Assembly (NCBI GenBank): GCA_031279495.1
Contig: JAITIJ010000067.1
Location: forward strand, 1 to 34,845
DNA length: 34,845 nucleotides
From: Holosporales bacterium
Lineage (GTDB): Bacteria > Pseudomonadota > Alphaproteobacteria > UBA3830 > JAIRMZ01
Direction of reading: 5' to 3'
Shown: positions 1 to 34,845 of the stretch, piece after piece
Position numbering within the stretch: the stretch's first letter is position 1
Layout of the letters: the number at the start of each line of letters is the position of its first letter
The notes under the pieces: model-generated
The model's input: the letters and a program-made list of their open reading frames with translations, nothing else
Told to the model about the DNA's origin: nothing
Databases searched by the model: none
Position numbers and translations under genes: made by a program

Positions 1-1
1 T

Positions 2-190
2 CGCGCCGAAGCGCTGCGGAAGTTCGTCAGCCTGCCGCCGAGCCCGCTGGAAAAATCGGAAAAACTGGAACAGCTTCGGGCAATAGAGAACGGAATGACC
101 GTCGGAGTTACTGTAGTCGACGCGGATCCTCCCGTAAGCGTAGATGTCGAAGAAGACTTGGAACAGGCTCGACATTTGTTCGAAATTTAG
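2..190 (+). CDS. kdsB: 3-deoxy-manno-octulosonate cytidylyltransferase, C-terminal part (runs off window start)
   Basis: Hand translation [62 protein letters not shown]; [16 protein letters not shown]...VD..EDL is the KdsB C-terminal signature. Confidence 0.9.
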
Positions 191-244
191 GGCGATTGTA
201 TTGACTTTGACGGGTAATATATACTACAAAATGTGAGACTTGCG

Positions 245-320
245 GTCCCCATCGTCTAGAGGCCCAGGACATCGCCCTCTCACGGCGACAACAGGGGTTC
301 GAATCCCCTAGGGGACGCCA
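245..320 (+). tRNA. tRNA-Glu, anticodon CUC
   Basis: GTCCCCATCGTCTAGAGGCCCAGGAC; anticodon arm TCGCC-CT-CTC-AC-GGCGA; T-arm AGGGG-TTCGAAT-CCCCT; encoded CCA. Confidence 0.97.
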
Positions 321-336
321 GTACGTTCCTTTTTAA

Positions 337-352
337 ACAAGGAGCCTTATTA
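337..352 (+). repeat. Left arm of 16-bp perfect inverted repeat (ACAAGGAGCCTTATTA)
   Basis: Exact reverse complement of 824-839. Confidence 0.9.
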
Positions 353-417
353 GAGCGACGCGATTCTTGTTAGTTGACGCCTTATCCTCACCACTACTTG
401 CGCAATTCTGTTGTCGA

Positions 418-816
418 TCATGATTTAGAGATATCACAGCGATCTATTCGCCGAGGACGTCTGTTTTCATCAAGGGCGACCATGACAAAAGTTCCTCGAA
501 CTGCCGGAAGTTCCTCTTCTAAGCCACTGCGTTGAACGGTGACGTCGACTTCGAATGTAAGGGATGTGTTTCCGACGGTGGTCAGTTTGACATAGACAGA
601 AAGCTCGTCCCCCACGAAAACAGGTCGATCAAAAAGGACATTGCGAATAGCGCGCGTTGCCGTTAATCCACGCGCAAATCGTGATGACATAGCTGCTACG
701 GAAATATCCATCAGAGATACAATCCAACCGCCAAAAATGTCTCCGCGCGGATTTGTATCCGCCGGCATCGCTAGTGTACGGGTTACAAGCAGCCTTTGCG
801 TCCAATCCATTTTCAT
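418..816 (-). CDS. Acyl-CoA thioesterase, hotdog fold (YciA-like)
   Basis: MPADTNPRGDIFGGWIVSLMD, F..PV.VGD, VGNTS motifs. Confidence 0.92.
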   Translation of the reverse strand: MKMDWTQRLLVTRTLAMPADTNPRGDIFGGWIVSLMDISVAAMSSRFARGLTATRAIRNVLFDRPVFVGDELSVYVKLTTVGNTSLTFEVDVTVQRSGLEEELPAVRGTFVMVALDENRRPRRIDRCDISKS

Positions 817-823
817 TCTTTCT

Positions 824-839
824 TAATAAGGCTCCTTGT
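824..839 (-). repeat. Right arm of 16-bp perfect inverted repeat (TAATAAGGCTCCTTGT)
   Basis: Exact reverse complement of 337-352; lies 7 nt upstream of the thioesterase ATG. Confidence 0.9.
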
Positions 840-1016
840 GAAGGCTTAAAAAGTGATGCTTTCTCGCACGCGGGTTCAGCAAGAATAGAGCAAAAAATCT
901 TGTGAAGATCCTAGACATTTCTTTTGGCCAAAGCAATCCTTTACGCCCACTGTTACGCGCCTTGCCCTCTTAATAACCACTCTATAGGCTAGCAAAGAGA
1001 AAGCAAGACGCAGAAG

Positions 1017-2351
1017 ATGCTGCTTACACAGTTTCTAAAGAAACGACTTCCGCAAACGCTGTACAGGCGTTCGTTGCTAATCGTTGTGATGCCGATTATC
1101 CTCATTCAAGCAATTTCAGCGTTTGTCTTTTTCGATCGTCATTTGGAATCTGTCATGCGACAGGTCGCCAATTCTAAGGCCGAGGCAATTAGCGTGATTG
1201 TATCGTTGAGTCAGCACCTGCCGCACGCTATGGATGTTGTTAGGCAAGAAGCGGCGCGTTTCGAATTAACGCTTGAGGTTTTTCCTTCAAACACACAACT
1301 CCCAAAAAAATCTACGCCTTTCCCTTATATGGCAGGGTATATGTTTGAAGAAGCATTACAGGGACATCTCAAAGAAACCTATACTCTGACAGAGTCCAGC
1401 ACCTGTTTCATTGTTCATGTTCCTACCAGTCCTCAGCAGACATTGAAATTGTCTGTACCAAAGAGGCGCTTTGTAAGCCGCACAAGCGACATCTTCATCA
1501 TGTGGTCATTAGGAACATCGGTTTTGTTCACGTTGATCGCGTGGCTCTTTATGCGCAATCAGATTCGTCCTATTAAACAGCTGGCACAAGCAGCAGATCA
1601 GTTCGGCAGGAATAACACGTTCGACACGTTAACGCCCAGTGGCGCCTTAGAAGTGCGTAAAGCAGGAGAAGCGTTTAACGCAATGCAAGCGCGCATTAAA
1701 AGCTACATTGAACAACGCACCGAGATGCTTGCTGGCGTTTCACATGATTTGCGCACACCATTGACGCGCATGCGGCTGCATCTAGAGCTAATGCCAGAAA
1801 GCACCAACGTCTTAGCTCTTAAGCATGATTTGTCGGAGATGGACGCGATGGTAAACCATTTCCTGGAATATGTCCGTGGGGAGCGCTTAGAGAGACTGGA
1901 GCGACTGGCGTTGGCTCCTGTCATTCGAGAGGTTGCGCAGCGATATTTTATGCCAGCGCTAAGTTGTACGTTTTCTTTGGATGATCGTATTGTAACCACC
2001 GTAAGGCCGCAAGCGTTTCGACGGCTTTTGTCTAACATTCTCTCTAATTGTCAGCGCTATGCACATAATGTGCGTCTTCTTCTTATGCAAGAAGGAGATA
2101 TCTCTTTAATGATCGAAGATGATGGTCCTGGTATTCCAGAACAGCACAGGCAGGACGTTTTCGAGCCTTTTTTTCGTTTGGACGCATCGCGTACGCCAGG
2201 AAAAGGGGGAAGCGGATTGGGGTTGCCTATCGTAAAGGACTTGGTTACGTCTATGGGGGGCACCATCACGCTGACATCATCTTCTTTGGGTGGCTTAGGA
2301 GTCCTTATTCGTCTCCCGAGTAATACCGGGATTCCTTTAAATACATCTTAA
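1017..2351 (+). CDS. Membrane sensor histidine kinase (EnvZ/RisS-like: 2 TM, HAMP, HisKA, HATPase_c)
   Basis: H-box GVSHDLRTPLTR, N-box NILSNCQRY, DDGPGI, F-box FEPFFR, G2 GSGLGL. Confidence 0.95.
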   Translation: MLLTQFLKKRLPQTLYRRSLLIVVMPIILIQAISAFVFFDRHLESVMRQVANSKAEAISVIVSLSQHLPHAMDVVRQEAARFELTLEVFPSNTQLPKKSTPFPYMAGYMFEEALQGHLKETYTLTESSTCFIVHVPTSPQQTLKLSVPKRRFVSRTSDIFIMWSLGTSVLFTLIAWLFMRNQIRPIKQLAQAADQFGRNNTFDTLTPSGALEVRKAGEAFNAMQARIKSYIEQRTEMLAGVSHDLRTPLTRMRLHLELMPESTNVLALKHDLSEMDAMVNHFLEYVRGERLERLERLALAPVIREVAQRYFMPALSCTFSLDDRIVTTVRPQAFRRLLSNILSNCQRYAHNVRLLLMQEGDISLMIEDDGPGIPEQHRQDVFEPFFRLDASRTPGKGGSGLGLPIVKDLVTSMGGTITLTSSSLGGLGVLIRLPSNTGIPLNTS

Positions 2352-3228
2352 GGTTATAGAAGAAGCGCATAACATGAGTCTTTATCTTATACGACATTTT
2401 TCTGAGATAAAAAGTGAGTGAGATCGGGGCGTTTTCTTGCTTTAGTAAAGTTGTTCTTTGAATGTCAGAATTTCCAAAAGTTTGGTGCGCAAGATGCGGT
2501 TCTATGATGGTGAACTTAATGTCAAATTCCCACCCTCGTGTAAACATAACGTCCACTGGCATCTTTATAGGAAATGCGTGCGTTAACAACCGAGCGGCAG
2601 CTTGTCGATTGATCAAATAAGCACCTGCGCACGAAAAGGCTTTCAGATATACGACAAGTTTGCCGTAGCTTTTTAAGGAACGCAATGTTAAGGGTGTGGC
2701 GCTGCGAGACAAGTTAAAATTGACAACATCCCAGTCGTTGGAGGAATCCATCAGCTCTGTCACAACTGCTTTAAGCGTTTCTGGAGGAAATGTGATGTCA
2801 TCTTCAACAATAAGGGCATAGCGATACGAAGACTGTAGAAACTTTTCCCATGCTTTAAAATGGCTGAGGCTGCATCCAATTTCCCCTCGTTTAGGAGGAT
2901 ATCCCTGGAACACACGAAAGGAATCTGTATCAACGTACTGATCGAGATCGCTTTCTGAAAGGCGCTGACCATCAATAGCCGAGATTCGCTCTGTCGGAAA
3001 ACGCATTTGCAACACTCGAGGAAGGACGAAGCGCAACCGATCGGGAGAACGATCGAGATTGATGACATACACGACAATTCCTCGCGTCTTCATAGAAGTT
3101 TCTTTTACGGATATAGGGCGTGTGCCGCACACAAAAGCACCCTCGAAGAGCGTCAACACAACAAGAAACCCCAGAAGAGCGCCGGCACTTATATAGCAAA
3201 AAGATCTGCACAACACAGATCGGATCAT
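2305..3228 (-). CDS. Glycosyltransferase family 25 (LgtB/Lex2-like) with hydrophobic N-terminus
   Basis: YVINLDRSPDR, GEIGCSLSH, LIVEDD, GAYLI motifs; AGGAG SD upstream; convergent 47-bp overlap with the kinase. Confidence 0.92.
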   Translation of the reverse strand: MIRSVLCRSFCYISAGALLGFLVVLTLFEGAFVCGTRPISVKETSMKTRGIVVYVINLDRSPDRLRFVLPRVLQMRFPTERISAIDGQRLSESDLDQYVDTDSFRVFQGYPPKRGEIGCSLSHFKAWEKFLQSSYRYALIVEDDITFPPETLKAVVTELMDSSNDWDVVNFNLSRSATPLTLRSLKSYGKLVVYLKAFSCAGAYLINRQAAARLLTHAFPIKMPVDVMFTRGWEFDIKFTIIEPHLAHQTFGNSDIQRTTLLKQENAPISLTFYLRKMSYKIKTHVMRFFYNLKMYLKESRYYSGDE

Positions 3229-3289
3229 AACTTCTCCTCTTATCTACGGCGCCTTACTCTATTTCTCTTTGAAGCTATTGTCGTTCTTG

Positions 3290-3946
3290 TTAAGGGGAAA
3301 ATGCTGAAGAATTCGTCTCTGCAGAACAGGACAGATGAAAGACGAAGATCCTTCCTGTATGCACGATCACCTGCGCAGATGGCTCTGTAATGATATTGCT
3401 CATCCCATGTGTCACGTATCTTAGAGGAGTGTTTTCCAACGTGTATTGACATCCACGAATGGTGATGCGTGAAGGCTCTGCTCCAGAGGACAAGAGAGAA
3501 AGCGTATCGCCTATGGCATCATGCAGGACGATTTCTGAACGCACGCAACAAAGACGTGTTGTGTTGTGGACAAAGGCTAATTGGCATGTAGAGAACCGAT
3601 CATCTGCTAATAGGGTCATGTTTGCCATCGATTGATCGACGCGTCCACCTAAAGCGCCATAGATCACTCCTTCTGTCATGCCGTGCTCTTTTGCCCACAA
3701 TAAAGCAATCTCGAGGTCTGTTTGATCCTTGTCTTTTTGGAAAAGGCAAAAGGGTACTTCTCGGTCTTGCCACTTTTGTTGGACAGAAGACGCAAGAGAA
3801 TCCCCATCGCCAATGACAATATGAGGTATTATGCCAGCAAGATCAGCGTAGTTTCCACCACCATCAACAGCTATAACGCAATCAAAATATGCAGGGTCTG
3901 GAAGTGCGACGTTGCATTGCCCATTCGCAATAAGCAAAACCTTCAT
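3290..3946 (-). CDS. thiN: Thiamine pyrophosphokinase
   Basis: MKVLLIANG, IAVDGG, IGDGDS, KDQTDLEIAL, GALGGRVDQ, GMSN; start reassigned to the ATG at 3946, which overlaps the upstream stop (ATGA). Confidence 0.95.
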   Translation of the reverse strand: MKVLLIANGQCNVALPDPAYFDCVIAVDGGGNYADLAGIIPHIVIGDGDSLASSVQQKWQDREVPFCLFQKDKDQTDLEIALLWAKEHGMTEGVIYGALGGRVDQSMANMTLLADDRFSTCQLAFVHNTTRLCCVRSEIVLHDAIGDTLSLLSSGAEPSRITIRGCQYTLENTPLRYVTHGMSNIITEPSAQVIVHTGRIFVFHLSCSAETNSSAFSP

Positions 3947-4212
3947 GTGTGGTGCTGTTTTTTCCCGAACATTCTCAGTATGCACAAGCCACCCCAGAGA
4001 AGCAGCATAGTGGCGTTGACTATGAAGACAGAAGGCGCTTCTGCAAGTACACCGTAAAAGGTCCACAAAAGCATACCACTGAAATTCAGGATGCACATAC
4101 CAAAAGACAAACCCTTTGCTTGAGGATCTCTATAGGTCTCACGCAATTGGGGGAAAAGAGCAACAATAGATACCAGGCCAGCCACTAAACCGACCCATTC
4201 ACTTATGGGCAC
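3943..4212 (-). CDS. SemiSWEET/PQ-loop family 3-TM transporter, candidate thiamine transporter
   Basis: 89 aa, three hydrophobic helices, LFPQL motif, GLS, LW..YG and TM3 Asn (FIVNA); GTG start 5 nt after GGGAGG SD. Confidence 0.88.
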   Translation of the reverse strand: MPISEWVGLVAGLVSIVALFPQLRETYRDPQAKGLSFGMCILNFSGMLLWTFYGVLAEAPSVFIVNATMLLLWGGLCILRMFGKKQHHT

Positions 4213-4214
4213 AA

Positions 4215-4310
4215 GATCCTCCCTCCGCTGGTACAAACCAGATCAGGTTCAAAGGGTCGAGTCCTTAAGACTCCTCTCAGCTCTTGCAAGCTCCCCCGCA
4301 GAAAGCATCT
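4215..4310 (-). promoter_or_regulatory. TPP riboswitch (THI element)
   Basis: Minus strand GGGGAGC..GCTGAGAG-(hairpin GAGTCT/GGACTC)-GACCCTTTGAACCTGAT-CTGGT-ttgt-ACCAG-CGGAGGGA; canonical TPP aptamer motifs in order, upstream of thiN. Confidence 0.95.
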
Positions 4311-4420
4311 TTGCAAAAATCTGCTGAAACGTCAATCCATTAAGAAGAACATTCATTTGGAGCAACTAGAAACAAAAAGAGCCAGAAAGGTGATTCTCTC
4401 TGGCTCTTAAAGCGCTGTTT

Positions 4421-5281
4421 TTAAAAAGCACTGAGATCGATAGATCCAACAACACGATAAACAGCATGTAAAGCACTACGATCAAGCTCGATAAGGGCGT
4501 CTTCTTTAGAAAGAGAAACAATCTTGCTGTCAGGTTCGCTTTTGCCACCTTTTAATGCCTCGAAATGCTCGATAGAACATACTTGCAAGCTTGTTGGCGT
4601 TACGCTCCAGATCTTCTTTAGAAGAGCTTCTCCAGCTTCTGTAACAATCAGTACTGTTGCTTCTGGTGCCACCTGTGGAGAAGGATTTAGCCATAACAGT
4701 GAAGAGTCACTGTAGTAAGGCCGGAAATGCGTTCCAGCCTTAAGAGCAAAAGCTTCTCTCTTCCCAGCAAGTTCTGCTGGACGATGACGCATCTCGATGG
4801 CCGTATCCATCTTTAACTCCACTCTTCCTTCTTGAGAGCCTTGTTGCAAAACGTACACGGGAAGGTCGCAAAATACTTCTGACGCACGATTAGCAGAGCC
4901 ATCGTGGCGCTGCCCAAACATCTCACTTCTTCTTAACCGAATCTCCGCGGGAAGAAGGGCTGATTCTTCATGAATCTTATCCACCAACAACTCAGCTGGG
5001 TCGCAATTAAACGCTCCAGAAAGGCGGCGGATAAGATCCGTATTCAATCGTCGAGATCCTGATTCGAGACGCGACAAATAAGAAACGGAAATTCCCGTCA
5101 GCTCTGAGAGAATTTCCAGTGTGAGTCCTGTACGTTTCCTAAGAAATTTCAGGTGCGTCATAGCACTGCCTCTCCTTCTTCGCCCGCGTTTGCCCGGGGT
5201 TGTAAGTGAAATAGGTGAAGACGATGAAGCTCCAAATCCTTGGTCTTCTGCTGGTATTGGATTCAAACTGTGTCTAGCCAT
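4421..5281 (-). CDS. XRE/Cro-CI family HTH regulator with degenerate S24/LexA-like C-terminal domain
   Basis: LKFLRKRTGLTLEILSELTGISVSYLSRLESGSR HTH; C-terminal LPVY...AFAL...LLKK pattern; start MARHS chosen for GGAG SD. Confidence 0.85.
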   Translation of the reverse strand: MARHSLNPIPAEDQGFGASSSSPISLTTPGKRGRRRRGSAMTHLKFLRKRTGLTLEILSELTGISVSYLSRLESGSRRLNTDLIRRLSGAFNCDPAELLVDKIHEESALLPAEIRLRRSEMFGQRHDGSANRASEVFCDLPVYVLQQGSQEGRVELKMDTAIEMRHRPAELAGKREAFALKAGTHFRPYYSDSSLLWLNPSPQVAPEATVLIVTEAGEALLKKIWSVTPTSLQVCSIEHFEALKGGKSEPDSKIVSLSKEDALIELDRSALHAVYRVVGSIDLSAF

Positions 5282-5429
5282 TATTTTCTCCATTTTTATG
5301 ATGAAGGCAAAATACAACATGTTAAAGCACAATGCAAGCGTAACAAAAATTCTGTTAATTTTTACGCTTATAAGCGCTCTATAAATATCAAGAAATACTC
5401 TTCTTAACTTCTATTTGTTCTGCGCTACA

Positions 5430-5459
5430 TTGACAAATGTGTGTCCTAATTTCTACAAT
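5430..5459 (+). promoter_or_regulatory. sigma70-type promoter for the 5531 ORF
   Basis: TTGACA-N18-TACAAT, flanked by GCGCTACA direct repeats (5422-5429, 5461-5468). Confidence 0.6.
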
Positions 5460-5530
5460 AGCGCTACAAAGCAATGACGTTTAATTTAAGCTTTTGGTCA
5501 TAATTCTTTAAAAATAGGAAAATAAGCACT

Positions 5531-5983
5531 GTGGCTACAAATTCGAAAAAGAAATCTATCTCAGGAAAAGACAAGAAAATGTTTCTTTTCCGCAATGCTT
5601 CTGCTCTTTTGATGTGTCGAAAGCTATTTCCTAAAAAGCGCTGCCTTTTCCGTTACGGAGAAAATCCTTCCATCCCTTATAAACCGCACAACGCAAATGC
5701 TTCCTCTTGTCTCAGTCCGGATTCCTCTTCAAAAATATGCGACACCATCGAGCACACAAGAAGGCGTTCTGCTTTACCTGTTCTGACAAAAATGGAATGC
5801 ATCCTTTACTGGTTACACAAAGAGGGGACTGACATTAAAAGTCAACAGAACGCACAAGGCGAAACTTTTTACCTTCTCGAAAGGCGTGTTCTTTCGCCTT
5901 GTCAAGTTATCATGATTGCAAACCGTCTTCGCCTTTCTAAAGGGCTAGCTTTGTTCTTCGTAGAAACCATTACTCAGTATTAG
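5531..5983 (+). CDS. Hypothetical protein divergent from the XRE regulator (start uncertain)
   Basis: 150-aa ORF filling the gap; upstream promoter; protein-like C-terminal 60 aa; no recognised family. Confidence 0.6.
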   Translation: MATNSKKKSISGKDKKMFLFRNASALLMCRKLFPKKRCLFRYGENPSIPYKPHNANASSCLSPDSSSKICDTIEHTRRRSALPVLTKMECILYWLHKEGTDIKSQQNAQGETFYLLERRVLSPCQVIMIANRLRLSKGLALFFVETITQY

Positions 5984-6052
5984 TCTCTCCTCAGCTCTGA
6001 TGAAAAAATGATTGAAGTGCTATAGATGCGCTTTATAATCCCTCCTGTTCCT

Positions 6053-6129
6053 GGCGGAGTAGCTCAGTTGGTTAGAGCAGCGGAATCATAATCCGCGTGT
6101 CGGGGGTTCAAGTCCCTCCTCCGCTACCA
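6053..6129 (+). tRNA. tRNA-Met (CAU), probably elongator
   Basis: GGCGGAG/CTCCGCT acceptor stem, GCGGA-AT-CAT-AA-TCCGC anticodon arm, TTCAAGT T-loop, CCA; TTGAAG-N16-TATAAT upstream (6012-6039). Confidence 0.95.
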
Positions 6130-6186
6130 TTTTCTCTTTAAGAAAAAGCTCCATATCGCTATAGTAGCTATGATGGCGGAGGGGGA

Positions 6187-7974
6187 ATGTACCGAACGCA
6201 TACGTGTGGTGCATTGCGAATAGCCCACACCGGAAAACAAGTGCAGTTAGCGGGATGGGTGTATCGCAAGCGAGACCATGGGAATCTTCTGTTCATCGAC
6301 TTACGCGATCATTACGGCGTTACTCAGTGCGTTGTTGAAAAAGAGCGTCCGTCCTTTGAGTTGCTATCAACCGTTCGCTTGGAAAGCGTTGTTACCCTTT
6401 CTGGGCATGTAGCACAACGCGCACAACATGTTGTAAATACCAAGATTCCCACTGGCGAGATAGAGTTAGTAATCGCAAATGCGGCGGTTCTGTCTGCCGC
6501 AGAGACATTGCCATTTCCTATAACAGAGGAAGGGGCTACGTACCCGGAAGAAACACGACTAAAATACCGCTTTTTGGATTTGCGGCGTGAGGAGGTGCAT
6601 CAAAACTTAGTTCTGCGCGCGGAAGTCATCAAATTTTTGCGTGATGAAATGCAGCGTGCGGGATTCTTAGAGGTGCAGACGCCGATTCTTGCCGCCAGCT
6701 CTCCAGAGGGTGCTCGCGATTTTCTGGTTCCTAGTCGGCTGCATCCGGGCAAGTTCTATGCCCTTCCTCAAGCGCCGCAACAGTTCAAACAATTATTGAT
6801 GGTTTCAGGCGTTGATAGATATTTCCAAATTGCACCATGTTTTCGAGACGAAGATAGCCGTGCAGACCGTTCTCCTGGTGAGTTCTACCAATTGGACATG
6901 GAGATGGCTTTTGTTTCGCAAGAAGATGTCTTGGCAACGCTTGAACCTATTTTGAGGCGTACTTTCGAAACATTTGGCCAGGGCCGCTCTGTGACTGATA
7001 CTCCATTCCCACGTTTAACATTCGAAGAAGCGATGCGCACTTATGGATCAGACAAGCCAGATCTGCGAAACCCTTTGAAACTTACCGATGTGACTGAACT
7101 ATTTAAGGGCGGAGCTTTCACGCTATTCGCGCGAGCCGTTGAAACCGGAGCGCGTGTACAAGCCATCGCTGTTTCATGTTATTTAGATCGCTATCCACGC
7201 AGCTTTTTTGATTCTTTAAATAACTGGGCGCGTGCAGAAGGTATGGGCGGTTTAGCATACATCCTCTTTTCAGAAATCGAAGCTAAGGGGCCCATTTCGA
7301 AGTTTCTTTCTTCCGCCGATCAGGCGCGCCTGCGCGAGCAAACAGGTCTTCCCGGAGCTGGTGTTGTGTTTTTTGTGTGCGCTCCGGAGAAGTGTTCTTT
7401 AAAAAACGCTGGGATTGTACGCAAAAGACTCGGAGAAGCTTTTGGTCTCGTAGAAAAAGATACCTTTCGCTTTTGCTGGATCGTAGATTTTCCGATGTAC
7501 GAACTAGACGAACTCACTGGAAAGATTGTCTTCAGCCACAACCCCTTTTCGATGCCGCAGGGTGGGCTAGAGGATCTTGAGAAGCAAGATCCTCTCGCTA
7601 TTAAGGCGTATCAATACGATATTGTTTGCAATGGGGTGGAGCTTTCAAGTGGGGCTATTCGCAATCACTTGCCCGAGGTGATGTTCAAAGCGTTTGCAAT
7701 TGCCGGATATGAACGCGAGGAGGTAGAGACGCGTTTTGGCGGTATGTTGCGCGCGTTTCGGTATGGAGCGCCGCCGCATGGAGGGTGCGCACCCGGCATT
7801 GACCGCATGATAATGCTTTTACGCGATGCAGCAAACCTGCGAGAAGTTGTTGCTTTTCCACTAAATCAACAAGCAGAAGATGTCATGATGGGGGCGCCAA
7901 CCAAGATTCCTGAAACTCACTTGAAAGAACTCAATATTGCTATCAGACTGCCCGTTGTTAGTGGTGGGAAATAG
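6187..7974 (+). CDS. aspS: Aspartate--tRNA ligase
   Basis: [48 protein letters not shown]. Confidence 0.99.
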
Positions 7975-7981
7975 AAGAAAT

Positions 7982-9256
7982 ATGCGACAGGTATACAAAG
8001 TTTTTGCTGTTCTCCTCAGTTTGAGTTGTGTGGTTTTCGCAACAAATGCGGCAGCAGCTACCATAAGAATAACCTGCCGAGCAAAAGGGCAGGAATTAGA
8101 ACTCTGCAAAAAGGCTGTACAGGAATGGGAGAAAAGGACAGGGAACGTCGTTGAAATTATCCCACTTCCGCAAAGTAGTAGCGAGGCATTTGTAGTAACG
8201 CAGCAACAACTTAGTGCTCAGACGTCAGATGTGGACATCTTCCAAGTCGATACGACATGGGTCTCTTTTCTTGCCGCGCATGTTGTGTCTTTAAAGTTGT
8301 ATTTTTCGCAACAAGAATTAGCTGCGCATTTCCCCGCCATTCTTCAGAACAATACGATTAACGGGGAGCTGATCGTGGCGCCATGGTATGCGGATGTCGA
8401 CTTGCTCTTTTACCGTAAAGATCTGTTGGAAAAATACGGGAAGCTTCCGCCTACTTCTTGGGAGGACCTTTTCCTTATCGCGCAGGAGATCCAAGAGTCC
8501 GAACGTGCTGCTGGAAACGGGCGTCTGTGGGGCTATGTATTCCGCGGCAAAGCTTATGAAGGCTTGATGTGTCATGTTGTTGAATGGATCGGAGCGTTCG
8601 GTGGAACGCTATACCCACCAGATATTGCGTGTATTATTGAGGTTTTTACGTTTATTGCGCAATTTATTCCAAAGATCTCTCCTGCTGGTACTTTGAATTA
8701 TGCTGAAGAGGATGTGCGAGGCGTCTTTCAATCAGGAAATGCTATATTTGCGAGCAATTGGCCCTATACGTGGGCGTTGACACAAACAGAAAACTCACCG
8801 GTCAAGGGAAAGGTGGGGATTTGTGTGTTGCCCAAGGGAGGCCAGCACGGAAAGTGCACAAGTGTGCTCGGCGGATGGGGATTGTGTGTGTCGCGCTATT
8901 CTCGCAATCAAGAGGCTGCCATTGATCTAGTCCGATGGCTGACACGTCCAGAAGAACAGCGTCGACGTGCTCTGCACGCCTCCTACTGCCCCACAATACG
9001 GCTTCTTTACCAAGATCCAGAGCTGCTTACAGCTAATCCTTTCTTCAGACAAGCAGGACAAGCGCTGGAAACGGTGATTCTGCGCCCATCGAGTTCCCTT
9101 GGCAGGTTCTACGCACAAGCGAGTGCTAGCATTGTGAATTTGGTGCAGAGAGTCCTTCTTTGCAGGATTGCGCCCGACATGGCGGCGCAAAGGTTGGAAA
9201 AGGATATTATAGGCTTTCATAAACGTGCTTCAGAAATGGCAACTACGAAAAACTGA
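7982..9256 (+). CDS. Sugar ABC transporter substrate-binding protein (trehalose/maltose ThuE-like)
   Basis: Signal peptide from MRQVYK; LFYRKDLLEKYG, AYEGL, NWPY, LGGW motifs. Confidence 0.9.
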   Translation: MRQVYKVFAVLLSLSCVVFATNAAAATIRITCRAKGQELELCKKAVQEWEKRTGNVVEIIPLPQSSSEAFVVTQQQLSAQTSDVDIFQVDTTWVSFLAAHVVSLKLYFSQQELAAHFPAILQNNTINGELIVAPWYADVDLLFYRKDLLEKYGKLPPTSWEDLFLIAQEIQESERAAGNGRLWGYVFRGKAYEGLMCHVVEWIGAFGGTLYPPDIACIIEVFTFIAQFIPKISPAGTLNYAEEDVRGVFQSGNAIFASNWPYTWALTQTENSPVKGKVGICVLPKGGQHGKCTSVLGGWGLCVSRYSRNQEAAIDLVRWLTRPEEQRRRALHASYCPTIRLLYQDPELLTANPFFRQAGQALETVILRPSSSLGRFYAQASASIVNLVQRVLLCRIAPDMAAQRLEKDIIGFHKRASEMATTKN

Positions 9257-9272
9257 AGAAGGAATTTAAAAA

Positions 9273-10532
9273 ATGAGAAAGATGGTTATGCCTGCCGTTT
9301 TTTTGTGCACATTATTGTTGGCAATCTTGTGCGGAAACCTGCTGCCAGATTCCGTTGCTTCCTTTTTCTATGCCGTCAGCCTTGCCATCAAAGAAGTTCT
9401 GATCTTTACACTGCCCTTTGTCGTTTTCGCTTTGATTTACACATCTTTCAGCAAAATTGGCGTTGGATCTATAAAATTTTTGCTGTTTATTCTTTTGTTG
9501 ATATGCCTTTCAAACTTTATCAACACTTTTATTTCCTATCTGTTAGGCTGTGTTTGTGTAAGAAACAATTTGGTGTCGTCCATTCAGCAGACAGCGCAGC
9601 AAGTGGTTCCTTCTTTGATTCCCGCGTTTTCATTTACTCTTCCTTCCCTCATATCTAATGATAGAGCTCTGTTGATTGGCGCTATTTTCGGAATTCTCAG
9701 CGCATTTTCCAAAAAGATTATAAGAGAAAAAGGGATACACGCTAACAATCAAAAGCTTCCTAATAATATTGTTTTCCGTCTTCTCAATAAGAAATATCCA
9801 TGCAATATTGTCTTGTGTTTCCTTGATACATTGACGGGCATTTTCTTCAAGGCATTGCTGCCGATCATGCCATTGTTCATATTCGGCACAACGTTAAAAT
9901 TAGAACGCGAAGGGATAATCTCCTCTGTTCTCTCTGAATATTTCGCTGTAGGAGGAATTTTTATCATCTCTGCATATGGTTATGTTGCTCTACAGCTGTT
10001 TATTGCTTCCAATTTCTGTATTGAACGGTGGCTGCAATATTTGAGGAATCTATTGCCGGCTATCATAACAGGATTTGGCTCTATGTCGAGCGCTGCAGCC
10101 CTGCCATTGTCTGTTAAAGCTGCGGAAGCCAACCTAAAGAATAAAAGCACTGCAGCTATAATCGTGCCTTGTTCTGTAAATGTGCATCTTGTAGGAGACT
10201 GCTTTTTCATTCCTCTTGTTGCATTGATTGTTTCTTTTTTATTCGGAAAAGGGCTTCCAGAGCTTTCAACATATTTAATGTTTGCCATGCATTTTGTTGT
10301 TGCAAAATTTGCTGTTGCCGCGGTACCAGGAGGCGGCATTCTTGTTATGCTGCCCATTCTAGAAAAATACCTTGATTTTAACGGGGACATGCTAGGGTTA
10401 ATTACAGGCTTGTATATTATGTTCGATTCTGTGATTACAGCGTGCAATGTCGCGGGGAATGGTGCATTCGCGATCATCTTTGATCGGCTTGCGGAAATGT
10501 TCTTATCCAAAGAACAAGCCACGCAAAGCTAA
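9273..10532 (+). CDS. Dicarboxylate/amino acid:cation symporter (DAACS, GltP/SstT-like)
   Basis: Polytopic membrane protein; SMSSAAALP, AAVPGGG, TACNVAGN motifs. Confidence 0.88.
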   Translation: MRKMVMPAVFLCTLLLAILCGNLLPDSVASFFYAVSLAIKEVLIFTLPFVVFALIYTSFSKIGVGSIKFLLFILLLICLSNFINTFISYLLGCVCVRNNLVSSIQQTAQQVVPSLIPAFSFTLPSLISNDRALLIGAIFGILSAFSKKIIREKGIHANNQKLPNNIVFRLLNKKYPCNIVLCFLDTLTGIFFKALLPIMPLFIFGTTLKLEREGIISSVLSEYFAVGGIFIISAYGYVALQLFIASNFCIERWLQYLRNLLPAIITGFGSMSSAAALPLSVKAAEANLKNKSTAAIIVPCSVNVHLVGDCFFIPLVALIVSFLFGKGLPELSTYLMFAMHFVVAKFAVAAVPGGGILVMLPILEKYLDFNGDMLGLITGLYIMFDSVITACNVAGNGAFAIIFDRLAEMFLSKEQATQS

Positions 10533-10540
10533 GTGTTCAA

Positions 10541-11449
10541 ATGAAAAAGTTTTCTTCTGCTAACCGTTCGATAACGCATCAGCGTTGTAGGACAGCATGG
10601 CTCTTCATGACACCCTGTCTTTTCGTATTGCTTTCGGTGGCAGCATGGCCTCTATTTCGAACATTTCTGTTTAGTCTGACAGATGCCCAACTCGGAGATA
10701 TTCCACATGCACAGTTTGTGGGATTTGCAAATTTTGCTGAGCTTTTCGCGGATGATAATTGGTGGAGTGCGGTTAAAAACACATTGCTGTTTGCAACGTT
10801 CTCAGTACCATGTGAGGCAATTCTTGGCCTTATGATCGCATTAGTTCTGCATAAAACCTTTATGGGTCGTGGTCTATTGCGTGCGGCGGTTCTGGTGCCA
10901 TGGGCAATCCCAACTATCGTTTCTGCCAGAATGTGGAGCTGGATGTTGCACGATGTGTATGGCGTTATAAACGAGCTTCTTGTTTGGATTGGGGCAATTG
11001 CAGCGCCGCTTCCGTGGACGGCAGCTCCCGAACTGAGCCTTATAACCATTGTACTTGTTGATGTGTGGAAAACAACACCGTTCATGGCCTTATTGTTACT
11101 TGCTGGTTTACAAGCTCTGCCGCAGGATTGTTTCGAAGCAGCTCTTGTTGATGGCGTTTCACGCAAGCGAATTTTTTTCCGGATTACTCTGCCACTGCTT
11201 AGGCCAACGCTTATTGTCGCACTGATCTTTCGAACGCTCGATGCGCTACGCATTTTTGACTTAGTATATATATTAAGCAGCGGAGATGCAGACACAGACA
11301 CGATGTCTGTCTACGCACGCCGACATTTTGTAGATTATGCCAATGTTGGACACGGATCAGCCGCGGCAGTGTGCCTATTTTTTATAGTGGCCTTGGTAAC
11401 GGTACTCTACATCAACATAGGACGGCACAATATCTTAGGAGAAGTATGA
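10541..11449 (+). CDS. Sugar ABC transporter permease (MalF/ThuF-like)
   Basis: FVGFANF, WKTTPF, EAA loop FEAALVDG. Confidence 0.95.
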   Translation: MKKFSSANRSITHQRCRTAWLFMTPCLFVLLSVAAWPLFRTFLFSLTDAQLGDIPHAQFVGFANFAELFADDNWWSAVKNTLLFATFSVPCEAILGLMIALVLHKTFMGRGLLRAAVLVPWAIPTIVSARMWSWMLHDVYGVINELLVWIGAIAAPLPWTAAPELSLITIVLVDVWKTTPFMALLLLAGLQALPQDCFEAALVDGVSRKRIFFRITLPLLRPTLIVALIFRTLDALRIFDLVYILSSGDADTDTMSVYARRHFVDYANVGHGSAAAVCLFFIVALVTVLYINIGRHNILGEV

Positions 11450-12294
11450 GCCACATAGTCTTAAAACTACAACAGAGAGCGCGCCATTTGTTTTTTTGTC
11501 TCTTTTGTGTGTTGATTGCATTGCTGTGTTTATTCCCCTTTTACTGGGCAATCGTTTCCTCCTTAAAAAGCGGAGCCGATATTTTTGCAACAGATCTTGT
11601 GCCAAAATGCATCACATTTCAAAATTACTACACTATTTTTCAGGATAGGACTTTTAGCTGCGCGCTTTTAAATTCAACGATCGTATCCTTTGTAACTGTG
11701 TGTATAGCTCTCGCATTGGCAGCTTTAGCCTCTTTTGCTCTTGCGCGCATTTCTTTTCGCGGTCGTAAACGGATTTTGATCGCGATTCTCAGTGTCACTA
11801 TGTTTCCTCAAGTGGCGGTTCTTTCGGGTATGTTTGAGCTTATCCGTACCTTAGGGCTGTACAACCAGCGTTCGGCGCTTATCTTGTCGTATATGACGGT
11901 GACGGTGCCGTTTACAGCATGGACGCTAACGAGTTTTATGCGTGAAGTTCCTAAAGAGCTAGAGGAAGCTGCTATTATAGACGGCGCAGGACACTTCACG
12001 ATCTTGACGAAGATCTTTCTTCCGATTGTATCTCCAGCCCTTGTGACGACAGGATTGCTCGCCTTTGTTGCCGCTTGGAACGAATTCCTGTTCGCGTTGA
12101 CATTTACGCTGACTAACGAGGTGAGGACAGTTCCTGTTGCTATCGCCATGTTGAGTGGTGCAAGCCAGCATGAGCTACCTTGGGGAAATATCATGGCAGC
12201 AAGCGTTCTTGTTACCCTGCCACTTGTTGCGCTTGTGCTGATTTTCCAACGTCGTATCATCTCTGGCTTAACTGCAGGCGCTGTCAAAGGATAG
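11446..12294 (+). CDS. Sugar ABC transporter permease (MalG/ThuG-like)
   Basis: PKELEEAAIIDGA, AWNEFLFA, FQRRIISGLTAGAVKG; ATGA overlap gives start 11446. Confidence 0.95.
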   Translation: MSHIVLKLQQRARHLFFCLFCVLIALLCLFPFYWAIVSSLKSGADIFATDLVPKCITFQNYYTIFQDRTFSCALLNSTIVSFVTVCIALALAALASFALARISFRGRKRILIAILSVTMFPQVAVLSGMFELIRTLGLYNQRSALILSYMTVTVPFTAWTLTSFMREVPKELEEAAIIDGAGHFTILTKIFLPIVSPALVTTGLLAFVAAWNEFLFALTFTLTNEVRTVPVAIAMLSGASQHELPWGNIMAASVLVTLPLVALVLIFQRRIISGLTAGAVKG

Positions 12295-12300
12295 GCAGAT

Positions 12301-13443
12301 ATGACGACGATCACGCTTAAAAATGTTACAAAAAGCGTCAAGGATCACATCATCATCGACGGTATTGGTTTGGTGATCACAGGAAATTCTTGCACAGCTT
12401 TGGTTGGTCCGTCTGGCTGCGGCAAATCTACACTTTTGCGTTTGATCTGTGGTCTTGAAGAGCCGACCACAGGAGAAATCTATATCGATGGCCAATGCGT
12501 GAATATGCGGCCCCCTGTAGAACGCGGCATCGCCATGGTGTTCCAATCCTATGCCCTGTACCCTCACATGACTGTATTTGACAATATGGCGTTCGCATTG
12601 AAGATTGCAGGATGTAGTAAGACCGACATTGCTCAACGAGTTCAACAGACCGCAAAAACTTTAAAAGTCGAGCACCTTCTGGATCGCAAACCTAAACAGC
12701 TTTCCGGAGGTCAGCGTCAACGCGTGGCGATAGGTCGCGCGATTGTACGACATCCTAAGGCCTTTCTTTTCGACGAGCCACTTTCTAATTTAGATGCCGC
12801 CCTAAGATCTGAAATGCGTTATGAACTCGCACGTCTTAAAGCTGATCTCAATACAACGATGGTGTATGTAACTCATGATCAAGAAGAAGCCATGACCCTA
12901 GCCGACACGATTGTGGTTATGCGTGATGGACGTGTTGAGCAGCAGGGTACACCTCTCGAGCTCTATCATCGTCCGAAAAATCTGTTTGTGGCGAGTTTTA
13001 TCGGCTCACCAACGATGAATTTTCTGCAGGCAACAGTTGATGCGTGGCAAGAAGACCACTGCCTACGCATTCGGTTTCGTTCTGATGAAACTCTTCTGGT
13101 GAAAGTGCCATTTGATGCCTTAGAAGGTAAGGAAGAGCTGTTTTCTGAAGGAAGCTCTCTTACAATTGGAGTTCGGCCGGAAAGTCTTGAAGAAGACGTA
13201 TCCTGCACTGATCAAGAAGGCGTCCGTTTGAACGGAACAGTATCCTTGGTTGAAAACTTCGGCAATGAAGCGTATGTGTACGTTACGTTGCAAAAAGGGG
13301 GGCACGTTAAAGTGCGTTTGGCTGGGAATTGTACTTATGAAGTTGGTCGTCGTATATCCCTCTTTCTTCCTCAATCAGATTGCCATATTTTTGACGCGAA
13401 CGGAGAAGCGGTGAGGCGTTTTAAAGAGGAATCTCTGTGTTAA
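12301..13443 (+). CDS. Sugar ABC transporter ATP-binding protein (MalK/ThuK-like)
   Basis: GPSGCGKST, VFQSYALYPHM, LSGGQRQR, DEPLSNLD, C-terminal TOBE-like region. Confidence 0.96.
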   Translation: MTTITLKNVTKSVKDHIIIDGIGLVITGNSCTALVGPSGCGKSTLLRLICGLEEPTTGEIYIDGQCVNMRPPVERGIAMVFQSYALYPHMTVFDNMAFALKIAGCSKTDIAQRVQQTAKTLKVEHLLDRKPKQLSGGQRQRVAIGRAIVRHPKAFLFDEPLSNLDAALRSEMRYELARLKADLNTTMVYVTHDQEEAMTLADTIVVMRDGRVEQQGTPLELYHRPKNLFVASFIGSPTMNFLQATVDAWQEDHCLRIRFRSDETLLVKVPFDALEGKEELFSEGSSLTIGVRPESLEEDVSCTDQEGVRLNGTVSLVENFGNEAYVYVTLQKGGHVKVRLAGNCTYEVGRRISLFLPQSDCHIFDANGEAVRRFKEESLC

Positions 13444-13880
13444 CTGTAAAAATCCTAAAAGCGGTGCCTGATACAACATATTTTCCAACCTGTGCAACGA
13501 GTGGAAGTGCAGGTATGGATCTTTATGCAGCTATAAACCAGCCTATCGACATTCCGTCGCAGGAGCGCCGTTTGGTGGGAAGTGGCATCGCGATTGCGCT
13601 TCCTGTTGGATTCGAAGCCCAGATTCGATCACGCTCTGGCCTGGCGAGCAATCATGGCGTCGTCGTTTTAAATGCGCCAGGCACTATCGATAGCGATTAT
13701 CGAGGAGAGATCAAGGTCATTCTCGCCAATTTTGGTGATAAAACTTTTACTATAGAGCCTGGCATGCGCATTGCCCAGATGGTTGTTGCGCGTTACGAAC
13801 AGGTGTTGTGGGATTTGGTATCCGATTTGCCAGATACGGAACGTGGGGCAAGCGGTATAGGATCCTCAGGTGGATTCTGA
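13437..13880 (+). CDS. dut: dUTP diphosphatase
   Basis: SAGMDL, RSGLA, GTIDSDYRGE, RIAQ, RGASGIGSSG. Confidence 0.98.
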   Translation: MLTVKILKAVPDTTYFPTCATSGSAGMDLYAAINQPIDIPSQERRLVGSGIAIALPVGFEAQIRSRSGLASNHGVVVLNAPGTIDSDYRGEIKVILANFGDKTFTIEPGMRIAQMVVARYEQVLWDLVSDLPDTERGASGIGSSGGF

Positions 13881-14359
13881 TGCGCATGCAGAAGTTCTTT
13901 TATGCGTGTTTTTGTTTCTGGATAAGCTCTTCTTCTTTTGCAACAAACGTGGATCCATATAGCGTCACCCTAAAAGCACGCGAAGCGAATGTGCGTGTGG
14001 GGCCCGGCAGTCGTTATCCTTTAGCTTGGAAATTTATACGTCCTGGCCTTCCATTGATGGTTCTTGCTGAAGTCGGCACCTGGCGAAAGATTCGTGATGT
14101 TGAAGGAGCAGAAGGCTGGATCCAGCAAAACATGATCACTGGACGCAGAACAGTTATGGTAATAGGGCAAAAGCGGGCGTTGCTGAAAAAGCCCGATCCA
14201 AATGCGGATGTCTTGGCGCATGTCGAGCCAGACGTTTGTGCACGCTTGCTCGAGATTCGTGGCAATTGGGTGCGCATCAGAATCGAACGCCTTAGCGGCT
14301 GGCTTCCTCGTGCACATGTATGGGGGATATCTAAAGAGGAAAAAGAGGGAAGGTTCTAA
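13880..14359 (+). CDS. Exported tandem bacterial SH3-domain protein
   Basis: Signal peptide, NVRVGPG, WRKIRD..G.EGWI, second W....GW repeat; start overlaps dut stop (TGATG). Confidence 0.88.
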   Translation: MRMQKFFYACFCFWISSSSFATNVDPYSVTLKAREANVRVGPGSRYPLAWKFIRPGLPLMVLAEVGTWRKIRDVEGAEGWIQQNMITGRRTVMVIGQKRALLKKPDPNADVLAHVEPDVCARLLEIRGNWVRIRIERLSGWLPRAHVWGISKEEKEGRF

Positions 14360-14541
14360 GACGATTGCGTGATGAAATAAGGCTCTCTGCGCAAATAAAG
14401 CAGAAGACAGCAGCAAGTCGACAGACCAACTCTTTATGTTCCCTTTCCTTGTGAACTATCACAAAATGTCCGGGGCGGGCCCCTTGCCATTATAATAAAG
14501 CTGTGATAGAGAAAACTGTTGTTAAGCTATAGGAATAGGGC

Positions 14542-14973
14542 ATGGCGAAAAAAGTTGCAGGGTATATTAAGCTCCAGGTGCCAGCGGGAAAGGCAAATCC
14601 TTCGCCGCCTATCGGGCCGGCTTTGGGACAACGCGGGCTGAATATCATGGATTTTTGCAAAGCTTTTAATGCTCAGACGCAGAATTTTGAGCCGGGAACA
14701 CCTCTTCCCGTTGTCATTTCGGCATACGTAGACCGTACATTCTCGTTTATTGTCAAAACGCCACCGGTAAGCTTTTTCTTGAAGAAGGCCGCAGGTATCG
14801 AGAAAGGTTCAAAGACAGCAGGTCGCGGAGGATTTATTGGAAAAGTAACGATGGCACAAGTTCGAGAAATTGCAGAAAAGAAAAAACAGGATCTGAATGC
14901 GTGGGACACCGAAGCTGCAGCGCAGATGGTCAAAGGCTCTGCGCGCTCTATGGGTCTTGAGGTTGTGGGGTAA
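14542..14973 (+). CDS. rplK: 50S ribosomal protein L11
   Basis: [23 protein letters not shown]. Confidence 0.99.
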
Positions 14974-14974
14974 C

Positions 14975-15664
14975 ATGATCGGGAAGCGCCTTCGAAATAT
15001 CCTCAAGGACTTCGATCAAGAAAAATGCTATGCGTTGAAGGAAGCAGTGTCTTTCTTAAAGAAAGTATCTTCGGTGCACTTTGACGAAACGCTGGAAGTG
15101 GCAATTAATCTAAATATCGATTCTCGTAAAGCCGACCAGAATGTGCGAGGCATGGTTTCTATGCCTCATGGAACTGGTAAGATGGTACGTGTTGCAGTAT
15201 TTTGCAAGGGGCCAAAGATCGAAGAAGCGCTTGTGGCAGGAGCAGATCTCGCGGGTGCCGAAGATCTAGCCGAGAAAATTCAAGAAAGCATAGACTTCGA
15301 TGTGTGCATTGCAACACCAGATATGATGGGTGTTGTTGGACGCCTTGGAAAGATTCTCGGTCCGAAGGGGCTAATGCCGAATCCAAAGCTAGGGACCGTG
15401 ACAGTGGATGTCGCAACAGCTGTGAAGAACGCCAAAAGCGGTCAGGTTGAGTTCCGTACAGAAAAAGCTGGTATAGTGCATGCTGGACTATGTAAACTCA
15501 GCTTCTCTCCCGAGAAAATCGAAGAAACTGTCAAAGCTTTCGTTGGCGCGGTTGTGCGTGCCCGTCCTTCTGGGATAAAAGGGAGCTATATAAGAAAGGT
15601 CTCGTTATCGACAACAATGGGGCCTGGTATAAAGCTAGATTTAGGAGAAGTGAACAGCTTTTAG
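14975..15664 (+). CDS. rplA: 50S ribosomal protein L1
   Basis: [33 protein letters not shown]; start reassigned to ATG 14975. Confidence 0.99.
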
Positions 15665-15680
15665 TGGTTTTAAAGGGCAT

Positions 15681-15884
15681 CTGTCAAAGACCGTCGGAGG
15701 AAAAACTTAAATGAGTTTCCTTCCTGAGGGATTCTGTACGAGGGAGCGCCGGAACAAAGTGGCAGGAAAGGTGTTTTGGGAAGCTTTCCCATCATCCTAA
15801 GGCTAAATTAGACTGAATGTTATTCAGTAGCCGCAACCCTCGAGTAGAGAAAAACCTGGAAGAAAGCTTGTCCGGCGCAGACGG
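15681..15884 (+). promoter_or_regulatory. L10 leader (rplJ autoregulatory RNA), atypically long
   Basis: 5' half CTGTC-AAAGACC-GTCGGA and 3' half TCCGGC-GCA-GACGG match the L10-leader pairing pattern; located between rplA and rplJ. Confidence 0.75.
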
Positions 15885-15963
15885 AGCGAGTAGCGCTCTG
15901 CACAATTGTTCTGCGTCTTTTTCGTATCCGGCAGGTTCTTTTAAAAAGGAGCATTAGGATATG

Positions 15964-16149
15964 TTATGGATCGTGAAGAAAGAGAGAAATTTGTTGAGAA
16001 ACTCGTGCCAGAAGGACAAAGGTGGCTTGCTACAAAGTAGCGATCTCTTCTTGTGCAGTTGCGTCTTTTCCTCATACATTCATCAGATCCGGTTAGGAAA
16101 AGCTAAGGCATATTATGGATCGTGAAGAGAAAAAGAAATTTGTTGAGAA
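15964..16149 (+). repeat. Diverged direct repeat duplicating the rplJ start region (period 149 bp)
   Basis: 15964-16000 vs 16113-16149: 34/37 nt identical. Confidence 0.9.
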
Positions 16150-16627
16150 GATCCAACGCCAATTAGTGAATGGCGATTTGTTGGTCGTTTTGCATCAGAA
16201 AGGCCTCACGGTCGCAGAGGTGACTGATCTGCGCGCGCAGATGCGAGCTGAAGGGGCCTCTTATCTTGTTTCGAAAAACACACTTGCGCGTTTGGCGGTG
16301 AAAGATACGGCATTCTCTGGCGTTACAGACTTTCTGGAGGGGCCAACAGCGCTGGCGTTTTCTCCTTCGCCGGTTTCCATGGCAAAAGTGCTTTTTAATT
16401 ACGCAAAAACGCAAGGAGGGAAATTAGCAATCGTTGGGGGAAGCTATGAAGGGCGTACTCTCTCTTGTGCAGAGCTGGAAATGCTGTCACGCCTGCCCTC
16501 CATGGAAGCCTTGCGCGCAAAAATTATTGCTGTTATTCAAACGCCGATGCAGCGTGTGGCAGCAATACTCCAGGCTCCCGCTGAGCAACTTGCTCGCGTG
16601 ATGAATGCCTATGCCCAAAAAACATAA
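16115..16627 (+). CDS. rplJ: 50S ribosomal protein L10
   Basis: GLTVAEVTDLR, KNTLARLA, GPTALAFS, LPS. Confidence 0.98.
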   Translation: MDREEKKKFVEKIQRQLVNGDLLVVLHQKGLTVAEVTDLRAQMRAEGASYLVSKNTLARLAVKDTAFSGVTDFLEGPTALAFSPSPVSMAKVLFNYAKTQGGKLAIVGGSYEGRTLSCAELEMLSRLPSMEALRAKIIAVIQTPMQRVAAILQAPAEQLARVMNAYAQKT

Positions 16628-16674
16628 AGGAGATGTTCGTGTTTAGAGTGGTTATTGGATAAGGGAAAAAGAAA

Positions 16675-17061
16675 ATGAGTGAAAATCTGCAAAAAATTGT
16701 TGATACGCTTTCGAAATTGACGGTAATGGAAGCTGCCGAACTTAGTAAAATGTTGGAAGAGACTTGGGGCGTTTCTGCTGCTGCTCCCGTTGCAGTTGCG
16801 GCGGTGGCAGCACCTGGTGATAACGCTGCGGCTCCTGCAGTTGAAGAAAAGACATCGTTCGACGTTGTCCTGACGGATGCAGGTGCTACGAAAATCAACG
16901 TTATCAAAGCTGTTCGCGAGATTACAGGGTTAGCCTTAACTGAGTCCAAGGCTCTTGTCGAATCGCCGCCAAAACCCGTTAAGGAGGGTGTCGCGAAAGA
17001 CGAGGCGGAGAAGATAAAGGCAAAGCTTGAAGCTGCTGGGGCAAAAGTTGAGCTTAAGTAA
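16675..17061 (+). CDS. rplL: 50S ribosomal protein L7/L12
   Basis: LTVMEAAEL, Ala-rich hinge, [22 protein letters not shown]. Confidence 0.99.
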
Positions 17062-17229
17062 GCTGTAACTGTAAGGACTTGCTTTTGGGTGAGAGATTCT
17101 TTAGATTTCTCTTCGTTGGTTTTTTATTGGGTGCGTTTGCAGCAGGATAGCGTGCGGACCTTTGGTTTGCCTGTTCTGAAATTGTGTTGTCTTAAATTTC
17201 GCTGAATAGTAAAGCGATGAGGGAAGTGG

Positions 17230-17907
17230 TTGGGGGTGCTGCGTTTTATTGCTTGCATGCTTCTTAATGAGCGCATGAAATTTGGAGCGACGGAGGAAAG
17301 AAGCGTGACAAAGCACCATCTAAAGTGCATGGATAGTTCTGTTTGCAAGGGTAGGCCTTGTGCTTTCGATTCTATCAACGGTCGGCGTCGTGTTGGCGAG
17401 ATGGCTATACACGTGACTCCGCATGTTTTTCGCTTTATAGGCTCTACGCATAGCAACATTAAAGAGATAGGCTCGCGTGTTGGTCCTTGCTATAGAGAAA
17501 ATGCGCTCCTCACTTCTCGTCGTCTATTCCTTACCTCTGGCAAGCAGCTTCGTGTTGACAGGGTGACGCTCTTTGTTCGTCCTTGTTGCAAAGGGAACAT
17601 ATCTCACGTTTCCTACTCTGCACCTTTTGCGTCCAATAAGCAGCACGGTCATGAAAAAACGATCTTGCGCGATGATCATTATCGCCACAGAAGTATATTC
17701 CATATTCTTCGCCATAGGTCGTCTACATCTGACAGCCGGCGTTGTATTAGAGAAACAATCCCGCGCAAGGCCTTCTGTAGCACGCTTCTTTCTCATCTAG
17801 CGCTTGCACCTAAAAGTCAGCACCGCGATTTTAGAAAGACAGCTTCACGTGTTGGTCTTTGCAAGACGGAAGGCGTCTACTATTTTCTCTTGTGCACGAG
17901 ATGTTAA
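17230..17907 (+). other. 225-codon open frame of doubtful coding status in the rplL-rpoB spacer
   Basis: ORF track; no recognisable domain; R/H/C/S-rich composition. Confidence 0.25.
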
Positions 17908-17931
17908 AAGAAAATCTAGAGAATTAAGGAG

Positions 17932-20900
17932 GTGAAGTTGGCTGAGCGATCATTCACAGAGAGGAAGCGGTTTCGGAAAAGTTTCGGCAAAATAACCGAA
18001 ACCCTTGCACTTCCTGATCTTATAGAGTTGCAGCGTTCGTCTTATGAGGCTTTTTTGCAGCTCAAAGTTTTGCCTGCAGAACGCACCTCATCTGGATTGC
18101 AAGGAGTCTTTGCAGCAGCATTTCCAGTTAAGGATTTCTCAGGACATGCGCAAGTTGACTTCTGCTATTACGAATTCGATGAGACTAAATACGACGAGGA
18201 GGAATGCCGTCAGAAAGGCCTTACGTATGCAGCTCCTCTGCGCACTACTTTTCGCCTAATCGTTTGGGATGTCGACGACGATACAGGAGCAAAAACAATC
18301 CGCGACATCAAAGAACAAGCGGTCTACATGGGTGATATGCCACTTATGACACGCAGCGGAACGTTTATTGTCAATGGCATTGAACGCGTCGTCGTCTCGC
18401 AGATGCAGCGCTCCCCCGGTGTTTCTTTTGATCACGACAAAGGTAAAACACATTCCTCAGGAAAATTACTCTTTTCAGCTCATATTGTGCCGTACCGAGG
18501 CTCATGGCTCGATTTTGAGTTCGACGCCAAAGATCACCTTTATGTTCGCATAGATCGCAAGCGCAAAGTTTTGGCAACGACATTCCTCATGGCTCTTGAT
18601 AGTGCGCAAACAGAAGCACTCCGTATTGAGCGCGAAAAAGACGGTAAAGCTGTTAAATATTCTGAGGTCACAGGCATGTCACGCGAAGAGATTTTGCGTG
18701 CTTTCTATAATGTCGTGATTTACTCTAAGACAAAAAAAGGAGATTGGCAGCGCGCTTACACGCCTGCGGAATGGCAATCAGTTAAGATCTCGCGAGATTT
18801 GGTCGATGCAAGCTCTGGACAGGTTATCGCGAAAGCGGGAACAAAATTCACGAGCCGTTTGGCCCAAAAATTATACGACGAAGGGCTTCGCAAGGTTCGC
18901 ATTCTACCAGAAGAACTGGTCGGCGCGTATGTCGCTGATGATTTTATCGACGAATCCAACGGCCTTGTGCTTATTGATGCGGGAGCGGAACTGACAGAAG
19001 AGCTTCTCCATGTTTTCGAAGAAAATGGAGGGAAAGAGCTTGCAACCCTTGCAATTGATCGCCTTAACACAGGTGCGTATATACGCGATACGCTTAATAT
19101 AGATAAAAATAATTCTCGCGAAGAAGCTTTGTTCGAAATATATCGTGTACTCCGTCCGGGAGAGCCACCCACTGTTGATGGTGCGGCCGAACTCTTTCGC
19201 AGTCTTTTTTTTGATCAAGAGCGTTATGATCTGTCTGCGGTTGGACGTGTAAAGCTAAATGTTCGCCTTGAGAAAGACACGCAAGATGATTTGCGGACCC
19301 TTACAAAAGACGACGTCTTGAGGATTCTTAAAATACTGCATGAGTTAAAAGACGGGCGTGGAGAAATCGATGATATCGACAACTTGGGCAATCGTCGTGT
19401 TCGTTCAGTCGGGGAACTACTTGAAAATCAGTTCCGGATAGGGCTCTCTCGAATGGAACGTTCTATTCGAGAGCGCATGGGGTCTCCTGATGTTGGAAAC
19501 GCGATGCCTAACGATATTATCAACGCGAAACCTGTCAGCGTTGCCATCCGCGAGTTTTTTACTTCTTCGCAGTTGTCTCAATTTATGGATCAGACTAATC
19601 CATTAGCTGAGATTACTCACAAACGACGATTGTCTGCGTTAGGGTCCGGAGGACTAACTCGCGAGCGAGCTGGGTTCGAGGTGCGCGATGTGCACCCCAC
19701 GCACTACGGCCGTATTTGCCCGATTGAGACACCAGAAGGTCCTAACATCGGTTTGATCAACTCTTTGGCAACTTTCGCACGCGTTAATAAATATGGGTTC
19801 ATTGAGTCTCCGTATCGCAAAGTTGTCAATGGTCGCGTTACAGATGAGATCATATATCTTTCTGCTATGGAGGAAGCGCGACATACCATTGCGCAAGCTA
19901 ATGCTGCACAAGATGCTAAGGGCTGTTTTACTGATGAATTCGTCATTTGTCGCCAGAAGGGAGAAACGATTAATGCGCCGCGCGATGCGATCACTCTAGT
20001 CGATGTTTCTACTAAGCAAGTTGTTTCTGTTGCCGCCTCTCTCATTCCATTTCTTGAAAACGATGACACAAGCCGAGCTTTAATGGGGTCCAACATGCAG
20101 CGCCAATCTGTCTCGCTGTTGCGCACAGAGGCACCATTAGTTGGTACCGGCATGGAGAGTGTTGTTGCGCGTGATTCTGGGGTTGTTGTGGTTGCTAAAC
20201 GCGATGGTGTGGTGGACCAAGTAGATGCGCAACGCATCGTGGTCCGCACCTTTGAGGAATCGGATGACACAACTGTCGGTGTTGATATCTATAATCTGCG
20301 GAAATTCGAGCGTTCGAATCAAAGTACGTGTATTAACCAAAAGCCGCTTGTGCGTTGCGGAGATACCGTCAAGGCGGGTGACATTATTGCCGATGGTCCT
20401 TCTACACAACTTGGAGAGCTTGCTCTTGGACAAAATATGTTAGTTGCATTCATGTTGTGGAACGGCTACGGCTTTGAAGATGCGATTCTTCTCTCAGAGC
20501 GTGTTGTGCGCGATGACCTATTTACTTCTATCCACATTGAGGAATTCGAAGTCATGGCACGTGACACGAAGCTCGGCAACGAAGAGATTACACGTGATGT
20601 GCCCAATGTTGGCGATGAAGGGCTGCGTCATCTTGATGAAGCCGGGATTGTGCATGTCGGTGCCGAGGTTCAAGCTGGAGATATCCTGGTCGGCAAAGTA
20701 ACTCCCAAAGGCGAGTCACCGATGACCCCGGAAGAAAAGCTTCTTCGCGCAATTTTTGGTGAACGTGCTTCAGATGTACGCGATTCCTCGCTGCGTATCC
20801 CGCCAGGAGTCTATGGCACCGTTGTCGATGTGAAGGTCTTCACACGTCGCGGAGTTGAAAAGGACGAGCGCGCTTTAGCAGTCGAGAAAGCAGAAATCGA

Positions 20901-22188
20901 TGCACTGACAAAAGATTGTGATGCTGAGCGCAGTATTCTAGAACGCAGTTTTTATGCACAAATGGAAAAGTTGTTAATCGGCCAAATCGTTGCCAATGGT
21001 CCGAAAGGAGTTACTGCTGGTAGTAAAATAAACGCCAGTGTCCTAGCAGGGCTCTCAAAAGGTCAATGGCGTCAAATCGTCGTTGAAGATGCTAAAGTTA
21101 TGCTTAGAATAGAGGATCTGCAAAAACGGTTTGATAAAGGTGTGGAGCATCTGCGCAGGTGGTTTGACAACAAGGTCGAGAAGGTCCGGCGTGGAGATGA
21201 TTTGATGCCCGGCGTTCTTAAAATGGTCAAGGTCTTTGTCGCAGTGAAGCGAAAGATTCAACCGGGGGACAAAGTTGCGGGTCGACACGGAAACAAGGGT
21301 GTTGTTTCGCGCATCTTGCCAATTGAAGATATGCCGCATCTCGAAGATGGTACTCCTGTGGACATAGTGCTGAATCCGTTAGGCGTGCCCTCTCGTATGA
21401 ACATCGGGCAAATTCTGGAGACGCATCTTGGATGGGCCTCACATGCCCTTGGAGAGCGCGTACGCTCAATTCTATCCAATATGGGCAGTGCCAAAAAAGA
21501 TATAGGAGCCTTACGTCAAGAGCTTAAAGAGATTTTTGGCTCATCTGAAGATTGTACAGATATCGATGCATTGGGTGATTACGAAATGGTCGAGCTTGCT
21601 ACGCATCTAACGCGTGGCATTCCTATGGCAACCCCTGTGTTTGATGGCGCGCATGAGGACGACATCGTCGAGCATCTTAAAAAAGCTGGGCTGGATCCCT
21701 CTGGCCAAGTTACACTCTACGACGGTCGAACTGGAGAACCCTTCGATCGCAAGGTGACTGTGGGCTATATTTATATGTTAAAACTCGATCATATGATCGA
21801 TGATAAATTGCACGCGCGTTCTATCGGTCCTTACAGCCTTGTGACGCAACAACCATTGGGGGGCAAGGCGCAGTTTGGTGGTCAACGATTCGGAGAGATG
21901 GAAGTTTGGGCGCTGCAGGCTTATGGTGCTTCTTACACATTGCAGGAAATGTTGACAGTGAAGTCTGACGATATCACAGGTCGCATCAAGGCTTATGAAG
22001 CTATTGTACGGGGGGATGAGAATATTGAGTGTGGTATTCCGGAATCTTTTCGGGTTCTTGTCAAGGAACTGCATTCTCTAGCACTAAATGTCGAGTTCCA
22101 TCAACATACATTGCCAGAAGCGGAAAAATCCTCGGAACCAACCCCTGAATCTGTTTTTGGAAACGCACCAGCAGAGCAGCACATTTAG
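17932..22188 (+). CDS. rpoB: RNA polymerase beta subunit
   Basis: [41 protein letters not shown]; AAGGAG upstream of GTG. Confidence 0.99.
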
Positions 22189-22203
22189 GAAAGGAGCACA
22201 GAA

Positions 22204-25200
22204 ATGGTAGATCGATTCCAGCGGATTTTTGGTCAAGCAGCCAATCCTGATGATTTTGATGCCATTCGGATTTCTCTCGCAAGTCCAGAGAGAATTCGCT
22301 CTTGGTCTTTCGGTGAAGTGAAAAAACCAGAAACGATTAACTACCGTACGTTCAAACCCGAACGTGACGGATTGTTTTGTGCGCGCATTTTTGGCCCGAC
22401 GAAGGACTACGAGTGCCTTTGTGGCAAATATAAACGCATGAAATATCGTGGTGTGGTATGCGAAAAATGTGGCGTTGAGGTGACGCTTTCAAAGGTTAGG
22501 CGCGAACGTATGGGGCATATCGAACTCGCTGCTCCTGTTGCCCATATTTGGTTCACGAAATCTGTACCCAGCCGAGTTGCTCTGCTGCTTGATATGCCTA
22601 TGCAAGATATGGAGCGTGTCCTGTATTTCGAGAACTTCGTCGTAACCGAGCCAGGTTTAACACCATTTAGTCTTTATCAGCTTCTGACAGAAGATGAATA
22701 CTTACGAGCGCAAGATGAATACGGTGAAGACGCTTTCAGCGCCAGCATCGGTGCAGAGGCGCTACGAACGATGCTGCTTTCTTTGGATCTTAACGAAACT
22801 GCTGCTCACCTACGCACAGAGCTGGTGGAAACTAATTCCGAAATGCGACGTCGGCGCATTGTTAAGCGCTTGAAACTCGTTGAGTCGTTTTTGCAGTCGC
22901 ATTCTCGTCCGGAATGGATGATTCTCAGCTGTATTCCTGTTATTCCACCAGAATTACGACCTCTTGTACCTCTTGATGGTGGGCGATTTGCCACGTCTGA
23001 TCTTAACGATTTGTACCGACGTGTTATTAACCGCAATAACCGTCTTAAGCGTTTGATCGAGCTCCGTGCTCCCGATATCATCGTTCGCAACGAGAAGAGA
23101 ATGTTGCAAGAATCCGTCGATGCTCTGTTCGACAATGGACGCCGCGGCAGGGTTATCACAGGAACCAATCGACGGCCACTTAAGTCTTTATCGGATATGC
23201 TCAAAGGGAAGCAAGGGCGATTCCGCCAGAACCTACTCGGAAAGCGCGTCGACTATTCCGGCCGCAGTGTCATCGTTGTAGGCCCGAAACTTAAATTACA
23301 TCAATGCGGTTTGCCGAAGCGCATGGCGTTGGAGCTTTTTAAGCCTTTTGTTTATTCGCGCTTAGAACGCTACGGACTTGCGAGCACGCTAAAAGCTGCT
23401 AAGCGTATGGTAGAAAAAGAGCATCCTGGTGTTTGGGATGTCTTAGAAGAAGTTATTCGCGAGCATCCGGTCTTATTGAACCGCGCTCCGACTCTACATA
23501 GGCTGGGCATCCAAGCTTTTGAGCCGATGCTTATCGAGGGGAAAGCCATTCAGCTCCATCCGCTGGTTTGTACTGCTTTCGGTGCTGACTTTGATGGCGA
23601 CCAAATGGCAGTTCACGTACCACTTTCGTTAGAAGCGCAGCTAGAAGCGCGCGTCCTGATGATGTCGACGAATAATATTCTTAGTCCTGCAAACGGTCGA
23701 CCGATTATTGTGCCAACCAAAGATGTTGTGTTGGGTCTCTATTACCTTACTAGCGAACGTGAGAAAGCGCTGGGAGAAGGCATGGTGTTCAGTTCCATTG
23801 GCGAAATTGAGCACGCCTTGCATGAAAGAGCCGTCAGTTTGCAAGCGCGCATCGCAGCTCGTTGCGAGGAGTATCAGCCAGATGGCTCAATTAAACGTGT
23901 GCGCGTTCAGACGACTCCTGGTCGCATGCTGTTGTCCACAATTATGCCGAAAGGGCCGCATATTCCATTCCGCGCCATCAATAGGCAACTCACCAGCAAG
24001 GACGTAATAGGGCTCGTTGGACAGGTCTATCAGCATTATGGTCAGAAAGAGACCGTTCTTTTTGCTGATCATATGGTTCAACTTAGCTTTAAGGCCGTGA
24101 CAGAGTCTGGAATCTCATTCGGCAAAGATGACCTAGTCATTCCGCAAGAAAAGCAGAAGATCATCGCTAAAACGCGCGCAAAAGTAGCCGAATATGAGCA
24201 GCAATATCTAGATGGTCTAATTACACAAGGCGAAAAATACAACAAAGTGGTTGATGCATGGACACAATGCAACGAGGCGGTGTCAGAAGTTATGATGAAG
24301 CGCATTTCTACGGTTAAGCCAGGGGAATACGAGAACGCGATCTACACGATGGCACACTCTGGAGCCCGTGGTTCAGCTACTCAAATGCGGCAAATCATCG
24401 GTATGCGTGGTTTGATGGCTAAATCCTCAGGTCAGATCGTTGAAACTCCAATTACCTCTAATTTCAAAGAGGGATTAACGGTGCTTGAATACTTCACCTC
24501 TGCCCACGGTGCTCGTAAAGGTCTTGCAGATACAGCGCTAAAAACAGCGAATTCTGGATATTTGACACGGCGCTTGGTTGATGTGGCGCTGGATTGTGTC
24601 GTTTCCATCGAAGATTGCGGAACATCGCATGGCATTACCTTGAAAGAGGTAATGGAAGACGGAGAAATCACCGTTCCTTTGTCGGTGCGGGCTTTGGGCC
24701 GTACGGTTGCAGAGGATATCGTGGACAGAACCACAGAAAAAGTGATCATCACGCGAGACACCATGATCGACGAGGCATTATTGCCAGTTCTTGAGGCTGC
24801 TGGAATCACTGAGATCAAGGTCCGATCTGCTTTAACCTGCGAAGCCAAGATTGGGGTCTGCGCTAAATGTTATGGACGTGATTTGGCCAAAAGCCGTCCG
24901 GTTAATGTCGGAGAAGCTGTTGGCGTTATTGCGGCACAGTCGATTGGTGAGCCTGGAACGCAGTTGACTCTACACACTTTCCACGTCGGAGGTGCGGCGC
25001 AAGGTAGCTCAAAACAATCCTCTACTGAAGCTTCTCTAGATGCGACTGTCTCTATTCGCAATCGGAATGTGGTAGAAGACACCTCCGGTCGCAAGATTGT
25101 AATGGGACGTCATGTGGAGGTTGTCTTGAAAGATGCCCGCGGACGTGAACGCGCGAGCTATAAACCGCCATATGGCGCCACCTTGCGCGTGGATGATGAC

Positions 25201-26340
25201 GACAAGGTGACTAAGGGGCAATGCTTAGCAGAATGGGATCCGTATACGCTACCGCTTATTGCAGAGCGCGGTGGACGTGCGCAGTTTCTAGACCTCATTG
25301 AAGGAGTTTCTTTACGCGAGGCGACAGATGAAACGACAGGTATCACCACGCGCGTTGTAATGGATTGGCGTCAGCAAGCACATACCGCAGATCTTAGACC
25401 GCGTATTGTGTTGTGTGATGAAAGCGGAGCACCGCTTACTCTCGCGAATGGTCAAGAGATCCGGTATTTCTTGGCGGCGGATGCGACACTAAATGTCAAC
25501 AATGGAGACGAGATTCATGTTGGTGATGTTCTTGCACGCATTCCACAAGAGGCTAGCAAAACACGCGATATCACAGGCGGTTTGCCACGTGTCTCTGAGC
25601 TTTTTGAGGCGCGGAAACCAAAAGATTGTGCGGTGATCAGCGAATATGATGGTCATATTGAGTTCGGCAAAGACTATAAAGGCAAGCGCCGTATTATCCT
25701 ACGGCCACATGACGAATCTTTGCCTCCGGTCGAATATCTTGCCCCCAAATGGCGCTATGTTGCGGTGCAGGAAGGCGATGTTGTGAGCAAAGGAGAAGTC
25801 TTGATTGATGGCAATCCTGTTCCGCATGATATTTTGCAAGTTCTTGGCGTAGAAGCGCTTGCAGATCACTTGGTCAACGAGATCCAAGCCGTCTATCGGC
25901 TTCAGGGTGTTAAAATCGACGACAAACACATCGAGATCATCGTATGCCAGATGCTGCAAAAAGTTGAGGTCACCGACCCAGGTGACACGATGCTGCTAAA
26001 TGGCGAAACGGTTGATCATGATGAATTCGAGGAGATGAACGAGCATATTCGTCAACGCGGTGGCAAATTGGCGAAAGCAAAACCCATCTTGCAAGGAATT
26101 ACCAAGGCGTCCTTGCAGACTAAGTCCTTCCTTTCTGCAGCTGCGTTCCAAGAAACAACGCGTGTGCTGGCCGAAGTGGCTGTTAGCAGCAAATCAGATC
26201 ATTTGGCCGGCCTCAAGGAGAACGTTATCGTTGGCCGCTTGATTCCTGTTGGAACAGGGGCTTCTATCGCGCGGTACAAGTCTATGGCTGCCCTTCGAGA
26301 CACGGAATCTCTCAGCAAAGAAAGGGCAGCTGTTGCTTAA
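22204..26340 (+). CDS. rpoC: RNA polymerase beta' subunit
   Basis: Zn finger, [21 protein letters not shown], bridge helix [14 protein letters not shown], trigger loop [11 protein letters not shown]. Confidence 0.99.
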
Positions 26341-26903
26341 GAAGAGGCAGCAGTCGAGAGAATGAGAAAAAATGGAAAGAAGTGCGCAAAGGGTGTGTGG
26401 TGGAATTCTCAATGACCCGTTCTTTGGTCGGTTTTTTTACTTGGGAAGCGTGAGCACATCTGAGGTGCAATCTGAAACATAACTTCGGTTAGACGAGAAG
26501 AACTTTCGTAATAATATCAAGACTATTTGGAATCGCGTTGCAGACCCTGTTTCAGAGCACGCAATGTCATCTAGTCGGCTAACAAAATTCCTGAGAATGA
26601 AAGCGGATTGCTATTTAATTGTACATTTAGCAAACAATGGGTAGGAGCATCGCACACATTAAAGGGAATGAGTCTCCTTTTTTTTCACTGCAACTCTCTT
26701 GCCTCATTTGACATGCGGTCTAGCGTTATTTCCTTTTAGATGAGGCGCGAAAGATGTCTCATAAGACTTGGCTATGACAAGTTAGAGTCTACAGTTTTTC
26801 TAGTTTCTGCACGAGCTTTTAAAGAAAAGACGAAATACGGAAAGCTCGTTTCTGTATAGAGAATGGGGCCTCTGTGAAGGCAATGGCCCATTGTTTAGAA
26901 GGT

Positions 26904-27113
26904 TTATAGAGCTGCTTGAACCTGGCGCGTCAGCTCGACCAATTCTGGATCTTGGATGCCATGCTCGATCACAACCTTTGCTGCGGTTTGACGTGTTTCA
27001 GGATCTGGATTCTCTAATTGTTCTCGCAAAACATCCGTCGGTGGATGCATCGCTTCTGCATAAAAAGTTGCCAGTGCGGCGATTGATGTTAGTAGTTTAC
27101 AAGTGTTGTTCAT
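26904..27113 (-). CDS. Small exported protein with one HEAT-like repeat
   Basis: MNNTCKLLTSIAALATFYAEA signal peptide (AEA cleavage motif); LREQLENPDPETRQTAA HEAT-like motif; GGAG SD and consensus promoter upstream. Confidence 0.7.
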   Translation of the reverse strand: MNNTCKLLTSIAALATFYAEAMHPPTDVLREQLENPDPETRQTAAKVVIEHGIQDPELVELTRQVQAAL

Positions 27114-27143
27114 TTTCACTCTCCATTTTTTGAACATGAGGGA

Positions 27144-27174
27144 AGTATATCACGTCCCCCCCCCTATTTGTCAA
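27144..27174 (-). promoter_or_regulatory. sigma70 promoter with poly-G9 in the spacer
   Basis: Minus strand TTGACA-aata-GGGGGGGGG-acgTGa-TATACT (19-nt spacer, extended -10 TGn). Confidence 0.75.
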
Positions 27175-27445
27175 GTTTCTGGAGAAGGTTTTTGCAATCT
27201 TATTGCCTCTTCTTGAAGTTGTTGCACAACCGACCTGCTGCACAGAAACAAGTAAGGCAAGAAAAGAAGGGAGGGGGTGAGCTTTGATTTTGTTTTGCTT
27301 GCAACGTAATTGAACGAATGGGAAGAGCATACGAGTCTTTCTGAATGGAATAGAGAATCTTCTTACTCCGTCCATTCACCTCTCACAACAAGTCCAATCT
27401 CATACAAATCCCCACTCCCCAGTATACCCAGTTCTCTTGCAGGAA

Positions 27446-27474
27446 TTGACACCAAGGAGATCACTCGATACAAC
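27446..27474 (+). promoter_or_regulatory. sigma70-type promoter of tRNA-Ser
   Basis: TTGACA-N17-TACAAC ending 8 nt before the tRNA. Confidence 0.65.
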
Positions 27475-27482
27475 CGACGCCA

Positions 27483-27573
27483 GGATGGGTGGCCGAGCGG
27501 TCGAAGGCGCACGCCTGGAAAGTGTGTATGCGGTTCTCCCGCATCGTGGGTTCGAATCCCACCCCATCCGCCA
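27483..27573 (+). tRNA. tRNA-Ser, anticodon GGA
   Basis: GGATGGG/CCCATCC acceptor stem, CACGC-CT-GGA-AA-GTGTG anticodon arm, long variable arm, TTCGAAT, G73, CCA. Confidence 0.97.
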
Positions 27574-27933
27574 GAAAACGCTTTTCTAAGCAGATTCTTA
27601 TCAAAAAATCGCAACCTCTATCCTTTGAGGATTATCAGAAATGTTTTCATCTATGGTGGTTTCAGAAAAACAAAGACCAACGATCCTGCAGAGTTCTTAT
27701 GGCGCGTCATGACCTTTTAAAAGACTCGTTCCATTCTCTTCAGTATTAAGTCCTCCGCAAAAGTAGAGGAGAAAGAGAATATAAAGGAATTGCTTGTCTT
27801 CTCAGCAAGGCCCTATCAGTCTTCTTTTGTTGGTAAAACTCTACATGTGCTACTTTAATTGATGGACCAACTTCGCTGCCTTGTTGTATCCTTTGTTTAT
27901 TCAGTAAAGGCTCACTATTCTTCGCAGCAAACA

Positions 27934-28617
27934 CTACAGATTCCACAGAGATTCTTTCATGCCTGCGCAAAAAGCTTTGTGCGCAACGATTTCTTCTTGA
28001 GTTGGTGCAAATACCCGGTGTGGATATTTCTTAACAAAAGCAGTACCAGCAACTTTTTGCTGATTTGAGCTTTCAAGAGCAAGCCCTGCTTGTTTGCCAC
28101 CCATAAGATACAGGTACACTTCGGCTAGCAACGTGCAGTCTAACAAAGCCCCGTGTAAGGTGCGCTGCGAGCTATCCACGTTAAAACGCCGACACAACGC
28201 ATCTAGACTCGCAGGTGCTCCAGGAAACAGGCGGCGCGCCAAAGAAAGCGTATCGATAACACGATCGGTTCTTAACGGCGGCTTATCAAGACGTGCGAGC
28301 TCTGCATTTAAAAATCTTATATCGAATGAAGCGTTGTGAATAACCAGTTGATCTTCAGCAATAAAATCCAGAAAATCCTCAGCAATCTGCTCAAATAAAG
28401 GAAAGTCCTTCAGAAAAGCGTACGTCAAACCTGTGACAGCCGAGGCCTCAGGATGCACTTCTCGCTGTGGATTAATGTATGTATGGAACGTTCTTCCTGT
28501 TGGCACAAAGTTATAAATCTCCACACAGCCGATTTCTACAACGCGATCCCCGTTCTTTGAGTCTAAGCCTGTTGTTTCTGTATCTAAAACAATTTTCCTA
28601 TGCACATTAACACTCAC
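27934..28617 (-). CDS. dnaQ: DNA polymerase III epsilon subunit
   Basis: LDTETTGL, HNASFD, HGALLD, GGKQAGL. Confidence 0.97.
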   Translation of the reverse strand: MSVNVHRKIVLDTETTGLDSKNGDRVVEIGCVEIYNFVPTGRTFHTYINPQREVHPEASAVTGLTYAFLKDFPLFEQIAEDFLDFIAEDQLVIHNASFDIRFLNAELARLDKPPLRTDRVIDTLSLARRLFPGAPASLDALCRRFNVDSSQRTLHGALLDCTLLAEVYLYLMGGKQAGLALESSNQQKVAGTAFVKKYPHRVFAPTQEEIVAHKAFCAGMKESLWNL

Positions 28618-28661
28618 GCAACACTCTTCTTATAATCTAATAGCAGATATAAGGAGAAACA

Positions 28662-29822
28662 ATGACCAGCGCACGTGTACTAATCGTAGACGATGAGTCT
28701 GATACAGAACTGCTGTTCACTCAAAAATTTCACCGTCAGGTGGCAGAACAGCAATATACGCTATTTTTTGCTACTAATGGCGTAGAAGCTTTAAAGATCC
28801 TAGAAGAAACTCCTGATATGGATATTGTGATCACGGAAACACATCTACCTATCATGGATGGCCTGACGCTGATTGGGCATGTTACGGAAAAATATCCTCT
28901 TATACGCCCAATCGTTATCTCTGCCTATAGTGATCTAGCAAACCTGCGAGCCGCAATGAACAAAGGCGCGCATGATTTTGTTCTAAAGCCGGTGGACTTT
29001 GAGGATCTGCAAGCAACGATCGATAAAACATTTGATCTTGTATCCAATCTAAAAAAAGCACAAAAATCGCAGCAACGGCTTAATAGCCTAACAGATGAAC
29101 TTGATGTTTCCGCGCATTTGCAGCGCAGTATTTTGCCTGGGAATATTATGAAGAAACCTCCTTTCGAAGTCTACGCTGACACACATCCAGCAGCCGAAGT
29201 TGGAGGAGACTTTTACGACTTTTTCTGGTTAGACGACACGCATCTGGGTGTTGTTATTGCTGACGTATCTGGGAAAAACATCTCTGCAGCTCTTTTCATG
29301 ACGATGACGCGCACGTTATTAAAGTGTTTCTCGAGGACAACTCTCAGTCCAGCCGCTTGCTTAACAAGCGTGAACGAAGCTCTTGTTTCTGAGAACCCCA
29401 CGTTTATGTTCGTAACGGCTTTCTATGGAATAATCGATGCGACAACAGGAATATTAACGTACGCGAATGCCGGCCATTTGCCACCTGTCTTATTCGGGCC
29501 AACAAAGGAGCCTACATTACTCAAAGAAGACCCGAGTTTAGCTCTTGGAATCGATGCCACATTTACCTTTACGGATTATCAATGCCCATGTGCCTTAGGA
29601 GGCGGATTTTTTCTGTATACCGATGGTGTTGTCGAGGCCAATAATATAGCTGAAGAAGAATATGGGTTCGATCGCTTCCTCGCCTGTTTGCGCATCTGCA
29701 AAAAAGATGCCTCTCCGCAAGAAATCACAGAATCTATTATAGAGTCTGTTCGCGCTTTTGCTGCAGATGCTGTGCAATCGGACGATATCACAACATTGTG
29801 TCTGCGTTATGAGAAATCGTAA
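28662..29822 (+). CDS. Receiver domain + PP2C/SpoIIE (RsbU-like) phosphatase
   Basis: LIVDDE, VISAY, KP receiver motifs; EVGGDFYDF, IADVSGK, NAGH, YTDGVVEA, DDIT phosphatase motifs. Confidence 0.93.
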   Translation: MTSARVLIVDDESDTELLFTQKFHRQVAEQQYTLFFATNGVEALKILEETPDMDIVITETHLPIMDGLTLIGHVTEKYPLIRPIVISAYSDLANLRAAMNKGAHDFVLKPVDFEDLQATIDKTFDLVSNLKKAQKSQQRLNSLTDELDVSAHLQRSILPGNIMKKPPFEVYADTHPAAEVGGDFYDFFWLDDTHLGVVIADVSGKNISAALFMTMTRTLLKCFSRTTLSPAACLTSVNEALVSENPTFMFVTAFYGIIDATTGILTYANAGHLPPVLFGPTKEPTLLKEDPSLALGIDATFTFTDYQCPCALGGGFFLYTDGVVEANNIAEEEYGFDRFLACLRICKKDASPQEITESIIESVRAFAADAVQSDDITTLCLRYEKS

Positions 29823-30226
29823 TGGAATTAACGCTAGAGAATTCCATTGCCGAAATTTCGCGTCTTTGCGATGCAATAGAGCTGTTTTGCGACCAAGAGC
29901 AGCTTTCTCCAAGAGTGCGTCATGACATGCTGCTCGTTTTGGATGAGCTAGTAACAAATGTCATTACTCATGGCTTTTCTACAGGTGTTGGGGAATGTGT
30001 TCGTGTCTGTCTCGAAAAAACAGAAAAGGGAATATACGTTGCGATAATAGATGACGCTCCGGCGTTTAATCCCCTTGCGGTGAAAGAACCTGACGTGAAC
30101 GCTTCGATCGAAGATCGCCCTATCGGCGGTTTAGGAATCCATCTGATGAAGCAGTTTTCGCAGCACCTAGCATACCAACGTAAGGAGGAGCATAATGTTC
30201 TAACATTTTACCTTAAAGCACAGTGA
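29822..30226 (+). CDS. RsbW/SpoIIAB-like anti-sigma factor / Ser kinase (HATPase_c)
   Basis: ELVTNVITHG, DDAPAFNP, GGLGIHLM; TAATG overlap with upstream gene. Confidence 0.9.
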   Translation: MELTLENSIAEISRLCDAIELFCDQEQLSPRVRHDMLLVLDELVTNVITHGFSTGVGECVRVCLEKTEKGIYVAIIDDAPAFNPLAVKEPDVNASIEDRPIGGLGIHLMKQFSQHLAYQRKEEHNVLTFYLKAQ

Positions 30227-30276
30227 AGAGGTGCTAAAACAATCGATGTTATAGAGGATGCAGAAAGAGACTTGCC

Positions 30277-31053
30277 GTGGCGTTGATATGTGATTTTCTG
30301 TGCGATGGTGCAATTGCGTGGCTAACACTAAGTGAGCCCACTAAACGTAATGCTCTGAATCAATCCACTATCACTGCTTTAGCTAAGCAATTAGACATCC
30401 TCCAAGAGCGTCAACAGACGCATATTGTGGTCCTATCGGGTGCAGGAGGGACCTTCGCGGCAGGGGTAGACCTGACAGAAGTTGCTCCTATGACGCCGGA
30501 GCAAGCCCTTAGCCAAGATTATCTGGGTTCTCTTTGGCACCGACTGGCGCGTTTCCCGCTTCCTACGATCGCCGCTATTGAAGGATATGCGCTTGGAGGG
30601 GGATTCGAATTAGCTCTTATGTGTGATCTATTGATTGCTACCGATACCGCTCAATTTGGATTTCCAGAAGTATCGCACGGCCTGCTTCCGGGGTTGGGTG
30701 GCACCCAAAAGTTAACGCGGCTGATAGGACGCTATCGTACAGCGGAACTATGTTTCACCGGACGCTTTATATCGGCTCAAGAAGCGTTAACTATGGGTCT
30801 TCTTAATCGTGTTGTGCCGCAAACAACGTTAAAAGATGCTGCCATAGACCTTGCCCAAACGATTATCCGACAACCACAAAGCAGCTTATACCTGATCAAA
30901 AAGGCTATTAATTATAGTACCGAAGCTCCTCTTGCCGCTAGCCTTGAACTAGAGCGTCAGTTGTTCTTTACAGCGCTTGCAACACACGAAAAAAGAGATC
31001 GCACGAAACGTTTTCTTCATAAACAAGACAAAAAGGACGTGACAAGAAAATAA
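30277..31053 (+). CDS. Enoyl-CoA hydratase/isomerase (crotonase superfamily)
   Basis: KRNAL, FAAGVDL, ALGGGFELALMCD, FGFPEV, PGLGGTQ. Confidence 0.93.
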   Translation: MALICDFLCDGAIAWLTLSEPTKRNALNQSTITALAKQLDILQERQQTHIVVLSGAGGTFAAGVDLTEVAPMTPEQALSQDYLGSLWHRLARFPLPTIAAIEGYALGGGFELALMCDLLIATDTAQFGFPEVSHGLLPGLGGTQKLTRLIGRYRTAELCFTGRFISAQEALTMGLLNRVVPQTTLKDAAIDLAQTIIRQPQSSLYLIKKAINYSTEAPLAASLELERQLFFTALATHEKRDRTKRFLHKQDKKDVTRK

Positions 31054-31108
31054 CTTTTGGTTAGTCTCCTTTCAGTTCTTTTAATTGATGAATAGGGAGC
31101 TTCTACAC

Positions 31109-31348
31109 ATGTCAGCTACGGCGGATAAAGTTCGCAAGATTATTATCGAGAAACTGAAAGTTGATGCGGAAAAGGTTATAGATAACGCGCGATTCATAGA
31201 CGATCTCGGGGCAGATAGTCTTGATACTGTCGAGCTAGTTATGCAGTTCGAAGAAGAATTCGGCATTGTTATTTCTGATGACGATCAAACGAAGATCATC
31301 ACAGTAGGGGATGCGATTTCTTTCATTGAAGCGCACGTTGCCAAGTAA
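31109..31348 (+). CDS. acpP: Acyl carrier protein
   Basis: [14 protein letters not shown]; start reassigned to ATG 31109 after GGGAG. Confidence 0.98.
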
Positions 31349-31366
31349 TTTGTTTAGATACTTACT

Positions 31367-32647
31367 GTGCGCCGTGTCGTCGTTACTGGATTGGGGTGCG
31401 TAAGCCCTTTGGCGTGTTCCGTAGAGAAGACGTGGAAAGCTCTTATCAACGGAAAATCTGGAATTCGGTTAATCGACACATTTGATACAACAGATTTGCC
31501 ATCGAAAATTGCTGGACTTGTTCCATGGAAAAAAGAAGATGGCAGTTCTCCTGATGATGAGACATTTGATCCGTCCACGGTTGTTCCTGCTAAGGATCAA
31601 CATAAAATGGATCGCTTCATTCTGTATGGATTGGCAGCTGCGATAGAATCTGTGCGAGATGCTGGATGGGAGGCGCCTTCTGATGAAGAAAAAGGGCGAA
31701 CAGGCGTTGTCATAGGGTCTGGCGTAGGCGGTTTAGAGACCATATATAACACTTCAGTAACGCTTTATGACGGTGGAGCACGTCGTGTCAGTCCGTTTTT
31801 TATTCCCTCTTGCCTTGTAAATCTTGCTGCTGGTCATGTTTCGATTCGATATGGTTTTACAGGCCCAAATTATGCAACTGCAACGGCATGTTCTGCAGGC
31901 GCACACGCTATTGGAGAAGCTTTCCACCTGATTCGTCATAATCTGGCCGATGTTATGGTGGCAGGAGGAGCAGAAGGTGCCGTATGCCGGCTTGCAGTTG
32001 CTGGATTCTCAGCAGCGCGCGCCTTGTCTACCCATTTCAACGATCGGCCTACAGAGGCCTCGCGACCATGGGACAAAGATCGAGATGGTTTTATCATCGG
32101 CGAGGGAGCGGGTGCTCTTGTTCTGGAAGAATACGAGCATGCACGACGACGTGGAGCAAAGATCTATGCTGAAATAGTGGGATATGGATTGTCTGGGGAT
32201 GCTTATCACATGACTGCTCCTCCGCCAGATGGTGCAGGAGCTTATCGCGCAATGAAAACGGCCCTCATGTCAGCAGGGATGAACCCGCAGGATGTCGATT
32301 ATATTAATGCACACGGCACATCCACCCCGATAGGAGATCAGGCCGAGCTCTCTAGTGTGCAACGTTTGTTTGGAGCTCAAACGCGCGCCTGGATGTCTTC
32401 TACGAAGTCTTCTATCGGGCATCTTTTGGGAGGGTCTGGCGCTATCGAGGCAGTGTTTGCCGTAAAAACACTGTGTACTCATATCGTTCCACCAACGCTG
32501 AACTTGCACGTTCCTCCACCAGATGCTGCAATAGATCTTGTGCCACGTGTCGCAAAAGAGCGGAAGATAACAGTCGTCATGAGTAATTCTTTTGGCTTCG
32601 GCGGTACAAACGCCAGCCTGATCTTTAAGGCGGCACACGATGCCTGA
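31367..32647 (+). CDS. fabF: Beta-ketoacyl-ACP synthase II
   Basis: RRVVVTGLG, TACSAG (catalytic Cys), NAHGTST, GHLLG, SNSFGFGGTN. Confidence 0.98.
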   Translation: MRRVVVTGLGCVSPLACSVEKTWKALINGKSGIRLIDTFDTTDLPSKIAGLVPWKKEDGSSPDDETFDPSTVVPAKDQHKMDRFILYGLAAAIESVRDAGWEAPSDEEKGRTGVVIGSGVGGLETIYNTSVTLYDGGARRVSPFFIPSCLVNLAAGHVSIRYGFTGPNYATATACSAGAHAIGEAFHLIRHNLADVMVAGGAEGAVCRLAVAGFSAARALSTHFNDRPTEASRPWDKDRDGFIIGEGAGALVLEEYEHARRRGAKIYAEIVGYGLSGDAYHMTAPPPDGAGAYRAMKTALMSAGMNPQDVDYINAHGTSTPIGDQAELSSVQRLFGAQTRAWMSSTKSSIGHLLGGSGAIEAVFAVKTLCTHIVPPTLNLHVPPPDAAIDLVPRVAKERKITVVMSNSFGFGGTNASLIFKAAHDA

Positions 32648-33086
32648 GATCGACGCCGATGCTATCCGCACTCTTGCAAAACTGCTTGACGAAACGGCAC
32701 TTAACGAAATCGAATACCAGACAGAAGCACTTCGGATTAGAGTTGCTAAAACGTCCCAGACCATAGGAGCTCCTTTTCCTCTCACCGTTGGGCCTAGTAC
32801 TTCCGAGTTTCCTGTATCAGCTTCTGTTGCGTCTTCTGCACAAGAAAATGAGGAAGAGATCATTACAGCTCCCATGGTTGGTACGGTTTATCTTGCTTCT
32901 AAGGTGGGGGCACTTCCGATGATCCGAGTGGGGGATACTGTAAAAAAAGACCAGGCACTCCTTGTTGTAGAAGCTATGAAGGTCATGAATACTATTCGTG
33001 CGCCACATGACGGGGTTATCAAGCGCATCTGCGTTACGGATGGTCAACCCGTGGAGTTCGGAGAGCCGCTTGTGGTTCTCGCTTAA
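32640..33086 (+). CDS. accB: Acetyl-CoA carboxylase biotin carboxyl carrier protein
   Basis: APMVGTVY, EAMKVMN, PVEFGEPL. Confidence 0.97.
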   Translation: MPEIDADAIRTLAKLLDETALNEIEYQTEALRIRVAKTSQTIGAPFPLTVGPSTSEFPVSASVASSAQENEEEIITAPMVGTVYLASKVGALPMIRVGDTVKKDQALLVVEAMKVMNTIRAPHDGVIKRICVTDGQPVEFGEPLVVLA

Positions 33087-34447
33087 TGTTTAAAAAAATA
33101 CTGATCGCCAATCGCGGCGAAGTGGCGTTGCGCATCTTGCGGGCGTGTCGCGATTTAGGAATACAGACGGTTGCGGTCCATTCAACAGCGGATGCTGAGG
33201 CTATGCATGTTCGACTTGCGGACGAAAGCGTGTGCATTGGACCTGCTCCCGCAGCAAAGAGCTACCTTAATGCTCAAGAGATTTTGTCGGCGGCTACAAT
33301 TACGGGCGCAGATGCTGTGCATCCTGGTTTTGGGTTCCTCAGCGAAAACGCTAACTTTGCACAAATGGTTGAGGAACACGGTTTTCGCTTCATCGGTCCT
33401 TCTCCACAACATATTGCAATGATGGGCGACAAAATCACCGCGAAAAAAACGGCTGTTTCTTTGGGCTTACCGATTGTTCCTGGTTCAGAAGAGGGTGTCC
33501 GTGATGTGGAAACAGCACACAGTATTGCGCAGAGCATTGGTTATCCTGTCCTGATTAAGGCTTCTGGTGGTGGTGGTGGCCGTGGCATGCAGGTGGTTCC
33601 AGATATGTCGTTGCTAGAAGAAAACTATCATGCGGCACGCACAGAAGCGCAGATGGCGTTTGGTAATCCAGAGGTTTATATCGAGAAGTACCTGGATTTT
33701 CCTCGTCACATCGAAGTGCAGATTATCGCTGACAGTTCTGGCAATGTTATAACGCTTGGAGAACGCGATTGCTCTCTGCAGCGCCGGCATCAGAAGATTT
33801 GGGAAGAGGCTCCGTCTCCTGCTATTGATGAGACCACGCGTGCGGCTTTATGCGATCAGGTGCGTACGGCCATACAAAAGTTAGGATATCAGGGATTAGG
33901 CACGCTGGAGTTTCTCTATCAAGACGACCAATTCTACTTTATTGAGATGAACACGCGCCTACAAGTCGAGCATCCTATCACCGAGATGGTAACTGGTATC
34001 GATCTTGTTTGCGCCCAGATTCGTGTGGCAGCGGGTGAGGCGCTATCGTTCACCCAAGATAGCATCCGATTGCGTGGACATGCTATTGAGTGTCGCATCA
34101 ATGCTGAGTCTCCGCTGGATTTTCTGCCATCTCCAGGCACGATCACCATTTATCACGCTCCTGGCGGACCTGGCATTCGGGTTGATAGCGCGCTGTATCC
34201 GGGGGCCATTATCTCTCCGCATTATGATAGTTTGGCTGCGAAGCTAATCGTGTATGGGCACACACGCGCGGAGTGTTTAGCGCGTCTTGATCGCGCTCTT
34301 TCGGAGTATGTCATTGATGGCATCCAGACACTTATTCCCTTTCATCGTGCACTTGTGCGTCACCCGAAAATTATTGCAGGCACTTACCACGTCAAATTTT
34401 TAGAGCAGCATGCCGATGACCTACGCCACAAGGAAATGGGTTTCTGA
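33086..34447 (+). CDS. accC: Biotin carboxylase
   Basis: KILIANRGE, GGGGRGM, ERDCSLQRRHQK, EMNTRLQVEH. Confidence 0.98.
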   Translation: MFKKILIANRGEVALRILRACRDLGIQTVAVHSTADAEAMHVRLADESVCIGPAPAAKSYLNAQEILSAATITGADAVHPGFGFLSENANFAQMVEEHGFRFIGPSPQHIAMMGDKITAKKTAVSLGLPIVPGSEEGVRDVETAHSIAQSIGYPVLIKASGGGGGRGMQVVPDMSLLEENYHAARTEAQMAFGNPEVYIEKYLDFPRHIEVQIIADSSGNVITLGERDCSLQRRHQKIWEEAPSPAIDETTRAALCDQVRTAIQKLGYQGLGTLEFLYQDDQFYFIEMNTRLQVEHPITEMVTGIDLVCAQIRVAAGEALSFTQDSIRLRGHAIECRINAESPLDFLPSPGTITIYHAPGGPGIRVDSALYPGAIISPHYDSLAAKLIVYGHTRAECLARLDRALSEYVIDGIQTLIPFHRALVRHPKIIAGTYHVKFLEQHADDLRHKEMGF

Positions 34448-34499
34448 AGCTATAAGAATTAGGTGGGAGTGGAGCAAGCCCGTAACTTTATTTGATAAA

Positions 34500-34845
34500 T
34501 TATCGCTTTTTGATATGAAATATAGGCGCTGAGAAATACACAAGCGCTTTTGAAACGTTTTCCGGGTGCCCGATTCACAGGATGCGATATTTCTGAGAAA
34601 GCCTGTGCAGATTATCTGGCCAAAACAGGATGCCCTTCTTTTCAGGCGGATTTAATTCCCTCCAGCGAAAGCTGCTCTGTCTATTGAATAAGATGAAGAT
34701 CTCTTTAGAAGATTGGCCAGTAAAATAGCAAAATGATCTCATCAACAATTTCGTGCGAGAGTGATAGAGCAAGACATTTATCTAGCACTGCAAGAAGCGC
34801 TCTGCAAAAGCATTCCACCGGTAGTTAGTCTTCTTCTTGCTGGGC
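34500..34845 (+). pseudogene. Probable degraded class I SAM-dependent methyltransferase
   Basis: Fragment RNTQALLKRFPGARFTGCDISEKA (from 34532) resembles the segment from after motif I to motif II; preceded by a frameshifted remnant and followed by frames with internal stops. Confidence 0.4.

Follow-up and report, generated by a model that had tools for sequence, protein, structure and literature searches.

A TPP riboswitch, a SemiSWEET-family gene and thiN in Holosporales: a candidate thiamine salvage operon

Prokaryotic SemiSWEETs are structurally among the best-understood minimal transporters, their physiological roles are essentially unknown, and they are treated as sugar carriers in genome annotation as well as in ecological papers. 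In the window analyzed here, i.e., a 34,845-nucleotide stretch of DNA from a Holosporales bacterium, a gene of this family is encountered between a TPP riboswitch and thiN, which raises the question what its product carries; it is rare for a natural ligand to be indicated as directly as it is by a riboswitch. A first-pass annotation of this DNA proposed that a SemiSWEET had been recruited as a thiamine facilitator with ThiN trapping its substrate, and comparative genomics supports this proposal through gene linkage, the riboswitch, and the thiamine genes missing from the genome. On these comparisons, the locus is considered likely to be a thiamine salvage operon of two genes that is subject to feedback by TPP, in which the substrate of a SemiSWEET-family thiamine facilitator would be trapped by ThiN.

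Layout of the operon and its leader

The match to the Rfam TPP model (Table 1) covers positions 1-105 of its 105 positions and reaches 64.3 bits (gathering score 54.3; E 1.4e-10), which bears out the complete aptamer that the first-pass annotation had placed at 4310-4215(-). According to an Rfam scan it is the sole TPP riboswitch in the whole 955,695-base assembly, and six homologous loci share its core helices, in which compensatory changes are seen. The GGAGG in the 3' part of the aptamer is conserved in all six of these loci, 3-9 nt ahead of the start codon, and by its position doubles as the predicted ribosome-binding site of the SemiSWEET gene. In the MFE fold, GGAGGGAGGA is paired with the 5'-end CUUUCU/AAGAU in an extended P1. 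Because the ribosome-binding site would be the aptamer's own GGAGG, folding of the aptamer is expected to hide it.

The 89-aa open reading frame directly follows the aptamer, and its TGA stop (3945-3943) and the ATG start of thiN (3946-3944) share a 4-nt ATGA overlap, both as originally described. The thiN product was recognized by TIGR01378 (130.3 bits, cut-off 76.4), and its catalytic and B1-binding domains by PF04263 (84.2 bits) and PF04265 (32.5 bits). On the upstream side, a terminator-like hairpin marks the boundary of the riboswitch operon, beyond which the open reading frame at 4421-5332(-) matched PF01381 HTH_3 in a Pfam search. A consensus scan of the spacer at 4310-4376 found no sigma-70-like promoter; the candidate TTGACG-N17-AAAGAT, picked by eye, was dropped since it would overlap the 5' end of the aptamer. 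Among the sequencing runs holding the window sequence, one DNA run and no RNA run is listed.

Table 1. Positions of the features of the riboswitch operon and of its upstream boundary within the window.
Feature	Position	Strand	Details
Terminator-like hairpin	4377..4408	(-)	13-pair stem, then T-run; 3' of upstream HTH (XRE-type) gene
TPP riboswitch aptamer (THI element)	4203..4307	(-)	Rfam RF00059
GGAGGGAGGA	4217..4226	(-)	3' conserved part of aptamer; Shine-Dalgarno 4 nt before GTG start
SemiSWEET/PQ-loop protein, 89 aa, putative thiamine facilitator	3943..4212	(-)	GTG start, TGA stop
thiN, thiamine diphosphokinase, 218 aa	3290..3946	(-)	TIGR01378, PF04263, PF04265

Family assignment of the 89-aa protein

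The 89-aa protein was matched by the Pfam families PF04193 PQ-loop (44.1 bits, cut-off 22) and PF03083 MtN3_slv (25.3 bits, cut-off 23.7), and it scored below the cut-offs of all three NCBIfam SemiSWEET models, i.e., SemiSWEET_2 (53.1 bits, cut-off 80), SemiSWEET_3 (28.1, cut-off 100), and SemiSWEET_1 (23.4, cut-off 200). A profile search against solved SemiSWEETs (4rng, 4qnc/5uhs, 4x5m, 4qnd, and 9kax) returned E-values from 1.6e-20 to 5e-8, phmmer aligned the protein with 4rng over residues 3-88 at 9.6e-11, and the alignment to 4x5m is gap-free over residues 7-88. Moreover, the ESM Atlas model of the protein matched SemiSWEET clusters at TM 0.80-0.87. Pnu proteins have a fold that distantly resembles that of SWEET transporters, according to Jaehme et al. 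(2018, PMC5749112). No match to the Pnu family PF04973 was obtained at E<=0.1, and no Pnu structure appeared among the PDB search matches, in agreement with the earlier observation that the protein lacks the Pnu-type motif. The protein is a divergent SemiSWEET member and not a half-size Pnu protein. Of 1.84 billion representative proteins, only 2 were retrieved at E<=1e-10; 382 relatives were retrieved at E<=1e-8, and relatives bear the name 'SemiSWEET family sugar transporter' in public records.

The PQ motif is located at P21-Q22, and the pocket residues are W50 (in LLWTFYG) and N66 (in FIVNA), which align with W50 and N66 of PDB 4x5m and with W48 and N64 of 4qnc. The role of the pocket Trp in TM2 and Asn in TM3 of SemiSWEETs is described by Jia et al. 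(2018, PMC5972207). The first-pass annotation was thus right that both residues are present, but they occur family-wide and are uninformative on thiamine; being the same as in sugar-transporting SemiSWEETs, they give no pointer to this substrate from sequence alone. This bears on the reading that the protein is an ordinary sugar SemiSWEET sharing its transcript with thiN by happenstance, the riboswitch being there to regulate thiN. Family membership, the identity of the pocket Trp and Asn to those of glucose- and sucrose-transporting SemiSWEETs, and the sugar transporter names of relatives in public records all fit such a carrier. Against thiamine as the substrate, it also counts that thiamine is larger and cationic, and that all the solved SemiSWEETs that were matched are labelled sugar transporters or are unnamed. 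The evidence that weighs on the other side is comparative.

Linkage to thiN across genomes

The neighborhood survey that the first-pass annotation had called for found the gene pair to recur in many Alphaproteobacteria with reduced genomes. In 61 genomes, comprising the own genome and 60 relatives, thiN was detected above cut-off in 23, and in 22 of these it is immediately preceded by a SemiSWEET match in the same orientation. In a scan of GTDB species genomes, 17 of 78 SemiSWEET loci had thiN directly downstream, and these 17 were labelled Holosporales, Holosporaceae, Rickettsiaceae, Alphaproteobacteria, or 'uncultured proteobacterium' MAGs. In a class-wide even sample of 201 genomes, 37 carried a SemiSWEET gene and 13 carried thiN; the two genes occurred together in two genomes only (G000 and G229), and were adjacent in each. 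As the remaining 35 of the 37 SemiSWEET-bearing genomes lack thiN, any thiamine role would be confined to the thiN-linked clade and would not extend to the whole family.

The full triad of riboswitch, SemiSWEET gene, and thiN was encountered at six loci, i.e., the window, G004/L033, G003/L035, L097, L110, and G229/L116, and the riboswitches of the five loci other than the window score 64.8-75.4 bits. The recurrence of this layout in five other loci argues that chance is not the explanation of the arrangement. Within the GTDB scan, a TPP riboswitch was located upstream of the SemiSWEET gene at 4 of the 17 loci with thiN versus none of the 61 loci without thiN. The majority of the linked pairs, 13 of 17 in the same scan, have no riboswitch; no TPP riboswitch was found in the 45 genomes of the relatives' family f4, and a relaxed Rfam scan of seven linked pairs without a riboswitch revealed no degenerate remnant.

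The linked proteins also differ in sequence from the unlinked ones, as was evident from a comparison of 40 distinct thiN-linked with 60 unlinked SemiSWEET sequences. An Asn at position 42 or 43 (N43 in the window protein) is present in all 40 linked versus 2 of 60 unlinked sequences, Pro61 in 2 of 40 versus 45 of 60, and Gly46 in 6 of 40 versus 52 of 60. The only unlinked SemiSWEETs bearing this Asn are L041 and L072. Unlike the thiN-linked clade, four solved SemiSWEETs have Met or Phe at the corresponding position, and the clade of the window protein lacks the intracellular-gate Asp of solved SemiSWEETs (Asp32 in Leptospira numbering), the residue being Gly34 in the window protein. This own signature of the linked clade is difficult to reconcile with an ordinary sugar carrier that happens to precede thiN, as are the absence of the riboswitch from the unlinked loci and the retention of gene order where the SemiSWEET is only 31-33% identical to that of the window, the lowest identities among the triad loci. 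Furthermore, sequestration of the ribosome-binding site is predicted directly at the SemiSWEET start codon in six of six loci, and passenger genes would be unlikely to last by chance in genomes of ~1 Mb. Happenstance sharing of a transcript is accordingly held to be very improbable.

A further alternative gives the small membrane protein no transport role here and has it anchor ThiN at the membrane or regulate it there. Translational coupling, which suggests matched output of both proteins, would suit this role, as would the cytoplasmic TM1-TM2 loop, which is remodelled in the clade of the window protein, with ETYxNPxAxG standing in place of KSYxTKSxxD. The transport hallmarks, however, i.e., the PQ motif, W50, and N66, are retained in 38-40 of the 40 linked sequences, and a mere anchor would leave the genome without any thiamine entry route, so that this role is given hardly any credence. 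Transport of thiamine remains the preferred reading, and on balance it is considered fairly likely that the SemiSWEET clade with Asn42/43, which has lost Pro61 and Gly46, carries vitamin B1 as a uniporter and partners with ThiN in just the way in which Pnu transporters, with their 7 TM helices, partner with kinases. Two origins of the thiN linkage were considered, as a quick tree gave two linked groups; a tree with a single group is likelier (p-AU 0.76), and convergent recruitment is therefore not claimed.

Thiamine supply and the proposed uptake mechanism

The host genome of 0.96 Mb is 90% complete, and absences from it are to be read as 'not found'. Within this limit it yielded no match for ThiC, ThiE, ThiM, ThiL, Pnu, ThiT, or ThiB, and it encodes a transketolase, which is TPP-dependent. 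A weak ThiG match proved to be a nitronate monooxygenase and a weak match to the ThiD family a PfkB-cytidylyltransferase, and the ABC transporter at 7937-13443 in the window was rejected as ThiBPQ, being of the sugar or glycerol-3-phosphate type. Neither thiC, thiE, and thiG nor the known importers, whose absence the first-pass annotation had asked to be checked, were thus found at the stated completeness. In 57 other genomes of the order, ThiE was above cut-off in none, and neither ThiT nor ThiB was matched. ThiBPQ (ABC) and ECF-ThiT are thiamine importers that in many bacteria are also under TPP riboswitch control; they serve the same need for thiamine uptake, but are ATP-driven and multi-subunit, unlike the window SemiSWEET.

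The compound carried could also be another one related to thiamine, the candidates being TMP, TPP, degradation products, and precursors of the pyrimidine or thiazole kind, with ThiN merely a neighbor in the same regulon. TPP riboswitches in other bacteria also control precursor transporters, and at L110 the SemiSWEET gene, thiN, and genes for a HAD hydrolase and for TenA (pyrimidine salvage) follow in succession, all overlapping. In addition, ThiE is present in the genomes holding L110 and L097, where ThiN could additionally serve an internal route from TMP via thiamine to TPP and the transporter may carry a precursor. In the genome of the window, on the other hand, ThiD, ThiM, and ThiE were not found, which would make precursors unusable; ThiN requires free thiamine, and import of TPP would leave it superfluous. 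The tight coupling to thiN is, moreover, the one feature kept in nearly all thiN-bearing relatives. A substrate other than thiamine itself is therefore deemed unlikely.

For a thiamine facilitator, we infer substrate, direction of transport, dimeric state, and switching mechanism as follows. The SemiSWEET-family protein, acting as a homodimer by analogy with solved SemiSWEETs, would be a passive facilitator through which free thiamine crosses the inner membrane, and the translationally coupled ThiN would turn the incoming thiamine into TPP. As TPP could no longer leave the cell, this metabolic trapping would drive net uptake. At high levels, TPP would bind the leader RNA, folding of the aptamer would mask the ribosome-binding site and switch off translation of the transporter, and ThiN would likewise be shut off via translational coupling.

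The closest functional parallel is PnuT, e.g., that of Shewanella woodyi, which facilitates the passage of thiamine and takes neither TMP nor TPP; pnu genes are described as often co-located with kinase genes, and PnuT is a passive facilitator for unphosphorylated thiamine whose gene lies beside that of a thiamine kinase trapping the substrate (Jaehme et al., 2018, PMC5749112), the logic proposed for the window operon. Co-location with the gene of a vitamin kinase, the Pnu hallmark, is found for the window SemiSWEET as well, as a functional likeness and not one of homology. With 3 TM helices within its 89 aa, the window protein differs from Pnu proteins and their 7-TM core, and while it would presumably act as a homodimer, a single Pnu protomer is functional. 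For the solved SemiSWEETs, in contrast to the window protein, no link to a riboswitch or to the kinase of a vitamin is known. The same pairing has been noted before: a gene for thiamin pyrophosphokinase (TPK) adjoins a SemiSWEET gene in Legionella cherrii (Jia et al., 2018, a perspective in Front Genet, PMC5972207), as a one-sentence mention of gene context which, in the accessible part of that article, comes with no riboswitch, phyletic survey, missing-pathway argument, or experiment. The idea of a thiamine SemiSWEET was thus not wholly unanticipated. Literature searches, the supplementary tables of Jia et al. (2018) excepted, found no riboswitch link and no characterization of a TPK-linked SemiSWEET, so that the earlier statement that no characterized thiamine SemiSWEET is known holds, with the qualification that the Legionella pairing had already been described.

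If the proposal is correct, one SemiSWEET clade would gain a physiological substrate, and the chemistry of the family would be widened from sugars to a cationic vitamin. No vitamin transporter known so far would be smaller, and for the first time a SemiSWEET would have a substrate that is cationic and not a sugar. In function, the protein would link the SemiSWEET family with the Pnu family, and the annotation 'sugar transporter' would be corrected for hundreds of entries, given the 382 relatives. How Rickettsia acquires vitamin B1 was left open by Driscoll (2017). A SemiSWEET-ThiN system would fill in the missing thiamine entry route in many Holosporales and Rickettsiales-like endosymbionts, and would explain the B1 supply of intracellular Alphaproteobacteria with reduced genomes and no ECF, ABC, or Pnu systems.

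Organization and proposed regulation of the operon

The first-pass annotation had placed a complete TPP aptamer directly before a small open reading frame whose stop overlaps the start of thiN, the thiamine diphosphokinase gene, and every element of that observation was confirmed in the sequence. The leader exceeded the gathering score across the full Rfam model, and the coordinates bear out the ATGA overlap between the two genes (Table). A second TPP riboswitch was not found in the assembly (955,695 bases, 95 contigs, 90% complete). Because the upstream HTH-family gene ends in a terminator-like hairpin, the riboswitch operon looks like a separate transcription unit; a scan upstream of the riboswitch found no promoter. 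A family-25 glycosyltransferase gene begins on the same strand 61 nt past thiN, and no terminator was found by scan between the two. Elsewhere in the window, three tRNA genes, an aspartyl-tRNA-synthetase-like ORF and a carbohydrate or glycerol-3-phosphate-type ABC importer were encountered.

Features of the window (minus-strand features read from high to low coordinates where so written)
Feature	Position	Strand	Evidence or remarks
TPP riboswitch	4307-4203	-	Rfam RF00059, 64.3 bits (gathering 54.3), E 1.4e-10, 105/105 model positions
SemiSWEET ORF	GTG at 4212, TGA at 3945-3943	-	89 residues
thiN	ATG 3946-3944	-	218 residues; TIGR01378 130.3 bits (cut-off 76.4)
HTH-family gene	4421-5332	-	upstream of the riboswitch operon
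Terminator-like hairpin	4408-4377	-	13 pairs and T-run, at end of HTH-family gene
Family-25 glycosyltransferase gene	2305-3228	-	PF01755 86.5 bits
tRNA genes	245-317, 6053-6126, 27483-27570	+	Rfam
Aspartyl-tRNA-synthetase-like ORF	6187-7974		after tRNA gene 6053-6126; identified by eye from translation
ABC importer	7937-13443	+	binding protein, MalF/MalG-like permeases, UgpC/MalK-like ATPase (440 bits)
419-aa ORF	9273-10532		between ABC binding protein and permeases; no NCBIfam match at 1e-5

Six loci carry the TPP riboswitch, SemiSWEET and thiN in this order (triad loci). In each of them the start codon follows the aptamer's conserved 3' segment, CGGAGG(G/A)A, at a distance of 3-9 nt, so that the Shine-Dalgarno sequence is part of the aptamer. 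In the minimum free energy fold of the window leader, GGAGGG and AUCUU pair with CUUUCU and AAGAU of the 5' end; the extended P1 so made stops 4 nt short of the GUG, and in two other triad loci (L035 and L097) an extended P1 of other sequence reaches the AUG; these folds are no better than those of shuffled sequences (z -0.03 to -1.8), and illustrate the layout without proving it. The core helices display compensatory changes across the six loci, exemplified by a P5 pair that is G-C in three and A-U in three. The leader is likely a translational OFF switch without a separate expression platform, in which TPP binding would turn off translation of SemiSWEET from the Shine-Dalgarno sequence inside the aptamer, while ThiN expression would follow through translational coupling.

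Family assignment of the small protein

Sequence comparison assigns the small protein to the SemiSWEETs as a divergent member. It scored over the cut-off against PF04193 (PQ-loop, 44.1 bits) and PF03083 (MtN3_slv, 25.3 bits). A profile built from alignment A1 (21 homologues) matched the solved SemiSWEET 4rng at E 1.6e-20, 5uhs and 4qnc at about 7e-18 and 4x5m at 2e-15, followed more weakly by 9kax and 4qnd; cystinosin was reached at 4e-5, no better, and no Pnu protein was among the structure matches of this profile. A domain search did not detect a Pnu domain in the sequence, and on the basis of these profile and structure matches and the missing domain the protein is a SemiSWEET rather than a half-size Pnu protein. 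In the ESM Atlas it sits among SemiSWEET clusters (predicted-structure TM scores 0.80-0.87). Its divergence is apparent from the best NCBIfam matches, three SemiSWEET subfamily models that all remained under their cut-offs (top 53.1 bits versus 80), and from a search of 1.84 billion representative proteins, which returned 538 matches at E<=1e-3, 2 at E<=1e-10, the best being 48% identical. Public records name members of the clade 'hypothetical', 'MtN3 and saliva related', 'PQ-loop repeat-containing' or 'SemiSWEET family sugar transporter'. Single-sequence alignment to 4x5m was gapless over residues 7-88 and placed W50 and N66 on W50 and N66 of that structure; the pocket Trp and Asn are thus kept, as had been noted, and a role other than transport is highly improbable for this protein.

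Linkage to thiN and to the riboswitch

The neighborhood survey proposed in the first-pass annotation was performed in three partly overlapping samples. The first comprised 61 genomes: the one holding the window, 57 others of its order, all measuring about 0.5-2.2 Mb, and 3 larger ones of the same class. SemiSWEET matches occurred in 25 of the 61 (E<=0.01) and thiN over its cut-off in 23. In 22 of these 23 the SemiSWEET match immediately precedes thiN, on the same strand. In the remaining genome, G018, the two genes are on separate contigs, which could reflect rearrangement or an assembly break; the SemiSWEET of G018 (L009 1462-1839, identical to L101) is lengthened at its C-terminus by about 30 residues, to 126 aa. 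Genome G008 contains SemiSWEET and lacks thiN, and two weak, probably spurious matches, in G034 and on contig C5 of G044, fall inside frames of more than 420 aa.

A pattern-seeded scan of GTDB species genomes with the A1 profile yielded 78 loci; by record title, the closest were 'Holosporales bacterium' MAGs at 76%, 48% and 46% identity. According to an HMM scan, thiN immediately follows SemiSWEET at 17 of the 78. These are all titled Holosporales, Holosporaceae, Rickettsiaceae, Alphaproteobacteria or 'uncultured proteobacterium', and several are records of genomes already among the 61 above (identical sequences). The 61 unlinked loci belong to Endomicrobia, Bacteroidota, archaea, Patescibacteria and other groups. 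In an even sample of the class (200 genomes plus the window's own), the profile matched 37 of 201 genomes and thiN 13; both occurred together only in G000 and G229, where they are adjacent in G229 too, leaving 35 genomes with SemiSWEET but without thiN and 11 with the converse. The link to thiN is therefore confined to a part of the family.

All 78 loci were scanned with Rfam. A TPP riboswitch immediately precedes SemiSWEET at L033, L035, L097 and L110 (64.8-68.9 bits), which are 4 of the 17 linked loci; none was found at the other 13 or at the 61 unlinked ones. Together with the G229 locus (75.4 bits) and the window, the full triad amounts to six loci, with SemiSWEETs down to 31-33% identity with the window protein (L110, L097). 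That the riboswitch accompanies a minority of linked pairs is among the strongest caveats to a function in thiamine uptake. No TPP riboswitch was found in 45 genomes of family f4, in a search with stricter filters, and a relaxed Rfam scan detected no remnant at 7 linked pairs without one. The close relative G002 (L034 3001-3237, also L004) has kept the pair, and no riboswitch was found there, relaxed threshold included. In L110 (2904-5249) the riboswitch operon is longer: SemiSWEET and thiN run on, with overlaps, into genes for a HAD-family hydrolase and TenA, a further tie to thiamine. These four genes and the ThiE of the same genome suggest that this lineage has a more complete salvage module.

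Comparison of linked and unlinked sequences revealed a signature (Table), which, as the linked sequences are related, marks a clade rather than changes that arose independently.

Residues in 40 distinct linked and 60 distinct unlinked SemiSWEET sequences (at positions 21-30 the search pattern biased the choice of unlinked sequences)
Residue	Linked	Unlinked
W50	40/40	56/60
N66	38/40	52/60
Asn at 42 or 43	40/40	2/60
Pro61	2/40	45/60
Gly46	6/40	52/60
Ser/Thr65	36/40	13/60

The two linked sequences without N66, near-identical rows from G002, carry Glu, and G002 also has Ala for Gly54. The two unlinked carriers of Asn at 42 or 43 (L041 2971-3243 and L072 172-438) are from Endomicrobia and Saccharibacteria MAGs. 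N43 of the window protein, at whose position four solved SemiSWEETs have Met or Phe, corresponds to Leptospira Phe41, which Jia 2018 (PMC5972207) locates near the intracellular surface of the translocation path. The conserved intracellular-gate Asp is also replaced in the window's own small clade, Asp32 (Leptospira numbering) being Gly34 here. The pocket residues W50 and N66 are family-wide, another of the strongest caveats to the thiamine reading. An ordinary sugar carrier is a very unlikely identity for this SemiSWEET. In a quick tree the linked sequences formed two groups; since a tree constrained to a single clade had a log-likelihood 16.7 higher (p-AU 0.76), a single origin of the linkage is not rejected.

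Thiamine supply and proposed function

Family searches of the window's own draft genome gave no match for ThiC, ThiE, ThiM or ThiL, nor for Pnu, ThiT or ThiB, which answers the earlier suggestion to check for synthesis genes and known importers; absences here mean 'not found' in draft genomes. A ThiG candidate (22.7 bits) was rejected as a match inside a nitronate monooxygenase, and a ThiD-family candidate (33 bits) as one inside a PfkB-cytidylyltransferase protein. TPP is needed by the organism, as it encodes a transketolase (PF00456, 344 bits). On this evidence ThiN is the sole TPP-forming enzyme of the genome, and free thiamine must come in from outside. Searches of the order's 57 other genomes found neither ThiE over its cut-off nor any match for ThiT or ThiB; for ThiT there was likewise no match in any of the 61 genomes searched. 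Of the 45 f4 genomes, 13 have partial Pnu-like ORFs, which may be 'half-size Pnu' proteins; they measure 80-150 aa and cover only the C-terminal half of the PF04973 (Pnu/NMN_transporter) profile. One of them (G029, L114 1895-2323, minus strand, 143 aa) lies between MatE and TerC genes with no kinase near. No such ORF turned up in the window's own family or in genus g12, of which all 12 genomes carry the SemiSWEET-thiN pair.

SemiSWEET is the only gene that travels with both thiN and the riboswitch. Linkage, riboswitch and the failure to find other routes provide independent comparative support for the interpretation first offered from the sequence, and the protein is probably a thiamine facilitator, with ThiN as kinase trap under TPP feedback. 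The genomes holding L097 and L110 encode ThiE, which with the TenA of the L110 operon is another of the strongest caveats; transport of a related substrate instead of thiamine is unlikely. The proposed system would work by the same logic of facilitator plus kinase as PnuT, which was shown by Jaehme 2018 (PMC5749112) to be a facilitated-diffusion carrier that binds thiamine and not TMP or TPP, with pnu genes often co-located with kinase genes; it differs in that the window protein is a SemiSWEET and no Pnu family member.

Full-text search, with most subscription-journal papers outside its coverage, retrieved no publication tying SemiSWEET to a riboswitch, PQ-loop to a TPP riboswitch, or MtN3 to both thiamin and a riboswitch, and co-mentions of PQ-loop and thiamine transporter were unrelated. 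The perspective article of Jia et al. 2018 (PMC5972207) mentions a thiamin pyrophosphokinase gene adjoining a Legionella cherrii SemiSWEET, and Rickettsia, according to Driscoll et al. 2017 (PMC5615194), is unable to make thiamine or its phosphates, the matching transporter not having been identified. The fold and the uptake logic are already known, and the predicted substrate and the regulatory context are new. The thiamine-facilitator function is directly testable with standard assays, and the window protein is a SemiSWEET with a predicted new substrate class.

Follow-up and report, generated by a model that had tools for sequence, protein, structure and literature searches.

Trigger-loop and bridge-helix-cap substitutions carried jointly by the RNA polymerase of a family of Holosporales-labelled alphaproteobacteria

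The NTP in the active centre of RNA polymerase is contacted by the trigger-helix side chains M932, R933 and H936 of β′ (E. coli numbering; PMC4227799). In the textbook view the trigger-loop NTP contacts and the Asn of the catalytic-loop motif NADFDGD (N458) are near-invariant, and their cooperation is known almost wholly from engineered E. coli, Thermus and yeast mutants. In yeast Pol II L1081 and N1082 correspond to M932 and R933, and N1082 is functionally interdependent with the catalytic-loop Asn N479 (the equivalent of N458) and with Q1078 (that of Q929), as reported by Kaplan et al. 2012 (PMC3325174), where loss of the Arg is put at a cost of about 4-fold for R933A in E. coli and about 50-fold for R1239A in Thermus. 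A second route to an altered trigger loop leads through the F-loop, at its interface with the bridge helix and β, where P750L, together with F773V, is described as yielding CBR703-resistant and pause-resistant enzymes with a 'closed active site' and a stabilised folded trigger loop, translocation and pausing being changed in P750L (Malinen et al. 2014, PMC3959191; bioRxiv 10.1101/2024.06.20.599782). The β 'link region' is given as a component of the bridge-helix cap (PMC4029172). Natural variation is represented by Deinococcus radiodurans, in which a phylum-specific change at a non-conserved trigger-loop position retunes RNA cleavage with involvement of a contact to R933 (Esyunina et al. 2016, PMC4756841), and, among the sequences examined here, by lineages (Saccharibacteria, Berkelbacteria, Brocadiaceae, Bdellovibrionales, Dehalococcoidia, Rickettsiales/Midichloriaceae MAGs and haloarchaea) that have replaced Arg933 and kept H936, Q929 and the catalytic loop.

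The window, by which is meant the whole stretch of 34,845 nucleotides analysed here, carries the rpoB and rpoC genes (Table 1) of a host-dependent bacterium belonging to f1, a small family labelled Holosporales within the Alphaproteobacteria, whose genomes measure about 1 Mb and encode a nucleotide transporter. The nearest proteins bear the NCBI label 'Holosporales bacterium', and the genome, of about 1 Mb, has a TLC nucleotide transporter. The window sequence is also present in a termite-gut metagenome run. A search of its own genome gave a single match for rpoC, which is thus the sole copy detected in the 0.96-Mb assembly, and the product is plainly an alphaproteobacterial β′ with 66-83% identity to relatives within the order. 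It matches a solved alphaproteobacterial-type β′ chain along residues 8-1374 (E=0, 2027 bits), has the five Rpb1-type Pfam domains PF04997, PF00623, PF04983, PF05000 and PF04998 (precomputed) and keeps the Asp triad DFDGD within GADFDGDQM at residues 460-468. Codons were read after alignment of the window RpoC to the E. coli RpoC of an annotated RefSeq record. Except for N458 the catalytic residues of the enzyme are all kept: R425, Q929, T931 and, as the original prediction had stated, R731 and H936 in β′, with R678, E813, D814, K1065, K1073, R1106 and H1237 among the catalytic and NTP-contact residues of β. F773 and H777 of the bridge helix are likewise retained.

Table 1. Features of the rpoB and rpoC genes in the window; the boundaries of the F-loop, bridge helix and trigger loop, in E. 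coli numbering, are approximate.
Feature	Positions	Strand	Remarks
rpoB (β subunit)	17932..22188	+	1418 aa
rpoB codon, β A676T	20068..20070	+	f1-wide; DDANR 'link region' of bridge-helix cap; D675 and R678 kept
rpoC (β′ subunit)	22204..26340	+	1378 aa, intact; E=0 against solved β′ chains
Catalytic-loop codon 458	23581..23583	+	GGT = Gly; Asn of NADFDGD in E. coli
S503T/Q504K (PTKD)	23716..23721	+	ACC AAA; order-wide state
F-loop	24382..24471	+	E. coli 736-765; f1-wide A741I, P750S, E753Q; window-only I755V
A741I	24397..24399	+	f1-wide
P750S	24424..24426	+	TCC; AKPDG to AKSSG
E753Q	24433..24435	+	f1-wide
I755V	24439..24441	+	window only
Bridge helix	24481..24591	+	E. coli 769-805; f1-wide T776A; window-only Q805L
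T776A	24502..24504	+	GCC
Q805L	24589..24591	+	CTG; window only
Trigger loop N-terminal arm	24913..25002	+	E. coli 913-942
Codons 932-933	24970..24975	+	CTA CAC = Leu-His; E. coli Met-Arg; M932L at 24970..24972, R933H at 24973..24975
Trigger loop C-terminal arm	25561..25620	+	E. coli 1131-1150; without f1-stem change

All of the substitutions listed in the original prediction, which had proposed a remodelled active centre, are found in rpoC at the codons given there, and they fall into three groups, ordinary, window-only and f1-specific. The ordinary ones are M932L taken alone (Leu932 in 55 of 144 diverse representatives, bearing out its expected occurrence in other lineages) and S503T/Q504K (T503 in 42 and K504 in 18 of the 144), the latter being no remodelling specific to the window rpoC given that K504 is present in 29/29 relatives. 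Q805L is confined to the window. The baseline of the prediction was E. coli and the remodelling was for that reason overstated, about half of the listed changes being ordinary lineage states, whereas three f1-wide changes, A741I, E753Q and β A676T, had been absent from its list. S750 and A776 are seen in 9 and 16 of the 144 representatives respectively, and every residue state save His933 and Leu805 also occurs in other bacteria. Most changes of the cluster are thus known singly in other bacteria, and f1 carries them jointly and family-wide.

At the NTP-contacting face of the trigger loop the window keeps Q929 and H936, has the common variant Leu at 932, and has His at 933. The codons of relatives at 932-933 are ATG CGT, so each of the two changes is a single-base step. 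Within f1 the pair reads Leu-His, as in the window, or Leu-Gln, as in the genome G003. Loss of Arg933 is recurrent: 10/144 diverse representatives lack it, and at least 120 matches were found among species genomes, many of them from reduced-genome symbionts (Saccharibacteria, Rickettsiales, Midichloriaceae). The two collection scans yielded at least 120 stretches each, 80 from either scan being read, and the counts are lower bounds. The 80 non-Arg933 loci read among those matches carry Lys (44), Asn (26) or Gln (10) and never His, Leu932 accompanying the replaced Arg in 42 of them; nor is His933 present in any of the 141 diverse representatives with a residue at this position. The original description of His933 as unusual is in this way upheld: outside f1 the residue was absent from the sequences examined, and Arg933 has given way to Lys, Asn or Gln in many lineages. 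Among the matches listed Pro750 is kept in 38 of 72 non-Arg933 lineages. In the representatives a residue other than Pro at 750 goes with 7/10 non-Arg933 rows as against 24/131 Arg933 rows, a raw association in which relatedness is uncontrolled. Phylogenetically independent pairs on a 259-row FastTree did not reveal significant covariation between 933 and any of 750, 776 and 932 (median p 0.5-1), the comparison being underpowered at only 5-6 well-supported pairs.

Set beside the described systems, f1 resembles Pol II in having Leu at 932 and a polar, non-basic residue at 933 (Leu-His in the window, Leu-Gln in G003), a likeness of working and not of membership. Pol II has Asn where f1 has His or Gln, the remainder of the f1 protein is alphaproteobacterial, and the likeness is a convergence in two residues without homology of origin. 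With E. coli P750L the family shares the position, but the residue is Ser, natural and family-fixed, and it is accompanied by A741I, E753Q, T776A, β A676T and a changed trigger loop with F773 unaltered. In D. radiodurans the variable residue is G1136M, in the opposite arm of the trigger loop, whereas the residue replaced in f1, R933, is conserved (PMC4756841). Overall the f1 cluster is real and moderately interesting, and is a fresh variant of an already known kind of trigger-loop variation.

The family set comprises five distinct RpoC sequences from four lineages, namely the window, P0003 (from G003), P0004, P0005 and P0006 (from G002). I741, S750, Q753, A776 and L932 with His or Gln at 933 are found in all five, the ancestral residue at these positions being held by at least 90% of 38 non-f1 rows. 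The same states recur in four further assemblies (NCBI, JGI), and β A676T is fixed in all three f1 genomes with an rpoB. A search for further members among short or partial proteins found none in the best 120 listed, the closest being 65% identical; Met-Arg stood in 111/111 of these with a trigger-loop motif, and the catalytic motif, present in 104, had Asn in 103 and Lys in one. Although the f1 proteins diverge by 17-23%, no variation within the family is seen in five of the six derived states, and in the three species compared (the window, L002 from G003 and L003 from G002) the codons differ synonymously, with TCC, TCT and TCG at 750, GCC and GCG at 776 and CAC and CAT at 933. Synonymous turnover with the derived residues unchanged points to purifying selection on the derived states. 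The f1 changes are thus real and family-wide, they predate the species splits, and they have been retained during synonymous turnover.

The changes on the f1 stem are also concentrated, six of fifteen lying in active-centre elements as against 3/44 in the sister families (f3 2/26, f2 0/11, f4 1/7), and in this respect the proposed remodelling stands for the f1 subset, whereas the order-wide S503T/Q504K and the window-only Q805L form no part of it. Fisher's test gives p=0.0058, or p=0.0023 when only F-loop, bridge helix and trigger loop are counted, and the strictest null, in which changes fall uniformly on the 716 conserved columns that were eligible (138 of them inside the elements), gives p=0.052, these being post hoc values that depend on approximate element boundaries. 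A variability-weighted null (p ~1e-6) was discarded: changes counted by the stem-change criterion come from conserved columns to begin with, which biases such a null, and the sister families were relied on as controls. The f1 stem is of ordinary length (0.22 for RpoC, 0.28 in f3) and f1 is not a generally fast lineage; stem-type changes in RpoB number 16 in f1, 23 in f3 and 25 in f2.

The loss of N458 has a different history. The window lacks this Asn, which is present in 144/144 diverse representatives. Codon 458 is AAT or AAC in the f1 relatives, so N458G is a two-base change, and the DNA pattern for Gly458 was found in 0/400 other genomes of the class; among metagenome contigs, however, Gly458 is found in at least 29 clusters. 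G002/P0006 and G003/P0003 carry the entire cluster alongside Asn458. The concatenated RpoB and RpoC tree reads (G002,(G000,G003)) with 98% support, and in the RpoC tree P0004 and P0005, both with Gly458, pair with G002, which has Asn458 (99%), so that N458G falls on two separate tips of the family tree. These trees indicate that the cluster is ancestral in f1 and that N458G came later and arose twice inside the family.

The reading that we prefer, to which we attach a probability of about 0.55, is that coordinated substitutions became fixed in the f1 ancestor within a single mechanical module of the one RNA polymerase that it had, the changes in the cap offsetting a weakened contact at 933, and that this set of changes, although no response to N458G, seemingly made the loss of that Asn tolerable. 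The module would comprise M932L and R933H (later Gln in one branch) in the trigger loop, A741I, P750S and E753Q in the F-loop, T776A at the bridge-helix N-terminus and A676T in the β link region, the last three elements forming the bridge-helix cap that packs round the trigger loop. Replacement of Arg933 by His or Gln would weaken the contact to the incoming NTP, as in eukaryotic Pol II with its Leu-Asn, and the cap substitutions, that at Pro750 above all, may by analogy displace the equilibrium between folded and unfolded trigger loop such that catalysis stays efficient. The expected outcome is a functional and undamaged enzyme with altered kinetics of elongation, pausing and RNA cleavage.

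Uncoupled drift is the strongest competitor, a possible but less probable explanation, by which near-neutral or slightly harmful changes reached fixation through chance in a host-dependent lineage of small population size and lie together by coincidence, with no joint function. It draws on the occurrence of all states but His933 and Leu805 in other bacteria, on the widespread loss of Arg933 with its many reduced-genome symbionts, on the p=0.052 of the strictest null and on the non-significant independent-pairs tests. The ~1-Mb genome with its TLC transporter would suit it too, and a search for DksA, which found none in four of five f1 genomes, fits a relaxed regulation of transcription. What drift explains poorly is that a stem no longer than those of the sisters has 40% of its changes in the elements, against their 7%, that five of six derived states have stayed invariant at such divergence while synonymous sites turned over in the three species read, and that the changes hit parts which the literature describes as one coupled module. 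That the whole is an artefact of assembly or binning, or a decaying gene, is scarcely credible. The source is a metagenome-assembled genome in 95 contigs, and in run X1 a second contig, 93% identical, spans 24036-25100; the frame, however, is open over 1378 codons in the sole rpoC of the assembly, catalytic residues other than N458 are all kept, and the same states stand in the four other assemblies. Logan contigs of X1 are letter-identical to the window over 23400-24065 and 24803-25100, which include codon 458 and codons 932/933, an identity without weight as independent support since the source sample may be X1 itself. Runs X2 and X3, from the study that also produced X1, gave short conserved pieces only and are uninformative on the window organism.

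Of the two explanations offered in the original prediction, adaptation to a secondary-channel inhibitor, taken here to include natural inhibitors of the bridge-helix cap (for instance a lasso peptide, or a compound of the salinamide or CBR type), finds little support and is improbable. CBR703, resistance to which maps to P750, is a synthetic compound. At the CBR703 sites P750, where the reported allele is P750L, is replaced by Ser, with F773 and H777 unchanged (PMC3959191), and this is the only one affected among the known resistance sites compared here. The cap is the target of salinamide, and β A676T has the contact residues D675 and N677 on either side, but all eleven published β′ salinamide-resistance sites (690, 697, 738, 748, 758, 763, 775, 779, 780, 782, 783) are in the window as in wild-type E. 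coli, β I569 and D675 are unchanged, and Ser at β 677 is shared with 29/33 rows of relatives (Thr in 3, Gly in 1) and is thus not f1-specific, so the window does not show the described resistance pattern (PMC4029172). Similarly, the contacts of MccJ25 and capistruin take in the F-loop, the bridge helix and the unfolded trigger loop, but the window keeps T931 and so lacks T931I, and of the sites compared the MccJ25-Tyr9 contacts R744, M747, S775, G778, A779 and β D675 are all kept (PMC6347699). The other explanation, that N458G came first and the changes in trigger loop, F-loop and bridge helix followed as compensation for it, must be judged very unlikely. Both features occur together in the window, yeast genetics links the equivalents N479 and N1082 (PMC3325174), and within the f1 sample Gly458 co-occurs with His933 only, never with Gln933. 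Yet the whole cluster stands beside Asn458 in G002/P0006 and G003/P0003, and the trees put N458G on two tips; a cluster older than N458G is no repair of it. Among the matches listed, moreover, the 49 non-f1 Gly458 metagenome contigs with a readable trigger loop keep Arg933 in 47, Pro750 in 49 and Thr776 in 48, and the 63 non-Arg933 loci whose catalytic loop could be read all keep Asn458.

The coordinated module leaves room for a further role. Since N458G occurred twice on the f1 background and in 0/400 genomes elsewhere in the class, the cluster is possibly a permissive background for it. A bolder version, which we hold only tentatively and think rather doubtful, makes cap and trigger loop a permissive, perhaps required, background for the two losses of Asn458, with His933, alongside Q929 and R425, assuming some of the work of placing the ribose and phosphates of the NTP, such that the f1 enzymes would be natural cases of an alternative, partly Pol II-like way of recognising the substrate, in which sugar discrimination, pausing and proofreading are altered. 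In any case f1 presents a natural, selected combination of Leu-His or Leu-Gln with Ser750, Ala776, Ile741 and β Thr676, with Gly458 in some members only. Asn458/Gln933, Asn458/His933 and Gly458/His933 in closely related enzymes form a ready-made epistasis series, usable for the trade-offs between the folding of the trigger loop, the packing of the cap and the recognition of the ribose.

The usual rplA-rplJ-rpoB-rpoC block is present in the window, with an intact rpoC that solved beta' chains match over full length, and no second rpoC is found in its assembly (G000; 0.96 Mb, 95 contigs, 90% complete). Numbered by the E. coli rpoC of an annotated RefSeq record and aligned with 29 same-order relatives, the gene carries every rpoC substitution listed in the original prediction at the predicted codon, as verified by alignment and by codon reading, and R425, R731, Q929, T931 and H936 of beta' are unchanged. 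Further changes unique to the window occur in beta' (L4F, Y631A, I755V, R1258C and G1339S, where the 29 order relatives and E. coli show no variation) and in beta (P535S and A689S, at columns invariant in 33 relatives' rows and E. coli). Y631A lies with G628S, itself shared throughout f1, the small family to which the window belongs, in a segment probably near ppGpp site 1 of E. coli.

Positions in the window of rpoC, the beta' substitutions read in it (E. coli numbering) and a downstream tRNA gene
Feature	Position	Strand	Remark
rpoC	22204-26340	+	intact frame, 1378 codons
N458G	23581-23583		codon GGT
S503T/Q504K	23716-23721		
P750S	24424-24426		
T776A	24502-24504		
Q805L	24589-24591		
M932L and R933H	24970-24975		codons CTA and CAC
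tRNA-Ser	27483-27573		after the ~1.1-kb region 3' of rpoC

Sorted against relatives and not against E. coli, these changes fall into ordinary and family-specific states. On that comparison S503T/Q504K is an ordinary state, with K504 in 29/29 order relatives, T or S at 503, and T503 and K504 in 42 and 18 of 144 aligned diverse representatives (one per 50% cluster). Leu932 is likewise common, being found in 55 of the 144 and in f3, a family of the same order, and M932L does occur in other lineages, as had been supposed. Q805L belongs to the window alone, at a variable position (Q 107, H 24 of 144) with no other Leu among the sequences compared. Common to all five distinct RpoC sequences of f1 (the window's, P0003, P0004, P0005 and P0006, with P0003 and P0006 identical to the proteins of G003 and G002) are A741I, P750S and E753Q in the F-loop, T776A in the bridge helix and M932L with R933H/Q in the trigger loop, and the ancestral residue stands at the f1-specific positions in at least 90% of 38 rows from outside the family. 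Beta A676T accompanies this cluster in all three f1 genomes with rpoB (the window's, G002 and G003), and beta retains every one of its catalytic and NTP-contact residues. A single-base step suffices for each beta' change of the set. The DNA read from three f1 species encodes the derived residues with differing synonymous codons, RpoC identity within f1 being 77-83%, and these codon differences imply that selection has kept the new states throughout a long divergence.

Among the representatives position 750 is P in 113, T in 11, S in 9 and A in 8, position 776 is T in 105, S in 19 and A in 16, position 933 is R in 131, N in 5, K in 3 and T and A in one each, and position 458 is N in 144/144. 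A pattern scan for H, Q, N, K, D, E or Y at 933, with one genome per prokaryotic species, matched at least 120 stretches, of which the 80 read (L032-L111) had K in 44, N in 26 and Q in 10; they come from Saccharibacteria and other CPR, Brocadiaceae, Bdellovibrionales, Dehalococcoidia, Rickettsiales, Midichloriaceae MAGs and haloarchaea. Loss of Arg933 thus recurs in nature. His933 occurs outside f1 in none of the 80 loci read (of at least 120) nor in the 144 representatives, and the suspicion that a His there is unusual was well placed. Many of the loci read belong to symbionts or episymbionts with reduced genomes (Saccharibacteria, Rickettsiales, Midichloriaceae), and in Saccharibacteria Ala750 accompanies Leu932.

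One account to be weighed was that the density of change simply reflects genome-wide accelerated evolution. The RpoC stem of f1 is no longer than that of its sister (0.22 vs 0.28 in f3), stem-type changes in RpoB (positions where all family members differ from the at least 90% consensus of the rest) number 16 vs 23 in f3 and 25 in f2, and on the terminal branch of the window 6 changes fall at columns that do not vary otherwise, vs 13-14 in several relatives, and so the f1 lineage is free of global acceleration and this account is set aside. Within beta', 6/15 stem-type changes of f1 fall inside seven active-centre elements (their boundaries approximate), vs 2/26 in f3, 0/11 in f2 and 1/7 in f4. 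In a post hoc Fisher test this gives p=0.0058, or p=0.0023 for F-loop, bridge helix and trigger loop alone, and under a uniform null over the 716 conserved columns that were eligible, 138 of them within elements, p=0.052, which together lend moderate statistical support to clustering. A variability-weighted null (p about 1e-6) was discarded as biased.

Compensation for N458G had been proposed as one origin of the cluster. Gly458 is present in the window and in the f1 proteins P0004/P0005, and Asn458 is kept in G002 (His933) and G003 (Gln933), which carry the whole cluster. P0004/P0005 group with G002 in the RpoC tree (99% support) and the window's genome with G003 in a concatenated RpoB+RpoC tree (98%), and from both pairings N458G was gained twice, or once with two reversions; in either case it arose on a background already possessing the entire cluster. 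Nor do 458, 932 and 933 covary in general, since Asn458 is found in 63/63 non-Arg933 loci outside f1 with a readable catalytic loop (from the 80 read of at least 120). In a metagenome scan for Gly458 (at least 120 contigs, 80 read, L152-L231, in 29 clusters at 80% identity) most contigs read have a canonical trigger loop, the 49 with this loop in frame having Arg933 in 47, Pro750 in 49 and Thr776 in 48; the other two, of one lineage (L200/L221), have L-Q at 932-933. Because the cluster is older than N458G and the loci read outside f1 show no such covariation, compensation is ruled out. Gly in place of the supposedly invariant Asn of NADFDGD is thus not unique to the window among the contigs read, its 29 clusters representing very different lineages, and L200/L221, an unrelated lineage, combines Gly458 with Leu932-Gln933 yet keeps Pro750 and Thr776. 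The reverse relation can be argued from the sequences: two gains of Gly458 in a family of four sampled lineages, vs none among 400 further genomes sampled evenly across the same class, suggest that the f1 background is permissive for loss of Asn458, and this agrees with the functional interdependence in yeast of N479, Q1078 and N1082 (N458, Q929 and R933; PMC3325174). A raw association of 933 with 750 in the representatives (non-Pro750 in 7/10 non-Arg933 rows vs 24/131 Arg933 rows) is suggestive; independent-pairs tests of 933 against 750 and 776, which are underpowered, gave no significance.

Adaptation to a secondary-channel inhibitor, the other origin proposed, has one coincidence in its favour, P750 (CBR703) being the sole overlap among the resistance sites compared. 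The published beta' salinamide-resistance sites are E. coli wild type in 11/11 cases, the MccJ25-Tyr9 contacts are intact, as are T931 and beta I569 and D675, and F773 and H777 are unchanged; the proposal finds little support in these comparisons. Among clients of the secondary channel, GreA is encoded in 5/5 f1 genomes and 35/36 genomes of other families, a RelA/SpoT domain in 5/5 and 34/36, and a DksA-type zinc finger (PF01258) in 1/5 (G003 only) and 35/36, the four f1 genomes without it being 90, 59, 92 and 63% complete. DksA, a secondary-channel regulator, was likely lost in parts of f1; the loss does not map to the f1 stem and so provides no explanation for the cluster.

A retuning of the trigger loop is the reading favoured here. 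In published work, the trigger helix touches the NTP through the side chains of M932, R933 and H936 (PMC4227799), R933 substitutions strongly affect RNA cleavage (bioRxiv 10.1101/2024.06.20.599782), the cost of R933A is put at about 4-fold for the E. coli enzyme and about 50-fold for that of Thermus (cited in PMC3325174), and sugar selectivity depends mainly on R425 and changes only modestly with N458S (PMC7862312). P750L and F773V lie where the bridge helix meets beta; they favour the folded state of the trigger loop, shift translocation backward and render the enzyme resistant to pausing (PMC3959191). In the f1 ancestor a weaker Arg933-NTP contact may have arisen simultaneously with alteration of all three components of the bridge-helix cap (F-loop, bridge-helix N-terminus and beta link region), and the outcome would be a shifted balance between the folded and unfolded trigger loop. 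Such an enzyme would be functional, but probably with elongation, pausing and cleavage kinetics that differ. Among the papers listed on the trigger loop, R933 and RNA polymerase, none was seen to describe natural His933 or the f1 family; the literature searched contained no mention of a GADFDGD motif, and nothing relevant on natural trigger-loop variation in endosymbionts was among the papers listed. The f1 enzyme is best seen as a new natural form of an already known type of variation and not as a new type of system.

The closest proteins in public collections come from MAGs labelled 'Holosporales bacterium'. The window's genome also encodes a nucleotide transporter of the TLC ATP/ADP type, matched over its full length at 615 bits (G000:C85:1410-2858, L310). 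It points to an organism dependent on host nucleotides, a dependence that may be relevant to a loosening of the constraints on NTP selection. The stretch was found in one metagenome run, X1, from termite gut, whose Logan contigs equal the window letter for letter over 23400-24065 and 24803-25100; this identity provides no independent support, because X1 may be the source sample itself. A second X1 contig over 24036-25100 is 93% identical (76 differences in 1065 bases) and represents a close strain or species sharing the same sample. Immediately 5' of rpoB lies a frame of 225 codons that matches no Pfam family (17230-17907), and the ~1.1 kb 3' of rpoC (26341-27480) has no frame longer than 92 codons.

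What the first reader, a model, noticed from the sequence alone, without database searches (positions are those of the whole stretch)
23560..23610. RNA polymerase catalytic motif reads GADFDGD instead of NADFDGD
Seen: TGT ACT GCT TTC GGT GCT GAC TTT GAT GGC GAC = [11 protein letters not shown], with Gly at 23581-23583. Asn->Gly needs two base changes, so a single miscall is unlikely. The three Mg-binding Asp residues and R425 (LNRAP) are intact. Known: NADFDGD is near-invariant in cellular multisubunit RNAPs, and E. coli beta' N458 contacts the substrate ribose and helps discriminate NTP from dNTP. The deviations I know of are in plant Pol IV/V and some viral enzymes. Inference: the housekeeping RNAP may have altered sugar selectivity, fidelity or inhibitor sensitivity.
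Basis: partly seen in the sequence, partly recalled or inferred. Interest (0 to 1): 0.87.

Follow-up and report, generated by a model that had tools for sequence, protein, structure and literature searches.

The report
RNA polymerase active-site Asn-to-Gly variant
The only RNA polymerase gene found in a small-genome termite-gut symbiont really has glycine where almost all bacteria have asparagine in the catalytic loop, but the same swap occurs in scattered other bacteria, so it is an uncommon tolerated variant, not a unique one.

Summary
Codon 23581-23583 is GGT in an intact 1378-aa rpoC, giving [11 protein letters not shown]. It aligns with E. coli beta' N458. An independent Logan contig of one run reproduces the stretch with 0 differences at depth 8.9. 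Raw reads were not available. The gene follows rplKAJL-rpoB and holds the only DFDGD site in the 956-kb, 90%-complete Holosporales MAG.

All 29 relatives read have Asn, and only this genome of 58 in the order deviates. One other family member, a metagenome protein, also has Gly. The tree requires two separate changes.

Gly is not unique. A truncated scan of species genomes gave 100 intact GADFDGD RpoCs in Chloroflexota, Patescibacteria, Armatimonadota and some Clostridia. It is rare within phyla: 6 of 186 Chloroflexota and 0 of 125 Patescibacteria.

All four family members also carry trigger-loop M932L and R933H/Q. Three of the five residues that hold the nucleotide in the substrate site are therefore changed here.

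The functional effect is untested. Published N458S data suggest a modest one. Interest is moderate.

The parts
22204..26340 (+). rpoC, RNA polymerase beta' subunit, 1378 aa, intact
   Evidence: ORF. TIGR02386 scores 1731 bits against a cut-off of 963.5. It is the only match in the own genome.
23581..23583 (+). GGT = Gly460, at the position of E. coli beta' Asn458
   Evidence: Relatives have AAT/AAC. The Logan contig is identical.
23581..23601 (+). Catalytic loop GADFDGD with the three Mg-binding Asp intact
   Evidence: It is the only DFDGD[QE]M site in the genome.
23482..23484 (+). CGC = Arg427, at the position of E. coli beta' R425 (LLNRAP), unchanged
24943..24993 (+). Trigger-loop arm [18 protein letters not shown]923 and H924 stand for E. 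coli M932 and R933. Q920 (Q929) and H927 (H936) are kept.
   Evidence: Numbering comes (own 882-943 aligns with E. coli 891-952). All 4 family members have L plus H or Q, against M and R in at least 115 of 116 other homologues. A Logan contig covers 24803-26340 with 0 differences.
24385..24468 (+). Stretch [28 protein letters not shown]. The name 'F-loop region' is recalled. The family-wide changes are A732I and AKPSGEI to AKSSGQI.
   Evidence: In run X1 this stretch is covered only by record 7. No difference is listed here among the 40 rows shown, but 38 rows were not shown.
17932..22188 (+). rpoB, beta subunit, 1418 aa, directly upstream
   Evidence: TIGR02013 scores 1829 bits.
14542..17061 (+). 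rplK, rplA, rplJ and rplL upstream of rpoB (canonical operon context)

Best explanation
This is a real, fixed Asn-to-Gly replacement in the only RNA polymerase beta' gene found in an obligately intracellular, small-genome Holosporales bacterium from a termite gut. The enzyme is the working housekeeping polymerase. Loss of the Asn side chain removes one of the polar contacts that hold the ribose of the incoming NTP, or of the RNA 3' nucleotide, in the substrate site. R425 and Q929 remain, so NTP-over-dNTP selection should be largely kept (inferred). The expected effects are a looser hold on the nucleotide and some shift in translocation and cleavage balance, not a new specificity (inferred). 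The change arose in a family whose trigger loop had already lost M932 and R933, so the whole substrate site is remodelled. Gly is the usual alternative that bacteria tolerate at this position. It was most likely fixed as a nearly neutral or mildly compensated change in small symbiont populations (inferred).
For: Shown:
- The codon and an intact ORF.
- An identical independent contig at depth 8.87.
- A single rpoC and a single DFDGD site in the genome, in operon context.
- A TLC nucleotide transporter and a 0.96-Mb genome. Closest named hits are Holosporales MAGs.
- Gly in 100 intact RpoCs among 119 loci of a truncated scan, in 27 upstream contexts, one shared by 22 species. Gly therefore persists through speciation.
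- One site only in each of the 5 such genomes checked.
- A second Gly in the same family (P0004). The tree places it apart from the window's protein. At least 2 changes are needed, and the AU test rejects a Gly clade at p = 0.0002.
- The family shows many private changes at otherwise invariant RpoC columns: 7 in the window's protein and 4-10 in its kin, against 0 in most of the 120 sequences.

Literature (passages read):
- N458S lowers GTP over 2'dGTP binding selectivity 4-fold, and R425 is the major determinant (PMC7862312).
- N458D disfavours the pre-translocated state (PMC3424550).
Against: - No enzyme was assayed, so 'modest effect' is extrapolated from N458S and N458D, not from Gly.
- Three of five substrate-site contacts are changed together, which could have a larger effect than any single change.
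- Two separate Asn-to-Gly events, each needing two base changes, in a family of four could point to selection instead of drift.
- Support comes from one sample, at depth about 9, and from contigs, not raw reads.
- The assembly is 90% complete, so a second rpoC cannot be strictly excluded.
- The same-genus genome G001 (59% complete) gave no rpoC match, so the state in the nearest relative is unknown.
Confidence: 0.6

Rival explanations
1. Compensatory coupling. The family first changed the trigger loop (M932L, R933H/Q). Asn-to-Gly was then selected, twice, because it restores the balance of nucleotide binding, translocation or cleavage in that altered site.
For: All 4 family members have the trigger-loop changes but only 2 have Gly, so the trigger-loop changes came first. 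Gly arose or toggled at least twice in this family and was not seen in 57 other genomes of the order. It was also not seen in 116, 74 and 118 other alphaproteobacterial-type RpoC sequences. Two Dehalococcoidia MAGs (L061, L114) combine Gly with LTLQTFH. N458 and M932/R933 act on the same nucleotide.
Against: Elsewhere Gly does not need trigger-loop changes. Of 77 Gly-bearing loci with the trigger loop in view, 53 have the canonical M and R. There are only two events in the family. Parallel changes are common there: 10 columns share the Gly pattern and 11 share the control pattern.
Confidence: 0.15
2. Adaptive change of specificity. The Gly enzyme would have materially altered sugar selectivity, fidelity or sensitivity to an inhibitor that binds the substrate site.
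For: N458 contacts the ribose hydroxyls (PMC7862312). N458D and N458S change translocation and cleavage behaviour. The change recurs within the family. The organism imports nucleotides through a TLC transporter, so its pools may be unusual (inferred).
Against: N458S changes 2'-dNTP selectivity less than 5-fold, and R425, which is intact here, is the main determinant. Gly lineages span free-living Chloroflexota and Armatimonadota of 3-4 Mb as well as symbionts, so there is no common ecology. No inhibitor link was tested.
Confidence: 0.12
3. Artefact. The cause would be a sequencing or assembly error, a minor population variant taken into the consensus, or a chimeric contig.
For: Only one run holds the sequence, at depth about 9, and raw reads were not seen. 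A second, related rpoC sequence is present in the same run (record 7).
Against: Two adjacent substitutions are involved. A different assembler gives a 5.9-kb contig with 0 differences over 1862 bases around the site. The ORF is intact. A separate metagenome protein of the same family also has Gly, and 100 other species have it.
Confidence: 0.05
4. Decaying or redundant gene. This rpoC would be losing function, and a canonical copy would lie in the unassembled 10% or be supplied otherwise.
For: The assembly is 90% complete. Many private changes occur at conserved columns.
Against: The gene is full-length with no stop and scores far above the family cut-off. It has canonical operon context. The Asp triad, R425, Q929 and H936 are kept. 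No other DFDGD site exists in 95 contigs. Relatives of 0.8-1.3 Mb mostly showed one rpoC match each. The two matches in G037 are two parts of the gene on two contigs.
Confidence: 0.03

Closest known systems
Canonical bacterial RNA polymerase beta' (RpoC, TIGR02386), for example the E. coli and alphaproteobacterial enzymes with solved structures
   Same: Full-length match at 1731 bits. The best solved chains align without gaps around the catalytic loop and the trigger loop. The Asp triad, R425, Q929 and H936 are the same, and so is the operon context.
   Different: Gly replaces N458, Leu replaces M932 and His replaces R933. The three solved chains printed residue by residue all have Asn, Met and Arg at these places.
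Engineered E. coli beta' N458S and N458D enzymes
   Same: The same residue is altered and the enzymes stay active in vitro. They bind the substrate-site nucleotide more loosely. N458S gives a 4-fold loss of binding selectivity and faster cleavage, and N458D gives less pre-translocated state (passages in PMC7862312, PMC3424550 and bioRxiv 10.1101/2024.06.20.599782).
   Different: Those are Ser and Asp, made in a wild-type background. Here Gly occurs naturally together with M932L/R933H. No N458G enzyme was found in the passages read.
Natural GADFDGD RpoCs of other bacteria found here (Chloroflexota including Limnocylindria, Chloroflexia and Dehalococcoidia; Patescibacteria; Armatimonadota; some Clostridia; Ca. 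Improbicoccus devescovinae)
   Same: They have the same Gly in an otherwise standard catalytic loop. In the 5 genomes checked it is the only site.
   Different: They belong to other phyla and arose independently. Of 77 with the trigger loop in view, 53 keep M932 and R933. No other proteobacterial RpoC with an intact Gly context was seen. Loci titled 'Gammaproteobacteria' have Patescibacteria-type contexts, and that reading of the contexts is mine.
Plant Pol IV/V and some viral multisubunit polymerases with deviant metal-binding loops
   Same: They deviate from NADFDGD.
   Different: Those are specialised extra polymerases alongside canonical ones. This is the sole housekeeping enzyme found. 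No comparison was run.

Membership tests
Bacterial RpoC (beta' subunit, TIGR02386) | Full-length match above the curated cut-off | tested here: met
   1731.3 bits against a cut-off of 963.5, over residues 20-1354.
Bacterial RpoC (beta' subunit, TIGR02386) | Mg-binding Asp triad DFDGD | tested here: met
   GADFDGD at 23581-23601.
Bacterial RpoC (beta' subunit, TIGR02386) | Asn of NADFDGD (E. coli N458) | tested here: not met
   Gly (GGT) at 23581-23583. This is a conserved residue, not a condition of family membership: 100 other intact RpoCs have Gly.
Bacterial RpoC (beta' subunit, TIGR02386) | Substrate-site Arg (E. coli R425) and trigger-loop Q929 and H936 | tested here: met
   LLNRAP and [10 protein letters not shown].
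Bacterial RpoC (beta' subunit, TIGR02386) | Trigger-loop M932 and R933 | tested here: not met
   Leu and His. The same holds in all 4 family members.
Housekeeping (sole) RNA polymerase of the cell | Single rpoC in the genome, next to rpoB and the rplKAJL genes | tested here: met
   One protein match and one DFDGD site. Limit: the assembly is 90% complete.
Natural Gly458 variant RpoCs (a group defined here) | Gly at the N458 position in an otherwise intact catalytic loop of the only rpoC | tested here: met
Natural Gly458 variant RpoCs (a group defined here) | Active enzyme with defined kinetic properties | not testable with these tools

The most novel reading that the evidence does not exclude
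In this symbiont family three of the five residues that hold the nucleotide in the substrate site are replaced (N458G, M932L, R933H/Q). Asn-to-Gly may have been selected repeatedly as a second-site adjustment to the altered trigger loop. That would give a housekeeping polymerase with a deliberately looser substrate site, with changed NTP affinity, translocation bias and proofreading. The same triple appears independently in two Dehalococcoidia.
Probability: 0.15. Interest if true: 0.6.

Novelty: new variant of a known kind. Interest (0 to 1): 0.4.

Why it matters
Papers on nucleotide selection describe beta' Asn458 as universally conserved (PMC7862312). Gly replaces it in the sole polymerase found in this symbiont and in at least 100 other bacterial species, and the string GADFDGD occurs in none of the papers searched. 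Natural Gly458 enzymes, and this family's combination with M932L/R933H, are ready-made test cases for how much each substrate-site contact contributes to NTP binding, sugar choice, translocation and cleavage. For the organism itself the finding is modest. It fits the accelerated protein evolution of a small-genome intracellular symbiont.

Tried and rejected
1. Gly as the normal state of whole phyla: rejected.
- In an even sample of Chloroflexota, 187 of 201 genomes had the site, and 7 of 201 had a non-A-first codon, all GGN. That is 6 of 186 apart from the seed genome G041.
- In Patescibacteria, 126 of 141 had the site, and all 125 apart from the seed G042 were AAY.

2. More family members.
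- A metagenome scan with own residues 520-760 gave 80 loci, none closer than 63%. 74 had the site, all FN, and 6 lacked it.
- A search of shorter proteins gave 120 fragments. 118 had the site, all FN, and 2 lacked it. None belonged to the family.

3. Recombination between the two Gly lineages: rejected. Between residues 460 and 751, 14 columns support the tree, against 5 with the Gly pattern.

4. Second-site partners within the family: no signal. I508V, I746V and I751T follow the Gly pattern, but 10 columns do so overall, against 11 for the control pattern, mostly I/V.

5. Trigger-loop changes as a requirement for Gly: rejected (53 of 77 canonical).

6. Runs X2 and X3 hold next to none of the words. 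Only short pieces of other organisms' conserved stretches lay on the gene, so they give no evidence either way.

7. Tools and papers that gave nothing.
- Svetlov et al. 2004 (PMC3131404) is not held.
- The search 'NADFDGD' + 'asparagine' gave 4 papers, seen only as a listing, none on natural variants by title.

8. Codons starting with A other than AAY (Ser AGY, Thr, Lys and others) were not covered by the species-genome scan. None appeared among the 150 listed Chloroflexota matches or the 126 Patescibacteria matches.

Full report
**1. Observation**

The window reads TGT ACT GCT TTC GGT GCT GAC TTT GAT GGC GAC at 23569-23601. This lies in the frame of an uninterrupted ORF, 22204-26340 (+), of 1378 aa. 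The protein matches the RpoC model TIGR02386 at 1731 bits against a cut-off of 963.5.

Own residues 400-480 align without gaps to residues 398-478 of E. coli beta' chains. Gly460 is therefore E. coli N458, and Arg427 in LLNRAP is R425. The three Asp residues are intact. The two closest relatives carry AAT and AAC at this codon, so two base changes separate them from GGT.

**2. Reads**

One public run, X1 (termite gut metagenome), holds 0.95 of the sampled words of the gene. It is probably the sample from which the window was assembled.
- It is kept as Logan contigs, not raw reads.
- One contig of 5901 nt, depth 8.87, lies on 22204-24065 with 0 differences and 0 gaps.
- Another contig lies on 24803-26340 with 0 differences.

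A second assembler therefore gives the same GGT. This rules out an assembler slip. It is not independent biological support, and no read pile-up was seen.

**3. Copy number, context and organism**

The window is the whole of contig C43 of a 955,695-base, 95-contig assembly, 90.1% complete.
- A protein search finds one rpoC.
- A pattern for DFDGD[QE]M finds one site.
- Upstream lie rplK, rplA, rplJ, rplL and rpoB.
- The closest named proteins are from Holosporales MAGs, at 83% and 79% identity.
- The genome encodes a TLC nucleotide transporter, GreA and an NrdD-type reductase.
- No class I/II ribonucleotide reductase was found in the 90%-complete assembly.

This is the housekeeping polymerase of a small-genome intracellular bacterium.

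**4. Relatives**

- Of 41 genomes searched (own included), 36 had an rpoC match. 30 loci were fetched, and all 29 relatives read FNADFDGD.
- A pattern search over all 58 genomes of the order found a codon not starting with A only in the window's genome. Many of those genomes are incomplete.
- Among the 120 best full-length proteins of the large protein collection (own included), 115 read FN, 3 read YN and 2 read FG. The two FG proteins are the window's protein and P0004.
- P0004 is a metagenome protein, 80% identical to the window's protein and 82% to P0005, which has Asn.

In a tree of 20 RpoCs the four family members form a clade (SH-aLRT 100). P0004 groups with P0005 (99) and the window's protein with P0003 (76). 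The Gly state needs at least 2 changes. A tree with the two Gly proteins held together is 64.6 log-likelihood units worse, with p-AU 0.0002. I had seen the free tree before running that test. The window's protein is a singleton cluster in that collection.

**5. Distribution elsewhere**

| Residue at the position | Loci |
|---|---|
| Gly | 101 |
| Ala | 8 |
| His | 3 |
| Val | 2 |
| Tyr | 2 |
| X, Arg, Ser | 1 each |

- 100 of the Gly loci have an intact HP......G context. They fall into 27 different six-residue contexts. The largest, LVCEAF, is shared by 22 loci, which by title are mostly Limnocylindria or unclassified Chloroflexota.
- Seven of the 119 loci have no RpoC context upstream and are taken as frameshifts, N runs or chance: L056, L066, L068, L082, L091, L099 and L131 (a Gly locus).
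- By record title, the hosts are Chloroflexota, Patescibacteria, Armatimonadota, some Clostridia, Ca. Improbicoccus devescovinae, an Aerophobetes MAG and a Dadabacteria MAG.
- Five such genomes each have exactly one site.

Within phyla the variant is rare.
- In an even sample of Chloroflexota, 187 of 201 genomes have the site and 7 carry GGN. That is 6 of 186 without the seed genome.
- That sample includes two genomes flagged unpublished, G083 and G218. Both have Asn. Without them the figure is 6 of 184.
- In Patescibacteria, 126 of 141 genomes have the site, and all 125 apart from the seed are AAY.

Gly is nonetheless a recurrent, heritable alternative and by far the commonest one among the codons scanned.

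**6. The rest of the substrate site**

Own residues 882-943 align with E. coli 891-952.
- The trigger-loop arm reads [17 protein letters not shown], which gives M932L, R933H and I937V. Q929 and H936 are kept.
- All four family members have Leu plus His (Gln in P0003). At least 115 of 116 other homologues have Met and Arg.
- In the order, 25 Asn-bearing relatives read LTMRTFH and 2 read LTLRTFHI.
- The family also shares A732I and AKSSGQI in place of AKPSGEI.
- The window's RpoC has 7 private changes at columns invariant in the other 119 sequences: E409G, Q796L, G897S, R1115Q, R1248C, T1323A and G1329S. Its kin have 4-10, and most sequences have 0.
- RpoB shows 27 such columns for the family, out of 453 invariant ones.

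**7. Literature**

All of the following were read as passages found by term, not as whole papers.
- PMC7862312 calls R425, N458 and Q929 universally conserved. It reports that N458S lowers GTP over 2'dGTP selectivity 4-fold at binding and raises it 1.5-fold at incorporation. It states that earlier N458S work found less than a 5-fold loss, and it names R425 as the major determinant.
[quoted passage not shown] It also reports that M932A raises the apparent tagetitoxin constant 5-fold.
[quoted passage not shown] It finds that N458S speeds intrinsic cleavage.
- 'GADFDGD' occurs in none of about 8.4 million held texts. Supplements were not open, and Svetlov et al. 2004 is not held.

**8. Reading**

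Shown:
- a real codon in the only rpoC found;
- a variant that recurs in nature and persists in clades;
- a family background with two further substrate-site changes.

Inferred:
- The enzyme works, with a looser hold on the ribose and probably a shifted translocation and cleavage balance.
- Sugar choice is largely preserved by R425 and Q929.
- Fixation was by drift or mild compensation in a small symbiont population.

The rivals are compensation for the trigger-loop changes, a true change of specificity, an artefact, and a decaying gene. They are weighed in their own sections.

**9. What did not help**

- No further family members were found in metagenome contigs or among short proteins.
- No recombination tract links the two Gly lineages.
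- Parallel changes following the Gly pattern show no excess over the control pattern.
- Of 77 Gly lineages elsewhere with the trigger loop in view, 53 keep both M932 and R933.

**10. Limits**

- Support rests on one sample, contigs only, at depth about 9.
- The assembly is 90% complete.
- The species scan was truncated and blind to codons starting with A.
- The DNA of P0004 was not obtained, so its Gly codon is unknown.
- E. coli residue numbers for the 732-751 stretch and for RpoB were not mapped by a call.

Noticed in passing
window 24943-24993 (and 24385-24468): The trigger loop reads [11 protein letters not shown] in place of QLTMRTFHIGG (E. coli M932L, R933H, I937V). The stretch before the bridge helix reads AKSSGQI in place of AKPSGEI. 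All four members of the family share these, not only the window's protein.
   Followed up: yes
window 19645-19647 (rpoB residue 572): RpoB reads [15 protein letters not shown]. The Ser is private to this genome, where 27 order relatives and both family members have Pro. By recall this is E. coli beta P564 in rifampicin cluster II. The numbering was not mapped by a call.
   Followed up: no
window 24036-25132: In run X1 a 1097-nt Logan contig (depth 6.86) lies here with 84 differences, and the listed ones start at 24624. Bins 24136-24687 are covered by this contig alone. A second, related rpoC sequence therefore seems to be present in the same sample. Its state at the catalytic loop is unknown.
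   Followed up: partly
L094 (Ca. Improbicoccus devescovinae, by record title): An unrelated bacterium of about 1.1 Mb also has GADFDGD as its only site. By recall it is a symbiont of a termite-gut protist. This may be coincidence.
   Followed up: partly
L061 and L114 (Dehalococcoidia MAGs): Both combine Gly at the N458 position with a trigger loop reading LTLQTFH. These are the same three replacements as in this family, with P0003's Gln at 933.
   Followed up: no
own genome, contigs C85, C83, C48: A TLC-type nucleotide transporter is present. No class I/II ribonucleotide reductase large subunit was found in the 90%-complete assembly. The NrdD match carries one TAG inside it. greA is present.
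   Followed up: partly
window 26341-28617: I expected rpsL-rpsG-fusA after rpoC (recalled gene order). About 1 kb has no ORF of 100 aa or more. An ORF at 27310-27720 has no NCBIfam match, and dnaQ lies on the minus strand at 27934-28617.
   Followed up: no
window 13437-13880 and 14897-15664: A dUTPase gene lies at 13437-13880, about 0.7 kb upstream of rplK. No nusG or secE match was seen among the ORFs tested. The rplA ORF as listed overlaps rplK by 77 bases, and its family match starts at residue 28, so the true start is probably later.
   Followed up: no
L232 (G002) and L245 (G010): The rpoB matches of two relatives each contain one in-frame TAG. These were not examined.
   Followed up: no
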